NCBI GenBank assembly: GCA_965205265.1
Contig: CBDBGH010000003.1
Span: forward strand, 896,001 to 960,000
Source: Alphaproteobacteria bacterium
Lineage (GTDB): Bacteria > Pseudomonadota > Alphaproteobacteria > Bin95
Length of the DNA: 64,000 nucleotides
Direction of reading: 5' to 3'
The notes below the pieces were generated by a model that ran no database searches, had not been told where the DNA came from, and worked only from the letters and a program-made list of their open reading frames with translations. This document shows, one piece after another, positions 1-64,000 of this stretch. A program made the translations under genes and the position numbers. Positions within the stretch are counted from its first letter, which is position 1; each line of letters starts with the position of its first letter.

Positions 1-1162
1 CGCCGGTTTCGCCATGGCGCTGGAGCGCTACGGCACGCTCTCCTGGGCCGATGCGCTGGCGCCCGCCATCGAGACGGCCGAGCGCGGCCTTGCCGCAAGC
101 TGGTATGCGACGCTCCAGATCGCCTTCGGCATGAGCGCCGGCCTCGGACGCTATCCGGAGGCGCGCGAGACTTACCTTCCGGGCGGCGCGCCCCTCGTTT
201 CCCAAACGCCGCATGCGCCGCTCCGCCGCCGGCTCGGCAGGCTGCCGGAGACCTTGCGCCGCCTGGCCGAAGCGGGGCCGCGCGACTTCTACGAGGGTGA
301 GACCGCCCGGCGCATAGCGGCCGACATGAGCGCGTCCGGCGGACCACTCACGCTCGACGACCTCGGCGCCTATGAAGCCGTCGAGGTGGAGCCGCTCGCC
401 GTGCCGCACCATGACGGGGTGGTGCGGCTGATGCCGGGCCTCAATGCCGGCCCAACCTTCGCGCGGGCGCTGGGCAATCTGGATCTCCGGCTCGACCGCG
501 CCGCCGGCCTCGACGCCGCCGCCTATATCGCCTGGGCGGAGGCGCTGACCGAAGCCTATGAATACCGCCTCGCGCATATGGGCCATGACGGCGATGCGAG
601 CGGGCGCGGCTGCACCACCCATCTCTCGGTTGTCGATGCGGCGGGCAATATGGTGTCGCTTACCAACACGCTGCTGGAGCGGTTCGGCTCGCGATTCATG
701 CTGCCCGGCACCGGCATATTGATGAACAACGGCGTCTATTGGTTCGACCCGCGCCCCGGCCGGCCGAACTCGCTCAAGGGCGGGGTGAAGCCGCTCAACA
801 ACATGGCGCCGGCGGTGGTGACGGAGCCGGACGGGACCGGCCGCTTCGCGCTCGGCGCATCGGGCGGGCGGCGGATCGCGCCGGCCGTCTTCCAGCTGAC
901 CTCCATGCTGCTCGATTTCGGCCTCGACCTGGAAGACGCGGTCCACCGGCCCCGCATCGACGCGAGCGGCGAGGGCAGGGTGACGATGGACCGCGAACTG
1001 GCGCCCGAAATACGCGCCGCGCTCGCCGGGCGCTTCCCGACCGAGGTGACCGAAAGCGCCGTCGGCCAGAAGCTGTTCGCCAACCCGCAGATCGTCATGC
1101 GCGGCAATGCGGCTGCTGCGCATGTGCAGTCGCCGACGGCGGCGGTGGCGATCGGCGGCTGA
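1..1162 (+). CDS. ggt: gamma-glutamyltransferase family protein (5' truncated by window edge)
   Basis: TTHLSVVD..GNMVSLTNTL..FGS..GILMNN and GASGGRRI motifs of GGT/Ntn hydrolases. Confidence 0.85.
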   Translation, partial: AGFAMALERYGTLSWADALAPAIETAERGLAASWYATLQIAFGMSAGLGRYPEARETYLPGGAPLVSQTPHAPLRRRLGRLPETLRRLAEAGPRDFYEGETARRIAADMSASGGPLTLDDLGAYEAVEVEPLAVPHHDGVVRLMPGLNAGPTFARALGNLDLRLDRAAGLDAAAYIAWAEALTEAYEYRLAHMGHDGDASGRGCTTHLSVVDAAGNMVSLTNTLLERFGSRFMLPGTGILMNNGVYWFDPRPGRPNSLKGGVKPLNNMAPAVVTEPDGTGRFALGASGGRRIAPAVFQLTSMLLDFGLDLEDAVHRPRIDASGEGRVTMDRELAPEIRAALAGRFPTEVTESAVGQKLFANPQIVMRGNAAAAHVQSPTAAVAIGG

Positions 1163-1746
1163 TGCTGGACGTAAGCGGCCTCGCCTGCGAGCGCGGCGGG
1201 CGCGAGCTGTTCCGGGACCTCGACCTTGCGCTCGCACCCGGCGAGGCGGCGCTGGTCACCGGGCCGAACGGCGCGGGCAAGTCGAGCCTGCTGCGCGTGC
1301 TGGCGGGGCTGCTGCCGCCCTCGGCCGGCGCCGTCGCCTGGACCGGCAGCGGCGAGGCGGCGTTCCACTATGTCGGCCATGGCGACGCGGTGAAGCCGGC
1401 GCTCACCGTTTCGCAGAACCTCGCCTTCTGGGTGCGGCTCGCGGGCCGGGGCTCGGTTGCGGCGGGCCTGGAGGCGGTCGGCCTCGCCGCGCTTGCCGGC
1501 CTGCCGGCCCGGCTGCTCTCGGCCGGGCAGCGCCGGCGGCTCGGCCTTGCGCGCCTCTTCGCGGCGCCCGCCCCGCTCTGGCTGCTGGACGAGCCGACCG
1601 CCGGCCTCGACGAGGCTGCGGCAACGGCCTTCGAGCGCGGCCTGGAGGCCCATCTCGCAGGCGGCGGCGCGGCCGTCATCGCCACCCATGTCCCGCTCGG
1701 GTCGGCGCCCGCCCGCCGCATCGAGCTCGGCGCGCCCCTCCGGTGA
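1162..1746 (+). CDS. ccmA: heme exporter ATP-binding protein CcmA
   Basis: ATG overlaps ggt stop (TGATG); GPNGAGKS Walker A, LSAGQRRR, LWLLDEP; precedes ccmB/ccmC. Confidence 0.93.
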   Translation: MLDVSGLACERGGRELFRDLDLALAPGEAALVTGPNGAGKSSLLRVLAGLLPPSAGAVAWTGSGEAAFHYVGHGDAVKPALTVSQNLAFWVRLAGRGSVAAGLEAVGLAALAGLPARLLSAGQRRRLGLARLFAAPAPLWLLDEPTAGLDEAAATAFERGLEAHLAGGGAAVIATHVPLGSAPARRIELGAPLR

Positions 1747-2393
1747 GGCTGTTCCTCGCCCTGCTCGGCCGCGATCTCGCGCTCGCCGGCAGGCAGGGCG
1801 GGGAAAGCGGGCTGGCGCTGCTGTTCTTCGTGCTGGGCGCGGTGCTGTTCCCGCTGGGCCTCGGGCCCGATCCCGGCACACTCGCCGGCGTCGGTTCGGG
1901 CCTGCTCTGGGTGATCGCGCTGCTGGCGGCGCTCCTGTCGCTGGAGCGGCTGTTCCGCCCGGACTGGGAGGACAGTACGCTCGACCTGCTGGCCGCCCGC
2001 CCGGAACCGCTGGCGGCGGTCGTGCTCGCCAAATGCGCCGCGCACTGGCTCGCGACCGGCCTGCCGATGGCCGTCATCGCGCCGCTGCTCGGCTCCATGC
2101 TGGCCGTGCCGGACGAACGCCTCGGCCTGCTGGCGCTCTCCTTCCTCATCGGCACACCGGCGCTCACGCTCATCGGGGCGGCCGGCGCGGCGCTCACGCT
2201 CGGCGCGCGGCTCGGCGGGGTCTTGACGGCCGTTCTCGTGCTGCCGCTCTATATTCCCGTCCTGATCTTCGGGGCCGCCGCCGCCGAAGGCCGGGAGGGC
2301 GCGCTCGCCCTGCTTGCCGCACTGGCGCTGGCTGCGCTGGCGCTGGCACCGGCGGCGGCGGCGGCCGCACTCCGTCACGCCGTGGAGCAATAG
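1743..2393 (+). CDS. ccmB: heme exporter permease CcmB
   Basis: GTG overlaps ccmA stop; LLSLERLF..DWED.TLDLL, AKC.AHWL, LVLPLYIPVLIFG. Confidence 0.93.
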   Translation: MRLFLALLGRDLALAGRQGGESGLALLFFVLGAVLFPLGLGPDPGTLAGVGSGLLWVIALLAALLSLERLFRPDWEDSTLDLLAARPEPLAAVVLAKCAAHWLATGLPMAVIAPLLGSMLAVPDERLGLLALSFLIGTPALTLIGAAGAALTLGARLGGVLTAVLVLPLYIPVLIFGAAAAEGREGALALLAALALAALALAPAAAAAALRHAVEQ

Positions 2394-2398
2394 GACCC

Positions 2399-3127
2399 TT
2401 GGCCCGCAGCCTGCACCGCCTCGCCAATCCCGGCCGCTTCCGCCGCTTCGCCGGCCGCGTCCTGCCCTGGACGGCCGGCCTGTCCGCGGTGGCCTTCCTG
2501 CTCGGGCTCTGGCTGGCGCTGGTCGACTCGCCCATCGACTACCAGCAAAAGGACTCGGTGCGCATCATGTATGTGCATGTCCCGGCGGCGTGGATGGCGC
2601 TCAGCACCTATGCGGTCATGGCGCTGGCGAGTGCGGGCGCGCTCATCTGGCGCCATCCGCTGGCCGAGCTCACAGCCAAGGCGTCCGCAGCGCCGGGGGC
2701 GTGCTTTACCTTCATTGCGCTCGTCACCGGCTCGCTCTGGGGCCTGCCGACCTGGGGCACATGGTGGGTCTGGGATGCGCGGCTCACCTCCGTGCTCGTG
2801 CTGCTCTTCCTCTATATCGGCTACATGGCGCTCTGGCGGGCCTTCGACGATCCGCGCCGGGCGGGGCGGGCGGCGGCGGTGCTGGCGCTGGTCGGCGCGG
2901 TCAACCTGCCGATCATCAAGTTCTCGGTGGACTGGTGGAGCACGCTGCACCAGCCGGCAAGCGTCAGCCGCTTCGGCGCACCGGCCCTCGACCCGGCGAT
3001 GCTGCGCCCGCTGCTGGCGATGTATGCCGCCTTCCTGTTCTTCTGGGCGACGGTGCTGCTGCTCCGTATCCGCGCCGAGCTCGACGAACGCCGGCTTCAG
3101 GCGCTCGCGCTTCAGCGGTCCTCCTGA
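2399..3127 (+). CDS. ccmC: heme ABC transporter permease CcmC
   Basis: RIMYVHVPAAW, WG.PTWGTWWVWDARLTS (WWD motif), WW.TLHQ; TTG start inferred. Confidence 0.93.
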   Translation: MARSLHRLANPGRFRRFAGRVLPWTAGLSAVAFLLGLWLALVDSPIDYQQKDSVRIMYVHVPAAWMALSTYAVMALASAGALIWRHPLAELTAKASAAPGACFTFIALVTGSLWGLPTWGTWWVWDARLTSVLVLLFLYIGYMALWRAFDDPRRAGRAAAVLALVGAVNLPIIKFSVDWWSTLHQPASVSRFGAPALDPAMLRPLLAMYAAFLFFWATVLLLRIRAELDERRLQALALQRSS

Positions 3128-3609
3128 CGGAGCCGATGCACGGCCCAGGTCGAGAGCAGCACCGAGACGGTGAAACAGACGATGCCGGGTCCGGCCTGCG
3201 CGCTTGTCAGCAACTGTCCGTCCAGCACCAGCACGGCGACCGCGACGGCGAACACATCGAGCATCGAATATTTCGACACCGCGCCGAGCGCCCGGATCGG
3301 TCTTGCGTCCATTCTGCCGGTCAGCCAGGCCCAGACGGCAAGGGCCAGCTTCGCCGCGGGCAGGGCGACCGAGAACGTGCCCACCACGGCGGCGAGAAAC
3401 CAATTGCCGTCCCGGGCCAGCGCAGCGACGGAACCCAGAATCGAATAATCGGTCCCGAACCACAGGCGCTCGACCGTGATCGCCGGCAGGAACAGGCCCG
3501 GCGCCAGGAGCGCCGCCGAGAGCGCCAGCAACAGGCCCGTCAGGCCGTTGGGCTTGCGGCGGCGATGTTCTAGGCTTCCGTCTGGACCCTCAGCCGCGAG
3601 ACCGTTCAT
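3112..3609 (-). CDS. paraquat-inducible protein A (PqiA)-like membrane protein
   Basis: YSILGSV..L, FSV..P..K, SKYSMLDVF motifs; hydrophobic; start uncertain. Confidence 0.75.
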   Translation of the reverse strand: MNGLAAEGPDGSLEHRRRKPNGLTGLLLALSAALLAPGLFLPAITVERLWFGTDYSILGSVAALARDGNWFLAAVVGTFSVALPAAKLALAVWAWLTGRMDARPIRALGAVSKYSMLDVFAVAVAVLVLDGQLLTSAQAGPGIVCFTVSVLLSTWAVHRLRQEDR

Positions 3610-4123
3610 GGACCTCAAATCCTGCATCCGGACGATCCCCGACTACCCGAAGCCCGGCATCCTGTTCTACGACATCTCGACCCTGATCGGGAACGGCAGG
3701 GCCTGGCGCTACGCCGTGGACCGGCTCTGCGAGGCCGTCGAGGGTTTCGGCGCCGACCGGCTGGCCGGCATCGAGGCGCGCGGCTTCCTGGTCTCCGCCC
3801 CGGTGGCGGACCGGCTCGGCATCGGCTTCACCATGCTGCGCAAGCACGGCAAGCTGCCGGGCGATGTGGTCTCGCATCATTACGACCTCGAATATGGGAC
3901 CGACACCATCGAAATCCAGGCGGATGCGGTCCGGCCCGGCGAGCGAGTGGTGGTGGTGGACGACCTGCTCGCCACGGGCGGCACTTTCGGCGCGGGCATC
4001 GAACTCCTGCGGCGCATCGGCGCGGATGTGCGGGGCGCGGTCTGCATCGTCGAGCTCGCCTTCCTCAACGGTCGCGCGCGTATCGACGCGCCGGTCGTCA
4101 GTCTCGTCGCCTATGACGAATGA
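3608..4123 (+). CDS. apt: adenine phosphoribosyltransferase
   Basis: IPDYPKPGILFYDI, IEARGF, LEYGTD, VVDDLLATGGT PRPP motif. Confidence 0.96.
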   Translation: MDLKSCIRTIPDYPKPGILFYDISTLIGNGRAWRYAVDRLCEAVEGFGADRLAGIEARGFLVSAPVADRLGIGFTMLRKHGKLPGDVVSHHYDLEYGTDTIEIQADAVRPGERVVVVDDLLATGGTFGAGIELLRRIGADVRGAVCIVELAFLNGRARIDAPVVSLVAYDE

Positions 4124-4626
4124 TGGTTGAAATCCGGTCGATGCGGGCGGCGGACGGCCCGGCCGTGCTCGCGATCTACGGAGGCGGCATCGCCACCGGC
4201 CATGCGAGCTTCCAGGAGACGGTGCCCGCCTGGGAGGAATGGGACGCGGGCCATCTCGAATGCTGCCGGCTGGTGGCGGAAGAGGGCGGCGAGGTCGTCG
4301 GCTGGGCCGCGCTTGCGCCGGTCTCTGCGCGGCCGGTCTATGCCGGCGTCGGCGAGGTTTCGATCTACCTCGCGGACGGCGTGCGCGGCCGGGGCGTCGG
4401 CGACCGGCTGCTCGGCGCGCTGATCGAATCGTCGGAAGCGGCCGGCCTCTGGACCCTCCAGGCCGGCATCTTCCCGGAGAACGCCGCCAGCATCGCGCTC
4501 CACCGCAAATTCGGCTTCCGCCAGGTCGGCGTCCGCGAACGCCTCGGCCGCATGACCCACGGCCCGCTGGCCGGCGAGTGGCGCGACGTCATGCTGCTGG
4601 AACGGCGAAGCCCGACGGTGGTTTGA
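4120..4626 (+). CDS. GNAT N-acetyltransferase (Pat/YncA/ArsN-like)
   Basis: RGRGVG acetyl-CoA motif, IFPENAASIALHRKFGF, WRDV..LER. Confidence 0.88.
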   Translation: MMVEIRSMRAADGPAVLAIYGGGIATGHASFQETVPAWEEWDAGHLECCRLVAEEGGEVVGWAALAPVSARPVYAGVGEVSIYLADGVRGRGVGDRLLGALIESSEAAGLWTLQAGIFPENAASIALHRKFGFRQVGVRERLGRMTHGPLAGEWRDVMLLERRSPTVV

Positions 4627-4663
4627 GCGGCCCTGCCTCCCGATACAGCTTCGAGGCTGGAAC

Positions 4664-5581
4664 CTATCGCGCCCGTGGATCGGCAGGGAAGCCGGGGATG
4701 CCCCGGGCGTGGCGAACCGCGTCGCGGACGGCGTCCGCCACGGCTTGGGCCGCGAGTTCGGCGACGAGGTCGAGGCCGGCTTCGACCTCGCCGGTTGCGA
4801 GCGCGAAGAGCGCGTCGCCGTCGAGGCTTGTGTGGGCGGGCGAGACCGTGCGCGCGATGCCGGTATGGGCGAGATCGGCGACGCGGCAGGCTTCCGGCTT
4901 GCGCAGCCGGGCATTGGTCGCGACGCAGCCGATGACGGTATTCGACAGGCTGCCCGGCAGCGCGCCGTAGGGATAGCGCGGCACATCCTCCGGTGCGCGG
5001 CAGCCGGCGAGCACCCGGCCGTCTTCGCCGAGCACGCTGCCGAGCGCGTTCACGGCGACAAGCGCGCCCACCGCGAGGCCGCCCGACCGGCAGACGGCGC
5101 TGCCCTGGCCGCCCTTGCTTGCCCATTCGGACCCCGCCTCCTTGCCGACGGTGCAGCCCGCGCCGACGCCGACCGAGCCGCTGGCAGGATCGTCCTCGCT
5201 CGCCGCCTCGCAGGCCGCCCAACCGGCCTCGCGGTCGATCCGGCGCATGTCCGGGCTGCGGATGTCGAACACCACCGCCGCGCCCACAATGGGAAACCGG
5301 CTCCCCGCCAGCGCAAGCCCGATACCCTGCGCCTCGCACCAGTCCACCGCGCCGTCGGCGGCGCGAAGGCCGAACTGGCTCGACCCGCAAAGCACGACCC
5401 CGTGGCAGGCCTCGTTCGGCGCCGCGGGCCCGAGCACGGCCGCCTCGCGCGTGCCGGGCGCGCCGCCGCGCACCGCGATGCCGCCCACGGTCCCGGCCGG
5501 CGGCAGGACCGCGGTGCAGCCCGTGCGATGCTCCGGGTCGGTCCACATCCCGACCCGCATGCCTCTGACTCCAAGCGCCAT
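4664..5581 (-). CDS. peptidase S58 (DmpA/P1 family)
   Basis: TGCTAVL, RGGAPGTRE, GSVG.G.G, NTVIGCVATNA, P.HT..DGD..F. Confidence 0.88.
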   Translation of the reverse strand: MALGVRGMRVGMWTDPEHRTGCTAVLPPAGTVGGIAVRGGAPGTREAAVLGPAAPNEACHGVVLCGSSQFGLRAADGAVDWCEAQGIGLALAGSRFPIVGAAVVFDIRSPDMRRIDREAGWAACEAASEDDPASGSVGVGAGCTVGKEAGSEWASKGGQGSAVCRSGGLAVGALVAVNALGSVLGEDGRVLAGCRAPEDVPRYPYGALPGSLSNTVIGCVATNARLRKPEACRVADLAHTGIARTVSPAHTSLDGDALFALATGEVEAGLDLVAELAAQAVADAVRDAVRHARGIPGFPADPRAR

Positions 5582-5731
5582 GGAACCTCCGTCTCCTGGG
5601 TCCGGCCGGGCGCAGATTACCGCCGGGCCGCGCCTTTGGAATACACATCTTGCCCCGGCTGAGCATCGACAATGGAGAAATGCAACTGTAGGCTCCGCCC
5701 CTCGATTCCGCTTGTAGAGGATTGCGCGCCA

Positions 5732-6358
5732 ATGCCGTCCCGCATCGCTCTTGCCGCCCTGCCGCTGCTGCTTGCCGCCGGGCCCGCCTTCGCCCATCAC
5801 CCGCTGGGCGGCATGGTGCCCGAGACCTTTATGCACGGCCTGCTTTCCGGCATCGGCCATCCCGTGATCGGGATCGACCATTTCGCCTTCGTCGTGGCGG
5901 TCGGCCTTGCGGCGGCCTTCATGCGCAATGTCTGGGCGCCGCCGCTTGCCGCCATAGCGGGCATGACGGCGGGCTGCCTGCTCGCGGTCGGCGCGGTGGC
6001 CTTGCCGATGGTCGAGCCGGTCGTGGCGCTTTCGGTGTTGCTGCTCGGCGGCATGGTGCTGTTCGGGCGCAGCCTCCCGGCTCCGGCCGCCGCGCTGCTG
6101 TTCGCGCTTGCCGGGCTCTTCCACGGCGCGGCATACGGCGAGGCCGTGATCGGCGCGGAGCCGACGCCGGTCGTCGCTTATCTCATCGGCCTGGCGGCCG
6201 TGCAGATGGCGATTGCGCTCGCCGCCGCCGGCCTGGTGCGGGGCGTGCGGAAGACAGGCTCGGCTGCGGCCTTGCAGCCGCGGCTTGCGGGCGCGGTCTG
6301 CGCCGGCATCGGCCTTGCCTTCACGGTCGAGGCGCTGGAGGGTGCGCTGCTCGGCTGA
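5732..6358 (+). CDS. HupE/UreJ family Ni/Co transporter
   Basis: signal peptide ending AFAHH, GIGHPVIGIDH, LFHG.AYG. Confidence 0.9.
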   Translation: MPSRIALAALPLLLAAGPAFAHHPLGGMVPETFMHGLLSGIGHPVIGIDHFAFVVAVGLAAAFMRNVWAPPLAAIAGMTAGCLLAVGAVALPMVEPVVALSVLLLGGMVLFGRSLPAPAAALLFALAGLFHGAAYGEAVIGAEPTPVVAYLIGLAAVQMAIALAAAGLVRGVRKTGSAAALQPRLAGAVCAGIGLAFTVEALEGALLG

Positions 6359-6386
6359 CCGCGCCGGACCGCTGCATCGCCGACGG

Positions 6387-6833
6387 CTATTGCTTCGGAA
6401 TCGTTTCGGCGAGCGGGGCGACGCGGACTTCCACGGTCACGGCGCCGGCCTTCTCGAACAGGAGCGTGAGCGGGAAGCGGTCGCCTGCCTTCAGCACACC
6501 CGTCAGGCCGAACAGCATGAGGTGGTCGCCGCCGGGCTCCAGCGCCGCCTCGCCGCCGGCCGGCACGTCGATGCCCTCCACCTTGCGCATCATCATCACG
6601 CCGCCTTCATGGATATGCGTGTGAATCTCGACGCGCGCCGCCGCGGGGCTTTCCGCGCCGACCAGCCGGTCTTCGCCGCCCATGTTGCGGATGGTGAGCC
6701 AGGCCGCGCCAGGCCGGGAGGGCAGCAGGATGCGCGCGCGAGCGTCCGCCACCGTCAGCGGGCCGCCTGCCGATGCGGGGGCAGCGGCAAAAAGCGACGC
6801 GGCGAGCGCAGCCGCCAGGGCGAGCCGCAGCAT
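6387..6833 (-). CDS. periplasmic copper chaperone PCu(A)C
   Basis: signal peptide; EIHTH..GVMMMR, LEPGGDHLML.GL; ATG overlaps VWA gene stop. Confidence 0.9.
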   Translation of the reverse strand: MLRLALAAALAASLFAAAPASAGGPLTVADARARILLPSRPGAAWLTIRNMGGEDRLVGAESPAAARVEIHTHIHEGGVMMMRKVEGIDVPAGGEAALEPGGDHLMLFGLTGVLKAGDRFPLTLLFEKAGAVTVEVRVAPLAETIPKQ

Positions 6834-8016
6834 CAGGCGGCGGTCAGCACGCGCAGGCCCCGGTCGAGGCCGTCGATGGAAAGCGGGAACATGCGGTTGG
6901 CCATGACCTCCTTGACGATCATGGTCGAAGGGGTGTGCTCCCAGCGGGTCTCGGGGCGCGGGTTCAGCCAGATCGCGTTCGGCCACTGGTCCAGCATGCG
7001 TTGCGCCCAGAGCAGGCCGGGCTCCTCGTTCCAGTGCTCCACGGAGCCGCCCTTGTAGGTGATCTCATAGGGGCTCATGAAGGCGTCGCCCACGAAGATC
7101 ACCTTGTAGTCCTTGGGATAGGTGTTGATGACATCCCAGGTCGGCGTGCGCTGCTCGTGGCGCCGGCGGTTGTCCCGCCACATATATTCGTAGGTGAAGT
7201 TGTGGAAGTAGTAGTATTCGAGATGCTTGAACTCGGTGCGCGCGGCCGAGAACAGCTCCTCGCAGACCCTGATATGGTCGTCCATCGAGCCGCCGACATC
7301 GAAGAACATCAGCACCTTGACGCGGTTGCGGCGCTCCGGGCGCATGACGATGTCTAGCAGCCCGCCATTATGCGCAGTGCTGCGGATCGTCTCGTCGAGG
7401 TCGAGCTCGTCGTCCTCGCCCACCCGCGCGAACTCGCGCAGGCGCCGCAAGGCAAGCTGGATGTTGCGGATGCCGATCTGGACGTGGTCGTCGTAGTTCT
7501 TGTATTCGCGCTTGTCCCACACCTTCAGCGCACGGCCCTGCCGGCGGCGGCGCTGGCCGATGGCGACGCCCTCCGGGTTGTAGCCGCCCGTGCCGTAGGG
7601 CGAGGTTCCGGCCGTGCCGATCCAGCGGTTGCCGCCCTGGTGGCGTTCCTTCTGCTCCTCCAGCCGCTTGCGAAGCTCCTCCATGAGCTTCTCCCAGCCG
7701 CCCATGGCCTCGATGGCCGCCTTGTCCTCCTCGCTGAAATACTTTTCCGCCTGCAGCAGCAGCCATTCCTCGGGAATGTCGTCGCCGAACAGCGTCGCCG
7801 TTATGTCCTCGACGCCCTTGAAGAACGTCCCGAAGACGCGGTCGTAGCGGTCGAAATATTTCTCGTCCTTCACCAGCGCGGCGCGGGAGAGATAGTAGAA
7901 ATCGTCGATATTGTACATCACGAGGCGCCTGTCCATCGCCTCGATCAGCATGAGGAATTCGCGGATCGTCGCCGGTATCTTCGCCTTCTTTACGTCGAAA
8001 AAGAAGTTGATGAGCA

Positions 8017-8017
<1 letters not shown>
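6833..8017 (-). CDS. VWA-domain protein (CoxE-like)
   Basis: DVGGSMDDH MIDAS motif, HQGG.RWIGT.GTSP, YYFHN; follows MoxR. Confidence 0.9.
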
Positions 8018-8871
<854 letters not shown>

Positions 8872-9052
8872 GGGGGCGCCTGTTTCCTTCCTCGCTTCGC
8901 TCGCGCAGGGGTCGGGCGGACCCTAAAGACGGTCCATTCCGTAATCAAGGCGCGGCGCGGTGACGCGGCAGGGCGGCTGAGGGAGCCGGCCGGCGTTGAA
9001 CGCCCCGCGCCGGTCGGCTAGAACCGGGGGACGGGAAGGGGAGGCACAGGCC

Positions 9053-9244
9053 GTGTGGGACAACGGGCTCGGCAAATATCTCTACGGGATGACGATGATC
9101 CTCTGCGCGGCGGGCTTCCTGTTCGTGGCGAGCCGGATGCACGGCGCGATGGAGTGGATCGCCTGGGCCGGCTTCCTCGCCTGCACGGCCTACGTCTTCC
9201 GGCTGATCGCGCTCCACACCCGCGAGCCGGGCGGCGGACACTGA
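9053..9244 (+). CDS. small two-TM membrane protein, unknown function
   Basis: GGGGAGG SD before GTG; two hydrophobic segments; divergent from moxR. Confidence 0.55.
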   Translation: MWDNGLGKYLYGMTMILCAAGFLFVASRMHGAMEWIAWAGFLACTAYVFRLIALHTREPGGGH

Positions 9245-9282
9245 GGCGGTAGAGGCGCGCCTTTTCCGGCAGCGGGTCGCGG

Positions 9283-10155
9283 TTACGTCCCGTCGTCAGA
9301 ACGGTGGCCGCCGCCTTTCGTGTAGCGACTGCCTTCCGGCCCGTATTCGGCAATCAATCGGGCGATCATCTCGCGGTCGATGCCTTCGAACGAAGGCATG
9401 CAGCCGCCGGGTTGCGGCGCAACCCAACGGCCTCCGCGCTCATCCGCCCGCGAAACCACGGCCAACCCGTCAGAAGCAACCTGCAGGCACCCGTACCGTC
9501 CTTCTGGAAGAGCGTCCAGGACCAGACGGGCTTCTGCGATGCTGGCCCGGAGCTCGGTCCCCATGTTCTCCAGCGGGATATCGAAAGTCGTGTCATAGCT
9601 GTCTTCGTCCCGTATCCGGGCGAAATGCCAATTGCGCGCTATCTCCTCCAGGAGCGACTGCGGACTGAATTCGGGGTCCTTGCCCGGCGCAGCGCACACG
9701 CTCCTCCAAAGCGGAATCGCATGCCGGTCCAGCATCCAGAGATCGATGAAGTCCCGTACGACCATGCGGTTGCCAGCCGCCAGCGCCTTGTTAACCGCCA
9801 GATCGGCGAAATGAAGCCGGAACCCGAATAACTCATCGGGAACGGGCCTGTAAAATTCCCGGCTCAGCCCGTGAGTCCATTGCAGGACTGTCCTGCCAGC
9901 CGCCGGCCTGGATACGATGCATTCTCTGAAACCGTCGCGGACCCGCCCCACAGACACGGTGTAGCCGGCGTTTTCGAGCGTTGCGATGTCCCGCCCGGCA
10001 ATGTCTTCCAGATCCCAGCCGGTGAAGATGTCCTGATCGTTGCTCAGCCGGAAGCCGTGCTGTTGAATTACCGCGCCGCCGGCGAACGGACTCCCGGTGT
10101 CCCTGTTGGCGCTGAGAACGGCGGCGATGGCCTTCTGGAACTCATCGAGCGGCAT
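9283..10155 (-). CDS. AbiEii/nucleotidyltransferase-superfamily toxin-like protein
   Basis: FAGGA....GFRLSNDQDIF NTase signature; NKALA...R..RDFIDL. Confidence 0.75.
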   Translation of the reverse strand: MPLDEFQKAIAAVLSANRDTGSPFAGGAVIQQHGFRLSNDQDIFTGWDLEDIAGRDIATLENAGYTVSVGRVRDGFRECIVSRPAAGRTVLQWTHGLSREFYRPVPDELFGFRLHFADLAVNKALAAGNRMVVRDFIDLWMLDRHAIPLWRSVCAAPGKDPEFSPQSLLEEIARNWHFARIRDEDSYDTTFDIPLENMGTELRASIAEARLVLDALPEGRYGCLQVASDGLAVVSRADERGGRWVAPQPGGCMPSFEGIDREMIARLIAEYGPEGSRYTKGGGHRSDDGT

Positions 10156-10438
10156 TGCCGCCCTGCCGCTCGACTTCGCGGAGGATAGCGGCGGCCAGGT
10201 GGGCGGCCTCAAGGTCCCCGTAAAGGCGCAGCGCCCGCGCTACCCCGCACATCGCATTCAGCGTTGCGTCGCCCCGCCTGTTCCAGAGAGCCCGCAAGTC
10301 GTACTTGTCCCAGGCTTCCTTCCGGAGCGCCATCAGCCTGTCGCCGATATCGTCGTATTTCAGCGTCCGGCCTTGCCGGGCAGCACGTTCTTCCGCACGG
10401 CACACAAAGCGTCCGTCAATGTCGGCGGCGGTTGTCAT
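10142..10438 (-). CDS. small hypothetical protein, probable antitoxin partner
   Basis: 98 aa helical ORF overlapping the NTase start; W-N..VARALRLYGD pattern. Confidence 0.6.
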   Translation of the reverse strand: MTTAADIDGRFVCRAEERAARQGRTLKYDDIGDRLMALRKEAWDKYDLRALWNRRGDATLNAMCGVARALRLYGDLEAAHLAAAILREVERQGGNAAR

Positions 10439-10553
10439 ATCGCTTCATCCGGCATGAACCGCCAGACTATATGAGGCTTCGGGAGATGTCAGCGCAGGCG
10501 TCCCGGTCGAAAGGGGCTGCGTCTCCCTGAAAATTCCGCCTGGGGCGCTGCGC

Positions 10554-10967
10554 TCAGGACGATTTGCCGAACCCGCCGCCGGGGGCCCCCAGGCTGTCGA
10601 TGATCGGGCAGTCCGGCCGGTCGTCGCCCCGGCAGGCATCGACGAGATGGGCGAGCTCGTCATGCAGCGACTGGAGCTCGCGCTGCTTCTTCGCAATCTC
10701 CTCCAGGCGCGCCGTTGCGATGCGCTTCACGTCCGCGCTGGAGCGCCGGCGGTCCTCGTAGAGGCCGAGCAGCTCCCGACATTCCGGGATCGAGAACCCG
10801 AACGCCCGCGCCCGGCGCACGAATACGAGCTTCCGCACCGAGGCGTCGTCATAGCTCCGGTAGCCGGACTCCGAGCGCGCCGGCGCCGGCACCAGCCCGA
10901 TATCGGCGTAGTAGCGCACCGTTTTCGCGGGCAGTCCTGAGGCTTTCGAGGCGGCGGAAATGTTCAT
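10554..10967 (-). CDS. cueR: Cu(I)-responsive MerR regulator CueR
   Basis: MNIS....SGLPAKTVRYY, GYRSY, C-terminal CRGDDRPDCPII. Confidence 0.95.
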   Translation of the reverse strand: MNISAASKASGLPAKTVRYYADIGLVPAPARSESGYRSYDDASVRKLVFVRRARAFGFSIPECRELLGLYEDRRRSSADVKRIATARLEEIAKKQRELQSLHDELAHLVDACRGDDRPDCPIIDSLGAPGGGFGKSS

Positions 10968-10979
10968 GGGCTCTGGCGC

Positions 10980-11010
10980 TTGACCTTCCAGTAGCTGGAA
11001 ACATTATGTT
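10980..11010 (+). promoter_or_regulatory. MerR-type promoter with CueR box
   Basis: TTGACC (10980-85), 19-bp spacer, TATGTT (11005-10); operator ACCTTCC-N7-GGAAACA resembles ACCTTCC-N7-GGAAGGT. Confidence 0.88.
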
Positions 11011-11040
11011 GCCGGAGAGGACGGAGCAAGAGGCATCGCC

Positions 11041-11487
11041 ATGGTCGCCATAGCCGCAAGGGTCGCTATCGACTGGCATTGCCGCCACACATGGCGGCGG
11101 GCCTCGAAGAACACGGCCTGGTGCCTGCTCGGCTGCGCCATCGGCGATTTCGGCACCATCGCCTTCTTCCAGTTCACCGGCATCCCCTGGCCGACCCTGG
11201 CGATCATGACCCTCGCCATCGTCAACGGGCTGCTGACCTCGATTGCTCTGGAAACGGTCATCCTCTCCCGCCAGATGGACGTTCGCACCGCCTTCCGGAC
11301 GGCCATCGGCATGTCATTCATCTCGATGATCTCCATGGAAGCCATGATGAACGCGGTGGACTGGGCGCTCACCGGCGGCGCCATGCTGACATGGTGGGTC
11401 GTGCCGCTCATGCTGGCCGCGGGCTTCGTCACCCCGCTTCCCTACAATTACTGGCGGCTGAAGGCGCTCGGGAAAGCGTGCCACTGA
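11041..11487 (+). CDS. DUF4396-like Met-rich membrane protein
   Basis: T.WCLLGCAIGD, MISMEAMMN, AGFVTPLPYNYW; C-terminal CH. Confidence 0.8.
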   Translation: MVAIAARVAIDWHCRHTWRRASKNTAWCLLGCAIGDFGTIAFFQFTGIPWPTLAIMTLAIVNGLLTSIALETVILSRQMDVRTAFRTAIGMSFISMISMEAMMNAVDWALTGGAMLTWWVVPLMLAAGFVTPLPYNYWRLKALGKACH

Positions 11488-11500
11488 GGGCGGCGGGCCC

Positions 11501-11935
11501 GTGAGACACGCTCTTGCGCTCCTCGCGTTTCTGGTTCCCGCGGCCGGGTTCGCCGGCCACGAACTTGACGACCGCGACCTGGGAAACGGGCAGGCGCTCT
11601 ATGCGGAGCACTGCGCCTCCTGCCACGGGGCGAAGCTGGAGGGCCAGCCCGATTGGCGGCAGCCCGGTCCGGACGGCGTCTTTCCCGCGCCGCCCCACGA
11701 TGCGACGGGCCACACCTGGCACCACGACAACCGGCTGCTGTTCGACTACACGAAACTCGGCGGCGAAGTGCTGTTCGCGGCGCGCGGCATCCGGGGGCCG
11801 AAGAGCGGAATGCAGGGGTTTGCGGATGTGCTCACCGATGACGGGATCTGGGACATTCTCGCCTATATCCGCTCCACCTGGCCGGAGCGGGTCAAGGAAG
11901 TACAGGCCGCGAGGAATCCGCCTCACAACCGGTAG
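11501..11935 (+). CDS. monoheme c-type cytochrome
   Basis: signal peptide; CASCH; PAPPHD.TGHTWHH; M..F distal ligand region. Confidence 0.9.
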   Translation: MRHALALLAFLVPAAGFAGHELDDRDLGNGQALYAEHCASCHGAKLEGQPDWRQPGPDGVFPAPPHDATGHTWHHDNRLLFDYTKLGGEVLFAARGIRGPKSGMQGFADVLTDDGIWDILAYIRSTWPERVKEVQAARNPPHNR

Positions 11936-12031
11936 CCGCTTTCTGTCGCCGGATGCCGCGCAAGGCGTCGCTTGAAGGGAAATTCCCGCCGCGCTATCCA
12001 GAAAGAGGGTGAAACAGCGAGGCAATCTTCC

Positions 12032-12802
12032 ATGACCGGCACGCCGGGTTACTTCCAGGGCAAGACCATCGTCATCACCGGGGCAGCGAGCGGCATCGGC
12101 CGGGCGACCGCGCAGATCTTCACCCGCGAGGGCGCCCATGTCGTCGCCTGCGACATCGACGAGGAGGGCAATGACAACACGGTGGAGATCATCCGCCAGA
12201 CGGGAGGCCGGGCGCTCGCCGTCGCCACCGACGTCACCCGGCGCGAGGACGTCGATGCGGCGGTCGCGGAGGCCATCCGCGAGTTCGGGCGGATCGACTT
12301 CATGTTCAACTGCGCCGGCGCGGCGGTGCGCCGGTCCGCCTTCCTCGATATCGACGACGACCTCTGGCAGCGGACCTGGGCGATCAATGTGAACGGCGTG
12401 CTCTACGGCATGCAGGCGGTGCTGCCGCACATGCTGGAGAACGGCAGGGGCGTGATCGTGAATGTGGCCTCCATGTCCCACAAGCGCGGCGGGCCGGGCA
12501 CCTCGGTGCATTACGCCTCCGCCAAGGGCGCGGTGCTGACCATGACGCTCGGCGTGGCGCGGGAGTTCGCAAATCGCGGCATACGCTGCCTGTCGATCTC
12601 GCCGGGTCCCGTCGAGACGCCGTTCCAGGCCGCGGCCGCGACAACGCCGGACACGATGGCGACCTTCCTCTCGGACGTGCCGATGGGCCGCTTCGGCAAG
12701 CCGGAGGAGATCGGCGAGCTCGTGCTCTTCATGTGCTCCGACGCCTGCGAGTTCATGACCGCCGACACGGTCTATGTGAACGGCGGCGGCGGCTGGCGGT
12801 AG
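12032..12802 (+). CDS. short-chain dehydrogenase/reductase
   Basis: TGAASGIG, NCAG, YASAK. Confidence 0.92.
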   Translation: MTGTPGYFQGKTIVITGAASGIGRATAQIFTREGAHVVACDIDEEGNDNTVEIIRQTGGRALAVATDVTRREDVDAAVAEAIREFGRIDFMFNCAGAAVRRSAFLDIDDDLWQRTWAINVNGVLYGMQAVLPHMLENGRGVIVNVASMSHKRGGPGTSVHYASAKGAVLTMTLGVAREFANRGIRCLSISPGPVETPFQAAAATTPDTMATFLSDVPMGRFGKPEEIGELVLFMCSDACEFMTADTVYVNGGGGWR

Positions 12803-12808
12803 GGCCGC

Positions 12809-13375
12809 CTACTGCCCGAAGCGGTTTTCGGGGTCGGCGGCGAAGGCTTCCTCCTCGGGCGTGGAGGGGCGGCCGAGGACGGCGTTGCGGTGGGGGAAGC
12901 GCCCGAAGCGGCGGATGATCTCGCGGTGCTTGCGGCCGTATTCGCGGCTGCCGGCGGGTCCATAGGCATCGAACAGGCGCACGACGAGTTCCTGGTCGGC
13001 AAGCGACTCGCTGTGTTCCAGCGGCAGGTAGAAGAACGCCCGGAGGCTGGATGGCTGCCCGCGGTCGAAGCCGCGCGCCACGGCGAAATGCGCGAGCTCC
13101 CGGGCGCGCGGGTCGCCGGCGAAGGCGCGCGCCGTGCCCCGGTAGATGTTGCGGGGGAACTGGTCGAGCAGCAGGATGAGCGCGAGGCAGCGCCGCGGCC
13201 GCCAGCGCCAGTCGTCGAAGCCGCCGGCGATGGCTTCTTCGACGGCGGGCTCGAACCGGCGGCACAGCTCGTCGAACTCCGGCCCGCCCCGGAACCAGAC
13301 CTCGCGCTGCCAGCCGAAGTCGGGAGCTTCGGGCAGGCCGAACCAGAAGTCGAGTACGGCATCCGGATCCGTCAT
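12809..13375 (-). CDS. DUF924 family protein
   Basis: VLDFWF, ILLLDQFPRNIYRG, FFYLPLEHSE, FGRFPHRN..LGR.ST.EE. Confidence 0.9.
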   Translation of the reverse strand: MTDPDAVLDFWFGLPEAPDFGWQREVWFRGGPEFDELCRRFEPAVEEAIAGGFDDWRWRPRRCLALILLLDQFPRNIYRGTARAFAGDPRARELAHFAVARGFDRGQPSSLRAFFYLPLEHSESLADQELVVRLFDAYGPAGSREYGRKHREIIRRFGRFPHRNAVLGRPSTPEEEAFAADPENRFGQ

Positions 13376-14331
13376 TCGATCAGCCCTTTCTGTTGCAAGA
13401 GACGGTCGAGCTCGGCGGGGTTGCGCCATTCGATATTGACGGCCACGGTCTCCACCGCGTCCCGAATATCCGCCGGCAGGCGCATGGCGTCCTTCTCGGT
13501 CGTGACGCATCTGGCGCCGAGCGCCGCCGCCTGCTCGATGAGCGCCATCGCCTCCTCCGGCTTGTAGGCGTGGTGGTCCGGAAAGGCGCGGAAATCGACC
13601 AGCCGCGCGCCCAGCTCCTGCAGCGTCTCGGCGAATTTGGCCGGCCGCCCGATGCCGGCGAAGCCGAAAACGGCCTCGCCCGCAAGCCGCTCGCTGCCCG
13701 GCGCCGGCATGAGACGCGCTTCGAGCCGGGGCAGACCGTTCGGCAGGGCGCAGCGGGGGCGGCCGACCACAACGAGCGCATCGGCGCGCGCATGGGCCGT
13801 TGCGGCAGGCTCGCGCAAGGGTCCGGCCGGGAAGACGCGCCCGTTGCCGTAGCCGACCGCACCGTCGGCCACCAGGATCGCCGCATCCTTGGCGAGGCTC
13901 CCGTTCTGGAAGCCGTCGTCCATCACGACGATGCTGGCGCCGGCCTCAGCCGCGGCGAGCGCGCCGGCGGGGCGGTTGCGCGCGACCCAGGCCGGCGCGG
14001 CGCGGGCCAGCAGTAGAGGCTCGTCGCCGACATCGCCCGCGTCATGCGCCGCCGGATCGACCCGGACCGGGCCGTGCTCGCGGCCGCTATAGCCGCGCGA
14101 GAGGAAATGCGGACGGTGCCCGGCGGCGGCAAGGCGTTCGGCGACGGCCAGCGCAACCGGCGTCTTGCCGGCCCCGCCCAGCACGGCGTTGCCGATGCAG
14201 ACGACCGGCACCGGCGCCCGGCGGGCCCTGCCGCGCCCGGGCCGCGAAAGCAGGGCGTAGAGCCGGCCGGCAGGGGCGAGCAGCCGGCCTTGCGGCGCGC
14301 CCGCATCGTTCCAGAAGGCAGGCGGGCGCAC
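13372..14331 (-). CDS. lpxK: tetraacyldisaccharide 4'-kinase
   Basis: CIGN..GG.GKTP, LSRGY, GDEPLLL, MDDGFQ, PAGPLRE, FPDHH, TTEKD. Confidence 0.95.
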   Translation of the reverse strand: MRPPAFWNDAGAPQGRLLAPAGRLYALLSRPGRGRARRAPVPVVCIGNAVLGGAGKTPVALAVAERLAAAGHRPHFLSRGYSGREHGPVRVDPAAHDAGDVGDEPLLLARAAPAWVARNRPAGALAAAEAGASIVVMDDGFQNGSLAKDAAILVADGAVGYGNGRVFPAGPLREPAATAHARADALVVVGRPRCALPNGLPRLEARLMPAPGSERLAGEAVFGFAGIGRPAKFAETLQELGARLVDFRAFPDHHAYKPEEAMALIEQAAALGARCVTTEKDAMRLPADIRDAVETVAVNIEWRNPAELDRLLQQKGLIE

Positions 14332-14335
14332 AGGC

Positions 14336-15604
14336 TCAGAGGCGGGCGAGCAGCGGCGAGAGCGCGCCCAGCACCTCGTCCAGCACGCCGCCCCGGGCGT
14401 TGGCCACCGCCGCCGCGCGGGCCGCCTGTGTGCGCCGCGCTTCGCTGTCGGAAAGCAGCATGCCGATGGCGGCCACCAGCTCGTCCCGGTCCGCGACCCG
14501 GCGTGCACCCCCCGCCGCCGCCAGTTCGGCCACAATCTCGGTGAAATTGAACATGGCCGGCCCATGCACGAGCGCCGCGCCCAGCCGCGCCGGCTCGAGC
14601 GGATTCTGCCCGCCATGCGGCACCAGCGAGCCGCCGACGAACACGGCTTCCGCCACGCGGTAGAACAGCCCGAGCTCATCCAGCGTGTCGATCAGATAGA
14701 CCCCGGTCGCCGCGCCCGGCAGTTCCCCGCGCGAGCGCCTGGCGACGGCGAGGCCGTTCTTCGCCGAAAGCAGGGTCTCGATCTCGTCGCCGCGTTCGGG
14801 ATGGCGGGGCGCCAGCAGGGTCAGCACGCCGGCATGGCTGTGCCTGAGCGCCTCATGCGCATAGGCAACCTCGGCCTCTTCGCCGGGATGGGTGGAAGCG
14901 GCGAGCCAGACCGGCCGGTCGGCCACCGCGTCCAGTACCGCTTCGAGCGCCGTTTCGTCCGCACCGAGCGGCGGGGCGGCGTATTTCAGGTTGCCGGGAA
15001 TGCGCACGGGGTCGGCCCCCAGCATGCGGAACCGCGCCGCATGTTCGGCATCCTGCGCGAGCGTGACCTCGAACGAGCCGAGCAGCCGGCGCGCGAAGCG
15101 CGGGAAGTGCCGCCAGCGTCCGAAGGAGACAGGCGACATGCGCGCGTTCAGGAGCGCGGCCGGCACGCTTTGCGCGCTGAGTTCGCAAAGCATGTTGGGC
15201 CAGAGTTCGGACTCGATCCAGAGCGCAAGGTCCGGGCGCCAGTGCTTCAGGAAGCGGCGCACCCACACCGTCCTGTCCATGGGATAGTACTGGTGGATGG
15301 CGCCCGGCGGCAGGCGCCGCGCCAGCAGTGTGGCGGCGGTGCGGGTGACGGAGGTTGCGAGCACCGCCGCATCCGGGCGCAAGGCGGTGATCCTGTCGAT
15401 CAGCGGCAGGACCGACGCGGTCTCGCCTATGCTGGCGCCGTGGAACCAGACCAGCGGACCGTCGGGACGCGCCGCGCCGGCGATGCCCCGCCGCTCGGGC
15501 AGGCGCACCGGGTCTTCCCGGCCGCGCCGCCGGCGGTGGGCGACATAGAACGGCAGCGCGGGCGCCAGCAGGCCGGTCGCCGCCCGGTAGGCAAGGTGCA
15601 TCAT
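14336..15604 (-). CDS. waaA: Kdo transferase
   Basis: WFHGASIGE, ESELWPN, NARMS, GNLKY, AASTHPGEE, APRHPER, GGQNPLEPA. Confidence 0.95.
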   Translation of the reverse strand: MMHLAYRAATGLLAPALPFYVAHRRRRGREDPVRLPERRGIAGAARPDGPLVWFHGASIGETASVLPLIDRITALRPDAAVLATSVTRTAATLLARRLPPGAIHQYYPMDRTVWVRRFLKHWRPDLALWIESELWPNMLCELSAQSVPAALLNARMSPVSFGRWRHFPRFARRLLGSFEVTLAQDAEHAARFRMLGADPVRIPGNLKYAAPPLGADETALEAVLDAVADRPVWLAASTHPGEEAEVAYAHEALRHSHAGVLTLLAPRHPERGDEIETLLSAKNGLAVARRSRGELPGAATGVYLIDTLDELGLFYRVAEAVFVGGSLVPHGGQNPLEPARLGAALVHGPAMFNFTEIVAELAAAGGARRVADRDELVAAIGMLLSDSEARRTQAARAAAVANARGGVLDEVLGALSPLLARL

Positions 15605-16290
15605 GGCGCGGTCGCAGACGGCAGCGGCCGGTGTCCGCACAGCCGGTCGGCGCGGTCGGTCAGGCTGTCCAGCGCTTCCTTGAGGCGCGGGAGCGCGTCG
15701 TCGTCCGAAACCGGCAGCGCTTCGCCGAACAGATAGACGCCCCGGTTGACGGGAAGCGGCACCAGCAGGCGGTCCCAGCTCCCGAGCAGGACACGCCGGC
15801 GCACCGACCAGGACACCGGCAGGATGCGCACCCGCGTGAGCCGGGCGAGCGCTGCCGCCCCCGGATGCGGCACCCCGCGCGGCCCGCGCGGCCCGTCGGG
15901 GGTGATCGCCACGATGTCGCCGGCGCGCACCAGGCGGACCAGACGGCGCAGCGCCAGCGCGCCGCCGCGCTCGGTGGAGCCGGAAACGGTATGCAGGCCG
16001 AACCCTTCCGCGATGGAGCCGCCGATCTGGCCGTCGCGATGCGCCGAAATGAGCACATGCGTGCGGTCGGGCCAGGGCCAGTCCACCGGGAACAGCATCA
16101 GCCGCCCGTGCCAGAAGCAGACCACGGCGCTGCCGTCTTCCTTCAGCGCCGTTTCCAGATGCTCGCGCCCTTCGACGCGCCAGCGTGTCGTCCCGGCCAC
16201 CAGCCGGACATAGGCGACCAGCAGCCGCTTCGCGAACCGCTGGGCCGCCGGGTGGCGCAACAACCGCCTGCCGAGACGTTTAGCCCGCAT
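15601..16290 (-). CDS. DUF374 lysophospholipid acyltransferase family protein
   Basis: FWHGRL, IS.HRDG, ITPDGPRGP, SWDR...PLP; usual position between msbA and waaA. Confidence 0.88.
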   Translation of the reverse strand: MRAKRLGRRLLRHPAAQRFAKRLLVAYVRLVAGTTRWRVEGREHLETALKEDGSAVVCFWHGRLMLFPVDWPWPDRTHVLISAHRDGQIGGSIAEGFGLHTVSGSTERGGALALRRLVRLVRAGDIVAITPDGPRGPRGVPHPGAAALARLTRVRILPVSWSVRRRVLLGSWDRLLVPLPVNRGVYLFGEALPVSDDDALPRLKEALDSLTDRADRLCGHRPLPSATAP

Positions 16291-16360
16291 TGCCTGGAGA
16301 CCGTTTGAGAATTGCACCGATGCAGGGTCCGGCCCCGTTATGCCCGAGCACCCCCCTTTC

Positions 16361-16770
16361 GTCATACCCGGACTTGTTCCGGGCATCTCCGTCGGGGCCA
16401 TCGCGGCGGCCGCATGGATGCCCGGAACAAGTCCGGGCATGACGATATGAGGGCATGACGATGAAGGGGGGCGGCGCGCCGGGCGTCGATCGGAGTCCCG
16501 GTTCGACCGGACCCTTGGAAACCCGTTTGAATCCAGGCCATGCGTCCTGTCCGCAAAACCCAAACCGGACAGCAGTGGAACAAGTCCGGGCATGACGATA
16601 TGGGAGGCGGGTATGACGGGAACGGGGGCGGGCCGCCGGGTGTCGATCCGAGTTCCGATCCCGCCGAACCCCTCCAAGCCCGGTTGAATTCAAGCCATGC
16701 GCTCTGTCCCCCAAATCTAAACCGGACAGCAGTGGAACAAGTCCGGGCATGACGATATGGGGCATGGCGG
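16361..16770. repeat. REP-like palindrome plus two tandem ~155-bp diverged units
   Basis: inverted pair GTCATACCCGGACTTGTTCCGGGCATC (16361-87) / GATGCCCGGAACAAGTCCGGGCATGAC (16417-43); GGAACAAGTCCGGGCATGACGATATG at 16424, 16577, 16734. Confidence 0.85.
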
Positions 16771-16847
16771 AAAGGAGCTCGAGGCATCGACTGCGGTCCT
16801 GCCCCGACACGCACGGATGCCGCCGACAACCGATTCTCAAACGGTAT

Positions 16848-18617
16848 CTAGGCAATGCGGCGGCCCGCTTCGGCGAACTGGAGCGCATGCAGGCGCGCAT
16901 AGGCGCCGCTCTGCGCCAGAAGCGCGCCGTGAGCACCCGACTCGATCACCCGGCCCTCGTCGATGACATGGATTACATCGGCATTGGCGACGGTGGAGAG
17001 GCGGTGCGCGATGACGACGGTGGTGCGGCCCTGCTTCAGGCGCTCGAGCGCCGCCTGGACCAGCCGTTCGGTCTCGGTGTCGAGCGCGGAGGTCGCTTCG
17101 TCCAGGAGCAGGATCGGCGCGTCCTTCAGCATGGCGCGCGCAACGGCGATGCGCTGGCGCTGGCCGCCCGAGAGCCTGACGCCGAACTCGCCGACCCGCG
17201 TCCGGTAGCCCTCCGGCATGGCCTCGATGAAATCGTGCGCGCCCGCATTGCGCGCGGCGGCCTCGACCTCTTCCTCCGTCGCGTCCGCCCGGCCGCAGGC
17301 GATATTGGCGTGAATGCTGTCGTCGAACAGCGATACCTCCTGGCTTACCAGCGCGATCCTGTCCCTGAGCGAGGCGAGGGTGACGCTTCGCACGTCCTGC
17401 CCGTCTATGGCGACCCGGCCGGTTTCGACATCGTAAAAGCGCGGGATGAGGTTGAGGATCGTGGTCTTGCCGGCCCCGGAAGCCCCGACCAGGGCCGATG
17501 TGCGGCCTGCCGGGAAGGTGAGCGAGAGGCCGGACAGCGCCGCCGGTCCGTCCGAATAGGAGAAGGACACGTCCTCGAAGGCGATCTCGCCCCGCCCGAC
17601 GCGAAGGGGTGCCGCGTCCGGCGCGTCCACGATTTCGGGCTTCCGGTCCAGCAGCTCGAAGCAGCGCTGTGCGCCGACCAGTCCCTGCTGGATGGCAGCG
17701 TTGACGCTGACGAGATGCTTGACCGGCCGGTAGGCGATCAGGAAGGCCGTCAGGAACGCAACGATGGTGCCCGGCGTGATATTGCCGGCGGCGACTTGCC
17801 CGCCGCCGTAGAAGATGACGGCCGCGATGGCGACGGCGCCCAGGAACTCCATGACCGGGCGGGAGACCGCCTGCACGCGCACTGTCTTGATCGTCAGGCG
17901 GCGGATGCGGTCGATGGCGGCGTCGGCTTCCCTGCGTTCGCGTTCCTCCAGCCGGTAGGCCTTGATATGGCGGATGCCGGTAAGCGCTTGTTCGAGCGTG
18001 GCGGTGAACTCGCCCCAACTTGTCTGCGCGGAGCTCGTGATCCGGCGGATGCGCCGCCCGATGCGCAGGACAAGCATCAGCGTCGTCGGGAACACGAACA
18101 GCACGATCAGGGTGAGCAGCCAGTCCTGGTGGAACAGCACGCCCAGCACGAAGACGATGGTGAGGCTGTCCCTGCCCAGTGTGAGCAGCGTCGTGGACAG
18201 GGCCCCGCGCATCAGGTTCACGTCATTGGTGAAGCGCGAGATGAGCGCGCCGGTGCGGCTGTTGTCGAAAAACACCAGATCCGCATGGACCAGATGGCCG
18301 AACATCGCGGACTGGAAGGAGGCGACCACGCCCTGGCCGACCCTGGCGAGGATGACGGCCGAAAAATAGGCCGAGAAGCCCTGTACAAGGCCCAGCGCGA
18401 AGATCGTGAGCGAAACGACAACGATCAGCGCTTCGTTGCCCGCAACCAGAACCTCGTCCACCAGTTCCTGCACCACGCGGATGTAGCCGGCCTGCGCGGC
18501 GGCGCTCAGCGCCATCGCCAGCGCGGCCAGGCGGAGCGCCGGCAGGTTGGCGCGGATATGGCTTCGCCAGAGGCGGCCGATCAATGCGCGAACGGGAAGA
18601 TCCGGGGGGGAGGCCAT
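16848..18617 (-). CDS. msbA: lipid A flippase MsbA-type ABC transporter
   Basis: TMD+NBD fusion, GASGAGKT, LSGGQRQR, LLLDEATSALD; upstream of waaA/lpxK. Confidence 0.85.
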   Translation of the reverse strand: MASPPDLPVRALIGRLWRSHIRANLPALRLAALAMALSAAAQAGYIRVVQELVDEVLVAGNEALIVVVSLTIFALGLVQGFSAYFSAVILARVGQGVVASFQSAMFGHLVHADLVFFDNSRTGALISRFTNDVNLMRGALSTTLLTLGRDSLTIVFVLGVLFHQDWLLTLIVLFVFPTTLMLVLRIGRRIRRITSSAQTSWGEFTATLEQALTGIRHIKAYRLEERERREADAAIDRIRRLTIKTVRVQAVSRPVMEFLGAVAIAAVIFYGGGQVAAGNITPGTIVAFLTAFLIAYRPVKHLVSVNAAIQQGLVGAQRCFELLDRKPEIVDAPDAAPLRVGRGEIAFEDVSFSYSDGPAALSGLSLTFPAGRTSALVGASGAGKTTILNLIPRFYDVETGRVAIDGQDVRSVTLASLRDRIALVSQEVSLFDDSIHANIACGRADATEEEVEAAARNAGAHDFIEAMPEGYRTRVGEFGVRLSGGQRQRIAVARAMLKDAPILLLDEATSALDTETERLVQAALERLKQGRTTVVIAHRLSTVANADVIHVIDEGRVIESGAHGALLAQSGAYARLHALQFAEAGRRIA

Positions 18618-18770
18618 GAGGCCCGCTTCATACCACGGGCGGGCGTCGGGCGGGAGCGCCGATGCGCGCCCGGACGCGACGGTTGCCTGCCTCGCGGAAG
18701 CGGGCGTAAAGTCGCCGAGGCTAAAGCAGGGTCCGGCAGAGCCGGGCCGATATCGGGGAGGGTGCAAACC

Positions 18771-19934
18771 ATGAGACGTTCGCTTCTTGCAGCGGCGGCA
18801 GTGCTGGCCGCAGGCGCCGTTCAGGCCGACGAGATCAGGATCGGGGTGCTCTACCCGATCGCCGGGACCGGAGCCGTTTACGGCGAGCCGGCGATGCACG
18901 GCCACAATATGGCCGTGGACGAACTCAATGCCGCAGGCGGCATCCTCGGCAAGAAGATCGTGAGCTTCGCCCGCGACACCAAGCTGAAGCCGGCCGCTGC
19001 TTCCGCTGCTGCCAAGGAGCTGATTACCAAGGACGGCGTGAATGTGCTGGTCGGCGGGCTCTCTTCGGCCGTCGGCCTTGCGATCTCGGAGGTCGCGCGC
19101 CAGGAGGGCGTCGTCTATGTCGCGACGATCCCGAAGACGATCAAGCTCACCACCGAGAAGCGCCACGACCATGTCTTCCGCACCGCCTCGCACACCGACT
19201 TCGAGGGCGATGCGATGGGCCAGATCGTCGCAAAGCTCGGACTGAAGAAGATCTGCGACATCCAGCTCGATTATGCCTATGGCCACGACCTCGCCGCCGG
19301 CATCGAGAAGGGCCTGAAGCGCCATGCGCCGGACGCCGAGAAGGTGCTCGACCTGCGCGTCAAGCTCGGCGCGACCGACTACAACGCCTTCATCTCGCAG
19401 ATCATGGGCGCGGGCTGCGACGGCGTAACGAGCGGCCTCTGGGGCTCGCACTTCGTCAATTTCGCCCAGCAGGGCAGTCCCTTCGGCCTCTTCAACCAGA
19501 TCAAATACATATCGGGCGGCGAGATCGCGAGCCATGAGATCGCCGGCAAGATGAAGGGCGACTATCCGGACAATGTGTGGTCCAACACCTACGAGCTCTG
19601 GTACCACCACCACGATCCGAGCCATGTCGCGTTTCAGGAGGCGCTCGCCGAGCGCTCCGGCACCAAGGAAACGGCGATGTGGCCGGTGCTTGCCTATATC
19701 GGCGTGAAGTTCATCGCGGCCGCCGCCGAGAAGGCCGGCTCGATGGAAGCGGACGCGCTCGCCGGCGCGCTGAAGGGCATGACCATCCAGACGCCGGTCG
19801 GCCCGCGCACCATCGACCCCGAGACCCATCAAGCCGATACCGGCCAGTTCTGGGGCCCGATGGTCAAGAAGGAAGGCGTGGACTACCGCGTGATGGACCC
19901 CGTGACCTTCATTCCGGCGGTCATCGAAGAGTAG
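18771..19934 (+). CDS. HAAT (Liv-type) ABC substrate-binding protein
   Basis: signal peptide; N.AGGILG, DYAYG, LGATDY; followed by LivH/M/G/F-like genes. Confidence 0.9.
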   Translation: MRRSLLAAAAVLAAGAVQADEIRIGVLYPIAGTGAVYGEPAMHGHNMAVDELNAAGGILGKKIVSFARDTKLKPAAASAAAKELITKDGVNVLVGGLSSAVGLAISEVARQEGVVYVATIPKTIKLTTEKRHDHVFRTASHTDFEGDAMGQIVAKLGLKKICDIQLDYAYGHDLAAGIEKGLKRHAPDAEKVLDLRVKLGATDYNAFISQIMGAGCDGVTSGLWGSHFVNFAQQGSPFGLFNQIKYISGGEIASHEIAGKMKGDYPDNVWSNTYELWYHHHDPSHVAFQEALAERSGTKETAMWPVLAYIGVKFIAAAAEKAGSMEADALAGALKGMTIQTPVGPRTIDPETHQADTGQFWGPMVKKEGVDYRVMDPVTFIPAVIEE

Positions 19935-19949
19935 CGGCCTGCAAGGAAT

Positions 19950-19978
19950 GCGGCCGGCCTCCCGGCCGGCCGCGTTTC
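19950..19978 (+). terminator. GC hairpin after SBP gene (terminator or mRNA stabiliser)
   Basis: GCGGCCGGC-CTCCCG-GCCGGCCGC followed by a short T tract. Confidence 0.5.
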
Positions 19979-20011
19979 CCCCTTTCCCGACACCGCTGAC
20001 GGAGCCCGTCC

Positions 20012-20956
20012 GTGGACTCCCTGATCCAGTTCGCGCAGCAGGACCTGGGTAATCCGGGGCTGGCGGCTCTGCTGTCCAACCCCTCCTTTGCCTTTATCCA
20101 GCTCATGAATTCCTTCTCGCAGGCGATGAACCTGTTCATCATCGCCGCGGGCCTGTCGCTGATCTTCGGCGTCCTGCGCGTCATCAACTTTGCGCATGGC
20201 GCCTTCTACATGTTCGGCGCCTATATCGTTTATTCCGTGGCCCAGGAGTGGACCGGCAATTTCTGGCTGGGCGTTGCGGCTGCGGGCCTCGGACTTGCGG
20301 TCATGGCGGTCGTCATCGAGCGCGGGCTCTTCCAGTATATCTACGACAAGGAGCACCTGATGCAGCTGCTCCTGACCTTCGCCGTCGTGCTGATCCTCTC
20401 CGATGTCGCCAAGATAATCTGGGGGACGGACCAGTACAGCGTCTCCTATCCGCAGAGCATGAAGGGCGCAGTCGATCTCGGCGTCACCTTCTATCCGACC
20501 TACCGCCTGTTCCTGATCGTGGTCGGACCCGCCATCGCCATCGGGCTCTGGCTGTTCACCGAACGCACGCGCTTCGGGCGCCTGACGCGCGCGGCGACGC
20601 AGGACCGCGAAATGCTCTCCGCCCTCGGCGTCAATGTGCCGATCATCTACACCGGCGTCTTCATCCTGGGCTCGGTGCTGGCCGGCATCGGCGGCGGGCT
20701 CGCCGCGCCCTTCAATTCTCCGACGCCCGGCATGGACGCGACCATCATCGTGGACTGCTTCGTCATCGTCATCGTCGGCGGCCTCGGCTCGATCTGGGGC
20801 AGCTTCATCGGCGCGATCATCTACGGGCTCGTCTTCAACTACGGCTCGGTGATCGTGCCCAACTGGCAGGACGTGTTTCCGTTCCTGATCCTGCTGGCGG
20901 TGCTGCTCATCCGGCCGTGGGGCCTGTTCGGAAAGCCCGAGGGAGGCAACGCCTGA
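20012..20956 (+). CDS. branched-chain amino acid ABC permease (LivH-like)
   Basis: GLSLIFG..RVINFAHG, GGLGSIWG, RPWGLFG. Confidence 0.92.
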   Translation: MDSLIQFAQQDLGNPGLAALLSNPSFAFIQLMNSFSQAMNLFIIAAGLSLIFGVLRVINFAHGAFYMFGAYIVYSVAQEWTGNFWLGVAAAGLGLAVMAVVIERGLFQYIYDKEHLMQLLLTFAVVLILSDVAKIIWGTDQYSVSYPQSMKGAVDLGVTFYPTYRLFLIVVGPAIAIGLWLFTERTRFGRLTRAATQDREMLSALGVNVPIIYTGVFILGSVLAGIGGGLAAPFNSPTPGMDATIIVDCFVIVIVGGLGSIWGSFIGAIIYGLVFNYGSVIVPNWQDVFPFLILLAVLLIRPWGLFGKPEGGNA

Positions 20957-20957
20957 G

Positions 20958-21899
20958 ATGACCGGCCGCATGACCCGCCCGGTGCTGATCGCCTGCCTCA
21001 CGGTGCTCGTGCTGCTGGCGCTGGTGCCCCTGCTGGAATCGAACTATCTGATCGACCTCTTCAACGAGATCATGATCTACGCGCTGTTCGCGCTCAGCCT
21101 CAATGTCATCATCGGCTATTCCGGCAATGTCTCCTTCGGCCATGCCGCCTATTTCGCCATCGGCGGCTACACCATGGCGATCCTGCTCACCACCTATGAG
21201 TGGCCGCTGCTGCCGGCGTTCGTCGCCGCCGTCGCCTTTTCCTTCGCCTGCTCGGCCGTGGTCGCCTATTTCTGCACGCGGCTGACCGACATCTACTTCG
21301 CCATGCTGACGCTCGCCTTCTCAATGCTGGTATGGGGCGTCGCCTTCAAGTGGCGGTCGATGACCGGCGGCGACGACGGCTTCGTCGGCGTGGACGTGCC
21401 GGCCTTCATCGCCGAGCGCGTGCCGTTCTACTATTTCTCGCTGGTCGTGATCGCCATGGCCGTGGCGGTGCTCTGGGTCATCTGCCACTCCGCCTTCGGG
21501 CGCGCGCTGCTGGCGGTGCGCGAGAATCCGGTCCGCGCGGGCTTCGTCGGCATCAACACGCGGCTCATGCGCTGGTGGGCCTTCGTCGTGGCGGGCACCT
21601 TCGCCGGCATTGCGGGCGCGCTGTTCGCCATGGTGCATCGGGGCATGTACACGGAGTCTGCCTTCTGGCCCGAGAGCGCGACCGTGCTCATCATGACGCT
21701 GCTCGGCGGCATGTACTCCTTCTTCGGCCCGGCCATCGGGGCGGCGAGCCTCTTCCTGCTCGAACGGCTGACCAACGAATACACCGAATACTGGCCCCTG
21801 GTGCTGGGGACGATCCTGCTGGCGATCCTGATGTTCCTGCCGGAAGGGCTGGCGGGGCTGGCGCAGGCGGTCCGCCGCCAGATCCTCCGGGGGCGCTGA
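20958..21899 (+). CDS. branched-chain amino acid ABC permease (LivM-like)
   Basis: SFGHAAYF, YFAMLTLAF, TGG.DG, PEGL.G. Confidence 0.92.
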   Translation: MTGRMTRPVLIACLTVLVLLALVPLLESNYLIDLFNEIMIYALFALSLNVIIGYSGNVSFGHAAYFAIGGYTMAILLTTYEWPLLPAFVAAVAFSFACSAVVAYFCTRLTDIYFAMLTLAFSMLVWGVAFKWRSMTGGDDGFVGVDVPAFIAERVPFYYFSLVVIAMAVAVLWVICHSAFGRALLAVRENPVRAGFVGINTRLMRWWAFVVAGTFAGIAGALFAMVHRGMYTESAFWPESATVLIMTLLGGMYSFFGPAIGAASLFLLERLTNEYTEYWPLVLGTILLAILMFLPEGLAGLAQAVRRQILRGR

Positions 21900-21903
21900 G
21901 GCC

Positions 21904-22659
21904 ATGCTGAAGATCGAGGGCCTCTTCAAACAGTTCGGCGGGTTCGTCGCCATCGACGACGTGTCCTTCGAGCTTCTGGAGGGCGAGAAGCACGCCATTA
22001 TCGGACCCAACGGCGCGGGCAAGACCACCTTCTTCAACCTGGTCACGGGCCATTTGCTGCCGGACCGGGGCAGCGTCGCCTTCCAGGGCGAGGACATCAC
22101 CGGCCGGCCGCCGCACCGCATCGTCAAGCTCGGCCTCGCGCGCTCCTTCCAGCGCATCAACATCTATCCGCGCATGTCGGTGTTCGAGAATGTCCAGGTC
22201 GCGCTGATCGCCCGCGAGCGCCAGGAGTTCCGCTTCTTCCGGCTCGCCGCCAGCCTTTGCGGGCCGGAGACGAACGAGCTGCTGGAACTGGTCGGGCTGG
22301 ACGAGGAGGCCGATGAGCTCGCCGGCGAACTCGCCTACGGCAAGCAGAAGCAGCTGGAGCTCGCCATTGCGCTTGCCGAAAACCCCCGCGTGCTGCTGCT
22401 CGACGAGCCGACCGCCGGCATGTCGCCGAGCGAGACCGAGGAGGCGATCCGGCTGATCCGCGAGATCGCCGACGCCAGGGGGCTCACGCTCCTGTTCACC
22501 GAGCACGACATGACGGTCGTGTTCGGCATCGCCGACCGGATCACCGTGCTCCACCACGGCGAGATCATCGCCTCGGGTGCGCCGGAGGCCGTGCGCAGCG
22601 ACCCGGTGGTGCGCCAGGTCTATCTCGGCGAGGAGGAGGGGGTGAATGGCGCAGCTTGA
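21904..22659 (+). CDS. ABC ATP-binding protein (LivG-like)
   Basis: GPNGAGKTT, ARSFQ, LLLDEPTAG, EHDM. Confidence 0.93.
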   Translation: MLKIEGLFKQFGGFVAIDDVSFELLEGEKHAIIGPNGAGKTTFFNLVTGHLLPDRGSVAFQGEDITGRPPHRIVKLGLARSFQRINIYPRMSVFENVQVALIARERQEFRFFRLAASLCGPETNELLELVGLDEEADELAGELAYGKQKQLELAIALAENPRVLLLDEPTAGMSPSETEEAIRLIREIADARGLTLLFTEHDMTVVFGIADRITVLHHGEIIASGAPEAVRSDPVVRQVYLGEEEGVNGAA

Positions 22660-23353
22660 AGCCAGGAACCTGCACACCTCTTACGGCCTGTCGCGGGTGC
22701 TGTTCGGTGTCTCCTTCGAGGTCGAGCAGGGTTCCTGCATCGCGCTGATCGGGCGCAACGGCGTCGGCAAGACCACCACCATGCGCTCGCTGATCGGGCT
22801 CACGCCGCCCTCCGAGGGCGAGGTGGTCTGGGAAGGGCGGCAGATCGCCGGGCTCGCCCCGCATGCCGTCGCCAAGCTCGGCATCGGCTTCGTGCCGGAG
22901 GACCGGCGCATCTTCCCGGAGCTCACGGTCTGGGAGAACCTGGACATCGCCCGGCGGCCGGCGGAGCCGGGGCGGCAGGCCTGGGGCGAGGACGAGGTGT
23001 TCGACCTCTTCCCCGACCTGAAAGACATCCAGTCGCGGGCCGGCGGCGTGCTCTCCGGCGGCCAGCAGCAGATGCTGACCATCGCGCGCTCGCTGATGGG
23101 CAATCCGCGCCTGCTGCTGCTCGACGAGCCTTCGGAGGGCCTTGCCCCGCGCGTCGTCGAAACGCTGCGCGAGCGCGTGCGCACGCTCAAGCAAAGCGGT
23201 CTTTCCATCGTGCTTGCGGAACAGAATCTCGGCTTCGTGCTGGCGCTTTCCGACATGTGCCATATCATGGAGAAAGGCGAGATCGTCTATTCCGGCACGC
23301 CGGACCATTTGCGGGAGAACCGCGATGTGCTCGACCGGTATCTGACGCTGTGA
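22646..23353 (+). CDS. ABC ATP-binding protein (LivF-like)
   Basis: GRNGVGKTT, VPEDRRIF, LSGGQQQML, LDEPSEGL, EQN. Confidence 0.93.
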   Translation: MAQLEARNLHTSYGLSRVLFGVSFEVEQGSCIALIGRNGVGKTTTMRSLIGLTPPSEGEVVWEGRQIAGLAPHAVAKLGIGFVPEDRRIFPELTVWENLDIARRPAEPGRQAWGEDEVFDLFPDLKDIQSRAGGVLSGGQQQMLTIARSLMGNPRLLLLDEPSEGLAPRVVETLRERVRTLKQSGLSIVLAEQNLGFVLALSDMCHIMEKGEIVYSGTPDHLRENRDVLDRYLTL

Positions 23354-24144
23354 GGGAAGCGGAGGTCTTTCGCGAGGAGGGCGTCGCCGTGCTGCGCGGC
23401 GTGCTCGACGCCGGGTGGCTCGACCGTCTGGCCGGGGCGGTGGCCGCCAACATGGCCGCGCCGGGCCCGTACGGGCGCGACCATGCCGAAGAAGGGCAGG
23501 GCAGCTATTTCGGCGACTATGTGAACTGGCGGCGCTTCCCGGCCTATCTGGAGGTCGGCCGCGAAGGGCCGCTCGGGCGCCTCGCCGGCGCGCTCACCGG
23601 GGCGGAACGGGTCCAGTTCTTCCACGAGCATGTGCTGGTGAAGGAGCCGGGCACCTCGCAGCCCACGCCCTGGCACCAGGACATGCCCTATTACTGCCTG
23701 TCCGGGGCGATGACGGTGAGCTTCTGGGTGCCGCTCGACCCGGTGCGTGCGGAGGTCTGCCCGCATTTCCTGGCCGGCAGCCACCGTTCGCGCACCGCCT
23801 GGCTGCCGCGCCGCTTCAAGACCATGGCGGCGCTGGAAGGCGACACCAGCGGTTACGAGCCCTTCCCCGATATCGACGAGGCGGCGCAGGCGGCGGACAT
23901 CCGCAGCTTCGACCTGGAGCCGGGCGATGCGGTGGCGTTCGACTTCCACACGCTGCACAACGCCCCGCCCAACCGCGCGGCGGTGCGGCGACGCGCCGTC
24001 AGCCTGCGCTATGTCGGCGAGGACGCCCGCTATCTCGAACGCCCCCACGCCGTCTCGCCGCCCTTCCCGGAGCTCGGCCTCCGCGCCAGCACCGGCGACC
24101 CCCTGCCGGAAGACTGGTTCCCCGTCGTCTGGGAGCGGGGCTGA
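23350..24144 (+). CDS. phytanoyl-CoA dioxygenase (PhyH) family Fe(II)/2OG enzyme
   Basis: GTG overlaps livF stop; TPWHQD..Y, W.PLD, GSH, TLH..P.N, RRA.S.RY. Confidence 0.88.
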   Translation: MREAEVFREEGVAVLRGVLDAGWLDRLAGAVAANMAAPGPYGRDHAEEGQGSYFGDYVNWRRFPAYLEVGREGPLGRLAGALTGAERVQFFHEHVLVKEPGTSQPTPWHQDMPYYCLSGAMTVSFWVPLDPVRAEVCPHFLAGSHRSRTAWLPRRFKTMAALEGDTSGYEPFPDIDEAAQAADIRSFDLEPGDAVAFDFHTLHNAPPNRAAVRRRAVSLRYVGEDARYLERPHAVSPPFPELGLRASTGDPLPEDWFPVVWERG

Positions 24145-24183
24145 GGAAAGTCCCCGTCCCCGCGGGACCTCGGGAGATTACCG

Positions 24184-25140
24184 ATGACCGGATTGATTTC
24201 GGAGGAGAGCAGGGGCGTTTTCGTCATCATGGCGACCCCGTTCGCCGATGACGGGGCGCTCGACCTCGCAAGCGCCGACCGGCTGGTCGAGTTCTACCTG
24301 GAGGAGGGCGTCCACGGCTTCACCTTGCTCGGCGTCATGGGCGAAGCGCCGAAGCTCTCGCTGGAGGAGCAGGCCGCGTTCACGGACCATGTCCTGAAAC
24401 GGATCGACGGGCGGGTCCCGGTCATCGTCGGGGTCAGCAATCCCGGCATGGATAATCTCGTCGCGCTGTCGAAGAGCGCGATGGACATGGGCGCGGGCGG
24501 CGTGATGGTCGCCGGCATGCCGGGGCTGAAGACGGACGAGCAGGTCGAGGGCTATTTCCGGGCGGTCGGCGAACGGCTCGGCGAAGACATACCGATCTGC
24601 CTCCAGGACTACCCGCCGACGACCACGGTGTTCCTGTCGGTTCCGGTCGTGAACCGGCTGATCGGCGCGCTCCCCCAGCTCGTGATGTTCAAGCATGAGG
24701 ACTGCCCCGGCCACCGCAAGCTGACCCGCCTCCGGGAAGCGCCGGAAACGGAGGGCGTGCGGCGGGTGAGCATCCTGACCGGCAATAACGGCCTCTATGT
24801 GCCGCAGGAGCTCGCGCGCGGCGCCGACGGCATCATGACCGGCTTCGCCTTTACCGGCATGCTGGTGGAGGTGTTCCACCTGTTCGAGAGCGGCAGGGCG
24901 GAAGAGGCGGAGGACCTGTTCGACCTCTATCTGCCGGTGTTGCGGCACGAGGCCCAATTCGGCTTCGGGCTGGCGCTCCGCAAGGAGGTGCTGCGCCGCC
25001 GGGGCACCATCGCCTCGGCCAGGGCCCGCGACCCGGGGCCCCGCATGGATGCCAGCGACCACGCGGAACTCGACGGCCTGCTCGACCGCCTCAGAGCCAA
25101 GCTCGCCGCCGCCGGCCGGCCGCTCCCGGCCGGCCTGTAG
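24184..25140 (+). CDS. DapA/NanA family aldolase/dehydratase
   Basis: TPF, G..GE, LQDYP, FK.E Schiff-base Lys. Confidence 0.88.
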   Translation: MTGLISEESRGVFVIMATPFADDGALDLASADRLVEFYLEEGVHGFTLLGVMGEAPKLSLEEQAAFTDHVLKRIDGRVPVIVGVSNPGMDNLVALSKSAMDMGAGGVMVAGMPGLKTDEQVEGYFRAVGERLGEDIPICLQDYPPTTTVFLSVPVVNRLIGALPQLVMFKHEDCPGHRKLTRLREAPETEGVRRVSILTGNNGLYVPQELARGADGIMTGFAFTGMLVEVFHLFESGRAEEAEDLFDLYLPVLRHEAQFGFGLALRKEVLRRRGTIASARARDPGPRMDASDHAELDGLLDRLRAKLAAAGRPLPAGL

Positions 25141-25212
25141 CGCGCAAGTATCGGCCAAGGGGGTCCGAATCCGGGTGGACGGGCGGCGGCCGGGGCGGTA
25201 GGCCCGGTTTCC

Positions 25213-25914
25213 ATGACCGATGCCATCGACAGGCTGGACTGGCCGGCGCTCGGGGCCGCCTTGCTGGAGCGGGGCCATGCGCGGGCGGAGGGCGTGTTGG
25301 CCCCGGAGGCATGCGCTGCGTTCCGGGCCTTCTGGGAGCGGGACGAGCTGTTCCGGCGGCGCATCGTCATGGCGCGGCATGGCTACGGGGAAGGCGCCTA
25401 CGCCTATTTCGCCGACCCGTTGCCGGACGGGATCCGGGCGCTGCGGGAGGGGCTCTACCGGCATCTCGCGCCGGTCGCCGGCGAAGCTATGGCCCGGCTC
25501 GGCAGGGAGGCGCGCTATCCGCCGGACCATGCCGCCTACCGGGCCGAGTGCCATGCGGCAGGGCAGGCAAAGCCGACGCCTCTGCTGCTGCGCTACGGGG
25601 AGGGCGGCTACAACCGCCTGCACCGCGACCTTTACGGAGCGCTCGCCTTTCCGTTCCAGGCGACCTTCCTGCTCTCGCAACCCGGCACCGACTTCACCGG
25701 CGGCGAGTTCCTGCTGGTCGAGAACCGGATGCGGATGCAGGCCATGGGCGAGGCGGTGCCGCTGGAGCGGGGCGATATGGTCGTCTTTCCGGTGCGCGAC
25801 CGGCCGGCGGCGGGCAGGCGCGGCTACGTCCGGGCGGACATGCGCCACGGCGTCTCCCGTGTCCGCTCGGGCGAACGCTTCACGCTCGGCATCATCTTCC
25901 ACGACGCCGCATAG
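25213..25914 (+). CDS. 2OG-Fe(II) oxygenase (DUF2086/prolyl hydroxylase-like)
   Basis: PTPLLLRY, LHRDLYG, FTGGEFLL.E, RHGVS..RSG.R.TLGIIFHDA. Confidence 0.9.
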   Translation: MTDAIDRLDWPALGAALLERGHARAEGVLAPEACAAFRAFWERDELFRRRIVMARHGYGEGAYAYFADPLPDGIRALREGLYRHLAPVAGEAMARLGREARYPPDHAAYRAECHAAGQAKPTPLLLRYGEGGYNRLHRDLYGALAFPFQATFLLSQPGTDFTGGEFLLVENRMRMQAMGEAVPLERGDMVVFPVRDRPAAGRRGYVRADMRHGVSRVRSGERFTLGIIFHDAA

Positions 25915-26021
25915 CCTCGGCCGCCTTCCGCGCGGCGGGTTGGAGTCGTAGATTGGGATTGCAATTTGTTCACAATATCAGAAAAATTACTTATTATCTC
26001 TTGAATTCAGGGAAACATCAA

Positions 26022-27079
26022 CTAGAGCGGAATCCGATCATGTTGCGGAGTATCCTGCGGCGTTGAAGTAGTTTTTGCATTCTTGCGGTGAGAAGGTCTG
26101 GGAGATTTGTCCGATGGTGTTCCAGAGGCCGTCGACAGTTCTCTCGGCAGCTTTTCGTAGCCTTGCCTTGAGCTTTGCGAAGGCGAGTTCGATGGGATTG
26201 AAGTCAGGGCTGTAGGGCGGCAGGAAGAGGAGTTGCGCGCCGGCGTCCTCGATCATCTTGCAAACCCTGGGTCCCTTGTGGCTTGAGAGGTTGTCCATGA
26301 CGACGATATCGCCGGGCCTCAGTTCGGGGACGAGGACCACTTTGACGTAGGCCTCGAAGGCATCGCGGTCGATGGCGCCGGAGAGCACGAAGGGGGCAAT
26401 CATGCCGCGCGGCGTGAGCCCGGCGACGAAGGTGGTTGTGTTCCAGTGTCCGTGAGGGACGGCCATGCGCAGACGTTTGCCGCGCGGGGCCCAGCCGTGG
26501 GTGCGGGCCATGTTGGTCTTGGCCCCTGTCTCATCGATGAACACCAGCCGGTCGGGGTCGAGGCCGGGCTGGCTGTCGCGCCAGGTGCGCCGTCGGCTCA
26601 GCACGTCCGGGCGATCCTGCTCCGCCGCCTGGCCGGTCTTTTTTTGCGCGTGATGGCGTGGCGCACGAGGAAGCGCTGTATCGCCCCGTAGCTGAAGGCG
26701 AGGCCCCGGTCCCCGAGAGCCGCGCGCAACTCCTCGATGGTCATGTCCCGCTTCTCCTCAAGAAGACCCAGGATCACATCGCGCTGCGCTTCGATCCGCC
26801 CCGAGCGACGGTCCCCGCCAAGCGCCTTCGGGCGCGCGTCTCCCTGTTCGCGCGCCAGCGCACGCCAGCGGCTCACGCTCGCCGCACTCACCCCAAAACG
26901 CGCACCAGCCGCTCTATGGCTCATGCCCGCACATACCGCCGACAGAACCCGATTGCGAAGATCAAGGGAAAGCGCTTTCGACATCTCAGCCGGCCTCCTC
27001 ATCCCGGCCGACATCTTGAATCACAAATCCTCCGCCCCGTGAATCCCCCTCGATTCAATCAGGTCAGATCATGCTCTAG
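26022..27079 (-). mobile_element. IS630-family element 1 (split transposase)
   Basis: CTAGAGC...GCTCTAG imperfect terminal inverted repeats; orfA/orfB. Confidence 0.92.
26038..26984 (-). CDS. IS630 transposase, orfA+orfB joined by -1 frameshift
   Basis: HTH orfA (MSKALSLDLR) and DDE orfB ([20 protein letters not shown]); A7G slippery run at 26638-26645. Confidence 0.9.
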
Positions 27080-28259
27080 TATCCTGATCGAGAAGTTTAT
27101 TAGAATAAGATTATCGGTTTTGATGGAGGGCTGACCGGTGGGGAGAGCAGCGGTCGCGATTACTTTGTCGGCAGCAGAACGACGAGAGTTGGAGGGTTTG
27201 GCGCGGCGTCGGAAGACGGCGCAGGGACTGGCGCGTCGGGCTCGGATTGTCCTGGCTGCTGCTGAGGGTCTGGAGAACAAGGCGATAGTTGCGCGCTTGG
27301 GAGCGGATGCGAATACGGTCGGCAAATGGCGGCGGCGTTTTGCCGAGCGCGGGCTTGACGGGCTCTATGACGAGCCGCGCCCGGGCGCTCCGCGCAAGAT
27401 CGGTGACGAGGAGGTTGCGGAGGTCATTGCCCGCACCCTGGAAGAAACACCCCCCGACGGCACGCATTGGAGCCTGCGCTCGATGGCGCGCGCTGCAGGC
27501 TATGCGCCCTCGACGATCCATCGCATCTGGCAGGCTTTCGGCCTGCAGCCGCATCGCTCGGAGACGTTCAAGCTGTCGTCGGACCCACTGTTTGTGGAGA
27601 AGGTGCGGGACATTGTCGGCCTCTATCTCGACCCGCCCGAGCGCGCGCTGGTGCTCTGCGTCGATGAGAAGAGCCAGATCCAAGCTCTGGACCGCTCCCG
27701 CCCGCTGCTTCCCATGCGGCCGGGTCAGGTCGAGCGGCGTACTCATGACTACACGCGCCATGGCACCACCACGCTGTTCGCGGCGCTGGACATCGCCACC
27801 GGCCGGGTCATCGGCCAGTGCTTGCCGCGCCACCGCAGCCGGGAGTTCCTCAAGTTCCTGCGCACGCTCGAAGCCCAGGTCCCCGGCGAACTCGACGTCC
27901 ATCTGGTGATGGACAACTACGCAACCCACAAGACGCCCGCCGTCCGGCGTTGGCTGGCCCGGCATCCCCGCTGGCATGTCCACTTCACGCCCACCGGCGC
28001 CTCCTGGCTCAACCAGGTCGAGCGCTTCTTCGCACTCTTGACCGAGAAACAGCTCAGGCGCGGGGTTCATCGCTCGCCCCAGGAACTCGAGCAGGCCATC
28101 CGGAACTACATCGACACCGTCAACGCCGACCCGCGACCCTTCCGCTGGACCAAATCCGCCGACGACATCCTTGCCACCATCAAGCGCTTCTGTCTGCGGA
28201 CGCTGGAAACTGCCGAACGCCAGATGAAAATCATCAAAACTTCAGAATCAGGACACTAG
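27076..28259 (+). mobile_element. IS630-family element 2 (single ORF)
   Basis: terminal inverted repeats TAGTATCCTGATCGAGAAGTTT / TAGTGTCCTGATTCTGAAGTTT (reverse complement of right end). Confidence 0.93.
27138..28259 (+). CDS. IS630 transposase
   Basis: [40 protein letters not shown]; TAG stop lies in the terminal CTAG. Confidence 0.95.
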
Positions 28260-29313
28260 AGCAGATTCGTTTCATTTGGGTTCATATCCGCATGCAGTGA
28301 AGAAGCTTCGGGCGTCCTGTGGAGTGACAGCATCGATGGCGTCGCGGATCGCATCCCAGAGCGTATGGACGGAGCGTGCTGCGGCCTTTTTCAGGAGAGC
28401 CTTGATTTTGGAGAAGGCCATCTCGATGGGGTTGAAGTCGGGGCTGTAGGGCGGCAGGAACAGGATGCCGGCGCCTGTGGCCTCGATAGCTTCTCGGATG
28501 GCGATGGGCTTGTGGGCCGGCAGATTGTCGAGGATGACGGTGTCGCCTGGCCTCAGGGTCGGGGCCAGGACCTGTTCGACATAGGCAAGGAAGGCTGCCC
28601 CGGTCATCGCCCCATCGATGGTCATGGGGGCGAGGATGCCGTCGAGCGTGAGGCCGGCGACCAAAGTGGTGGTCTTCCAGTGACCATGGGGGACGGGAGC
28701 GCGGCAACGCTCGCCCCTGGGAGCCCGGCCATACATGCGGGCCATCTTGGTCGAGGTCCCGCTTTCGTCGATGAAGATCAGGCGCTCGGGGTCGAGCCCG
28801 GGCTGGTCTTCGAACCAGGCCTGACGCCGGCGTGCGACGTCCGGTCGGTCCTGCTCGGCAGCGTGGGCCGTCTTTTTTTGCGCGTGATGCCGCGACGCTT
28901 GAAGAACCCATGCACCACGCTGGGCGGCGGCCGGTAGCCGACCGCCTCCTCAAGCCTGGCCGCGATCTCCTGGAGGGTCAGGTCGGGCTCCACCTCAACC
29001 CACCCCATGATCAGATCGCCGTGACCCTCAATGCGCCCTGGACGGCTACCGCCGCGTGGCTTCGGCGAGAGGTCGCCTGTCAGGCGCGATTGGCTCACCC
29101 AGCGGATCGCAGACGACACCCCGACGCCAAAACGCGCCGCAGCCTGCCGACGCGACATCCCGGACTCAACCGCTGCAACCACGCGCCGACGAAGATCAAC
29201 AGAAAGAGACTGCGCCATGCGAGCTGGCCTCCTTCACCAGCCCCCATCGTGAATCACATAATCCGCCAATTGGGAATCCCTCAACGATTCAATCGCCCGC
29301 GAATTCGCTCTAG
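28256..29313 (-). mobile_element. IS630-family element 3 (split transposase)
   Basis: CTAGAGC...GCTCTAG ends; orfA/orfB related to, but distinct from, element 1. Confidence 0.92.
28272..29218 (-). CDS. IS630 transposase, orfA+orfB joined by -1 frameshift
   Basis: [13 protein letters not shown]; A7G run at 28872-28879; [18 protein letters not shown]. Confidence 0.9.
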
Positions 29314-29820
29314 ATTGAAGGGGCGGAGGCGTCATCCGGAGCCGCCTGCCCTTTCGCTCTGGCGCCGGCGCGGAAAAAGCCCTGAGAAGCGGACGGGGCA
29401 AGTGCGTCCTGCGTCCTGCGTCCGGCTCGCGCGCGCGGGCGCACCCGGGCAATCAGGCGCGCGATTCGCGCCGCCGCGAAACGCGCGCCCACGAGCGCGG
29501 GCGCAGGCGCGCAGGATACGCGCGAATAAGGGTCCGCTGCTCGGGGAGACCGGCGGCGGAAAGAACGGAACGAAGAAGGATCGGAAGGAAGAACCCATGC
29601 CGAAGACGCAGAGGCGGGAAACCGGGATGGAATATCCGGAGCGCCTTCCGGGAGCGATGCTTCCATGCCGGAAGCGACGGCAGGATATGCGCCGCTCGCA
29701 TGCGGACCATGACATTCCATGACACCTCGTCGGGGGGCTGCGCATCCGTTGCAGGCGAGAGTGCGTTTCCCCGCGCAGGGGAAGGCGCTTAGACTGGTGA
29801 AAGACAGGAGGGTTCGATCG

Positions 29821-30903
29821 ATGGGATACCCCGATGCGCCGGCGCCGATCCGCGCCGACATTCTGGCGGCCCATGCCCGCGCCTGGGCCTGGATCGCCGC
29901 TCCGGGCAATTGGCTGACGGGAGCGGAGCGCGTCGCCATCGCCGCCGAGACGCGCCATGCGCTGGACTGCCGGCTATGCGCCGCGCGCAAGCAGGCGCTC
30001 TCGCCCGAGACGGTCGCCGGCGAGCATGACGGGCCGGGCGTTCTCGAGCCGCCGATGGTGGAAATCGTCCACCGCATCGTCACCGACCCCGCACGCCTGA
30101 CGCGCCGCTGGTTCGAGGCGCGGCGGGCCGAGGGCGTCGAGGTCACGCGCTATGTGGAGACGGTGGGCGTGACGGCGGTGACGGTCTCGCTCGACACCTT
30201 CGCCCGCTCTATGGGTCTGCCGCCGCGCCGCCTGCCGGAGCCGGAACCGGGAGAGCCGTCGGGCTACCGCCCGGCCTCGGCGCGCATGGAGGAGGCGTGG
30301 GTCCCGCTGATCGTGCCGGGCGAGGAAACAGGGCCCGAGGCCGACCTCTATTCCGGCACGAGAGGCGCCTACATCCTAATGGCGCTGACCCTTGTGCCGC
30401 AGGCGAAGCGGGCCTTCTTCGACCTTGTGGAGACGCAATATCTGCCAAGCCGCTGGATGCAGGCGTTCGATGTCGAGCACCGCGCCATCAGCCATGCGCA
30501 GATCGAGTTCCTGGCAGCGAGGATTTCCGCGCTCAACCAGTGCGTTTACTGAACCACCAGCCATGCGCTGCTGCTCCGTGAGAGCGGCCGGACAACAGGC
30601 GACAGTTACGATCTGGACGCAATCGTGAGCGGCGGCGGCGGCGGGGTCGCCGCCGGCGAGGAATTGGCGGCCTTCGCCGAGGCGGTCGCCGGGGAGGGCG
30701 ACATGGCCGCGGCGATTTCGGCGCTGCGCCGCGCGGTCGGCGATGCCGGCTGGGTGGACGCGGCCGGCGTGGCCGCGACCTTCAACGCCATCGACCGCGT
30801 GGCGGACGCGACCGGCATACCGCTCGAACCGAAGAAAGCGGCAGTGTCGGCCGATTTCCGCGGCGAACTCGATATCGACGCCTGGGCCGAGGCGCGCGGA
30901 TAA
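29821..30903 (+). CDS. AhpD-like alkylhydroperoxidase-related selenoprotein (in-frame TGA at 30550-30552 read as Sec; 360 aa)
   Basis: AGGAGG SD; N-terminal CRLC; ISALNQCVY-TGA-TTSHALLLRES continues open in frame to TAA 30903; downstream hairpin. Confidence 0.85.
30550..30588 (+). promoter_or_regulatory. putative bacterial SECIS element
   Basis: stem GCTGCTC(30570-76)/GAGCGGC(30582-88), loop CGTGA with GU near its 5' side, 24 nt from UGA. Confidence 0.75.
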
Positions 30904-30914
30904 GGAGGAGTCCC

Positions 30915-32285
30915 ATGATCGAACGCAAGCACGAGGACGAATTCGTCGTCGTCTCCAACGGGATGCTGGGATACGGCTTCCGCGAGGAGTCGCTCCGGGA
31001 TGCGGTGGAGGCCGGCGTGGACCTGATCGCCTGCGACGCGGGCTCCAGCGATCCGGGGCCCTACTATCTCGGCACCGGCAAGCCGTTCGTGGGCGATGCG
31101 ATGATCCTGCGCGACCTGCGCCTGCTGGTGAAGGCGGGCGCGGATGCGGGCGTGCCGCTGATCATCGGGTCGGCCGGCGGGGCGGGCGGCGACGGGCAGG
31201 TGGACCATCTGCTCGCGCTGCTCGGCCGGGTGATGGAGGAGCTCGGGCTCGACCGTAAGGTTGCCGTGCTGCGCTCCGAACTCGACCGGGGAACGGTGCG
31301 CGAGGCGGTGGAAGAAGGCCGGGTGCGCCTGTTCGAGACCGGGGCGGCGCTGACCGTCGAGGATGTCGATGCGGCCGCGCATATCGTGGCGCAGATCGGC
31401 CCGGAATCCTACTTCCGCGCGCTCGCCGAGGCGCCTGACATCCTCGTAGCGGGCCGCGCCTGGGACGTGTCCAACATCGCCGCGCTGCCGTTGATGCAGG
31501 GCCGGGACCGCGGCCTCGCGCTGCATATGGGCAAGATCCTCGAATGCGGCAGCCTGGCCGCGCGTCCGACCGGCGGCGGGGACCTCATTCTGGGGCGTCT
31601 GCGCGACGACCACTTCATCGTCGAGCCGCCGCATCCGGACAAGGCCTGCACCGAGGCTTCCGTCTCGGCGCACACCTTCTACGAGAAGTCGGACCCGGTG
31701 ATGCTGGCGGGGCCGGGCGGGTCGGTCGATCTGCGGCGGACCCGGTTCGAGCAGATCGACCCGCGCCGGGTACGCGTCTCCGGCAGCGCCTTCCGCGAGG
31801 CCGAGCGCTACACGGTCAAGCTGGAGGGCGCGCGGCTTGCCGGGCACCGGGCGCTGACCGTCGGCGGCGCGCGCGATCCGGCCTTCATCCGCTCCATCGA
31901 CGCGATCCAGGAGGCCGTCCGCGAGAAGATCCGCGAGACCCAGGCGGGGTTCATCGACCCCTCGCAATACAGCATCACCTTCCACCGCTACGGCCTGGAC
32001 GGCGTGATGGGCGCCTGGGAGCCGAACCGGCAGGCCGCGCACGAGATCGGCATTCTGATCGACGTGGTGGCCGAGACGCCGGAGATCGCCGAGGCGGTCT
32101 GCGGGCTTGCGCGCTCGACCATCCTGCATGTGCCGTTCGAGGGCAGGCGCGCCACGGCGGGCAATATCGCCTTCCCGTTCTCGCCGGCGGAGATTCCGGC
32201 AGGGCCGGTCTATGAGTTCAACATCTACCACCTGATGGAGATCGACGAGCCGGAGACATTCGGGCGGCTGGAATGGCTGCAGTGA
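30915..32285 (+). CDS. AtuA/DUF1446 family protein
   Basis: GMLGYGF, DAGSSDPGPYYLG, GSAGGAG, HMGKILECG, AHTFYEK.DP, TAGNIAFPFSP. Confidence 0.85.
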   Translation: MIERKHEDEFVVVSNGMLGYGFREESLRDAVEAGVDLIACDAGSSDPGPYYLGTGKPFVGDAMILRDLRLLVKAGADAGVPLIIGSAGGAGGDGQVDHLLALLGRVMEELGLDRKVAVLRSELDRGTVREAVEEGRVRLFETGAALTVEDVDAAAHIVAQIGPESYFRALAEAPDILVAGRAWDVSNIAALPLMQGRDRGLALHMGKILECGSLAARPTGGGDLILGRLRDDHFIVEPPHPDKACTEASVSAHTFYEKSDPVMLAGPGGSVDLRRTRFEQIDPRRVRVSGSAFREAERYTVKLEGARLAGHRALTVGGARDPAFIRSIDAIQEAVREKIRETQAGFIDPSQYSITFHRYGLDGVMGAWEPNRQAAHEIGILIDVVAETPEIAEAVCGLARSTILHVPFEGRRATAGNIAFPFSPAEIPAGPVYEFNIYHLMEIDEPETFGRLEWLQ

Positions 32286-32596
32286 GGACGCTGGGCGAGG
32301 TCGCGGAGGTCGTCCGGTCGAAGAATGCCGGGCCTTTCATCGTGACCTTCGACATTCTGTTCGAGACGGAGGAGGCCTTCGAGGCGGTGCGCGCCGCCGG
32401 GCTGTTGAGCCGGCAGGCCGTCTGCGGGCTCTACGGCGTTTCCGACAACGAATTGCTGGGCTTCGACTTCTATCCCTTCGCGCGGGCGGTCAAATTCTCG
32501 CTCAGGCGTCCCGTCGGCTCCGGCGGTCCGCGCGATGCGGATGTCTATGGCGCGCAGCAGCACGCCCCCCTGCTCGACCTCGCCGTCCTGCCCTGA
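32273..32596 (+). CDS. DUF4387 family protein
   Basis: RSKNAGPF..TFD, D.YGAQQHAPL; overlaps AtuA-like stop. Confidence 0.85.
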   Translation: MAAVRTLGEVAEVVRSKNAGPFIVTFDILFETEEAFEAVRAAGLLSRQAVCGLYGVSDNELLGFDFYPFARAVKFSLRRPVGSGGPRDADVYGAQQHAPLLDLAVLP

Positions 32597-32599
32597 CCG

Positions 32600-33442
32600 C
32601 TACCTCGCGGCGATGGCTTCGCTGGCGGCCCAGAGGCGTTCCTGGTCCTCGACCGAGAGCGAGGCGGCGGAGGAGCGCGCTTCCTTGCCGCCGGAGAAAT
32701 AGCGCCCGGTCACGCCCGCCAGCGCCGGGTCGGAGGCGAGGCGGATGTTGAGTTCCGCCCCCTCCTCGACGCCGACGGCGCCGATCATGCGGAAGCCGAG
32801 CCTGAGCGCATTGCGGAACAGCCATCCGTTGTTGCTGCCGAAGCGGCTTGCGACGACGCCCGGATGCAGCGCGTTGACCGTGACCGGGCTGCCCTCCAGC
32901 CGCCGCGCCAGCGCGTAGGCGAACATGATATTGGCCAGCTTCGAGCGGCTGTAGGCCACGCGCGCGCTGTAGCGGCGCTCGCATTGCAGGTCGTCGAAGT
33001 CGAGTTCGGCCCGCCGGTGGGCAATGGAGGCGACGGTGACGATGCGCCCCGCCTCCGCCGCCCTCAGCCGGTTGAGCAGCAGGTTGGTCAGCAGGAAATA
33101 GCTCATATGGTTGAGCGCGAAAGTGGCCTCGAGGCCGTCCGCAGTCACCTGGCGGCGCGAGAAGATGGCGCCGGCATTGTTGACCAGCACATCCAGCCGG
33201 TCCGCGGACTCGGCCACAATGCGTGCGAGGCGGCGGTTTTCGTCGAGCAGCGAGAGGTCGGCGCGCTCGAAGCGGACATCCGCGCCGGGAACCTCCGCCC
33301 GGATCGCCCGCGCCGCCTGCTCGCCGCGCTGCGGATTGCGGCCGACGATGGTGACGGCCGCGCCCTTCTCCGCGAGTGCGCGGGCGGTGACGAGACCGAT
33401 GCCCGTGGTGCCGCCGGTGACGAGTGCGGTCTTGCCCTGCAT
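32600..33442 (-). CDS. SDR oxidoreductase (retinol dehydrogenase-like)
   Basis: TGGTTGIG, NNAG, NH..YFLLT, YSRSK, LHPG.V. Confidence 0.92.
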   Translation of the reverse strand: MQGKTALVTGGTTGIGLVTARALAEKGAAVTIVGRNPQRGEQAARAIRAEVPGADVRFERADLSLLDENRRLARIVAESADRLDVLVNNAGAIFSRRQVTADGLEATFALNHMSYFLLTNLLLNRLRAAEAGRIVTVASIAHRRAELDFDDLQCERRYSARVAYSRSKLANIMFAYALARRLEGSPVTVNALHPGVVASRFGSNNGWLFRNALRLGFRMIGAVGVEEGAELNIRLASDPALAGVTGRYFSGGKEARSSAASLSVEDQERLWAASEAIAAR

Positions 33443-33492
33443 GGAGCCGGAGTTTACAGGCTGGAAGCGGGATCGGGAACGAGGAGGTTGTC

Positions 33493-34752
33493 ATGGTTCT
33501 GGAGCGTGTCGCAGCAGGCGTGGACGAGGCCGGGCTCTGGAAGATGCATGAGGAGATGGCGCGGTTCGGCGCGACGGCGAAGGGCGGCGTGTGCCGCGAG
33601 GCGCTGATGCCGGAGGATTTCGACGCGCGCCGCACCTTCGCGGAATGGGGCCGGGACGCGGGTTTCTCGCTCGCCGTGGACGCCATCGGCAACATGTTCC
33701 TGCGCCGCGAGGGCGCCGACCCGGACCTGCCGCCTGTGACCACCGGCTCGCATCTGGATTCGCAGCCGACCGGCGGGCGCTTCGACGGCAGCTTCGGCGT
33801 GCTCGCCGGGCTGGAGGCGCTGTTCGCGCTGGAGCGCGCCGGCGTGAAGACGCGCGCGCCGGTCGAGGTCGTCAACTGGACCAATGAGGAAGGCGGGCGC
33901 TTCGTGCCGGGCGTGATGGGCTCGGGCGTCTATGCCGACCCGCCGACGCTTGCCACCATGCTGGAAGTCCGCGACAGGGCCGGCGTCAGGCTCGGCGACG
34001 AGTTGGAAAAGCTGGGTCCCTTGCTCGCGTCCGTCGCTCCGGTCGATGAGCGGGCGCTCGCCGCGCCGATGGGCGCCTTCATCGAAGGGCATATCGAGCA
34101 GGCGCCGCGCCTGGAGGAGACCGGCAACACCATCGGCGTCGTCACCGGCATACAGGGCACGCGCAAATTCCAGGTCGAGGTGATCGGCGAGGAGGCCCAT
34201 GCCGGCACCACGCCCCGGCGGCGGCGCAAGGATGCCGTTCTGGCGGCGGCCTGCATGGTCCAGGCCCTGCACCGCATGATGGAGGACGCCGACGACCTGC
34301 TGCGCTTCACCATCGGCGCCTTCGAGGCCTTTCCGGGCGCGCCCTCCGTTGTGCCGGGGCGGGTGCGCTTTTCGATAGACTTCCGCCACCCGGACGATGC
34401 GCTCCGCGCCCGCCTGGGAGACCGCATCCTGCCGCTTTGCGAATCGCTGGCCGGTCCGTGCGGGGTGCGGATCGAAGAGCCGCAGGCGGCGTCCTCGGTC
34501 GATTTCCACGGGGCGGCGATCGAGGCCGTCCGCCATGCCGTGGAGATCGTCGGCGCATCGCATATGGACCTCTATTCCGGCGCCGGGCACGACGCGCGCA
34601 ACATGGCCCTGCTCTGTCCCTCGGCCATGGTTTTCGTGCCCTGCGAGAAGGGGATCAGCCACAACGAGGCGGAAAACGCGAAGCCCGAAGACCTCGCGGA
34701 AGGCGCAAGGGTGATCGCGGTCGCCATTGCCGAACTCGCCGGCGCCCATTAG
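33493..34752 (+). CDS. M20 Zn hydrolase (N-carbamoyl-amino acid/allantoate amidohydrolase family)
   Basis: GSHLDSQP.GGRFDG, NEEG.RF, E.HIEQ, HAGTTP, SGAGHDA, GISHN..E. Confidence 0.92.
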   Translation: MVLERVAAGVDEAGLWKMHEEMARFGATAKGGVCREALMPEDFDARRTFAEWGRDAGFSLAVDAIGNMFLRREGADPDLPPVTTGSHLDSQPTGGRFDGSFGVLAGLEALFALERAGVKTRAPVEVVNWTNEEGGRFVPGVMGSGVYADPPTLATMLEVRDRAGVRLGDELEKLGPLLASVAPVDERALAAPMGAFIEGHIEQAPRLEETGNTIGVVTGIQGTRKFQVEVIGEEAHAGTTPRRRRKDAVLAAACMVQALHRMMEDADDLLRFTIGAFEAFPGAPSVVPGRVRFSIDFRHPDDALRARLGDRILPLCESLAGPCGVRIEEPQAASSVDFHGAAIEAVRHAVEIVGASHMDLYSGAGHDARNMALLCPSAMVFVPCEKGISHNEAENAKPEDLAEGARVIAVAIAELAGAH

Positions 34753-34808
34753 CCGGGGCCGCATCGCATCGAATCCAGAAACCACCTTACAGCACCGGGG
34801 TGCACATC

Positions 34809-35729
34809 ATGGTTCAACACGCCAATGAACGGGTCGCCTACCACAATGGCGAGATCAAGCCCGAAAGCCGGGTGCTCATCTCCTTCCGCGACCGGGGATT
34901 CAAATATGGCGAGGCGGTGTTCGACACGGCGCGCACGGTGCGGCACAAGCCGTTCAGGCTAGAGGAGCATATCGACCGGCTCTACCGCTCGATGCGCTAT
35001 CTCCAGATCGATTCGGGGCTAAGCCCGGAGGAGATGCTGTCCATTTCCCATGAGGTGCTGGAGCGCAACTTGCACCTCATCGCCGCGGACGAGGACTACT
35101 GGCTGTTCCAGCGGGTCAGCCCCGGTGTGGCCGACCCCTTCCTCAGCGACGGCGAGGCGCGGCCCACGGTCATTGTCGAATGCACGCCGCTGCCGCTCAG
35201 GGCCCGCGCGCCGCTCTACCGCGACGGTGTGCGCGTGCAGATACCCGCCACCCGGCGCACGCCACCGGACGCCGTCAGCCCCAGGGCCAAGACGCAGAAC
35301 TACATCAACCTCCAGATCGCCGACCGAGAGGTACGCGCCCAGGACCCGCAGGCCTGGGCCATTCTGCTGGATCATGACGGCAATCTTGCAGAGGGGCTCG
35401 GCAGCAACATCTTCTTCGTGCGCGGCGGCGAGCTGTTCACCCCAAGGGCCAGGTTCGTGCTGCCCGGCATCAGCCGGGAGACGGTAATCGATCTCGCCGG
35501 CGCGGAAGGCATCGCTGTCCACGAGACGGACCTCGACCTCTTCGACGCCTTCACCAGCGATGAATGCTTCCTGACATCGACGAGCCTGTGCATGGTGCCG
35601 GTCGCATCGGTCAACGGGCGCAGGATCGGCGAAAGCGGCCTTCCCGGACCGGTGACGGCGCGCCTCATGGAAGCCTACAAGCGGCTTCTCGACTTCGACT
35701 TCGTGGCGCAATACACCGACAGGCTGTAG
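34809..35729 (+). CDS. class IV PLP aminotransferase (IlvE/D-Ala aminotransferase-like)
   Basis: DRGF.YGE.VFD, H.DRL, AK..NY, EG..SNIF, LPGISR, E.FLTST. Confidence 0.92.
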   Translation: MVQHANERVAYHNGEIKPESRVLISFRDRGFKYGEAVFDTARTVRHKPFRLEEHIDRLYRSMRYLQIDSGLSPEEMLSISHEVLERNLHLIAADEDYWLFQRVSPGVADPFLSDGEARPTVIVECTPLPLRARAPLYRDGVRVQIPATRRTPPDAVSPRAKTQNYINLQIADREVRAQDPQAWAILLDHDGNLAEGLGSNIFFVRGGELFTPRARFVLPGISRETVIDLAGAEGIAVHETDLDLFDAFTSDECFLTSTSLCMVPVASVNGRRIGESGLPGPVTARLMEAYKRLLDFDFVAQYTDRL

Positions 35730-35737
35730 CGCGCCGG

Positions 35738-35814
35738 TGGCGACCCCGGCAGGACTCGAACCTGCGACCTACGGATTAGGAATCCGTCGCTCTATCCGGC
35801 TGAGCTACGGGGCC
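35738..35814 (-). tRNA. tRNA-Arg(CCT)
   Basis: 77-nt cloverleaf GGCCCCG..GCTCAGCCGGATAGAGC..ACGGA-TTCCTAA-TCCGT..GGTTCGAGTCC..CGGGGTCG-CCA. Confidence 0.97.
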
Positions 35815-35955
35815 GCGTCCCCGGCTTCGTAGAAAACCGCGCTGGGCCGGTCAAGCGTCCCGGCAGCGGGGCTGCGGTTGAATTGGAGTCTTGGCGCGGC
35901 GTATCGTCGATCCGACCGTCGCTTCGGCGTCACCCGACTGGGACAGGGAAAAGAG

Positions 35956-36558
35956 ATGAAGGTGTATTTCGCCCCCGGCTCGCGTGCGGTTCGCACAGTC
36001 TGGCTCCTGGAGGAAATCGGCAAGACGTACGACCTGGTGCGGTTCACGCTCGGCCAGAAGGAGATGCGCGGCCCCGAATACACCAGGATCAATCCGAACG
36101 GCCGCGTGCCGACCCTGGTGGACGGCGACACCACTGTCACGGAAAGCACGGCCATCGCGCAGTATCTGGGCGCAAAATACGCGCCGGAACTGACCCCCGG
36201 CCCGGACGCGGCGAATTTCGCAACCTACCTGCAATGGCTCCACTATGCGGAAGGCATGATCATGCCGCCGATCAACAACTATGTGGTCGAGACGATCCTG
36301 CTTCCGCCGGAGCGTCGAAACGATGAAATCGCTGCGCGCTCGTTAAAGCTGCTGAACCGGACGCTCGGCGCCGCCGAGGCGCATATGGAGGGGCGGGATT
36401 TCCTCGCAGGCGACTTTACCGTCGCAGATACGATTACCGGTCATGCCGTCATCATGTCCCGTCGTCTCGGCGCCGATTTCAGTGCGTGTCCGAACCTTGC
36501 CGCCTATGCCGACCGGCTCGAAGCGCGGAAGGCGTTCAAGGCTGCGGACTCGGCTTGA
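35956..36558 (+). CDS. glutathione S-transferase family protein
   Basis: SRA.R..WLLEE, INPNGRVPTL, ES.AI..YL, G.FT.AD. Confidence 0.93.
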   Translation: MKVYFAPGSRAVRTVWLLEEIGKTYDLVRFTLGQKEMRGPEYTRINPNGRVPTLVDGDTTVTESTAIAQYLGAKYAPELTPGPDAANFATYLQWLHYAEGMIMPPINNYVVETILLPPERRNDEIAARSLKLLNRTLGAAEAHMEGRDFLAGDFTVADTITGHAVIMSRRLGADFSACPNLAAYADRLEARKAFKAADSA

Positions 36559-36618
36559 CGACCCGCCGGCGCCGCTCGCAGCAGCCCGATCGGGGCGATA
36601 AGGGCAAATCCGGCGCGC

Positions 36619-37833
36619 TCACCCGGGCCCGGCCCACCAGTCCCGGGGCCGCAGCCGCCTGGCCCGGCCGGACCGGTCGTCGAGCCAGAGTGCCAGCCGG
36701 CGCAGCGGTGACAATGCGAGGCGGAGCCAGAACCGGTTGGCCCGGCGGCGGAAATCCCGGTTGAACGGGCATACCCTGAGGCAGATTGCGCAGTCGGAAG
36801 CCAGCTTCGCCCAATATCCGAAGCACTTCTCCGCATCCGAGGTCCATTTCACCACGCCCTGGATGGCGGACCGGTTCGGGCGGTCCGCGTTCGGCGGGCC
36901 ATAGGGCAGGGCATTCGCGGGGCAGGCATCCGCACAGCGCGTACAGATGGAACAGAACTCTGCAACGCCCAGCCTGCGCGGGGCGTCATGAGCGAGCGGC
37001 AGGTCCGTGAATATCTTGGAGAAGCGCAGGCGCGGGCCCGTCTCCGGAGTTATGACAAGCTGGTTGCGCGCATATTCGCCGAGACCGGCCTTGAGTGCAT
37101 AGGGAATGGCGAGCGCCGTGTCGTTCATCGAGGCGACCGCATTGTAGCCAAGTGCCCTGATATAGGCCGCAAGCTGCATGACGATCGCTGCCTCATGGCT
37201 GTATTCCCGCCCGGTCGCGGCCCCGGCAAGCGCGGAAGGGTAGGTCGCCACAAGCCCCTCATCCATCTCGTGGCCGAGCACGACGACATGCTCCAGGCCC
37301 TCGGGCAGGCCGACGGGAGCTTCGGTGAAGTCCCGCACATCCACCCGCGACTCATAGGTCCAGCGTTCGTCGTATTCCGTGATGCCGCATAAGCTGGCGC
37401 CGAAGAACCGGGCGACCTTCTTGATCTCGGCCGCCATGGCGTTCCGGTCCTCGACGGCGACCTTTTCGACAACGACAGGCGTGTCGTCGGAGATCGCCGC
37501 CTGGAATCCCTCGCGCCGGCCCTGTTCTATATGACGGTTGGTTATCAGGTCGGAAATCAGCCAGGAGGCATTGCGGAGGGCGAAATCCCTCTGGTTGAAG
37601 CCGTCGCCCCGGCGTGCGGTGAAATCCGCCCGGTAGGAATGGAAGAAGGCGTCCGACTCCTTCGTGCGCACCCGCTCGTCCCAGAAGGCGCGGGTGAAAA
37701 CATCGTTTATCTGCCGGAAAGGCGTGAAGTCCGCCGTCGTCTCAATTCCCGCCGCCACATCGCTTTCGGCGTAGCGCCGCCGCCAGCGCGCGCGGCGCTC
37801 TTCGAGGCTTTCCTCGTTCCCGGGCCAACTCAT
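36619..37833 (-). CDS. reductive dehalogenase-like cobalamin/2x[4Fe-4S] protein
   Basis: IKK.ARFFGA.L.GI, AGLGEY.RN.LVITPE.GPR.R, FCSICTRCADACP, C-x10-CAICLRVCP; no TAT signal. Confidence 0.8.
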   Translation of the reverse strand: MSWPGNEESLEERRARWRRRYAESDVAAGIETTADFTPFRQINDVFTRAFWDERVRTKESDAFFHSYRADFTARRGDGFNQRDFALRNASWLISDLITNRHIEQGRREGFQAAISDDTPVVVEKVAVEDRNAMAAEIKKVARFFGASLCGITEYDERWTYESRVDVRDFTEAPVGLPEGLEHVVVLGHEMDEGLVATYPSALAGAATGREYSHEAAIVMQLAAYIRALGYNAVASMNDTALAIPYALKAGLGEYARNQLVITPETGPRLRFSKIFTDLPLAHDAPRRLGVAEFCSICTRCADACPANALPYGPPNADRPNRSAIQGVVKWTSDAEKCFGYWAKLASDCAICLRVCPFNRDFRRRANRFWLRLALSPLRRLALWLDDRSGRARRLRPRDWWAGPG

Positions 37834-37866
37834 CGGGACAAGACTACCGCATTTCCGGCCGGGGCT

Positions 37867-38472
37867 TCAGTGCCCGACACTGGCGAATCCCTTGCCCTCC
37901 TCGTCGAGCGCTTCCGGTGCGCGGCCAAGCCAGCGCGCCGAGATGGCGCGCCAGGTTGCGAGCCGGCTGAAGTCGGGAGGATCGGCGAGGGTGTCGTCGT
38001 CGTTGAGGAACGGGCTTGGAAAGAAAACGGTGAGGCCGTTCTCGCCCTTGCCGTTCCACATCTCGAAGCCCCAGCTAAGCGGTTTGGCGTCCCTGTCGAA
38101 GCCCCGGAATATCTCCGCCCGGGAAGGCCTGCGGTGCGCGCGGAGCGCCGGGCCGGTGGGGCTGGCGGACGAGCCCCGGTTCTCACCGATGCACAGATGG
38201 AAATGCCCGCCATTGCCGAACATCACCGTGAGATAGCCGTCGAAGAGGCTTATCCGCTTCGGCGCGCCGGGGCATTTCCATTCGTAGGCCGCGCCCTGGA
38301 TCATCGGTCCGAAGCGGATGCCGGCCCAATGGCTCTCGAACAGGTCGCGGAGGAACGTTTCCAGAAACGCTTCCTCAAGCGGCAACGCCCAGGCCTCCCG
38401 CGCCAGGGAGCCGTCTTCGCGATAGCGGCTTTCGCTCGGTTCCGGCGCGATTGTCCGGCCTGCGCCGTCCAT
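37867..38472 (-). CDS. conserved hypothetical protein
   Basis: GGGAGG SD; conserved-looking FGP..QGA, HFHLCIGE, FFP.PFL blocks; co-oriented 33 bp upstream of the RdhA-like gene. Confidence 0.75.
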   Translation of the reverse strand: MDGAGRTIAPEPSESRYREDGSLAREAWALPLEEAFLETFLRDLFESHWAGIRFGPMIQGAAYEWKCPGAPKRISLFDGYLTVMFGNGGHFHLCIGENRGSSASPTGPALRAHRRPSRAEIFRGFDRDAKPLSWGFEMWNGKGENGLTVFFPSPFLNDDDTLADPPDFSRLATWRAISARWLGRAPEALDEEGKGFASVGH

Positions 38473-38607
38473 GTCGCTCGGCCTCCCGGCGCTTCATCGC
38501 AGGAAGTTCGTACTATAACACTCCGCGCCCGACTTCCCGGCTCCAGGCGCGCGGCCTGCGGCAACAGCCCCGTTTCCTCCGCCGTCATGTCGTGAAAGGG
38601 TCGGGCG

Positions 38608-39519
38608 ATGGGCGCATTTCTCGAAGTGGCGCTGCCGGCGTTCCTGCTGGTCTTTGCCGGCGCGGCGGCGGCGCGGGCCGGCTGGATCGACGAGGCGGGC
38701 GGCAAGGGGCTGAACGGTTTCGTCTATTACCTCGCCATGCCGGCCGCGCTGTTCCGGGCGGCGTCGGAGGGCGCGCTGCTCCAGGGCTTCGACTGGCGGC
38801 TTGTCGCGGCCTATTTCGGGCCGACGCTGGTGCTGCTGGCGGCGGTCGAGGCGTTCGGCCGCCGCGCCCCGGTCGAGGAACGCGCGCTCACCGGCATGGG
38901 AGCCTGCTTCTCGAACAATATCTTTCTCGGCATGCCGGTGATCGTGGCGCATATGGGCGGAGCGGCAGCCGGCCCGATGACGGCGATCATCGCCTTGACC
39001 ACGGTGCTGTTCATCGGCCTGCCCGTGTTGCGGATCGAGACGGCGAGAGGCAGGCGGGGCGCCGCCGCGGCCGCGCTCGGGCGCGTGGCCGCCAACCCGC
39101 TTCTGGTCGCGATTGCGCTCGGCACGCTTTGGGCGCTTCTGTCCTGGCGCCTGCCGGGACCTGCCGCCGCGGCGGTGGACCTGCTGGCGGCGGCCTCTTC
39201 TCCGGCGGCCCTTGCCGGCCTCGGCGCGGCGCTCGCCGCCCACCGCATCGCCGGCGACCTACGCGACAGCACGGCGTTGTGCGGGTTCAAGCTCATCGCG
39301 CATCCCGTCATGGTGTGGCTGGTCGCGGGTGCGGTCGGGCTCGGTCCGTTCGAGACGGCTGTCGCCGTGCTGGCGGCGGCAATGCCGGTCGGGGCCAATG
39401 TGTTCGTGCTGGCGCAGCACTACGGCATTTACGAGCGCCGCGCCTCTGCGGCGGTCGTGCTTTCGACGCTCGCCGCCATGCCGCTTTCCGCCCTGCTGAT
39501 GACCGTCTTCCGCCCGTGA
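38608..39519 (+). CDS. AEC family transporter
   Basis: multi-TM; FV...A.PA.LF, N...GMP, K L..HP, MP.G.N. Confidence 0.88.
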   Translation: MGAFLEVALPAFLLVFAGAAAARAGWIDEAGGKGLNGFVYYLAMPAALFRAASEGALLQGFDWRLVAAYFGPTLVLLAAVEAFGRRAPVEERALTGMGACFSNNIFLGMPVIVAHMGGAAAGPMTAIIALTTVLFIGLPVLRIETARGRRGAAAAALGRVAANPLLVAIALGTLWALLSWRLPGPAAAAVDLLAAASSPAALAGLGAALAAHRIAGDLRDSTALCGFKLIAHPVMVWLVAGAVGLGPFETAVAVLAAAMPVGANVFVLAQHYGIYERRASAAVVLSTLAAMPLSALLMTVFRP

Positions 39520-39526
39520 ACGGCTT

Positions 39527-39895
39527 TCAGCCGTCCCGTTCGAACATGCCGAGCTTGAGGTCGAGGCCGGCGCCGAGCCAGAGCGCGCGGTCGCGGTGGT
39601 CCAGCAGGTCGTCGCCGGCATTGGGATGCACCAGCACGATGAGCCCGTCGCGCTCCAGCGCCAGCCAGGGCACCAGCTCCGCGAAGACACCCGGCTGGAA
39701 GGCGATCTGGAAGCTCCACATCGGATGCGGCCCGACCGGGCGCTCATGGAAGCGCCCGACCGTCACCCTCTCGCCGAATACCTCGCCGACCCGCTGCTTC
39801 AGGTCCCAGGCGCGCGTCTTGGTCGCCTGGTCGAAATAGACATGCGCGTGCCAGCTCTCGATGGCGGCGGCGCTGTCCGGCGCTGTTTCGCTCAT
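39527..39895 (-). CDS. DOPA 4,5-dioxygenase family protein
   Basis: WHAHVYFD, PVGPHP...FQ, LVHPN, DH...A.WLG. Confidence 0.9.
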   Translation of the reverse strand: MSETAPDSAAAIESWHAHVYFDQATKTRAWDLKQRVGEVFGERVTVGRFHERPVGPHPMWSFQIAFQPGVFAELVPWLALERDGLIVLVHPNAGDDLLDHRDRALWLGAGLDLKLGMFERDG

Positions 39896-40812
39896 GCTTT
39901 GCCCAGATAGATGTCCACGATCCGGCCGAGCAGCGCCAGCGCATCCTCGCGCGGGCGCTGGAAGGCGTTGCGGCCGACGATGGAGCCGGTAGCGCCGCCG
40001 TCCCGGAGCTGCCTTATCTCGTTCAGCAGGCCTTCGGTGTCCCGCGCCTCGCCGCCGGAGAAGACGACCATGCGCCGCCCGTTGAAGCAGGACTGCACGA
40101 CATGGGCGGTGCGCGCCGCCAGCGTATCCACCGGGATTTCCCGGTCGCGATAGACCTTCGCCGCCGTGTCAAGTTCCAGCGCCCCCGTCGGCGGCTTCAC
40201 CTTGATGATATGGGCGCCGAGCAGGCAGGCCATATGTGCGGCATAGGCGCAGATATCGACCGCCGTTTCTCCCTCTTTCGAGAGGCCGCCGCCGCGCGGA
40301 TAGCTCCAGACCACGACCGCAAGGCCCGACGCCTTCGCTTCCTCCGCCAGGTCGCGGATTTCCTCCATCATCTCGAACTGGTCGTCGGAACCCGGATAGA
40401 TCGTGAAGCCGATGGCCGAGCAGCCCAGCCGGAGCGCGTCGGCGACGGAGGCCGTCACCGCCTGGTCCTTGAGCCGCGAGAGGCTGTTGGCGCTGTTCAT
40501 CTTCAGGATGGTCGGGATCTGGCCGGCGAAACTGCCGGCGCCGGCCTCGATCATGCCGAGCGGCGCGGCATAGGCGGACAGTCCGGCTTCCAGCGCCAGA
40601 TCGAAATGGTAGTGCGGGTCGTAGGCGGGCGGATTGGGCGCGAAGCTGCGCGCCGGCCCGTGCTCGAAGCCCTGGTCCACGGGCAGGATCACCAGCTTGC
40701 CGGTGCCGCCGAGCCGGCCCTGCATCAGGATGCGGGCGAGGTTCGCCTTGACGCCCGGGTTATCGCTCTCATAGCCGGAGAGGATGGTCCTGACCGTATC
40801 TGTGATGCGCAT
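39892..40812 (-). CDS. fbaB: class I fructose-bisphosphate aldolase (DhnA type)
   Basis: ILPVDQGFEHGP, GFTIYPGS, WSYPRG, IIKVK, GSIVGRN.FQR. Confidence 0.93.
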   Translation of the reverse strand: MRITDTVRTILSGYESDNPGVKANLARILMQGRLGGTGKLVILPVDQGFEHGPARSFAPNPPAYDPHYHFDLALEAGLSAYAAPLGMIEAGAGSFAGQIPTILKMNSANSLSRLKDQAVTASVADALRLGCSAIGFTIYPGSDDQFEMMEEIRDLAEEAKASGLAVVVWSYPRGGGLSKEGETAVDICAYAAHMACLLGAHIIKVKPPTGALELDTAAKVYRDREIPVDTLAARTAHVVQSCFNGRRMVVFSGGEARDTEGLLNEIRQLRDGGATGSIVGRNAFQRPREDALALLGRIVDIYLGKA

Positions 40813-40872
40813 GAAGTCCGCTCCCGGTTCGCTGGCTGGCACGGGCTCGATTACGCCGCCCGCAAGGCGATT

Positions 40873-41538
40873 TCAAGACCTCCGGGCCGGGCGCAGGAAT
40901 GCCATTTCCTGCTCGGCGAGATCGGCCGTACTGCCGGTCCAGGCATAGACCAGAAGCGTCGGCTCCAGCGCGCAGGTGGTGATCTTGTGGTCGAACTCCG
41001 GCGTGTTCAGGATCATCGAGCCGGGCGTATAGACCGCCACGTCGTTCTGCGACATGGCGCCGGAAATGCAGATATAGCTTTCGGTCACGCCTCGATGCGC
41101 ATGGCTGGGGTAGATCGTGCGCGGCGCGAACAGGACGCAGCCGAGCACAAGATCGTCCGCCATCACCGGCCCCATGGGCCCCATGAACTCCGCATAGGCG
41201 TATTTCTCGCCGAGCTTGCCCGGCATGACACGGTAGCCGTAACGCCAGACCAGGTCGGGCGTGACCGTCTCGACGGAGCGCACCAGAGCCCCCGGGCCGA
41301 ACCGCTTGCCGTTGTCGATCGCGCGCCCGAGATGGGCGCAGACCGGCTTGGTCCTCGGCCGCCGCTCGAGCACGAACGGGTTCTGCGCGATGGCCCGGTT
41401 GAGCCGCTGGCGCACCAGCCGGTGATGCGAACGGATCGGCCGGCTGCCGCCCGAGGAGCTGTGGCGATAGACCCAGTAGATTTCGTTGAGCAGGTAACGC
41501 CAGTCGGGGCGGTCGTTGAGCGTGGGCGCGAGCACCAT
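40873..41538 (-). CDS. dddL: DMSP lyase, DddL-like cupin
   Basis: LND.PDW.YLL.E, GGSRPIR.H, KPV.AHLGRA.D, KYAY.E..GP.GP, VLFAP.T.YP.H.H..ESYI, PGS.ILN.P..H.ITT, as recalled from Rhodobacter DddL. Confidence 0.85.
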   Translation of the reverse strand: MVLAPTLNDRPDWRYLLNEIYWVYRHSSSGGSRPIRSHHRLVRQRLNRAIAQNPFVLERRPRTKPVCAHLGRAIDNGKRFGPGALVRSVETVTPDLVWRYGYRVMPGKLGEKYAYAEFMGPMGPVMADDLVLGCVLFAPRTIYPSHAHRGVTESYICISGAMSQNDVAVYTPGSMILNTPEFDHKITTCALEPTLLVYAWTGSTADLAEQEMAFLRPARRS

Positions 41539-41589
41539 GACAGTCGCCCCGTTTGCATTGGCGGGAAGCCGTTCGTCCGGAATATACGC

Positions 41590-41964
41590 TTACTCGCCTC
41601 CGATTGCCTGCTTTCTTGTGACCCGTTGCCCAGAGGCGCGGGCGATCTCCTGCAGGCGCCGGAAGCGCTCGTCGTCGGTTTCGATTGCCGCATCGAGCCC
41701 GTGCCGGAAGGCGGCGAGCGCCAGGCCCGGCCTGTCGGCGCAGTCGAGGCGGCCGCGCAGCGTCTTGTCCGGAAAACGCGCGGCCGCGAGATCGACGAGC
41801 TTGCGGAAGAAGAGCGGCCCGAGCGTCAGCGCGCCGCCGGGCGGGCTCACCAGCAGCACGCGCCCGGCCGGGCATTCCGCCAGCTCGGTCGCGACGGCGT
41901 CGAGCGAGGCCGCGCCCTCGATGACCGCTTCGGCGGCCTTGGTCTTGCGGTCTTCCGGGGCCAT
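41590..41964 (-). CDS. small hypothetical protein
   Basis: L.SPPGGA, LDCADRPGLALAAFRHG; co-oriented with fbaB. Confidence 0.7.
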   Translation of the reverse strand: MAPEDRKTKAAEAVIEGAASLDAVATELAECPAGRVLLVSPPGGALTLGPLFFRKLVDLAAARFPDKTLRGRLDCADRPGLALAAFRHGLDAAIETDDERFRRLQEIARASGQRVTRKQAIGGE

Positions 41965-42000
41965 TATGGCCGCAGAATGGCATGGGGGGCGCTTCAGCGC

Positions 42001-42927
42001 ATGGTCCTGGTCTGCAAAACCGGCGGCGCCGGCGATGACGAGCGGTGGAAGGCGGAGCTGCGCCGGCTGATGCCGGACCTCGAAATCCGCGACTGGCCGG
42101 ATATCGGAGAACCCGCCGAGGCCGAGTTCGTGCTGCTCTTCCACAGCACGCCCGGCCTGTTCGACGGCATGACCGGGCTGCGCGCCGTGCTGTCGGCCGG
42201 CGCGGGTGTGGACGGCTTTGTCGACGACCTGCCGGCGGGCGTGCCGGCCGCGCGGCTGGTCGATCCCTGGATGCAGACCGCAATGGCCGCCTGGGCCGTG
42301 CATGCCGTGCTGCATTTTGCGCGCAACATGCCGGCCTATGCGGCCCAGCAGGCAAGGGGCGTGTGGCGCGAGCGGTTCGAAGCGTATTTCGAGCCGCGCC
42401 GCGTCGGCATTCTCGGCTGCGGCGAGATCGGCCGGCGCACGGGCAGCGCGCTCGCCGATCTGGGCTTTCGCGTCTCGGGCTGGACGCGGACCCCGCGGGA
42501 CCTGGGCGGGCTGGAGAACCTCCACGGCGCGGACGGTCTGGACGCCATGCTCGCCGAAAGCGAGTTCCTCGTCTGCCTGCTGCCGCTGACGCCGGGGACG
42601 GAAGGCCTGCTCGATGCCGGGCGGCTGGCGCGGCTCCCCGAAGGCGCCTTCTTCGTCAATGCGTCGCGCGGCAGGGTCGTCGTGCAGCGGGACCTGCTGG
42701 CGGCGCTGGATTCGGGCCGGATCGGCGGGGCGTGGCTCGATGTCGTCGAGCCCGAACCGCTGCCGCCCGGCGACCCGCTCTGGCGCCATCCCAGGGTCCG
42801 AATCACGCCCCATGTGGCGGGCGTCACCAATCCCGTCACCGGCGCGGCGCTGGTCGCGGAGAACATCCGCCGCGCCCGGGCCGGCGAACCCCTTACCCAT
42901 CCTGTTGACCGTAACCGAGGATATTGA
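42001..42927 (+). CDS. D-2-hydroxyacid dehydrogenase (GhrA-like)
   Basis: GAGVD, GILG.GEIG, LLPLT..T, VNASRG, LDV...EPLP, ITPH.AG. Confidence 0.92.
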   Translation: MVLVCKTGGAGDDERWKAELRRLMPDLEIRDWPDIGEPAEAEFVLLFHSTPGLFDGMTGLRAVLSAGAGVDGFVDDLPAGVPAARLVDPWMQTAMAAWAVHAVLHFARNMPAYAAQQARGVWRERFEAYFEPRRVGILGCGEIGRRTGSALADLGFRVSGWTRTPRDLGGLENLHGADGLDAMLAESEFLVCLLPLTPGTEGLLDAGRLARLPEGAFFVNASRGRVVVQRDLLAALDSGRIGGAWLDVVEPEPLPPGDPLWRHPRVRITPHVAGVTNPVTGAALVAENIRRARAGEPLTHPVDRNRGY

Positions 42928-42932
42928 ACCCC

Positions 42933-43685
42933 ATGGGAAGCCTTCAGGGAAAACGCGCGCTGATTACCGGCGCCGGCACCGGCATCGGCCGGCAACTTGC
43001 GCTCGACCTTGCCGGGGCCGGCGCGGAGGTAGCGATCTGCGGCCGCCGGCGCGGCCCTTTGGACGAGACGGCGCGGCTCGCCGATGGCGGGATCGATGCG
43101 CATACCGCCGACCTGGCCGACCCGGACGAGGCCTTCCGCCTCGCCGACGCGGTCGGGCCGGTCGATATCCTGGTCAACAATGCGGGCTTCTCCTCCGTCG
43201 TGCGCAGCACGCGCTATGTCGGCCCGGAGGAATGGCGCGCGGTCATGGATGTGAACACGCTCGGCCCCGCCATGCTGACCCGCGCGCTGCTGCCGCCCAT
43301 GATCGAGAAGGAGGCGGGCGATGTGGTCACCGTCTCGTCCATGGCCGCGATCTCGCCGAGCATCATGGCCGGCGCGCCGTACAGCGCCGCCAAGGCTGCG
43401 GTCCGCGCCTGGATGGATGTGCTGGCGGCAGAGGTGCAGCGCTACGGAATCCGGTGCATCACGGTGTTTCCGGGCGAGGTCGATACGCCGATCCTGGACC
43501 GCCGCGCCCTGCCGCCGGATGCCGCGGCGCGCGCAACCATGATGATGCCGGAGGACGTGTCCGCGGCCATCGTCATGGCGCTCGCCCTGCCGCGGCGGGC
43601 CACGGTGTCCGAGATCGCCCTGGTCGCCACCGAACCCCGCGACCGGACGGAGGATGTCCGCGCCGCCATGGAGAAAACCGGCTGA
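42933..43685 (+). CDS. SDR oxidoreductase
   Basis: TGAGTGIG, NNAG, YSAAK, FPGEVDTP. Confidence 0.92.
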   Translation: MGSLQGKRALITGAGTGIGRQLALDLAGAGAEVAICGRRRGPLDETARLADGGIDAHTADLADPDEAFRLADAVGPVDILVNNAGFSSVVRSTRYVGPEEWRAVMDVNTLGPAMLTRALLPPMIEKEAGDVVTVSSMAAISPSIMAGAPYSAAKAAVRAWMDVLAAEVQRYGIRCITVFPGEVDTPILDRRALPPDAAARATMMMPEDVSAAIVMALALPRRATVSEIALVATEPRDRTEDVRAAMEKTG

Positions 43686-43896
43686 GCGGCGCCCCGCCCC
43701 CGGCAGACATTTCCCCAAGCGGCCCACTCCAGTCCACCGAATACGCGCGCTGGGTCGAGTGTATCGAAACGAAAGCGACCCGGCAGTCGGGCCGTCGGTC
43801 AGCGGCTGTGCGGTTTGTATGGGGACGACCCCTTAAGCCGCCGGCCGGTCTGTTCCGCGAGCGCGGTGCCCGATCCCGGCTTGCGGACCCGGCCGG

Positions 43897-44457
43897 CTAA
43901 CGGGGCGACCGGCGCGGACGGGGCTTGGGCGGCGGGCCGGGCAGATCGAGGCCGTGCCGGCTGGCCCACACATGGACGTAGTGGCGCGCCTTTCTCTGGC
44001 GATGACCGTGCGGCCGGTCCGGCAGGAGGCGCAGAATGTCTGCGATTTCCCTGTAGGATTTTCCGGCTGAGCGCAGGTCGAAGGCGCGCCGGACCGTTTC
44101 GGCAGGCAGAGCCTTTTCGCTCCGGGCCCGGCCGGCGCATTGTCTGGAGCAGTAGGCGGCCTTTTTGCTGTGAGGCCGGAAGATGGTTCCGCACTGGGCG
44201 CAAGGCCGCGGCGCGGGAGGGTCCTGCCGCCGCCGCTCAAAGACTTCCCCCTGGCCCTCCGCCTTGCTGGCCACCTGCTGAACCCTTTGGGGGGTGACGC
44301 CCACGGTCTCGCCGACCGACTTCAGGGATTGGCCCTGCTCCAGCAGCGCCTTGGCCCGGGGCCACCAGGCCGGCAGGCGTTTCGGCCCGGCCGAACGCCC
44401 CCCTATCGGCCAGCCGCGCAGCGGGCGGTCGAGCGTTTCGAACCAGGGGCGCCTCAC
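43897..44457 (-). CDS. hypothetical HTH-zinc finger-HTH protein
   Basis: [22 protein letters not shown]; CAQCG..F...YCSRQC; [11 protein letters not shown]; GTG overlaps leuB stop. Confidence 0.65.
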
Positions 44458-45569
44458 GCCGCGAGCCTGTCGAGTTCGGCGAGCACGGCGTCGCCCATGG
44501 CGGAGCAGGAGACCGGCCGCTGGCCGTCGCCGGCAATGTCGGCAGTGCGCACGCCTGCCGCCAGCACGTTCTCGACCGCGCCGTCCACGAGGTCCGCATC
44601 CTCGCTCATGTCGAAGCTGTAGCGCAGCATCATCGAGAATGATAGCAGTTCGGCGAGCGGATTGGCACTGTCCTCGCCGGCGATGTCGGGCGCGCTGCCA
44701 TGCACCGGCTCGTAGAGCGAGAGCCGCCGGCCGGTCGTCGGGTCTTCGGCGCCGAGCGAGGCCGAGGGCAGCATGCCGAGCGAGCCGGTCAGCATCGCCG
44801 CGCAGTCCGACAACAGGTCGCCGAACAGGTTGTCGGTAACGATCACGTCGAATTGCTTCGGGTTGCGCACGAGCTGCATGGCGCAGTTGTCGGCATACAT
44901 GTGCGAAAGCTCAACATCGGGGAACTCGTCGTCATGGATGCGCTGCACGTCCTCCCGCCACATCTTGCCGCTCTCCATGACATTCGCCTTCTCGACCGAC
45001 ATGACGCGGTTGGAACGCTTGCGGGCGAGCTCGAAGCCGACCCGCGCCACGCGCTCGACCTCGGGCGTCGTATAGACCTGCGTGTTGATGCCGCGCCGCA
45101 CGCCGCCCCCCAGGTCCTCGATGCCGCGCGGCTCGCCGAAATAGATGCCGCCGGTGAGCTCGCGCAGGATCATGATGTCGAGGCCGGAGACGACCTCGCG
45201 CTTCAGCGAGGAGGCGTCCGCGAGCGCATCGAACACGATGGCCGGGCGAAGATTGGCGAACAGGTCCATCTCCTTGCGCAGGCGCAGCAGGCCGCGCTCG
45301 GGCTGGATCTCGAAGGGCAGCGTCTCCCATTTCGGCCCGCCGACCGAGCCGAACAGCACCGCGTCGGAAGCGACCGCGTCGGCGAGCGTCTCGTCGGTGA
45401 GCGGCAGGCCGTGCGCGTCGATGGCGCAGCCGCCGACCAGCCCCTCGGAAATGTCGAAGGAGACATGACGGCGCCGGTCCATCCAGTCCACCACGCGGCG
45501 CACCTGACCCACGACCTCGGGACCGATGCCGTCGCCGGCGAGAATGAGCAGCTTCTTGTTGGCGGGCAT
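44454..45569 (-). CDS. leuB: 3-isopropylmalate dehydrogenase
   Basis: [49 protein letters not shown]. Confidence 0.97.
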
Positions 45570-45636
45570 GTCCGGCCCCTCCTCCTCCGATTCGCCGAAC
45601 ATAGCGCCCGCGCCGCCGCCCCGGAAGCGCCGGGCC

Positions 45637-46611
45637 TCAATGCTCCTTGACGAAGGGCCTTCCCAGAGCGCGGGGCGGAATGGCGCGGCCGAAGAAGCCG
45701 GCGAGCAGCACGACCGTCATCGCGTAGGGCAGCACCGAGACGAGCGCCACGGGCGCCGGGCCGATCAGCGGCAGCTCCATGCCCTGGAACCTGGGCGCGA
45801 CCGTGTCCAGCAGGCCGAACAGCAGGCAGGCGAAGAGCACCGGCAGCGGCCTCCAGCGCCCGAAGATCAGCGCCGCGAGCGCGAGGAAGCCCTTGCCCGC
45901 GCTCATCTCTCGCACGAAGCCCGCGCCGTGGGCGATGGAGAGATAGGCGCCCGCAAGGCCGCAGAGCAGGCCGGCGATGAGGATGCCGCGATAGCGCAGC
46001 GCCGACACCGAAACGCCGGCGCTGTCCACCGCCTCCGGCAGTTCGCCCGCGGCGCGCAGCCTGAGCCCGAAGCGCGTGCGCCAGAGGAACCACCAGACCA
46101 GCAGGACGGACAGGAACGCGGCATAGACCAGCAGGTTGTGGCCGGAGACCAGCTCGGCATAGAGGGGCCCCAGGAGCGGAACCTCACGGAGGCTTTCGGC
46201 AAAGGGCAGGGCGATGGGCGAAAAGCGCTCGCCCGCGCCGAGCGCGGGCGTGTGGCCGCCATGGCGGAAGAGCGCATTCGCCACCACCACGGTCATGCCG
46301 AGGGCGAGGATGTTGACCGCGACGCCGGAGACGATCTGCTCGCCGCGATGGGTGATGCAGGCGAAGCCGTGAACGAGCGCCAGCATAACGGAGGCCGCGA
46401 GCGCGGCGGCAAGCCCGGCCCAGGGCGAGCCTGTGAGCGTGGCGACAGCAGCGGCCGCGAAGGCGCCGGCCAGCAACTTGCCCTCAAGGCCGATATCGAC
46501 GATGCCGGACCGTTCGGAAACGAGCCCCGCCATGGCGCAGAGGATGAGCGGCGCGGCGAGCCGGGCGGTCCCGTCCAGGACCGTCAGCATGTCGATCCAG
46601 ACCTCAGGCAT
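45637..46611 (-). CDS. nucleoside ABC transporter permease
   Basis: SERSG.VDIGLEG, GLRLRA.GE, G.GFLALAA.IFGRWRP. Confidence 0.9.
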
Positions 46612-47698
46612 GGGCGGCGTTCCGTGCGAGAAGGAGCCGCGCCAGCCAGGGCGTGAACATGTAGGCGAGCGCGCCGGAGAAGAGGATCACCAGCCCCTGG
46701 ATCACGAGCGCCAGCTCGTAGGTGATGGTCTCGAACTCGAAATTGAGCTCCGCCCCGCCCTGGAAGAGCGCGCCGAACAGGAGGCCCGCCGCGAGGATGC
46801 CGAGGGGATGGTTGCGGCCCATGAGCGCCACCGCAATGCCGGTGAAGCCGTAGCCGGCGGAGAAGTTGAGCACCAGCTTGTGCTGGACGCCCAGCACCTC
46901 GTTGAGCGCCATGCAGCCGGCGAGCGCGCCGGAGAGCGCCATGGCGACCACCACCGCGCGGCGGACCGGAATGCCGGCATAGCGCGCCGCCTCTTCGCTG
47001 TGGCCGATGGCGCGCAGCGCATAGCCGAACTTGGTGCGCCAGATCAGCACCCAGACCGCCGCGCAGGCAATCAGCGCGAACAGGAAGGACAGGTTGAGCG
47101 GCGAGCGCGCGGCCTCGAAGCCGAGGGCCCGGACGAGGTCATGGACCGCCGGCAGGCGCACGGCCTCGTCGAACAGCCGCGTCTGCGGCGAGCCCTGGCC
47201 CGGCCGCATCATCGGCCCGGAAAGCAGCCAGACCATCAACCCGGAGGCGAGGAAGTTGAACATGATGGTGGTGATGACGATGTGGCTGCCCCGGTAAGCC
47301 TGCAGCCAGCCCGGCACCACCGCCCAGGCCGCGCCGAACAGCGCCGCGCCGGCAATCGCGACGAGCACGACGAGCCAGCCCGGCAGCACGGCTTCCAGCG
47401 AAAGGCAGGCGAGCGCGACGCCAAGGCCGCCCAGCGTCGCCTGGCCCTCCGCCCCGATATTGAACAGCCGCGCTTGGAAGGCGAGCGCGGCGGCAAGCCC
47501 GGTGAAGACGAAATTAGTCGCGTAGTAGAGCGTGTAGCCGAGCGAACCCGGCCCGAAGGCCCCTTGAAGGAGCACCGCGAAGACTTCCAGCGGGTCCTCG
47601 CCGACCAGCGCGACGACGACTGCCGCCGCCAGCAGCGCAAGCGCCAGGTTGACGAGCGGCAGGACGCCGATGTCGAGCCAGCGCGGCAGGCCGGTCAC
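46604..47698 (-). CDS. nucleoside ABC transporter permease
   Basis: LFNIG.EGQ, VITTIMFN, GF.GIAVALMGRNHP. Confidence 0.9.
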   Translation of the reverse strand: MTGLPRWLDIGVLPLVNLALALLAAAVVVALVGEDPLEVFAVLLQGAFGPGSLGYTLYYATNFVFTGLAAALAFQARLFNIGAEGQATLGGLGVALACLSLEAVLPGWLVVLVAIAGAALFGAAWAVVPGWLQAYRGSHIVITTIMFNFLASGLMVWLLSGPMMRPGQGSPQTRLFDEAVRLPAVHDLVRALGFEAARSPLNLSFLFALIACAAVWVLIWRTKFGYALRAIGHSEEAARYAGIPVRRAVVVAMALSGALAGCMALNEVLGVQHKLVLNFSAGYGFTGIAVALMGRNHPLGILAAGLLFGALFQGGAELNFEFETITYELALVIQGLVILFSGALAYMFTPWLARLLLARNAAHA

Positions 47699-49248
47699 GC
47701 GCCTGTTCCCTCGGAAGCGCCGGTCATCATCAGGCCGAGCTGGCGAGCGGTGGCGCCCTTCGCCGGAACCGTACCGGCCACCCGCCCGGCATTTATCACC
47801 ATGATCCGGTCGGCGAGCGCCAGGATTTCGTCCAGTTCCGTCGAGACCAGCAGGATGGCGGAGCCCCGCTCCTTCAGCGCCATGACCTCGGCATGGATGG
47901 TCTCGATGGTGCCGATATCGACGCCGCGCGTCGGCTGGCCGAGCAGCAGAACGGCGGGCGCCGACTCGAACTCGCGCGCCAGCACGATCTTCTGCTGATT
48001 GCCGCCGGAGAAGCCGGCCGCGGGCCGTCGCGGCTCCGGCGGGCGGATGTCGAAACGCGCAATCAGCGGCTCGGCATGCGCCTGCATCGCCGCCCCGCTC
48101 GTCCAGGGGCCGGGCCCCGCGCTCTCCGGGCGGCCCAGCACGGCGTTTTCCCGGGCTTCGAACGGCAGGACCAGCCCCCGGCGCTGGCGATCCTCCGGCA
48201 CATGGGCGAGGCCGAGCGCGCGCAGCTCGGCCGGCGTTGCCGGGTGGGCCGCGTCGATGCGCCGCCCGGCGAACTCGACATGGCCCTGCTGCACGCCCGC
48301 GAGGCCGGAGAGGACATCGAGCAGTTCCGACTGGCCGTTGCCGGACACGCCCGCCACGGCCAGGATTTCGCCCGCCCGCAATTCCAGCGAGACATCCTGC
48401 AGGCGGAGGGCGCCGCCGGGATGCCTCCAGGTGAGCCCCGCCGCCCGCAGGACGGGCGTCCCGGCTCCGGTCGCGAGCGGGCGCACCGTCCGGCCGACCT
48501 TCCGCCCGACCATGAGTTCGGCAAGCTCGCCCGTCGTCGTCTCTGCCGTGTTGCGGTGGCCCGCCAGGCGGCCGTGGCGCATGACCGAGACCGTGTCGCA
48601 GACGGCCATCACCTCGCGCAGCTTGTGGGTAATCAGCACGACCGTGCCGCCGGCATCGCGGATCGCGCGCAGAATGACGAACAGCCGGTCGGTCTCGTCC
48701 GGGGTCAGCACCCCGGTCGGCTCGTCGAGGATCAGGATGCGGGCGCCCCGGAAGAGCGCTTTCAGGATTTCGACCCGCTGGCGCAGGCCGACCGGCAACT
48801 CGTCGACGAGGGCGTCCGGATCGACCTCCAGCCCGTGCGCCCGGCTCAGGCCCTCCAGCCTTGCGCGGATATCCGCTTCGCCGCTCCGGAGCCGGAAGCT
48901 GCCCTCCGCGCCGAGCATGACGTTTTCCAGCACGGTGAAGGTCGGCACCAGCATGAAGTGCTGATGAACCATGCCGACGCCGAGGCGGATCGCGTCCGCC
49001 GGGCTGCGGAGCGCCGCCGGCCGGCCGTCGATCTCCATGCTGCCCCGGTCGGCCGCATAGAGCCCGTAGACGATAGAGGCGAGCGTGGACTTGCCCGCCC
49101 CGTTCTCGCCGATGATGCCGTGGACCGTGCCGGCCGGTATGTCCAGGTCCACACCGTCATTCGCCAGCACGGCGCCGAAGCGCTTGGTGACGCCGCGCAG
49201 CCGGACGGCCGCGCGATCGGGCTGCCTGGAGCCGCCGTTCTGAGCCAA
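47695..49248 (-). CDS. CUT2 ABC ATP-binding protein (tandem NBD)
   Basis: GENGAGKST, GMVHQHF, DEPTGVLTP, SGGNQQK, QPTRGVD. Confidence 0.93.
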   Translation of the reverse strand: MAQNGGSRQPDRAAVRLRGVTKRFGAVLANDGVDLDIPAGTVHGIIGENGAGKSTLASIVYGLYAADRGSMEIDGRPAALRSPADAIRLGVGMVHQHFMLVPTFTVLENVMLGAEGSFRLRSGEADIRARLEGLSRAHGLEVDPDALVDELPVGLRQRVEILKALFRGARILILDEPTGVLTPDETDRLFVILRAIRDAGGTVVLITHKLREVMAVCDTVSVMRHGRLAGHRNTAETTTGELAELMVGRKVGRTVRPLATGAGTPVLRAAGLTWRHPGGALRLQDVSLELRAGEILAVAGVSGNGQSELLDVLSGLAGVQQGHVEFAGRRIDAAHPATPAELRALGLAHVPEDRQRRGLVLPFEARENAVLGRPESAGPGPWTSGAAMQAHAEPLIARFDIRPPEPRRPAAGFSGGNQQKIVLAREFESAPAVLLLGQPTRGVDIGTIETIHAEVMALKERGSAILLVSTELDEILALADRIMVINAGRVAGTVPAKGATARQLGLMMTGASEGTGA

Positions 49249-49257
49249 GGACGGCCC

Positions 49258-50259
49258 TCAGCCGGGGCAGTTCGAGTCGCTCATATAGTCGTGGACGACG
49301 ACTCTGCCCGCAACGATGTCGACCCTGGCGGTCTCGACCGCAGCCTTCAACTCGTCGCTCAGGAGGCCGGCATTGTGCTCGTCCTGCGCCCAGCCCACGC
49401 CGTCTTCCGCAAGGCCGAGGCTGCGGATGCCGGCCGTGAACTTGCCTGCCAGCCCGTCCTTCAAGGTCTCGTAGGTGGCGACATCGACGCGCTTCAGCAT
49501 CGAGGTCAGCACCGAACCCGGCGCGAGCCCGTTCTGGTTCGAATCGACGCCAATGGCAAGCTTGCCCGCATCGGCCGCCGCCTGGATCACGCCGATGCCG
49601 CTCCTGCCGGCGGCGTGATAGACCACGTCGGCGCCCCGATCCATCTGGCCCTTGGCCAGCTCCGATGCCCTGGTCGGGTCGTTCCAGGCCGCGGGCGTCG
49701 TCCCGGTCATCGCCTGGAACACCTCGATATCGGCATTCGCGGCCTTCACGCCCTGCAGGTAGCCGCAATGGAACTTGCGGATGAGGGGAATGTCCATGCC
49801 GCCGACAAAGCCCACCTTGCCGCTCTTGCTGGCGAGCGCCGCGGCGATGCCGACGAGGTAGCTGCCCTCATGCTCCTTGAAGACATACTGGCGCAGATTG
49901 GGCCGGTCGAGCCACGAGACGTCGATGATCGCGAACTGGCGGTCGGGATAGTCCGCCGCCACCGCATCGAGGGCGTCCGCCTGGGAGAAGCCGACCGCGA
50001 TGACCATCGTGGCGCCCCGTTCGACGAGCCGGCGCATCGCCTGTTCGCGCTGGGTCTCGTTGACGATCTGGAACTCTGCGACCTTGACGCCGGTTTCCTC
50101 GGAAAACTTCTGGACGCCGTTCCAGACGCCCTCGTTGAAGCTCTTGTCGAACTTGCTGCCGATGTCATAGACGACCGCGGGCTTGAACTCGGCGGCGAAC
50201 GCCGTTCCGGCCGCAAGGGCCACGAGCATCGCCACGACTGAAATCAACTTGCTTCGCAT
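49258..50259 (-). CDS. BMP family nucleoside-binding protein
   Basis: signal peptide; DKSFN, FKEHEGSYL.G, IGVDSNQ, TSMLKRVD. Confidence 0.93.
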   Translation of the reverse strand: MRSKLISVVAMLVALAAGTAFAAEFKPAVVYDIGSKFDKSFNEGVWNGVQKFSEETGVKVAEFQIVNETQREQAMRRLVERGATMVIAVGFSQADALDAVAADYPDRQFAIIDVSWLDRPNLRQYVFKEHEGSYLVGIAAALASKSGKVGFVGGMDIPLIRKFHCGYLQGVKAANADIEVFQAMTGTTPAAWNDPTRASELAKGQMDRGADVVYHAAGRSGIGVIQAAADAGKLAIGVDSNQNGLAPGSVLTSMLKRVDVATYETLKDGLAGKFTAGIRSLGLAEDGVGWAQDEHNAGLLSDELKAAVETARVDIVAGRVVVHDYMSDSNCPG

Positions 50260-50307
50260 ACCGGCCCCCTTGTTCGCTGCCGCCCGTCGGCCGACAGCAT
50301 AATGCGG

Positions 50308-52383
50308 TTATCCACCCTCTCCCAAGGCCAGGACCACGCCGCCGCTGACCGGGTCGGCCGCCGTGAGGCGAACAGAGAGGGTGTCGCCCAGCCGGAAAGT
50401 CCGGCCGGTAGCGCTGCCGGTGAGAGTGTGCCGGCGCCCGTCATGGCGGAAATACTCGCCGCCGAGCGCGGCGATGGGCAGGATGCCGTCCGCGCCTTCT
50501 CCGGCAAGGCGCAGGAAAAGGCCGAAGCGCTGCACGCCGACAATGCGCCCCTCGAACGCCTCTCCCGCCCGGCCTTCCAGCAGGGCGGCGGCATAGCGGT
50601 CGAGCGCCCGGCGCTCCGCCGCCGCGGCGCGCCGCTCGGTCGTCGAGATATGCGCGGCGATGTCGTGGAAGCCCGACTCGTCCCTGAGCCCGCCCGCGCC
50701 GAGCCCGAGCGCGGCGATCAGCGCGCGATGCACCAGCAGGTCGGCATAGCGCCGGATCGGCGAGGTGAAATGCGCATAGCGCGCGAGCCCGAGGCCGAAA
50801 TGGCCGCGCAGCTCCGGCGTATAGACGGCCTGGGACTGGGCGCGCAGCACCAGCTCGTGCGCGAGCGCCGCAAAGGGCTTGTCCGCAAGCCGGGCGAGCA
50901 GGGCGTTGAACTGTTTCGGGCGCTGCAGCTCGCCGAAAGAGACGGGGTAGCCCAGGTCGCGCAGCAGGCTCCGCATCGCCTCGACCGCCGCCGGGTCCGG
51001 CCGGTCATGGACGCGCCGCATGCAGATCTGGCCTTTCGCCTCCAGCGTCTCGGCCGCCGCGACATTCGCCGCGATCATGAACTCCTCGACGATCCGGTGG
51101 GCCGTCAGCCTGTTGCGCGCCTGCACCGCGACGGGGTTTCCGCCGGCATCGAAGACCACGCGGCGCTCGGGCAGATCTAGCTCCAGCGCGCCCCGCCGGC
51201 GCCGCGCGCGTTCGAGCGCGCGGAATGCGCCTTCCAGATGGGCAAGGTGCGCAGGCGTGTCCGGTCCGTCCAGCGCCTCCTGGAGGGCGCGGTAGGTGAG
51301 CCGGGCCGAAGAGCGCATCCACCCGCGCCGGAAGCGGTGGCCGCGCAAGGCGCCCGCCGGGCCGACCCGCAATTCCACGGCAAGGCAGGGCCGCTCCTCG
51401 CCTGGCAGGAGGCTGCCGAGCCCGCCGGACAGGCGCTCCGGCAGCATCGGCACGGCCCGGTCCGGCAGATAGACCGAGTTGCCGCGCCGCGCCGCTTCTC
51501 GGTCGAGCGCGCTACCGGGCAACACAAGGGAGGCGATGTCGGCGATGGCGACCGTTACGCGCCAGCCCTCCTCGCCGTCGGGCTCGGCGAACACCGCATC
51601 GTCGAAATCGCGCGCATCGTCATCGTCCACGGTCACGAGCGCCATGCCGGTGAGGTCGGTGCGCCCGGCGGGGTCGGGCAACCGCGCGGCCTCCGCCTCG
51701 GCTAGCGCCTCGGGCGGGAACGGCTCCTCGATGCCGTGCTCCAGCAGGGTCAGCGTCGAGAGCGCGGCCGGCCCGTCATGGCGGCCGATGCGCTCGATCG
51801 CCCGGACCGCGCGGCGCTGGCCCCGCGTTCCGGACAGGACCGCGGCGCGAACGATGTCCCCGGGCTCCGCGCCGCCCGCTTCCCTGAGCGTGAACTCCCG
51901 GTTCCGTCCCCGGTCCGCCGGGCGAAACACCAGCTCACCGCCTTCCTCCGCCACGACGCCCAGCATGTCGGCGGGCGGGGCGGTCAGCCGGCGCATGACG
52001 CGGGCGAGGTAGCCGCCTTCGCCCGTTGGCCTGAGGCGCACCAGCAGTTTCGCGCCCGTGGCGGGAAGCGGGCCCGGCCCCGGCTCATCGACGACGATGT
52101 CCGGCGCGGGCACGCCCTTCCTTCCCGCCAGGCAGGCGAGCAGGTCGCCGTCTTCCGTGCGCCCCGTCACCTCCACCACGGTCACTTCCGGCAGGCCGGT
52201 CGCAAACCGCCTGCCCCGGCGGCGGTCTATCGCGCCCTCCGCTTCGAGGTCCCGCAACAGGTCCCGTAATGCCGCGCGCTCGGCGCCCTTGAGGCGGAAG
52301 GCGCGGGCAATCTCCTTGCGGTCCACCGGCCCGCCGCGTTCCGCGACGAAGGCGAGCAGACGGTCGCGGTCAGGCAGCGCCAC
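50308..52383 (-). CDS. rnr: ribonuclease R
   Basis: TVD..DARDFDDA, RGNSVY, EEFMIAAN, YAHFTSPIRRY.DL..HR, S1 domain. Confidence 0.92.
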   Translation of the reverse strand: MALPDRDRLLAFVAERGGPVDRKEIARAFRLKGAERAALRDLLRDLEAEGAIDRRRGRRFATGLPEVTVVEVTGRTEDGDLLACLAGRKGVPAPDIVVDEPGPGPLPATGAKLLVRLRPTGEGGYLARVMRRLTAPPADMLGVVAEEGGELVFRPADRGRNREFTLREAGGAEPGDIVRAAVLSGTRGQRRAVRAIERIGRHDGPAALSTLTLLEHGIEEPFPPEALAEAEAARLPDPAGRTDLTGMALVTVDDDDARDFDDAVFAEPDGEEGWRVTVAIADIASLVLPGSALDREAARRGNSVYLPDRAVPMLPERLSGGLGSLLPGEERPCLAVELRVGPAGALRGHRFRRGWMRSSARLTYRALQEALDGPDTPAHLAHLEGAFRALERARRRRGALELDLPERRVVFDAGGNPVAVQARNRLTAHRIVEEFMIAANVAAAETLEAKGQICMRRVHDRPDPAAVEAMRSLLRDLGYPVSFGELQRPKQFNALLARLADKPFAALAHELVLRAQSQAVYTPELRGHFGLGLARYAHFTSPIRRYADLLVHRALIAALGLGAGGLRDESGFHDIAAHISTTERRAAAAERRALDRYAAALLEGRAGEAFEGRIVGVQRFGLFLRLAGEGADGILPIAALGGEYFRHDGRRHTLTGSATGRTFRLGDTLSVRLTAADPVSGGVVLALGEGG

Positions 52384-55003
52384 GCGGTTCGGGCTTTTTG
52401 GCGGCGGCGGTCTTGCGCGAGCGGCCTTTCGCGGGCGCGGCCTTCGGCTTCGCGGCGGTCTTGCCTGCCGGAGCCTTGCGGGCTGCTTTGCCGGCGCTGG
52501 CGGCCTTCTTCTGCTCCAGCAGGGGCAGGGCGGCTTCGAGCGTCGCGGCTTCGGGCGCTTGGCCCTTCGGCAGCGAGGCCATGATGCGGCCATGCTTCAC
52601 ATAAGGCCCGTAGCGCCCCTTGTGGACGGTGACGGGCTTGCCGTCGGCAGGATGAGCGCCAAGCTCCTTCAGCGGTCCGGCGGCGCGTCCGCCTTTCTTG
52701 TCCGCTATCAGCGCCACGGCCCGGTTCAGGCCGATCTCCAGCACGTCGTCGCCGCGCGGGATCGAGACATAGGCGCCGTCATGGCGGAGATAGGGGCCGT
52801 AGCGGCCGAGGCCGGCCGAGATCGGCTTGCCGGTTTCCGGGTGCAGCCCCACCTCGCGCGGCAGGGAAAGCAGGCCGAGCGCCTGTTGCAGCGTGACGGC
52901 CGCCGGGTCCATGCCCCGCGGCATGGAGACGCGCTTCGGCTTGTTCCCGTCCTCTCCGGCAAGCTGGACATAGAAGCCGTAGGGCCCCTTGCGCACGGAA
53001 ACCTCAAGCCCGCTTTCCGGGTGGTCGCCGAGGACGCGCGGCCCGTTTTCGTCCCCGGCCTCCGGGACCGTCAGCGGCCGGACATGGCGGCAGTCCGGGT
53101 AGCGGGAGCAGCCGAAGAAGGCGCCGTGGCGGCCGAGCCTGAGGCCGAGCCGGCCCTCGCCGCAGACCGGGCAGAGGCGCGGGTCCCGTCCGTTGTCGCC
53201 CGGCGGGAAGAAATGCGCGTCGAGCTCCTTGTCGAGAGCGTCGATGACATTGGATATGCGCAGCTCCTGCGTTTCCTCGACCTTGGCCTGGAAGCCGTCC
53301 CAGAACTCCTGCAGCAGCGCGCGCCAGTCGATGCGCCCGTTGGAGACCGCGTCGAGCTTTTCCTCCAGGTCGGCGGTGAACTCGTATTCCACATAGCGTT
53401 CGAAGAAGTTCTGCAGAAAGGCCGTGACGATGCGCCCGCGGTCCTCCGGCAGGAAGCGCTTGCTCTCCAGCCGCACATAATCGCGGTCCTGCAGCACCTG
53501 GATGATCGAGGCGTAGGTGGAAGGACGCCCGATGCCGAGTTCCTCCAGCCGCTTGACCAGGCTCGCCTCGGTGTAGCGCGGCGGCGGCTGGGTGAAATGC
53601 TGCCCGGCCTCCTCCGCCTTGCGCTCTGCCGGCTCGCCCTCGGCCACGGGCGGCAGGGCCTGGCCCTCATCCTCGCCGTTCGCCCTGCCGTCGGGCGCCT
53701 CGTCCCGGCCTTCGCGGTAGAGCTTGAGATAGCCGTCGAAGCGGATGACCGAACCGGTTGCGCGCAATACCGCCCGGCCGTCCGTCGCCGCCACATCGAC
53801 GGCGGCGCGGTCGAATACGGCAGCCGCCATCTGGCTGGCGACGGCGCGCCGCCAGACCAGCTCGTAAAGCCGGAACTGTTCGGGTTTCAGGCGGTCCCGG
53901 ACATCCTGCGGCCGGCGCCCCATATCGGTCGGCCGGATCGCCTCATGCGCTTCCTGGGCATTGCGCGCCGAAGAGCGGTAGCGCCTCGGTTTCGGCGGCA
54001 GGTAGGCGTCGCCGAAATCGCGTTCGATCAGCCGGCGCGCGCCGGCCAGCGCCTCCCCGCTCATCGCGACGCTGTCGGTCCGCATATAGGTGATGAGGCC
54101 GACGCTTTCGCCGCCGAGATCGACGCCCTCGTAAAGCTGCTGGGCGATGCGCATGGTGCGCGCGGCTCCGAAGCCGAGCCGCCGCGAGGCCTCCTGCTGC
54201 AGCGTCGAAGTGGTGAAGGGCGGGGCCGGATTGCGGCGCGCTTGCCTCTTCTCCACGGCGGCGATCCGGTATGCGGCCTCCTCCAGCCGCGCCTTGATCG
54301 CAAGCGCTGAGGCCTCGTCCGCAATCGCATGGGGCCCGAGCTTCCTGCCGTCGAGATGGGTGAGCCGGGCGCGGAAGGCCGCGCCGGCGACCGTCTCGAA
54401 ATCGGCATCGACGGTCCAGTATTCGCGCGCCCGGAACGCCTCGATCTCGGCCTCCCGGTCGCAGACCAGGCGGAGCGCCACCGATTGCACCCGTCCCGCC
54501 GAGCGCGCGCCCGGCAGCTTGCGCCAGAGCACCGGAGAGAGCGTGAATCCGACCAGGTAATCGAGCGCGCGGCGCGCGAGATAGGCGTCCACCAGCTCCT
54601 GGTTGATGGCGCGCGGATTGGCGACCGCGTCCAGCACCGCGTTCCTGGTGACCTCGTGGAAGACGACGCGGCTGACCTCGACCCCGTTCAGCGCCTTCCG
54701 GCTCGCCAGTGCCTCGCGGACATGCCAGGAAATCGCCTCGCCCTCGCGGTCCGGGTCGGTGGCGAGGTAGAGCCGGGATGCGCCCTTCACCGCCTTTGCG
54801 ATCTCGCCGACATGCTTCCTGCCGCGCTCGTCCATCTGCCACGACATGGCGAAACCCCTGTCGGGCAGCACGGAGCCGTCCTTGGGCGGCAGATCGCGAA
54901 CATGGCCGAAGCTGGCCAATACCCGGAAGTCCCGTCCCAGGTATTTGTTGATCGTCTTTGCCTTGGCCGGCGATTCTACAACGACGATGTTCTCGGCGCT
55001 CAT
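52370..55003 (-). CDS. topA: DNA topoisomerase I
   Basis: VESPAKAKTI, ATDPDREGEAI, SAGRVQS, ITYMRTD, GIGRPSTY, C-terminal GRYGPY repeats. Confidence 0.97.
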   Translation of the reverse strand: MSAENIVVVESPAKAKTINKYLGRDFRVLASFGHVRDLPPKDGSVLPDRGFAMSWQMDERGRKHVGEIAKAVKGASRLYLATDPDREGEAISWHVREALASRKALNGVEVSRVVFHEVTRNAVLDAVANPRAINQELVDAYLARRALDYLVGFTLSPVLWRKLPGARSAGRVQSVALRLVCDREAEIEAFRAREYWTVDADFETVAGAAFRARLTHLDGRKLGPHAIADEASALAIKARLEEAAYRIAAVEKRQARRNPAPPFTTSTLQQEASRRLGFGAARTMRIAQQLYEGVDLGGESVGLITYMRTDSVAMSGEALAGARRLIERDFGDAYLPPKPRRYRSSARNAQEAHEAIRPTDMGRRPQDVRDRLKPEQFRLYELVWRRAVASQMAAAVFDRAAVDVAATDGRAVLRATGSVIRFDGYLKLYREGRDEAPDGRANGEDEGQALPPVAEGEPAERKAEEAGQHFTQPPPRYTEASLVKRLEELGIGRPSTYASIIQVLQDRDYVRLESKRFLPEDRGRIVTAFLQNFFERYVEYEFTADLEEKLDAVSNGRIDWRALLQEFWDGFQAKVEETQELRISNVIDALDKELDAHFFPPGDNGRDPRLCPVCGEGRLGLRLGRHGAFFGCSRYPDCRHVRPLTVPEAGDENGPRVLGDHPESGLEVSVRKGPYGFYVQLAGEDGNKPKRVSMPRGMDPAAVTLQQALGLLSLPREVGLHPETGKPISAGLGRYGPYLRHDGAYVSIPRGDDVLEIGLNRAVALIADKKGGRAAGPLKELGAHPADGKPVTVHKGRYGPYVKHGRIMASLPKGQAPEAATLEAALPLLEQKKAASAGKAARKAPAGKTAAKPKAAPAKGRSRKTAAAKKPEPRGAA

Positions 55004-56085
55004 CTCGATATCAACGAAACCCGTTGTCCAGGATGCCGTTCGACACGGCCCGCCAGCTCAAGGTCGAGCAACATGGCGGCCACGGCTGCGCTCGACAAGT
55101 GGCACCGGCGGGCGAGTTCGTCAACCGTGACCGGAACGGGGCCGGGCGCGGAGAGCAGGCTGTTTTCCGCTTCGGGACCGGCGTCGCCTGCGGGAGCGGC
55201 GGGGGCCGGAGGCGGCGATATGGCGCGGGTCGGCCGCTTCGGTGCGGTGCGGAGTTGCGGGGCCGGCGCGATGCTGTCGGCGAGCGCTTCGGCAATGTCG
55301 TCGGCGTCGGTGACGAGGGTCGCGCCGTTGCGGATCAGGTCATGGCAGCCGGCATTGCGCGGGTCCAGCGGCGAGCCCGGCACGGCGAACACCTGGCGGC
55401 CTTCCTCGGCGGCCAGCCGCGCGGTAATCAGCGAGCCCGAGCGGGCCGCCGCCTCGATCACCACCACGCCCGCCGCCAGCCCTGCGACAATGCGGTTGCG
55501 GCGGGGAAAGTCCTGCGCCCGCGCCTGGAAACCCGGCGGGTTTTCGGCGAGCGCAAGGCCGTCGGCGGCTATGGCGTCGAAGAGCGCGCGGTTCTGCGGC
55601 GGATAGGGCCGGTCGATGCCCCCGGCCATAACGGCAATAGTGCCGCTGGCGAGCGCGCCCCTGTGCGCGGCCGCGTCGATGCCGCGCGCCAGTCCCGAGA
55701 CGACGGTGAAACCGGCTTCGCCGAGCGCCCGCGCGAGCCGCTCGGCAATCCGCTGGCCGGCCGCGGAGGCGTTGCGCGCGCCCACCATCGCGACGACCGG
55801 CAGGGCGGCGAGCGAAAGGTCTCCCAGGACCGCGAGGAAGGGTGGCGGATCGGCGATGCGCGAGAGCGCGGCCGGATAATCGTCGTCGCCGAACCAGACC
55901 GGCCTTGCGCCGAGCCGGGACAGCGCCTCCAGCTCCTCTTCCGCTTCCCGCTCGGCAGGCGGCCGGAAGCCGAAGCCCGGCAGCGCCTCCAGCGCCGCCT
56001 CCGCCGAGCCCAGCCGCTCGACGAGTTCGAAGTAGCGGATCGGCCCGATGCCGGGTGTCCGCGCGAGCCGCAGCCTCGCCGTCAT
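55000..56085 (-). CDS. dprA: DNA-processing protein DprA
   Basis: VGAR..S, VSGLARGID..AH, FPRRNRI, A..RSGSLITA, VPGSP. Confidence 0.95.
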   Translation of the reverse strand: MTARLRLARTPGIGPIRYFELVERLGSAEAALEALPGFGFRPPAEREAEEELEALSRLGARPVWFGDDDYPAALSRIADPPPFLAVLGDLSLAALPVVAMVGARNASAAGQRIAERLARALGEAGFTVVSGLARGIDAAAHRGALASGTIAVMAGGIDRPYPPQNRALFDAIAADGLALAENPPGFQARAQDFPRRNRIVAGLAAGVVVIEAAARSGSLITARLAAEEGRQVFAVPGSPLDPRNAGCHDLIRNGATLVTDADDIAEALADSIAPAPQLRTAPKRPTRAISPPPAPAAPAGDAGPEAENSLLSAPGPVPVTVDELARRCHLSSAAVAAMLLDLELAGRVERHPGQRVSLISR

Positions 56086-56696
56086 CGCAGCCGGATCCGG
56101 CTTTCCTCGCCTTTCAGCAGCCGGCGGATATTGCCGGCATGGCGGGCGATCACGGCTATCGCGATGAGGCCGGTCACTTCCGCTTCGGCCACCCCGACAA
56201 GCGCCCAGGCCCAAGCTGGCGAGGAGCCGATGGCGAGGATCGCGGCGAGCGACGAATAGCGGAAGAGCGCGGCCGTTCCGAGCCAGACGGCCGCAGCCGC
56301 CACTCCAACCGGCCACGCGAAGACGAACAGCACGCCGAAAGCGGTCGCCACGCCCCGGCCGCCGCGAAAGCGCAGCCAGACCGGCGCGATGTGGCCGGCG
56401 ACCACGCCGAGCGCCGCGAACACCGCCATGCTCGGGCCGAACCAGTGGTCCGCAACCGCCACAGCGGCCGCGCCCTTGCCGGCGTCGAGCAGCAGGGTGA
56501 GCGCCGCCAGCCCCCTGCGCCCGGTCCGCAGCACGTTGGTCGCGCCGATATTGCCGGAGCCGACCTGCCTCAGATCGCCGGCCCCGGCCAGGCGTGTCAG
56601 AAGCACGCCGAAGGGAATGCTGCCGAGCAGGTAGGCCGCGAGAAATGCGGCATAGAGCGGCCAGGTGAAGGAGAAGTCTCCGAGCGGGTCCGGCAT
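56082..56696 (-). CDS. plsY: glycerol-3-phosphate acyltransferase PlsY
   Basis: YLLGSIP, GSGNIGATNVLR, D..KG, F.GG.GVAT, RH..NI.RL. Confidence 0.95.
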   Translation of the reverse strand: MPDPLGDFSFTWPLYAAFLAAYLLGSIPFGVLLTRLAGAGDLRQVGSGNIGATNVLRTGRRGLAALTLLLDAGKGAAAVAVADHWFGPSMAVFAALGVVAGHIAPVWLRFRGGRGVATAFGVLFVFAWPVGVAAAAVWLGTAALFRYSSLAAILAIGSSPAWAWALVGVAEAEVTGLIAIAVIARHAGNIRRLLKGEESRIRLR

Positions 56697-56697
56697 G

Positions 56698-57600
56698 TCA
56701 GGCCTCCAGCACGATGCGGGCCAGCCGCTCGGCGTCTTCCGGTCCGGCCATCAATGTGGGGGCGACGACGGCCCGCACGCCTTCGGCCTCTATCGCCGGC
56801 GCCTCATGCGCGTCCGCCTCGTCGATGACCAGCGCGCGGATCAGGCCGCGGTAATGCCGGGCGATCGCGAGCGAGGAAGGCTCCAGCCCCAATTCCGACA
56901 TCATCTTGGCCGCCGGCCCTTTCACCGCCTTGCCGCCGATGATCGGGGAGACGCACACGGCATCGCGCACTGTGTCCCGGTAGCCCCGAACGGCGAGGAT
57001 GGGATCGATACTGATATAGGGGTTGGACGGGCAGATGACGATGCGTTCGGCCTCCCGGAGGGCTTCGAGCGTGCCCGGCGCCGGGCGGGCAGTTTCCGCG
57101 CCCTCGAAGGTGAAACCGGCGACGCGCGGGGCGGTGCGCTCGCGCACGAAGTAATGCTGGAAGGCGAGCCGCCCCGATTCGGTCTCGACCAGGGTCCGCA
57201 GCCGCTGGTCGGTCGCCGGGATCACCCGCGCCGCCACGCCGAGCCGCGCGAGAAAGGCGGCGGTGACGGCCGACAGCGGTTCCCCGGCCGCGAGGCGCTC
57301 GCTGCGGAGCACATGCATCGCAAGGTCGGAGTCGCCGAGATTGAACCAGGTCTCGCCGCCGAGCGCGCCGAGCGCTCCCATGAAGGACCAGCTCTCGTTC
57401 GCCCGGCCCCAGCCGCGTTTCCGGTCGGCGAGGCCCGAGAGCGCATAGACCAGCGAGTCGATGTCCGGCGAAACCGAAAGGCCCAGATGCTCGAAATCGT
57501 CGCCGGTATTGGCGATCACCGTAAGGTCCGCGCCGGCGTGCATCAGGCCTTCCGCCAGTTTTGCGCCGCCGACGCCGCCGGAGAGCGCCGCGACCTTCAC
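56698..57600 (-). CDS. cofD: 2-phospho-L-lactate (PEP) transferase CofD/FbiA
   Basis: LSGGVGGAKL, NTGDD...GL..SPD.D, WF.LGD.D, FQ.YFV, PSNP..SI.PIL, KGPAAK. Confidence 0.93.
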   Translation of the reverse strand: MKVAALSGGVGGAKLAEGLMHAGADLTVIANTGDDFEHLGLSVSPDIDSLVYALSGLADRKRGWGRANESWSFMGALGALGGETWFNLGDSDLAMHVLRSERLAAGEPLSAVTAAFLARLGVAARVIPATDQRLRTLVETESGRLAFQHYFVRERTAPRVAGFTFEGAETARPAPGTLEALREAERIVICPSNPYISIDPILAVRGYRDTVRDAVCVSPIIGGKAVKGPAAKMMSELGLEPSSLAIARHYRGLIRALVIDEADAHEAPAIEAEGVRAVVAPTLMAGPEDAERLARIVLEA

Positions 57601-58352
57601 CGGAAGAGGTCCGTGGCCCGGTCGCGGAGCAGCGGGGCGACGCCGCCATCGTCTTCCGGCAGGTCGAGCCCGCGCACCAGCACCGCCGGCGTCGCCTCGT
57701 CGGCCTGCCCCTGGAGGATCGAGGCGGCGGCCGCGATCTCGTCCGCCTGGCCGACAATGGTGACCTCCAGCGGCTGGCCGAACAGGTCCGGCTCGCCGCG
57801 CCGGTCGTCGATTGCCGGCAGGCCCGCCACCCCTATGGCGACGCCGCAGGTGCCGACCCGCCAGGCCCGGCCGAAGCTGTCGGAGACGATGACGCCGGGC
57901 GCCACGCCCCAGCGTTCCGCCAGCGCGGCCCTGAGCGCCCTCGCGGAAGCGTCGGGGTCCCGCGGCAGCAGCAGCAGGCGCCCCGCCTCGATGTTGGAGT
58001 GGTCTATGCCGGCATTGGCCATCACATGCCCCAGCCGGTGCTCGACGACCGCCACGCCCGGCCGGTGGCGGACGATCTCCGCCGTTTCCCCGAGCAGGAT
58101 CTCGACATGCGCGGGGTCCTTGTGCGTCAGCGCCGCGAGCCGTTTCGCGGCGGGCGAAGGAACCGTCTCCTCCGGAAAGGCGTAGCGCCCCTCGGCCTTG
58201 GAAACGACCTTCTGCGCGACCACGAGGATGTCGCCTGCCTCAAGCCCGGTCCCGGCCCGCTCCAACCCTTCCGAAATCAGTCCGGCAAGATCGTCCCCCG
58301 GCTCGACCATCGGCAGGCCGGGCAGCGCGATCAGCTCAAGCCGCCGGGTCAC
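57597..58352 (-). CDS. cofE: F420-0:gamma-glutamyl ligase CofE
   Basis: P.V.PGDDL, QKVVSKAEG, ANAGID.SN, LP.DPD.SA, DSFGR.WR.G, DLFR. Confidence 0.93.
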   Translation of the reverse strand: MTRRLELIALPGLPMVEPGDDLAGLISEGLERAGTGLEAGDILVVAQKVVSKAEGRYAFPEETVPSPAAKRLAALTHKDPAHVEILLGETAEIVRHRPGVAVVEHRLGHVMANAGIDHSNIEAGRLLLLPRDPDASARALRAALAERWGVAPGVIVSDSFGRAWRVGTCGVAIGVAGLPAIDDRRGEPDLFGQPLEVTIVGQADEIAAAASILQGQADEATPAVLVRGLDLPEDDGGVAPLLRDRATDLFR

Positions 58353-59008
58353 GCCCCGTCCCGGCCGGTCGCCGGCGTCCCGGTAATCCTGAGGCCCGCG
58401 CCGTCGATGCCGTAGCGGCGGTTGATCTGGATGATGACCGAGGTAAGCGCTTCGGCGGCGGCGGAGTTCGCGAGCGGCCCGGCATGCCAGCCGCGCAGGC
58501 CGAGGTCTTCCGCAAGCCCGATCACCGTTTCGCGCGCGGCCAGCTTGTCGCCCGCCACCAGCACGTCGCAGTCGATGTCGTGGGCCGCCTGCAGATGCGC
58601 GGCGGCCACATTCTGGAAGGCCGAGACGACGGTGGCGCGTTCGCCCAGCCAGACCTGCGCCTCGACCGCCGCCGACCCCGCCTCGGGAAGCTGCACCGTG
58701 CCGACCCTGGGCGGCATCAGCGGCACGGTTGCATCCACCAGGATCTTCCCCTCGAGCCCCTCGGCGATGCTCTCTATCGTGCTCCTGTGGTGGGCGTAGG
58801 GCACGGTCAGCACCACGATGTCGGCGGCGGCCGCGGCCTGCGGGTTGACGAGGCCGACCGCGCCGTGGCCGGCCTCGGCCGCTGCGGCATCGGCCCGCTC
58901 CTGGGTGCGCGAGCCGATGACCACCTTGTGGCCGGCATCCGCCCAGCGCCGCGCGAAGCCCGTGCCGAGCGCGCCCGTGCCGCCGATGATCGCGATGGTC
59001 CGTCCCAT
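58349..59008 (-). CDS. npdG: NADPH-dependent F420 reductase
   Basis: GGTG.LG, IGSR..ERA, LTVPY, D.TVPL, VSAFQNV.A..L, AG.L.NS...E.LT. Confidence 0.92.
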   Translation of the reverse strand: MGRTIAIIGGTGALGTGFARRWADAGHKVVIGSRTQERADAAAAEAGHGAVGLVNPQAAAAADIVVLTVPYAHHRSTIESIAEGLEGKILVDATVPLMPPRVGTVQLPEAGSAAVEAQVWLGERATVVSAFQNVAAAHLQAAHDIDCDVLVAGDKLAARETVIGLAEDLGLRGWHAGPLANSAAAEALTSVIIQINRRYGIDGAGLRITGTPATGRDGA

Positions 59009-59100
59009 AAGCCGCGCCTCCCCCTCCCGCTGCGCCCGCAGGGTTTACCCCATGCCGCGCGCCAAGCCAAAGCTTGCTTGCCATGCGGAACTGCCGGCAA

Positions 59101-59119
59101 TAGTCATGGCGAATGACCA
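59101..59119 (+). promoter_or_regulatory. palindromic operator of TA operon
   Basis: GTCAT-GGCGA-ATGAC about 25 bp upstream of antitoxin ATG. Confidence 0.55.
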
Positions 59120-59141
59120 ATTGTTATTGCGTGAGGGCACT

Positions 59142-59378
59142 ATGGCTGAGGAAGTCGGAGCGGCCGCGTTCAAGGCGCAATGCCTTCAGATCATCGACCG
59201 GGTAAGCAGGGACCGCCAGCCGGTCACCATCACCAAGCGCGGCAAGCCTGTTGCGATACTGGTGGCCGCACCGGGAACGGCGCCTTCTCCGTTCGGGGCC
59301 ATGCGGGGCAGTTTGCTGGGTTATGACGAGCCGTTCGAGCCGGCGGCCGACCCCTCCGACTGGAACGCCATGCGATGA
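59142..59378 (+). CDS. Phd/YefM family antitoxin
   Basis: FKA.CL..ID.V, V.ITKRGKPVA.L. Confidence 0.92.
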   Translation: MAEEVGAAAFKAQCLQIIDRVSRDRQPVTITKRGKPVAILVAAPGTAPSPFGAMRGSLLGYDEPFEPAADPSDWNAMR

Positions 59379-59788
59379 TCCTGCCGGACACGCATGCTTT
59401 CGCGCGGACGGTCGGCGGCGACCGGCGCATCGGGCCCCGCGCCCGCGCCGCCGTCGGCGAGGCGGCGTCAGGCGACGGCGTGCTGGTGTCGGCGATTACG
59501 CCCTGGGAGGTCGCGCTCCTCGTTGAGAAGGGCCGGCTCCGGCTCGGCCGCGAGGTCGGCGCCTGGCTCGAAACGGCGCTGGCCCTGCCCGGTATGATGC
59601 TGGCCCCCATCGAGCCGGCGATCGCGGTCGACAGCACCAGGCTGCCCGGCGACTTCCACGCGGACCCCGCCGACCGCCTGATCGTCGCCACGTCCCGGCA
59701 TCGCGGCGTCCCGCTGCTGACGGCGGACCGCGCCATTCTCTCCTATGCGGCGAACGGCTATCTCCACGCATTGGATGCGGCCGCATAG
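59375..59788 (+). CDS. vapC: VapC PIN-domain toxin
   Basis: DTH, SAIT.WE, H.DPADRLI.AT, LLTAD; ATGA overlap. Confidence 0.92.
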   Translation: MILPDTHAFARTVGGDRRIGPRARAAVGEAASGDGVLVSAITPWEVALLVEKGRLRLGREVGAWLETALALPGMMLAPIEPAIAVDSTRLPGDFHADPADRLIVATSRHRGVPLLTADRAILSYAANGYLHALDAAA

Positions 59789-59829
59789 CATTTGCGGCCA
59801 GTCATGCCCCCGTCTTATCCTCGCCGCCC

Positions 59830-60018
59830 ATGACCGCGCCGCGCTCCATCGCCAGCCCTTGCGTCAGGGTCTGCCGCATCTCGCCCGAGACGCAGTTTTG
59901 CGAGGGCTGCGGCCGCCGGCTCAAGGAAATCGCGGGCTGGGCCCGGATGGCGGAGGCGGAGCGCGACGCCATCATGGCCGACCTGCCCCGCAGGCTTGCC
60001 GAGGGCCCTGCGGCTTAG
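59830..60018 (+). CDS. DUF1289 family protein
   Basis: SPC..VC.I....C.GC.R...EI..W. Confidence 0.88.
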   Translation: MTAPRSIASPCVRVCRISPETQFCEGCGRRLKEIAGWARMAEAERDAIMADLPRRLAEGPAA

Positions 60019-60024
60019 GCCGGG

Positions 60025-60663
60025 TTACTCGTCGAAGGCGGCCGACAGCCGGTTCCGCAACTCTCCGGCGCCCGGCGCGCCCAGGTCCTGCGCCCGGAGC
60101 GTCCAGCGCCATGCCTCGGCCGGATCGTAAACTTCCTCCGGTCCGTTGATGCGGAGCAGCGCCAGATTGAAGGCCGCTTGCCCGATGCCGGCCCCGGCCG
60201 CGCGTGCGTAGAGTTCCGCAGCGCGGGGGGCGTTTTCGGCTTCGACCAGCCGCGCGAGGTTGAATTGCGCCTCCGCATGGCCCTCAGCCGCAGCCGCTTC
60301 GTACCAGCGTTGCGCCTCGGCCGGGTCGCGCGGCAGGCGGGGGTCGGAATCGAACAGGAGGCCGAGCCGGAACTGGGCCCGCACCTCTCCCTGCGCCGCG
60401 GCCTTGCGATACCAGCCTATCGCTTCCGACAGGCTGTTCGCTCCGCGCAGGCCCCGGTCGTGGATATAGCCGAGATAGAACTGCGCTTCCGGGTCGCCCG
60501 CCTCGGCTGCCTGTCCGTACCAGCGCATGGCATCGCCATAGGTGACAACGGGCGCAGGCATGTCTGCCGCGCCGGCCCGCGCCGACAAAAGGCAGAACAC
60601 GGCCAGAAGCCCGCACAATGCGAGGCGCGCGCCGTTCGTTCCTGCCCTTGTCGATTTTTGCAT
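60025..60663 (-). CDS. Sel1-repeat secreted protein
   Basis: signal peptide; repeated WY..AA..G...AQF.LG. Confidence 0.88.
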   Translation of the reverse strand: MQKSTRAGTNGARLALCGLLAVFCLLSARAGAADMPAPVVTYGDAMRWYGQAAEAGDPEAQFYLGYIHDRGLRGANSLSEAIGWYRKAAAQGEVRAQFRLGLLFDSDPRLPRDPAEAQRWYEAAAAEGHAEAQFNLARLVEAENAPRAAELYARAAGAGIGQAAFNLALLRINGPEEVYDPAEAWRWTLRAQDLGAPGAGELRNRLSAAFDE

Positions 60664-60909
60664 GGTTGGGGGTTCTCGCAACGCTCCCGCCCGTCCCGTT
60701 CAAGCAAAGCGGCGGGTATCCGCGAACTCGCAAGCCGGCGCAAGCCTCGACGCGCCGGAATGCGTCCCTGAGACGCATAATTGTCACAATTCGCGGAAAA
60801 CGGCCAGAGGGCCGGAGCATGCGGCAGTCCCGGCCCACTGGCAAGGAAACCCCGCTTGCGCGCCGGGGGCGGGAGACTCACAATCCCGAAACGGGAGGGG
60901 GATTCGCTC

Positions 60910-61851
60910 ATGTATGCACTGAAGGACTTCGGCAGCTTCCATGTCGGCGGCCGGACGGTGACCGTGTCCGGCCGGGAGAAACGCACCGTCGCGTTTACGC
61001 CGAGCCTGGTCCTGGAATACGACCCCAATGGCGAGTTCCTCATCGAGCAGGTCTATGTCCAGTATTTCATTCCCGCGGAGCAGACATTCCCGCATCCGCT
61101 CGTCCTGCTTCACGGCGGGGGCCTGACCGGCGCCTGCTGGGAGACCACGCCGGACGGCCGGCCCGGCTGGCTGCACGATTTCCTCCGCCAGGGCTTCGCC
61201 GTTTATGTCATCGACAATGTCGAACGCGGGCGTTCCGGCTTCTGCGCGCTCGAAGGCGTGTGGGAGGGCGAGCCGGTCATGCGGACCGCGGCCGAGGCTT
61301 GGGAGCTGTTCCGCTTCGGACGGCCCGAGGATTTCGCGGCGGGCAAACCGTTCGAGGGCCAGCGCTTCCCCCTCCAGGCGATGGAGAGCTTCCAGCGACA
61401 GTTCGTGCCCCGCTGGACCTCGACCTCCGAAGCCCAGATCCGGGGCGTCGGCGCCGCGCTCCGGCGGATCGGGCCCTGCGTTCTGGTCTGCCACAGCCAG
61501 GGCGGCTATCTCGGCAGCCAGGCAGCCATCGGGAATCCCGAGTGCATTCGCGGCGTCGTCTGTTGCGAGGGCTCGACCCTGCCCGCAGACGAGCAGGTAT
61601 CGCCGGAGACGGTGGCGGGCGGGCCGTGGCTGCTGTTGCTCGGCGATTTCATCGACTTCTCGCCGCGATGGACCGCCACGCGGGAGGCGACCGCCGCCTT
61701 CGGCGACCGGGTGAACGGCGCCGGCGGGCGGGCGGAGCTGGTCGAGCTGCCCGATGCCGGATTCCCCGGCGCCACCCACATGTTCATGATGGACGAACAC
61801 TCGGCCGGCATCTCCGAATGGCTCGGAGCCTGGATTCGGGAAAACTGCTGA
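60910..61851 (+). CDS. alpha/beta hydrolase (esterase-like)
   Basis: LHGGG.TG..WETTPDGR.GW, HSQGG nucleophile elbow, G..H..M.D. Confidence 0.88.
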   Translation: MYALKDFGSFHVGGRTVTVSGREKRTVAFTPSLVLEYDPNGEFLIEQVYVQYFIPAEQTFPHPLVLLHGGGLTGACWETTPDGRPGWLHDFLRQGFAVYVIDNVERGRSGFCALEGVWEGEPVMRTAAEAWELFRFGRPEDFAAGKPFEGQRFPLQAMESFQRQFVPRWTSTSEAQIRGVGAALRRIGPCVLVCHSQGGYLGSQAAIGNPECIRGVVCCEGSTLPADEQVSPETVAGGPWLLLLGDFIDFSPRWTATREATAAFGDRVNGAGGRAELVELPDAGFPGATHMFMMDEHSAGISEWLGAWIRENC

Positions 61852-61866
61852 GCGGCGCGGACGAGG

Positions 61867-62970
61867 CTATCCGCCGACGGCTACAAGGCCGGCATGGACA
61901 TCGAGGGTCTTGAGGCCGGAACCCGTCAGCACGAGCACCAGGTCGTCCTCCGGGATCTGCGGCAGGGCTGCGGCGACGACCGCTGAGGTCGGTTCCAGGA
62001 ACCAGCCGGACCGGGCGAGCCGACCTAAAGCGCCGAGGATCGCCTCCTCGCTCACGACGGGGATCGAGCCGCCTGTGGCCCTGACGGCGTCCGCCACCAC
62101 CTGCCCTCTGATCGGCCGCGCCGTCGCGATGCCGTCGGCCACGGTCGGCCCCCGCGGCAGGGATTGGCCGTCGAACAGGGTGCGGATGGGGGAATTGTTG
62201 GCCGCCTGCACCGCATGAAGGCGGGGCAGCGCTTCGATTTCTCCCGCCTCCTGCAATTCCCGGAAGCCGAGATAGAGGCCGAGTATGTTGGCGCCGTTGC
62301 CGCAGGGCGCGGCCACAGCGGCCGGCGCGCGGAAGCCCAGCTGCTCCCACAGCTCGAAGGCAAGTGTCTTCGTGCCTTCGAGGAAGAAGGGCTGGCGGTT
62401 GTGGCTCGCGTAGAACAGTTCCTCCGCAGCCGTGAGCGCCGCTTGCTCCACCGCGTCGCGGTCTCCCGCCACTTCCTGCAGTTCGGCCCCGGCAGCGGCG
62501 ATCTGGACCCGCTTCGCCGCCGGCGCGCCCTCGGGCACCATGATCCGTGCGCGGATTCCGGCGGCGGCGGCATAGGCGGCCACGGACGCCCCGGCATTGC
62601 CGGAACTGTCTTCCAGCAGCGCCTCCACGCCCGCCTGCTTCAGATGCGACATCATGACGGCCGTGCCCCGGTCCTTGAAAGAGCCGGTGGGCATGAGGTG
62701 CTCGCATTTGAATAGCAGCCGGCGGCCGTCCCACTCCGTCCCGACCAGCGGCGTAAAGCCCTCGCCGAGGCTCACCCGGTCCCTGTCATCCACGCGGATC
62801 GCCGCGCGGTAGCGCCAGAGGGACGGTTCGGAGCGCTCGATGTCGTCCCGCCCGAGCCCCCGGCCGGGTTCGAGGCCCAGCAGGCCGCCATCGTCCGGCG
62901 CGCGCCAGAGCGCCCGGTCTGCGGACCAACTCGCGCCGTTTCGCGGATTGATGTAGGAAGCCGCCGCCAT
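61867..62970 (-). CDS. threonine synthase-like PLP enzyme
   Basis: [42 protein letters not shown]. Confidence 0.9.
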
Positions 62971-62999
62971 TCCGAGCCCTCCGTCCTGCTGCCGCCATC

Positions 63000-64000
63000 G
63001 TGAACGATCTGCGCAATATCGCCATCATCGCCCATGTGGACCACGGCAAGACGACGCTGGTGGACGGCCTGCTGCGCCAGAGCGGCGCCTTCCGTTCGAA
63101 CCAGCGGGTCGCCGAACGCGCGCTCGACTCGAATGCGCTGGAGCGCGAGCGCGGCATTACCATCCTCGCGAAATGCACCTCGGTCGAGTGGAAGGGCGTG
63201 CGCATCAATATCGTGGACACGCCCGGCCACGCCGATTTCGGCGGCGAGGTGGAGCGGGTGCTCGGCATGGTGGACGGCTGCCTCCTGCTCGTCGATGCCT
63301 CCGAGGGGCCGATGCCGCAGACGAAATTCGTGCTGGCCAAGGCGCTGGCGGCCGGGCTTGCGCCCATCGTCGTGGTCAACAAGGTGGACAAGCCGGATGC
63401 GCGCCCCTTCGAGGTCCAGGACGAGACCTTCGACCTCTTCGCCGCGCTGGATGCCAATGAACGCCAGCTCGACTTCCCGACCCTGTTCGCCTCCGCCAAG
63501 GAAGGCTGGGCGGCAACAGCGCCGGAGGGGCCGCGCGAGGGGCTCGGTCCGCTGTTCGACACGATACTGGAGCAGGTGCCGGCGCCCCGCGCCGCTCCCG
63601 ACGGGCCGTTCGCCATGGCGGCGGCCATTCTGGAGTCGGACCCCTTTCTCGGGCGGGTCCTCACCGGCCGGATCGAAAGCGGCGGGATCGGCGCAAACCG
63701 GACGGTCCATGCGCTCCGGCCCGGCGACGGCGTCGTGGAGCGCGCCCGCACGACCCGCCTGCTGGCTTTCCGGGGCCTCAGCCGCGTGCCGGTCGAGCGC
63801 GCGGCTGCGGGCGACATCGTTGCGGTCGCCGGGCTCCAGACGGCGACCGTCGCGGACACGCTGGCCGCGCCCGAGGTCGTGCAGCCGCTTCCCGCCCGGC
63901 CCATCGACCCGCCGACCCTGGCGCTCACCCTTTCCGTCAACGATTCGCCGCTCGCCGGGCAGGACGGCGACAGGCTGACCTCGCGGGAGCTCCGCGCCCG
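63000..64000 (+). CDS. typA: translational GTPase TypA/BipA (3' truncated; absent from ORF track)
   Basis: [53 protein letters not shown]. Confidence 0.95.

What the first reader, a model, noticed from the sequence alone, without database searches (positions are those of the whole stretch)
29821..30903. Hidden CxxC/CxxU AhpD-like selenoprotein encoded across an in-frame UGA
Seen: the ORF ends in ...ISALNQC-V-Y-TGA, and the same frame stays open for 116 more codons (TTSHALLLRESG...ELAAFAEAV...DAAGVAATFNAIDRVADATGIPLE) to TAA 30903. The track splits this into two ORFs. Known: AhpD/CMD proteins carry NxCxYC...H, so the TGA sits at the redox Cys position, and the downstream segment supplies the missing C-terminal helices. 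There is a second CxxC (CRLC) in the N-terminal half. Inference: a 360-aa tandem AhpD-fold selenoenzyme, which implies selA/B/C/D elsewhere in the genome.
Basis: partly seen in the sequence, partly recalled or inferred. Interest (0 to 1): 0.88.

Follow-up and report, generated by a model that had tools for sequence, protein, structure and literature searches.

The report
Known AhpD-related selenoprotein, correctly spotted
The in-frame TGA is a real selenocysteine codon in a 360-residue, two-domain AhpD-like redox protein, but the family was first reported as a selenoprotein in 2005 and has its own curated model, so this gene is an ordinary member.

Summary
Window 29821-30903 (+) is one reading frame with a single in-frame TGA at 30550-30552, in the context C-V-Y-TGA-T-T-S-H.

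Read through, the 360-aa product matches NCBIfam NF041238, 'AhpD_rel_CFYUT, alkylhydroperoxidase-related (seleno)protein'. It scores 457.7 bits against a cut-off of 175 and covers the whole profile.

- **TGA conserved.** It sits at the same column in all 30 related genome loci and all 80 metagenome loci examined. One full-length Cys homolog has Cys there.
- **Hairpin.** A hairpin at 30570-30588 follows the TGA. Its stem codons are almost frozen at synonymous sites across 82 distinct sequences.
- **Sec machinery.** The genome holds selA, selB, tRNA-Sec and a fused Ndh-SelD. It also holds a second TGA-bearing paralog.
- **Fold.** Predicted structures show two AhpD-like helical domains, and the best whole-chain match is Sestrin2. 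The C-terminal domain carries the AhpD proton-relay set E229/C241/Y243/U244/H248. The N-terminal domain carries an invariant C50-x-x-C53.

A 2026 review equates NF041238 with 'hypothetical protein 1' of the 2005 Sargasso Sea selenoproteome. What remains open is its substrate and the role of the N-terminal CxxC.

The parts
29806..29811 (+). Shine-Dalgarno-like AGGAGG, 9 nt before the ATG
   Evidence: Read directly from the sequence.
29821..30903 (+). Selenoprotein gene of 360 aa with Sec at codon 244; a member of NCBIfam NF041238 (AhpD_rel_CFYUT)
   Evidence: 457.7 bits against a cut-off of 175, profile positions 1-356 of 357.
29968..29979 (+). Codons for the N-terminal C50-R-L-C53 motif. It is invariant in the family, together with H69 and H84.
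   Evidence: invariant columns.
30505..30564 (+). AhpD-type proton-relay block: E229 (30505-30507), C241 (30541-30543), Y243 (30547-30549), U244 and H248 (30562-30564)
   Evidence: All five positions are invariant in alignment A1. The spacing is the same as Glu36/Cys48/Tyr50/Cys51/His55 of PA0269 (PMC3141380).
30550..30552 (+). In-frame TGA, read as selenocysteine 244
30570..30588 (+). Putative bacterial SECIS hairpin. The stem is 30570-30576 paired with 30582-30588, and the loop is CGUGA at 30577-30581. The stem starts 17 nt after the UGA and the loop 24 nt after it.
   Evidence: fold; conservation across 82 distinct sequences.
30915..32285 (+). AtuA-family (PF07287) gene, which starts 11 nt after the selenoprotein stop codon
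   Evidence: It is conserved downstream only in the close orthologs, 11 of 110 loci.
32273..32596 (+). DUF4387 gene, overlapping the end of the AtuA-like gene by 13 nt

Best explanation
Window 29821-30903 encodes one 360-residue selenoprotein of the curated family NF041238 ('AhpD-related protein', the 'hypothetical protein 1' of the 2005 Sargasso Sea selenoproteome).

Translation (inferred from sequence and machinery, not shown experimentally): when the ribosome reaches UGA 30550-30552, SelB carrying Sec-tRNA(Sec) is recruited by the hairpin at 30570-30588. Selenocysteine is then inserted at position 244 instead of termination.

Protein (from predicted structures and alignments): it has two AhpD/CMD-like all-helical domains joined by a Pro-rich linker, arranged like the two halves of Sestrin2. 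The C-terminal domain holds the AhpD proton-relay constellation Glu229, Cys241, Tyr243, Sec244 and His248.

Mechanism (inferred): Sec244 is the attacking nucleophile and forms a selenenylsulfide with Cys241 during thiol/selenol-dependent reduction of a peroxide, or of an oxidised partner protein. The invariant N-domain C50-x-x-C53 (with H69 and H84) is a second centre, either redox or metal-binding, of unknown role. The physiological substrate is unknown.
For: **Family.** NF041238 matches at E 2.9e-137 with 457.7 bits against a cut-off of 175, over profile positions 1-356 of 357. Both halves match it separately.

**TGA conserved.**
- 54 of 55 matches over the cut-off in 61 related genomes have exactly one TGA.
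- The motif C-x-Y-TGA-T-T-S-H is present in 21 of 21 loci L021-L041.
- TGA is present in 80 of 80 metagenome loci.
- All 82 distinct TGA+45 segments start with TGA.

**Cys homolog.** P0039 (367 aa, 44% identity over 353 columns) is contiguous and has Cys at the U column.

**Public gene calls stop at the TGA.** 119 of 120 listed homologs are 233-277 aa and cover 65-68% of the query.

**TGA is otherwise a stop here.** 5 of 8 Pfam-supported genes in the window end in TGA.

**Hairpin.** Across the 82 distinct sequences:
- stem codons are frozen: Leu CTC in 82 of 82, Arg CGT in 80 of 82, Ser AGY in 82 of 82;
- the Ser codon outside the hairpin uses AGC, AGT, TCG, TCA and TCC, and the His and Thr codons outside it also vary;
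- 94.3% of 574 cells pair, against 32-55% when the partner is slid;
- the loop is CGUGN in 80 of 82, so it keeps G. The 2005 paper names a small G-containing apical loop as the bacterial SECIS feature (passages).

**Sec machinery in G000.** selA (531.5 bits), the adjacent selB (435.2 bits), selD (277.1 bits) and tRNA-Sec (72.6 bits; ARAGORN calls SeC with anticodon tca).

**Reads.** No difference at 30550-30552 is listed in any of 4 runs. Contigs from X4, X5 and the RNA-library run X15 bridge the TGA.

**Fold and active site.**
- The whole-chain model has pLDDT 87.3 and pTM 0.90.
- Sestrin2 matches at Z 16.0; AhpD/CMD chains match the C-domain at Z 12.4-8.4.
- The N-domain model has pLDDT 93.9 and all of its top 8 matches are AhpD/CMD fold.
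- A profile search hits solved AhpD 6k40 at E 2.7e-16, with CVYC aligned.
- E229, C241, Y243, U244 and H248 are invariant. Their spacing is that of the published relay residues (PMC3141380 passages).

[quoted passage not shown] The 2005 paper describes hypothetical protein 1 with a CXXU motif and a predicted SECIS (PMC1088965 passages).
Against: - No experiment here shows selenium in the protein.
- Folded alone, the hairpin is not unusually stable: z -0.34, and 65 of 200 shuffles fold at least as well.
- True covariation is thin. Only 2 of 7 pairs have changes on both sides (3 cells), and the column-shuffle control is barely beaten for percentage paired (71 of 500 shuffles as high). The RNA case therefore rests mainly on synonymous-site invariance, and the encoded residues L-L-R-x-S-G are themselves conserved.
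- The outermost pair 30570-30588 forms in only 54 of 82 sequences.
- No Rfam family matched the region.
- Pfam CMD scores 21.0, below its gathering score of 23.
- The N-domain fold matches are modest (best Z 8.3), within the range the tool warns can be a common helical arrangement.
- The mapping onto M. tuberculosis AhpD residue numbers rests on a weak match (E 0.091) whose alignment was not printed.
- Gene neighbours are not conserved across the family, so they give no functional clue.
Confidence: 0.94

Rival explanations
1. The TGA is a true stop. Either the gene is a nonsense-mutated pseudogene or the TGA is a sequencing error for TGC or TGT, and only a 243-aa fragment or nothing useful is made.
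For: ORF callers end the gene here, and 119 of 120 listed public homologs are deposited as proteins of about 245 aa. One relative's copy (G025:C18) really is decayed: it has TAA at this column and a broken N-terminus.
Against: - The same TGA is kept in 54 of 55 genome matches and in 80 of 80 metagenome loci.
- The downstream 116 codons stay open and conserved; they match the family profile at E 3.2e-35 on their own.
- Contigs from several runs bridge the site, and no change is listed there.
- A pseudogene would not keep frame, sequence and a downstream hairpin across proteins that are only 45-60% identical.
Confidence: 0.01
2. There are two separate genes. One is an N-terminal 243-aa protein ending at the TGA. 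The other is an independently initiated C-terminal protein, for example from GTG 30625 (92 aa).
For: The mechanical ORF list shows 30625..30903 as an ORF with a GTG start.
Against: - Conservation runs without a break from the TGA onward (T-T-S-H-A-x-L-L-R), well upstream of 30625, in every homolog.
- The catalytic His248 lies between the TGA and 30625.
- The Cys homolog is one chain.
- Solved single-domain AhpD proteins span both sides of the motif.
Confidence: 0.01
3. The UGA is read through, but by something other than Sec. Candidates are near-cognate Trp or Cys insertion, or Cys loaded on tRNA-Sec, giving a CxxC or CxxW protein.
For: A Cys form of the family exists (P0039), so Cys at this position is compatible with function.
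Against: - The genome keeps a full Sec pathway: selA, selB, an Ndh-SelD fusion and tRNA-Sec.
- The genome carries two TGA-bearing copies of this family.
- A hairpin with nucleotide-level constraint sits at the distance expected for SelB recruitment.
- TGA is the ordinary stop of neighbouring genes, 5 of 8.
Confidence: 0.03

Closest known systems
NCBIfam NF041238, AhpD_rel_CFYUT: alkylhydroperoxidase-related (seleno)protein, equated with 'hypothetical protein 1' of Zhang, Fomenko & Gladyshev 2005 (PMC1088965)
   Same: The product is a full-length member: 457.7 bits against a cut-off of 175, over profile positions 1-356 of 357. It has the same C-x-Y-U-T motif and the same CxxU redox motif. A SECIS-like hairpin follows the TGA, as the 2005 paper reports for this family.
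   Different: Nothing of substance. The middle residue of the motif is Val here (C-V-Y-U-T), whereas the model's name spells C-F-Y-U-T. Relatives use V, L, F, I, M or T at that position.
Single-domain AhpD / 'peroxidase-related' proteins (TIGR01926 and COG2128-type; solved examples 6k40, 2oyo, 3c1l, 2pfx) and M. tuberculosis AhpD (1gu9)
   Same: The C-terminal half, about residues 185-340, is homologous to them: 6k40 at E 2.7e-16 and 2oyo at 2.1e-12. The fold also matches: 2pfx at Z 12.2 and 1gu9 at Z 8.4. The Glu...Cys-x-Tyr/His-Cys...His relay has identical spacing.
   Different: - Sec replaces the second Cys.
- The protein is twice as long, with an extra N-terminal AhpD-like domain that lacks the Glu/His relay and has its own invariant CxxC, H69 and H84.
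- TIGR01926 scores 36.4 bits against a cut-off of 81.8, and TIGR00777 scores 24.5 against 191.95, so it is not a member of those families.
- No AhpC partner was examined.
AhpD-like 1, AhpD-like 2 and CMD-domain selenoproteins of marine metagenomes (Zhang & Gladyshev 2005 and 2008)
   Same: They have the CxxU motif in an AhpD/CMD fold, are bacterial, and were predicted by the same logic of a Sec/Cys pair plus a SECIS.
   Different: The papers and the 2026 review table list them as separate families: COG2128/TIGR01926 and PF02627 against NF041238. They are single-domain proteins with many Cys homologs, for example 299 Sec against 902 Cys for AhpD-like 1. Here Cys forms were rare among what was examined: 1 of 120 listed homologs.
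Human Sestrin2 (5cuf)
   Same: It is the best whole-chain structural match: Z 16.0, rmsd 3.7 over 232 residues, spanning model residues 7-334. Sestrin2 is described as twofold pseudo-symmetric; I saw only the start of the abstract of PMC4674687 in the search listing.
   Different: Identity in the structural alignment is 11%, and no sequence-level relationship was tested. Sestrin2 is eukaryotic and has no Sec. This is an architectural resemblance, not family membership.

Membership tests
NCBIfam NF041238 (AhpD_rel_CFYUT) | Whole-protein score above the curated cut-off (175 bits) with end-to-end profile coverage | tested here: met
   457.7 bits, E 2.9e-137, profile positions 1-356 of 357. The genome search gave 449 bits on the raw DNA.
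NCBIfam NF041238 (AhpD_rel_CFYUT) | C-x-Y-U-T motif with the U encoded by an in-frame TGA | tested here: met
   C241-V-Y-TGA-T245. The same column holds TGA in 30 of 30 genome loci and 80 of 80 metagenome loci.
Bacterial selenoprotein (SelB-dependent Sec decoding) | In-frame UGA aligned with Cys in a homolog, with conservation on both sides | tested here: met
   P0039 has Cys at the column and is 44% identical over 353 columns spanning both sides.
Bacterial selenoprotein (SelB-dependent Sec decoding) | SECIS stem-loop just downstream of the UGA, with a small apical loop containing G | tested here: met
   There is a 6-7 bp stem and a CGUGN loop, the loop starting 24 nt after the UGA. Of 574 cells, 94.3% pair, and stem codons are frozen at synonymous sites. 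Caveats: the single-sequence z-score is -0.34, and there are few compensatory changes.
Bacterial selenoprotein (SelB-dependent Sec decoding) | selA, selB, selC (tRNA-Sec) and selD in the same genome | tested here: met
   All four score over their cut-offs. ARAGORN calls tRNA-SeC with anticodon tca.
Bacterial selenoprotein (SelB-dependent Sec decoding) | Selenium actually incorporated at the UGA position | not testable with these tools
   This needs 75Se labelling or mass spectrometry.
AhpD/CMD superfamily (Pfam PF02627) | Pfam CMD domain at or above the gathering score | tested here: not met
   21.0 bits against a gathering score of 23, for residues 218-259 only. Homology to solved AhpD-family chains is nevertheless clear from the profile search (6k40, E 2.7e-16).
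AhpD/CMD superfamily (Pfam PF02627) | All-helical AhpD fold | tested here: met
   The C-domain matches 6ohi, 2pfx, 3lvy and 2gmy at Z 12.4-11.8 and 1gu9 at Z 8.4. For the N-domain alone, the top 8 hits are all AhpD/CMD fold at Z 8.3-5.1, and Foldseek's top hits are all AhpD family at E 0.03-0.16. The N-domain values are modest.
AhpD (alkylhydroperoxidase D, TIGR00777) | Family model score above the cut-off | tested here: not met
   24.5 bits against a cut-off of 191.95. This is not a canonical AhpD.
AhpD (alkylhydroperoxidase D, TIGR00777) | Proton-relay residues Glu, Cys, His/Tyr, Cys and His with the canonical spacing | tested here: met
   E229, C241, Y243, U244 and H248 are invariant. The spacings of 12, 2, 1 and 4 equal Glu36/Cys48/Tyr50/Cys51/His55 of PA0269 and Glu118/Cys130/His132/Cys133/His137 of M. 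tuberculosis AhpD (PMC3141380 passages).
AhpD (alkylhydroperoxidase D, TIGR00777) | Works with AhpC and lipoamide; peroxidase activity | not testable with these tools
   No AhpC gene lies beside it in the window. A genome-wide search for AhpC was not made.
Sestrin | Sequence-level homology to sestrins | not tested
   There is only a structural match: Z 16.0 and 11% identity.

The most novel reading that the evidence does not exclude
The family could be an obligate-selenium, self-contained two-centre enzyme. In this reading the invariant N-domain C50-x-x-C53/H69/H84 site recycles the C241/U244 selenenylsulfide within one Sestrin-like chain. Its real chemistry would then be something Cys does poorly, such as reductive dehalogenation, rather than AhpC recycling. 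That would make it a bacterial, AhpD-fold analogue of the deiodinase selenoenzymes.

The leads are weak:
- Sec is present at the column in 80 of 80 metagenome loci and in 54 of 55 genome matches, with only 1 Cys form among 120 listed homologs.
- The Bmp8 debrominase is among the tied best C-domain structural matches: Z 12.4, against 12.2 and 11.8 for uncharacterised CMD proteins.
- Close relatives occur in a run labelled sponge metagenome.

What Bmp8 does beyond its PDB entry title is recalled, not read. A search for papers on it found none.
Probability: 0.06. Interest if true: 0.6.

Novelty: already known. Interest (0 to 1): 0.15.

Why it matters
The target, however, is a family catalogued since 2005 and carried by NCBI's annotation models.

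There is a practical point. Nearly all public gene calls for this family are truncated at the TGA: 119 of 120 listed are about 245-aa 'hypothetical proteins'. Any catalogue built from them loses the catalytic His and the C-terminal helices.

Three things remain open:
- the substrate;
- why the family so rarely uses Cys;
- what the invariant N-terminal CxxC/His/His site does in a Sestrin-like two-domain AhpD scaffold.

Tried and rejected
**Rfam scan.** I scanned window 30400-30750 at E up to 10. It gave only three weak, unrelated hits (rsmX at E 0.15, ncS16 at 3.1, gut-2 at 3.8) and no SECIS family. This says little, because a model for this bacterial SECIS may not exist in Rfam.

**Single-sequence fold.** Folding 30550-30610 gave z -0.34. 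Stability alone does not mark the hairpin.

**Covariation test.** The stem columns are too invariant for the shuffle control to discriminate. I lean on synonymous-site invariance instead.

**Phylum-wide survey.** None of 400 other genomes drawn evenly from the phylum had a match at E <= 1e-40. The family was found only in the window's own family (f1, 36 of 36 at E <= 0.001) and in two other sampled lineages over the cut-off (G039, G042). This is 'not found in those searched', not absence.

**Gene neighbourhood as a functional clue.**
- AtuA-like plus DUF4387 follow only the close orthologs of the window copy, 11 of 110 loci.
- Hydantoinase B follows the other paralog group, 14 of 110 loci.
- The remaining loci matched none of the four query proteins.
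I rejected this as a family-wide link.

**Foldseek against PDB.** It gave no match at E <= 0.001 for either model. The weaker rows were nevertheless consistently AhpD-family chains.

**Habitat.** Several runs labelled sponge metagenome hold 0.24-0.29 of the sampled words, but I did not lay them, so I draw no habitat conclusion from them. Parts of the stretch without cover in X4 and X15 mean nothing.

**Papers.**
- A search for 'Bmp8' with 'debrominase' found no paper.
- A search for 'AhpD_rel_CFYUT' or 'NF041238' found one paper.

**Steps not run or not available.**
- I considered complex prediction, the search of protein representatives and the protein-atlas search unnecessary and did not run them.
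- Paper supplements were closed and not consulted. The supplements of the 2005, 2008 and 2026 selenoproteome papers may list further members or Cys homologs.
Full report
**The observation**

The sequence is as described. The table-11 ORF 29719..30552 ends in ...ISALNQCVY followed by TGA at 30550-30552. Reading that TGA as a residue keeps the frame open for 116 more codons, to TAA at 30901-30903. From ATG 29821 this gives 360 residues with the recoded position at 244. The mechanical ORF list splits the region into 29719..30552 and 30625..30903. ATG 29821 is the likely start: AGGAGG lies 9 nt upstream, and the 24 closest public homologs are all 243 aa long. The second motif, C50-R-L-C53, is present.

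**What it is**

The read-through product matches NCBIfam NF041238, 'AhpD_rel_CFYUT, alkylhydroperoxidase-related (seleno)protein'. NCBI classes this model as an equivalog. The match is E 2.9e-137 with 457.7 bits against a curated cut-off of 175, over profile positions 1-356 of 357. The part before the TGA (310.3 bits) and the part after it (122 bits) each match the corresponding part of the same profile. Pfam sees only a sub-threshold CMD domain, at 21.0 bits against 23.

[quoted passage not shown] The 2005 Sargasso Sea paper describes hypothetical protein 1 as a new selenoprotein family with a conserved CXXU motif. It also describes a stem-loop downstream of the TGA that resembles bacterial SECIS elements (PMC1088965, passages). 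AhpD-like and CMD-domain CxxU selenoproteins are listed there, and in the 2008 GOS paper, as further and separate families.

**Is the TGA real and conserved?**

- In 61 related genomes, 55 matches exceeded the family cut-off. Of these, 54 carry exactly one TGA and no other stop, and one carries a TAA.
- That one (G025:C18) is a decayed copy, with TAA at the Sec column, a shortened helix before it and a frameshifted N-terminus. The same genome also has an intact TGA copy.
- In the 21 loci fetched from that search, the TGA sits in C-x-Y-TGA-T-T-S-H every time.
- The same holds in the 9 loci from named MAG contigs and in 80 of 80 metagenome loci (79, and L126).
- One of the two peptide patterns used to fetch the metagenome loci assumed Cys at this column. 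No Cys form came back even so.
- Among the 120 listed public protein homologs, 119 are 233-277 aa and cover 65-68% of the query, meaning they were called only up to the TGA. One, P0039 (367 aa), is full length. It is 44% identical across both sides and has Cys at the column, NQCFYCTSAH.
- TGA is an ordinary stop in this genome: 5 of 8 Pfam-supported genes in the window end in TGA.
- No difference at 30550-30552 is listed for any of four public runs. Contigs of X4 (30501-30654, 0 other letters), X5 (30414-30752) and the RNA-library run X15 (30517-30888) bridge the codon. X1 is near-identical and may be the source, and 13 rows of differences were not shown.

**Sec machinery**

The window's genome holds the full pathway:
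- selA (531.5 bits) and, immediately downstream of it, selB (435.2 bits);
- selD (277.1 bits);
- a tRNA-Sec (72.6 bits; ARAGORN calls SeC with anticodon tca).

The selD reading frame is 738 aa, with a pyridine-nucleotide disulfide oxidoreductase domain in front of the AIRS domains. This is the Ndh-SelD fusion type mentioned in the 2008 paper. The genome has a second NF041238 paralog, also with one TGA, at C3:2960532-2961584.

**The SECIS**

A hairpin lies at 30570-30588, with the stem at 30570-30576 paired to 30582-30588 and a CGUGA loop. On its own it is not unusually stable: z is -0.34, and 65 of 200 shuffles fold at least as well.

The evidence is comparative, from 82 distinct TGA+45 segments of proteins that share 45-60% identity with the query:
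- Stem codons are nearly frozen: Leu CTC in 82 of 82, Arg CGT in 80 of 82, Ser AGC or AGT in 82 of 82, and the third base of the variable codon is always G.
- Codons outside the hairpin vary freely. The Ser at codon 3 uses AGC, AGT, TCG, TCA and TCC; His uses CAT 56 times and CAC 26 times; Thr uses ACC, ACG and ACT.
- 94.3% of 574 cells pair, against 32-55% with the partner slid by 1-3 columns.
- Pair changes are mostly one-sided (U-G to U-A, C-G to U-G, G-C to G-U). Only 3 cells have changes on both sides.
- The shuffle control is uninformative because the columns hardly vary.
- The loop keeps CGUGN in 80 of 82 sequences. A small G-containing apical loop is the feature the 2005 paper names.
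- In the read lay-out, the bin 30536-30579 gathers contigs from paralogs and other organisms that match nowhere else on the stretch. This again shows nucleotide-level conservation around the UGA and hairpin.

I regard the SECIS as well supported but not proven. The encoded peptide L-L-R-x-S-G is itself conserved.

**The protein**

A model built on a 15-sequence alignment has pLDDT 87.3 and pTM 0.90. Aligned against 48,161 representative chains, its best match is human Sestrin2, at Z 16.0 and rmsd 3.7 over 232 residues spanning model residues 7-334. Next come AhpD/CMD-fold chains on the C-terminal half: Bmp8 debrominase at 12.4, 2pfx at 12.2, 3lvy and 2gmy at 11.8, and M. tuberculosis AhpD at 8.4.

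The N-terminal 146 residues were modelled alone on a 22-sequence alignment, giving pLDDT 93.9. Their top eight matches are only AhpD/CMD-fold chains, at Z 8.3 to 5.1, followed by unrelated helical proteins at 4.2 or below. Foldseek's top rows are likewise all AhpD family, though at E 0.03-0.16. 'Tandem AhpD fold' is therefore supported, firmly for the C-domain and moderately for the N-domain.

By sequence, only the C-half is recognisably AhpD-like: profile positions 188-339 match 6k40 at E 2.7e-16, with CVYC aligned to the C-V-Y-U columns.

E229, C241, Y243, U244 and H248 are invariant. Their spacing is that of the published proton relay, Glu36/Cys48/Tyr50/Cys51/His55 in PA0269 and Glu118/Cys130/His132/Cys133/His137 in M. 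tuberculosis AhpD (PMC3141380, passages). The weak 1gu9 match pairs profile positions 225-262 with chain residues 112-149 (E 0.091, alignment not printed). If that match is ungapped, U244 falls on Cys133; this mapping is an inference.

The N-domain has its own invariant set (C50, C53, H69, H84, R37, R45, D89, R92) but lacks the Glu/His relay.

**Mechanism**

Shown here:
- the family membership;
- the conserved TGA paired with Cys in a homolog;
- the Sec machinery in the genome;
- the conserved hairpin;
- the predicted two-domain fold;
- the conserved relay residues.

Inferred:
- SelB-dependent insertion of Sec at position 244;
- Sec244 as the nucleophile, forming a selenenylsulfide with Cys241 in a thiol-dependent reduction;
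- a second redox or metal centre at C50/C53/H69/H84.

That the equivalent Cys133 is the attacking residue in AhpD is recalled, not read here. The substrate is unknown.

**Gene context**

The context does not help. AtuA-like (30915-32285) and DUF4387 (32273-32596) genes follow tightly, but only in the close orthologs, 11 of 110 loci. The other paralog group is followed by hydantoinase B, in 14 of 110 loci.

**Distribution**

The family was found in 36 of 36 sampled genomes of the window's own family at E <= 0.001. Two other sampled lineages had matches over the cut-off. None of 400 other genomes drawn evenly across the phylum had a match at E <= 1e-40. More than 569 metagenome stretches encode relatives.

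**Verdict**

This is a correct and careful observation of an already known selenoprotein family. Novelty: already known. Interest is low, apart from the open questions of substrate, the near-exclusive use of Sec, and the N-terminal CxxC centre.

Noticed in passing
G000:C3:4509861-4512077 (L010:319-2535, +): The genome's SelD is a 738-aa fusion of a pyridine-nucleotide disulfide oxidoreductase (Pyr_redox_2) with the AIRS and AIRS_C domains. This is the 'Ndh-SelD' fusion type mentioned in the 2008 GOS selenoproteome paper.
   Followed up: partly
G000:C3:2960532-2961584 (-), L021:1483-2634: This is a second NF041238 paralog, also with one TGA (458.7 bits) and about 52% identical to the window copy. 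Hydantoinase B/oxoprolinase lies downstream and a Cpn60-family gene upstream. Most genomes of the genus carry both paralogs.
   Followed up: partly
L131 (G025:C18:248100-249250): This is a decayed copy of the family in a relative. It has TAA instead of TGA at the Sec column, a shortened helix before the motif and a frameshifted, truncated N-terminus. The same genome keeps an intact TGA copy on another contig.
   Followed up: yes
window 27138-29218: Two IS630-type transposase genes sit directly upstream of the selenoprotein gene. One is intact on the + strand (27138-28259; HTH plus DDE_3). The other is on the - strand and split into an HTH ORF (28778-29218) and a DDE_3 ORF (28272-28745), either by a frameshift or by breakage.
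   Followed up: no
window 36619-37833 (-): This 404-aa ORF has a 4Fe-4S double-cluster domain (E 1.4e-09) and a weak reductive-dehalogenase-subunit match (E 8e-05, 22.4 bits against a cut-off of 24.3). A GST gene lies next to it at 35878-36558. It could be a QueG-like or RdhA-like protein; I did not examine it.
   Followed up: no
window 30536-30579: In the laid runs this bin has about ten times the summed contig depth of its neighbours in X4 and X15 (107 against 6-12). Contigs of paralogs and of other organisms match only the UGA and hairpin segment, and run on into unlike sequence on both sides (tables 2 and 7).
   Followed up: partly
window 29700-31000: Run X15, labelled a sponge-metagenome metatranscriptomic library, holds contigs at 90-99% identity covering 23 of 30 bins. 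One 372-nt contig crosses the TGA. This is consistent with, but does not prove, transcription of a close relative's gene in that habitat.
   Followed up: partly
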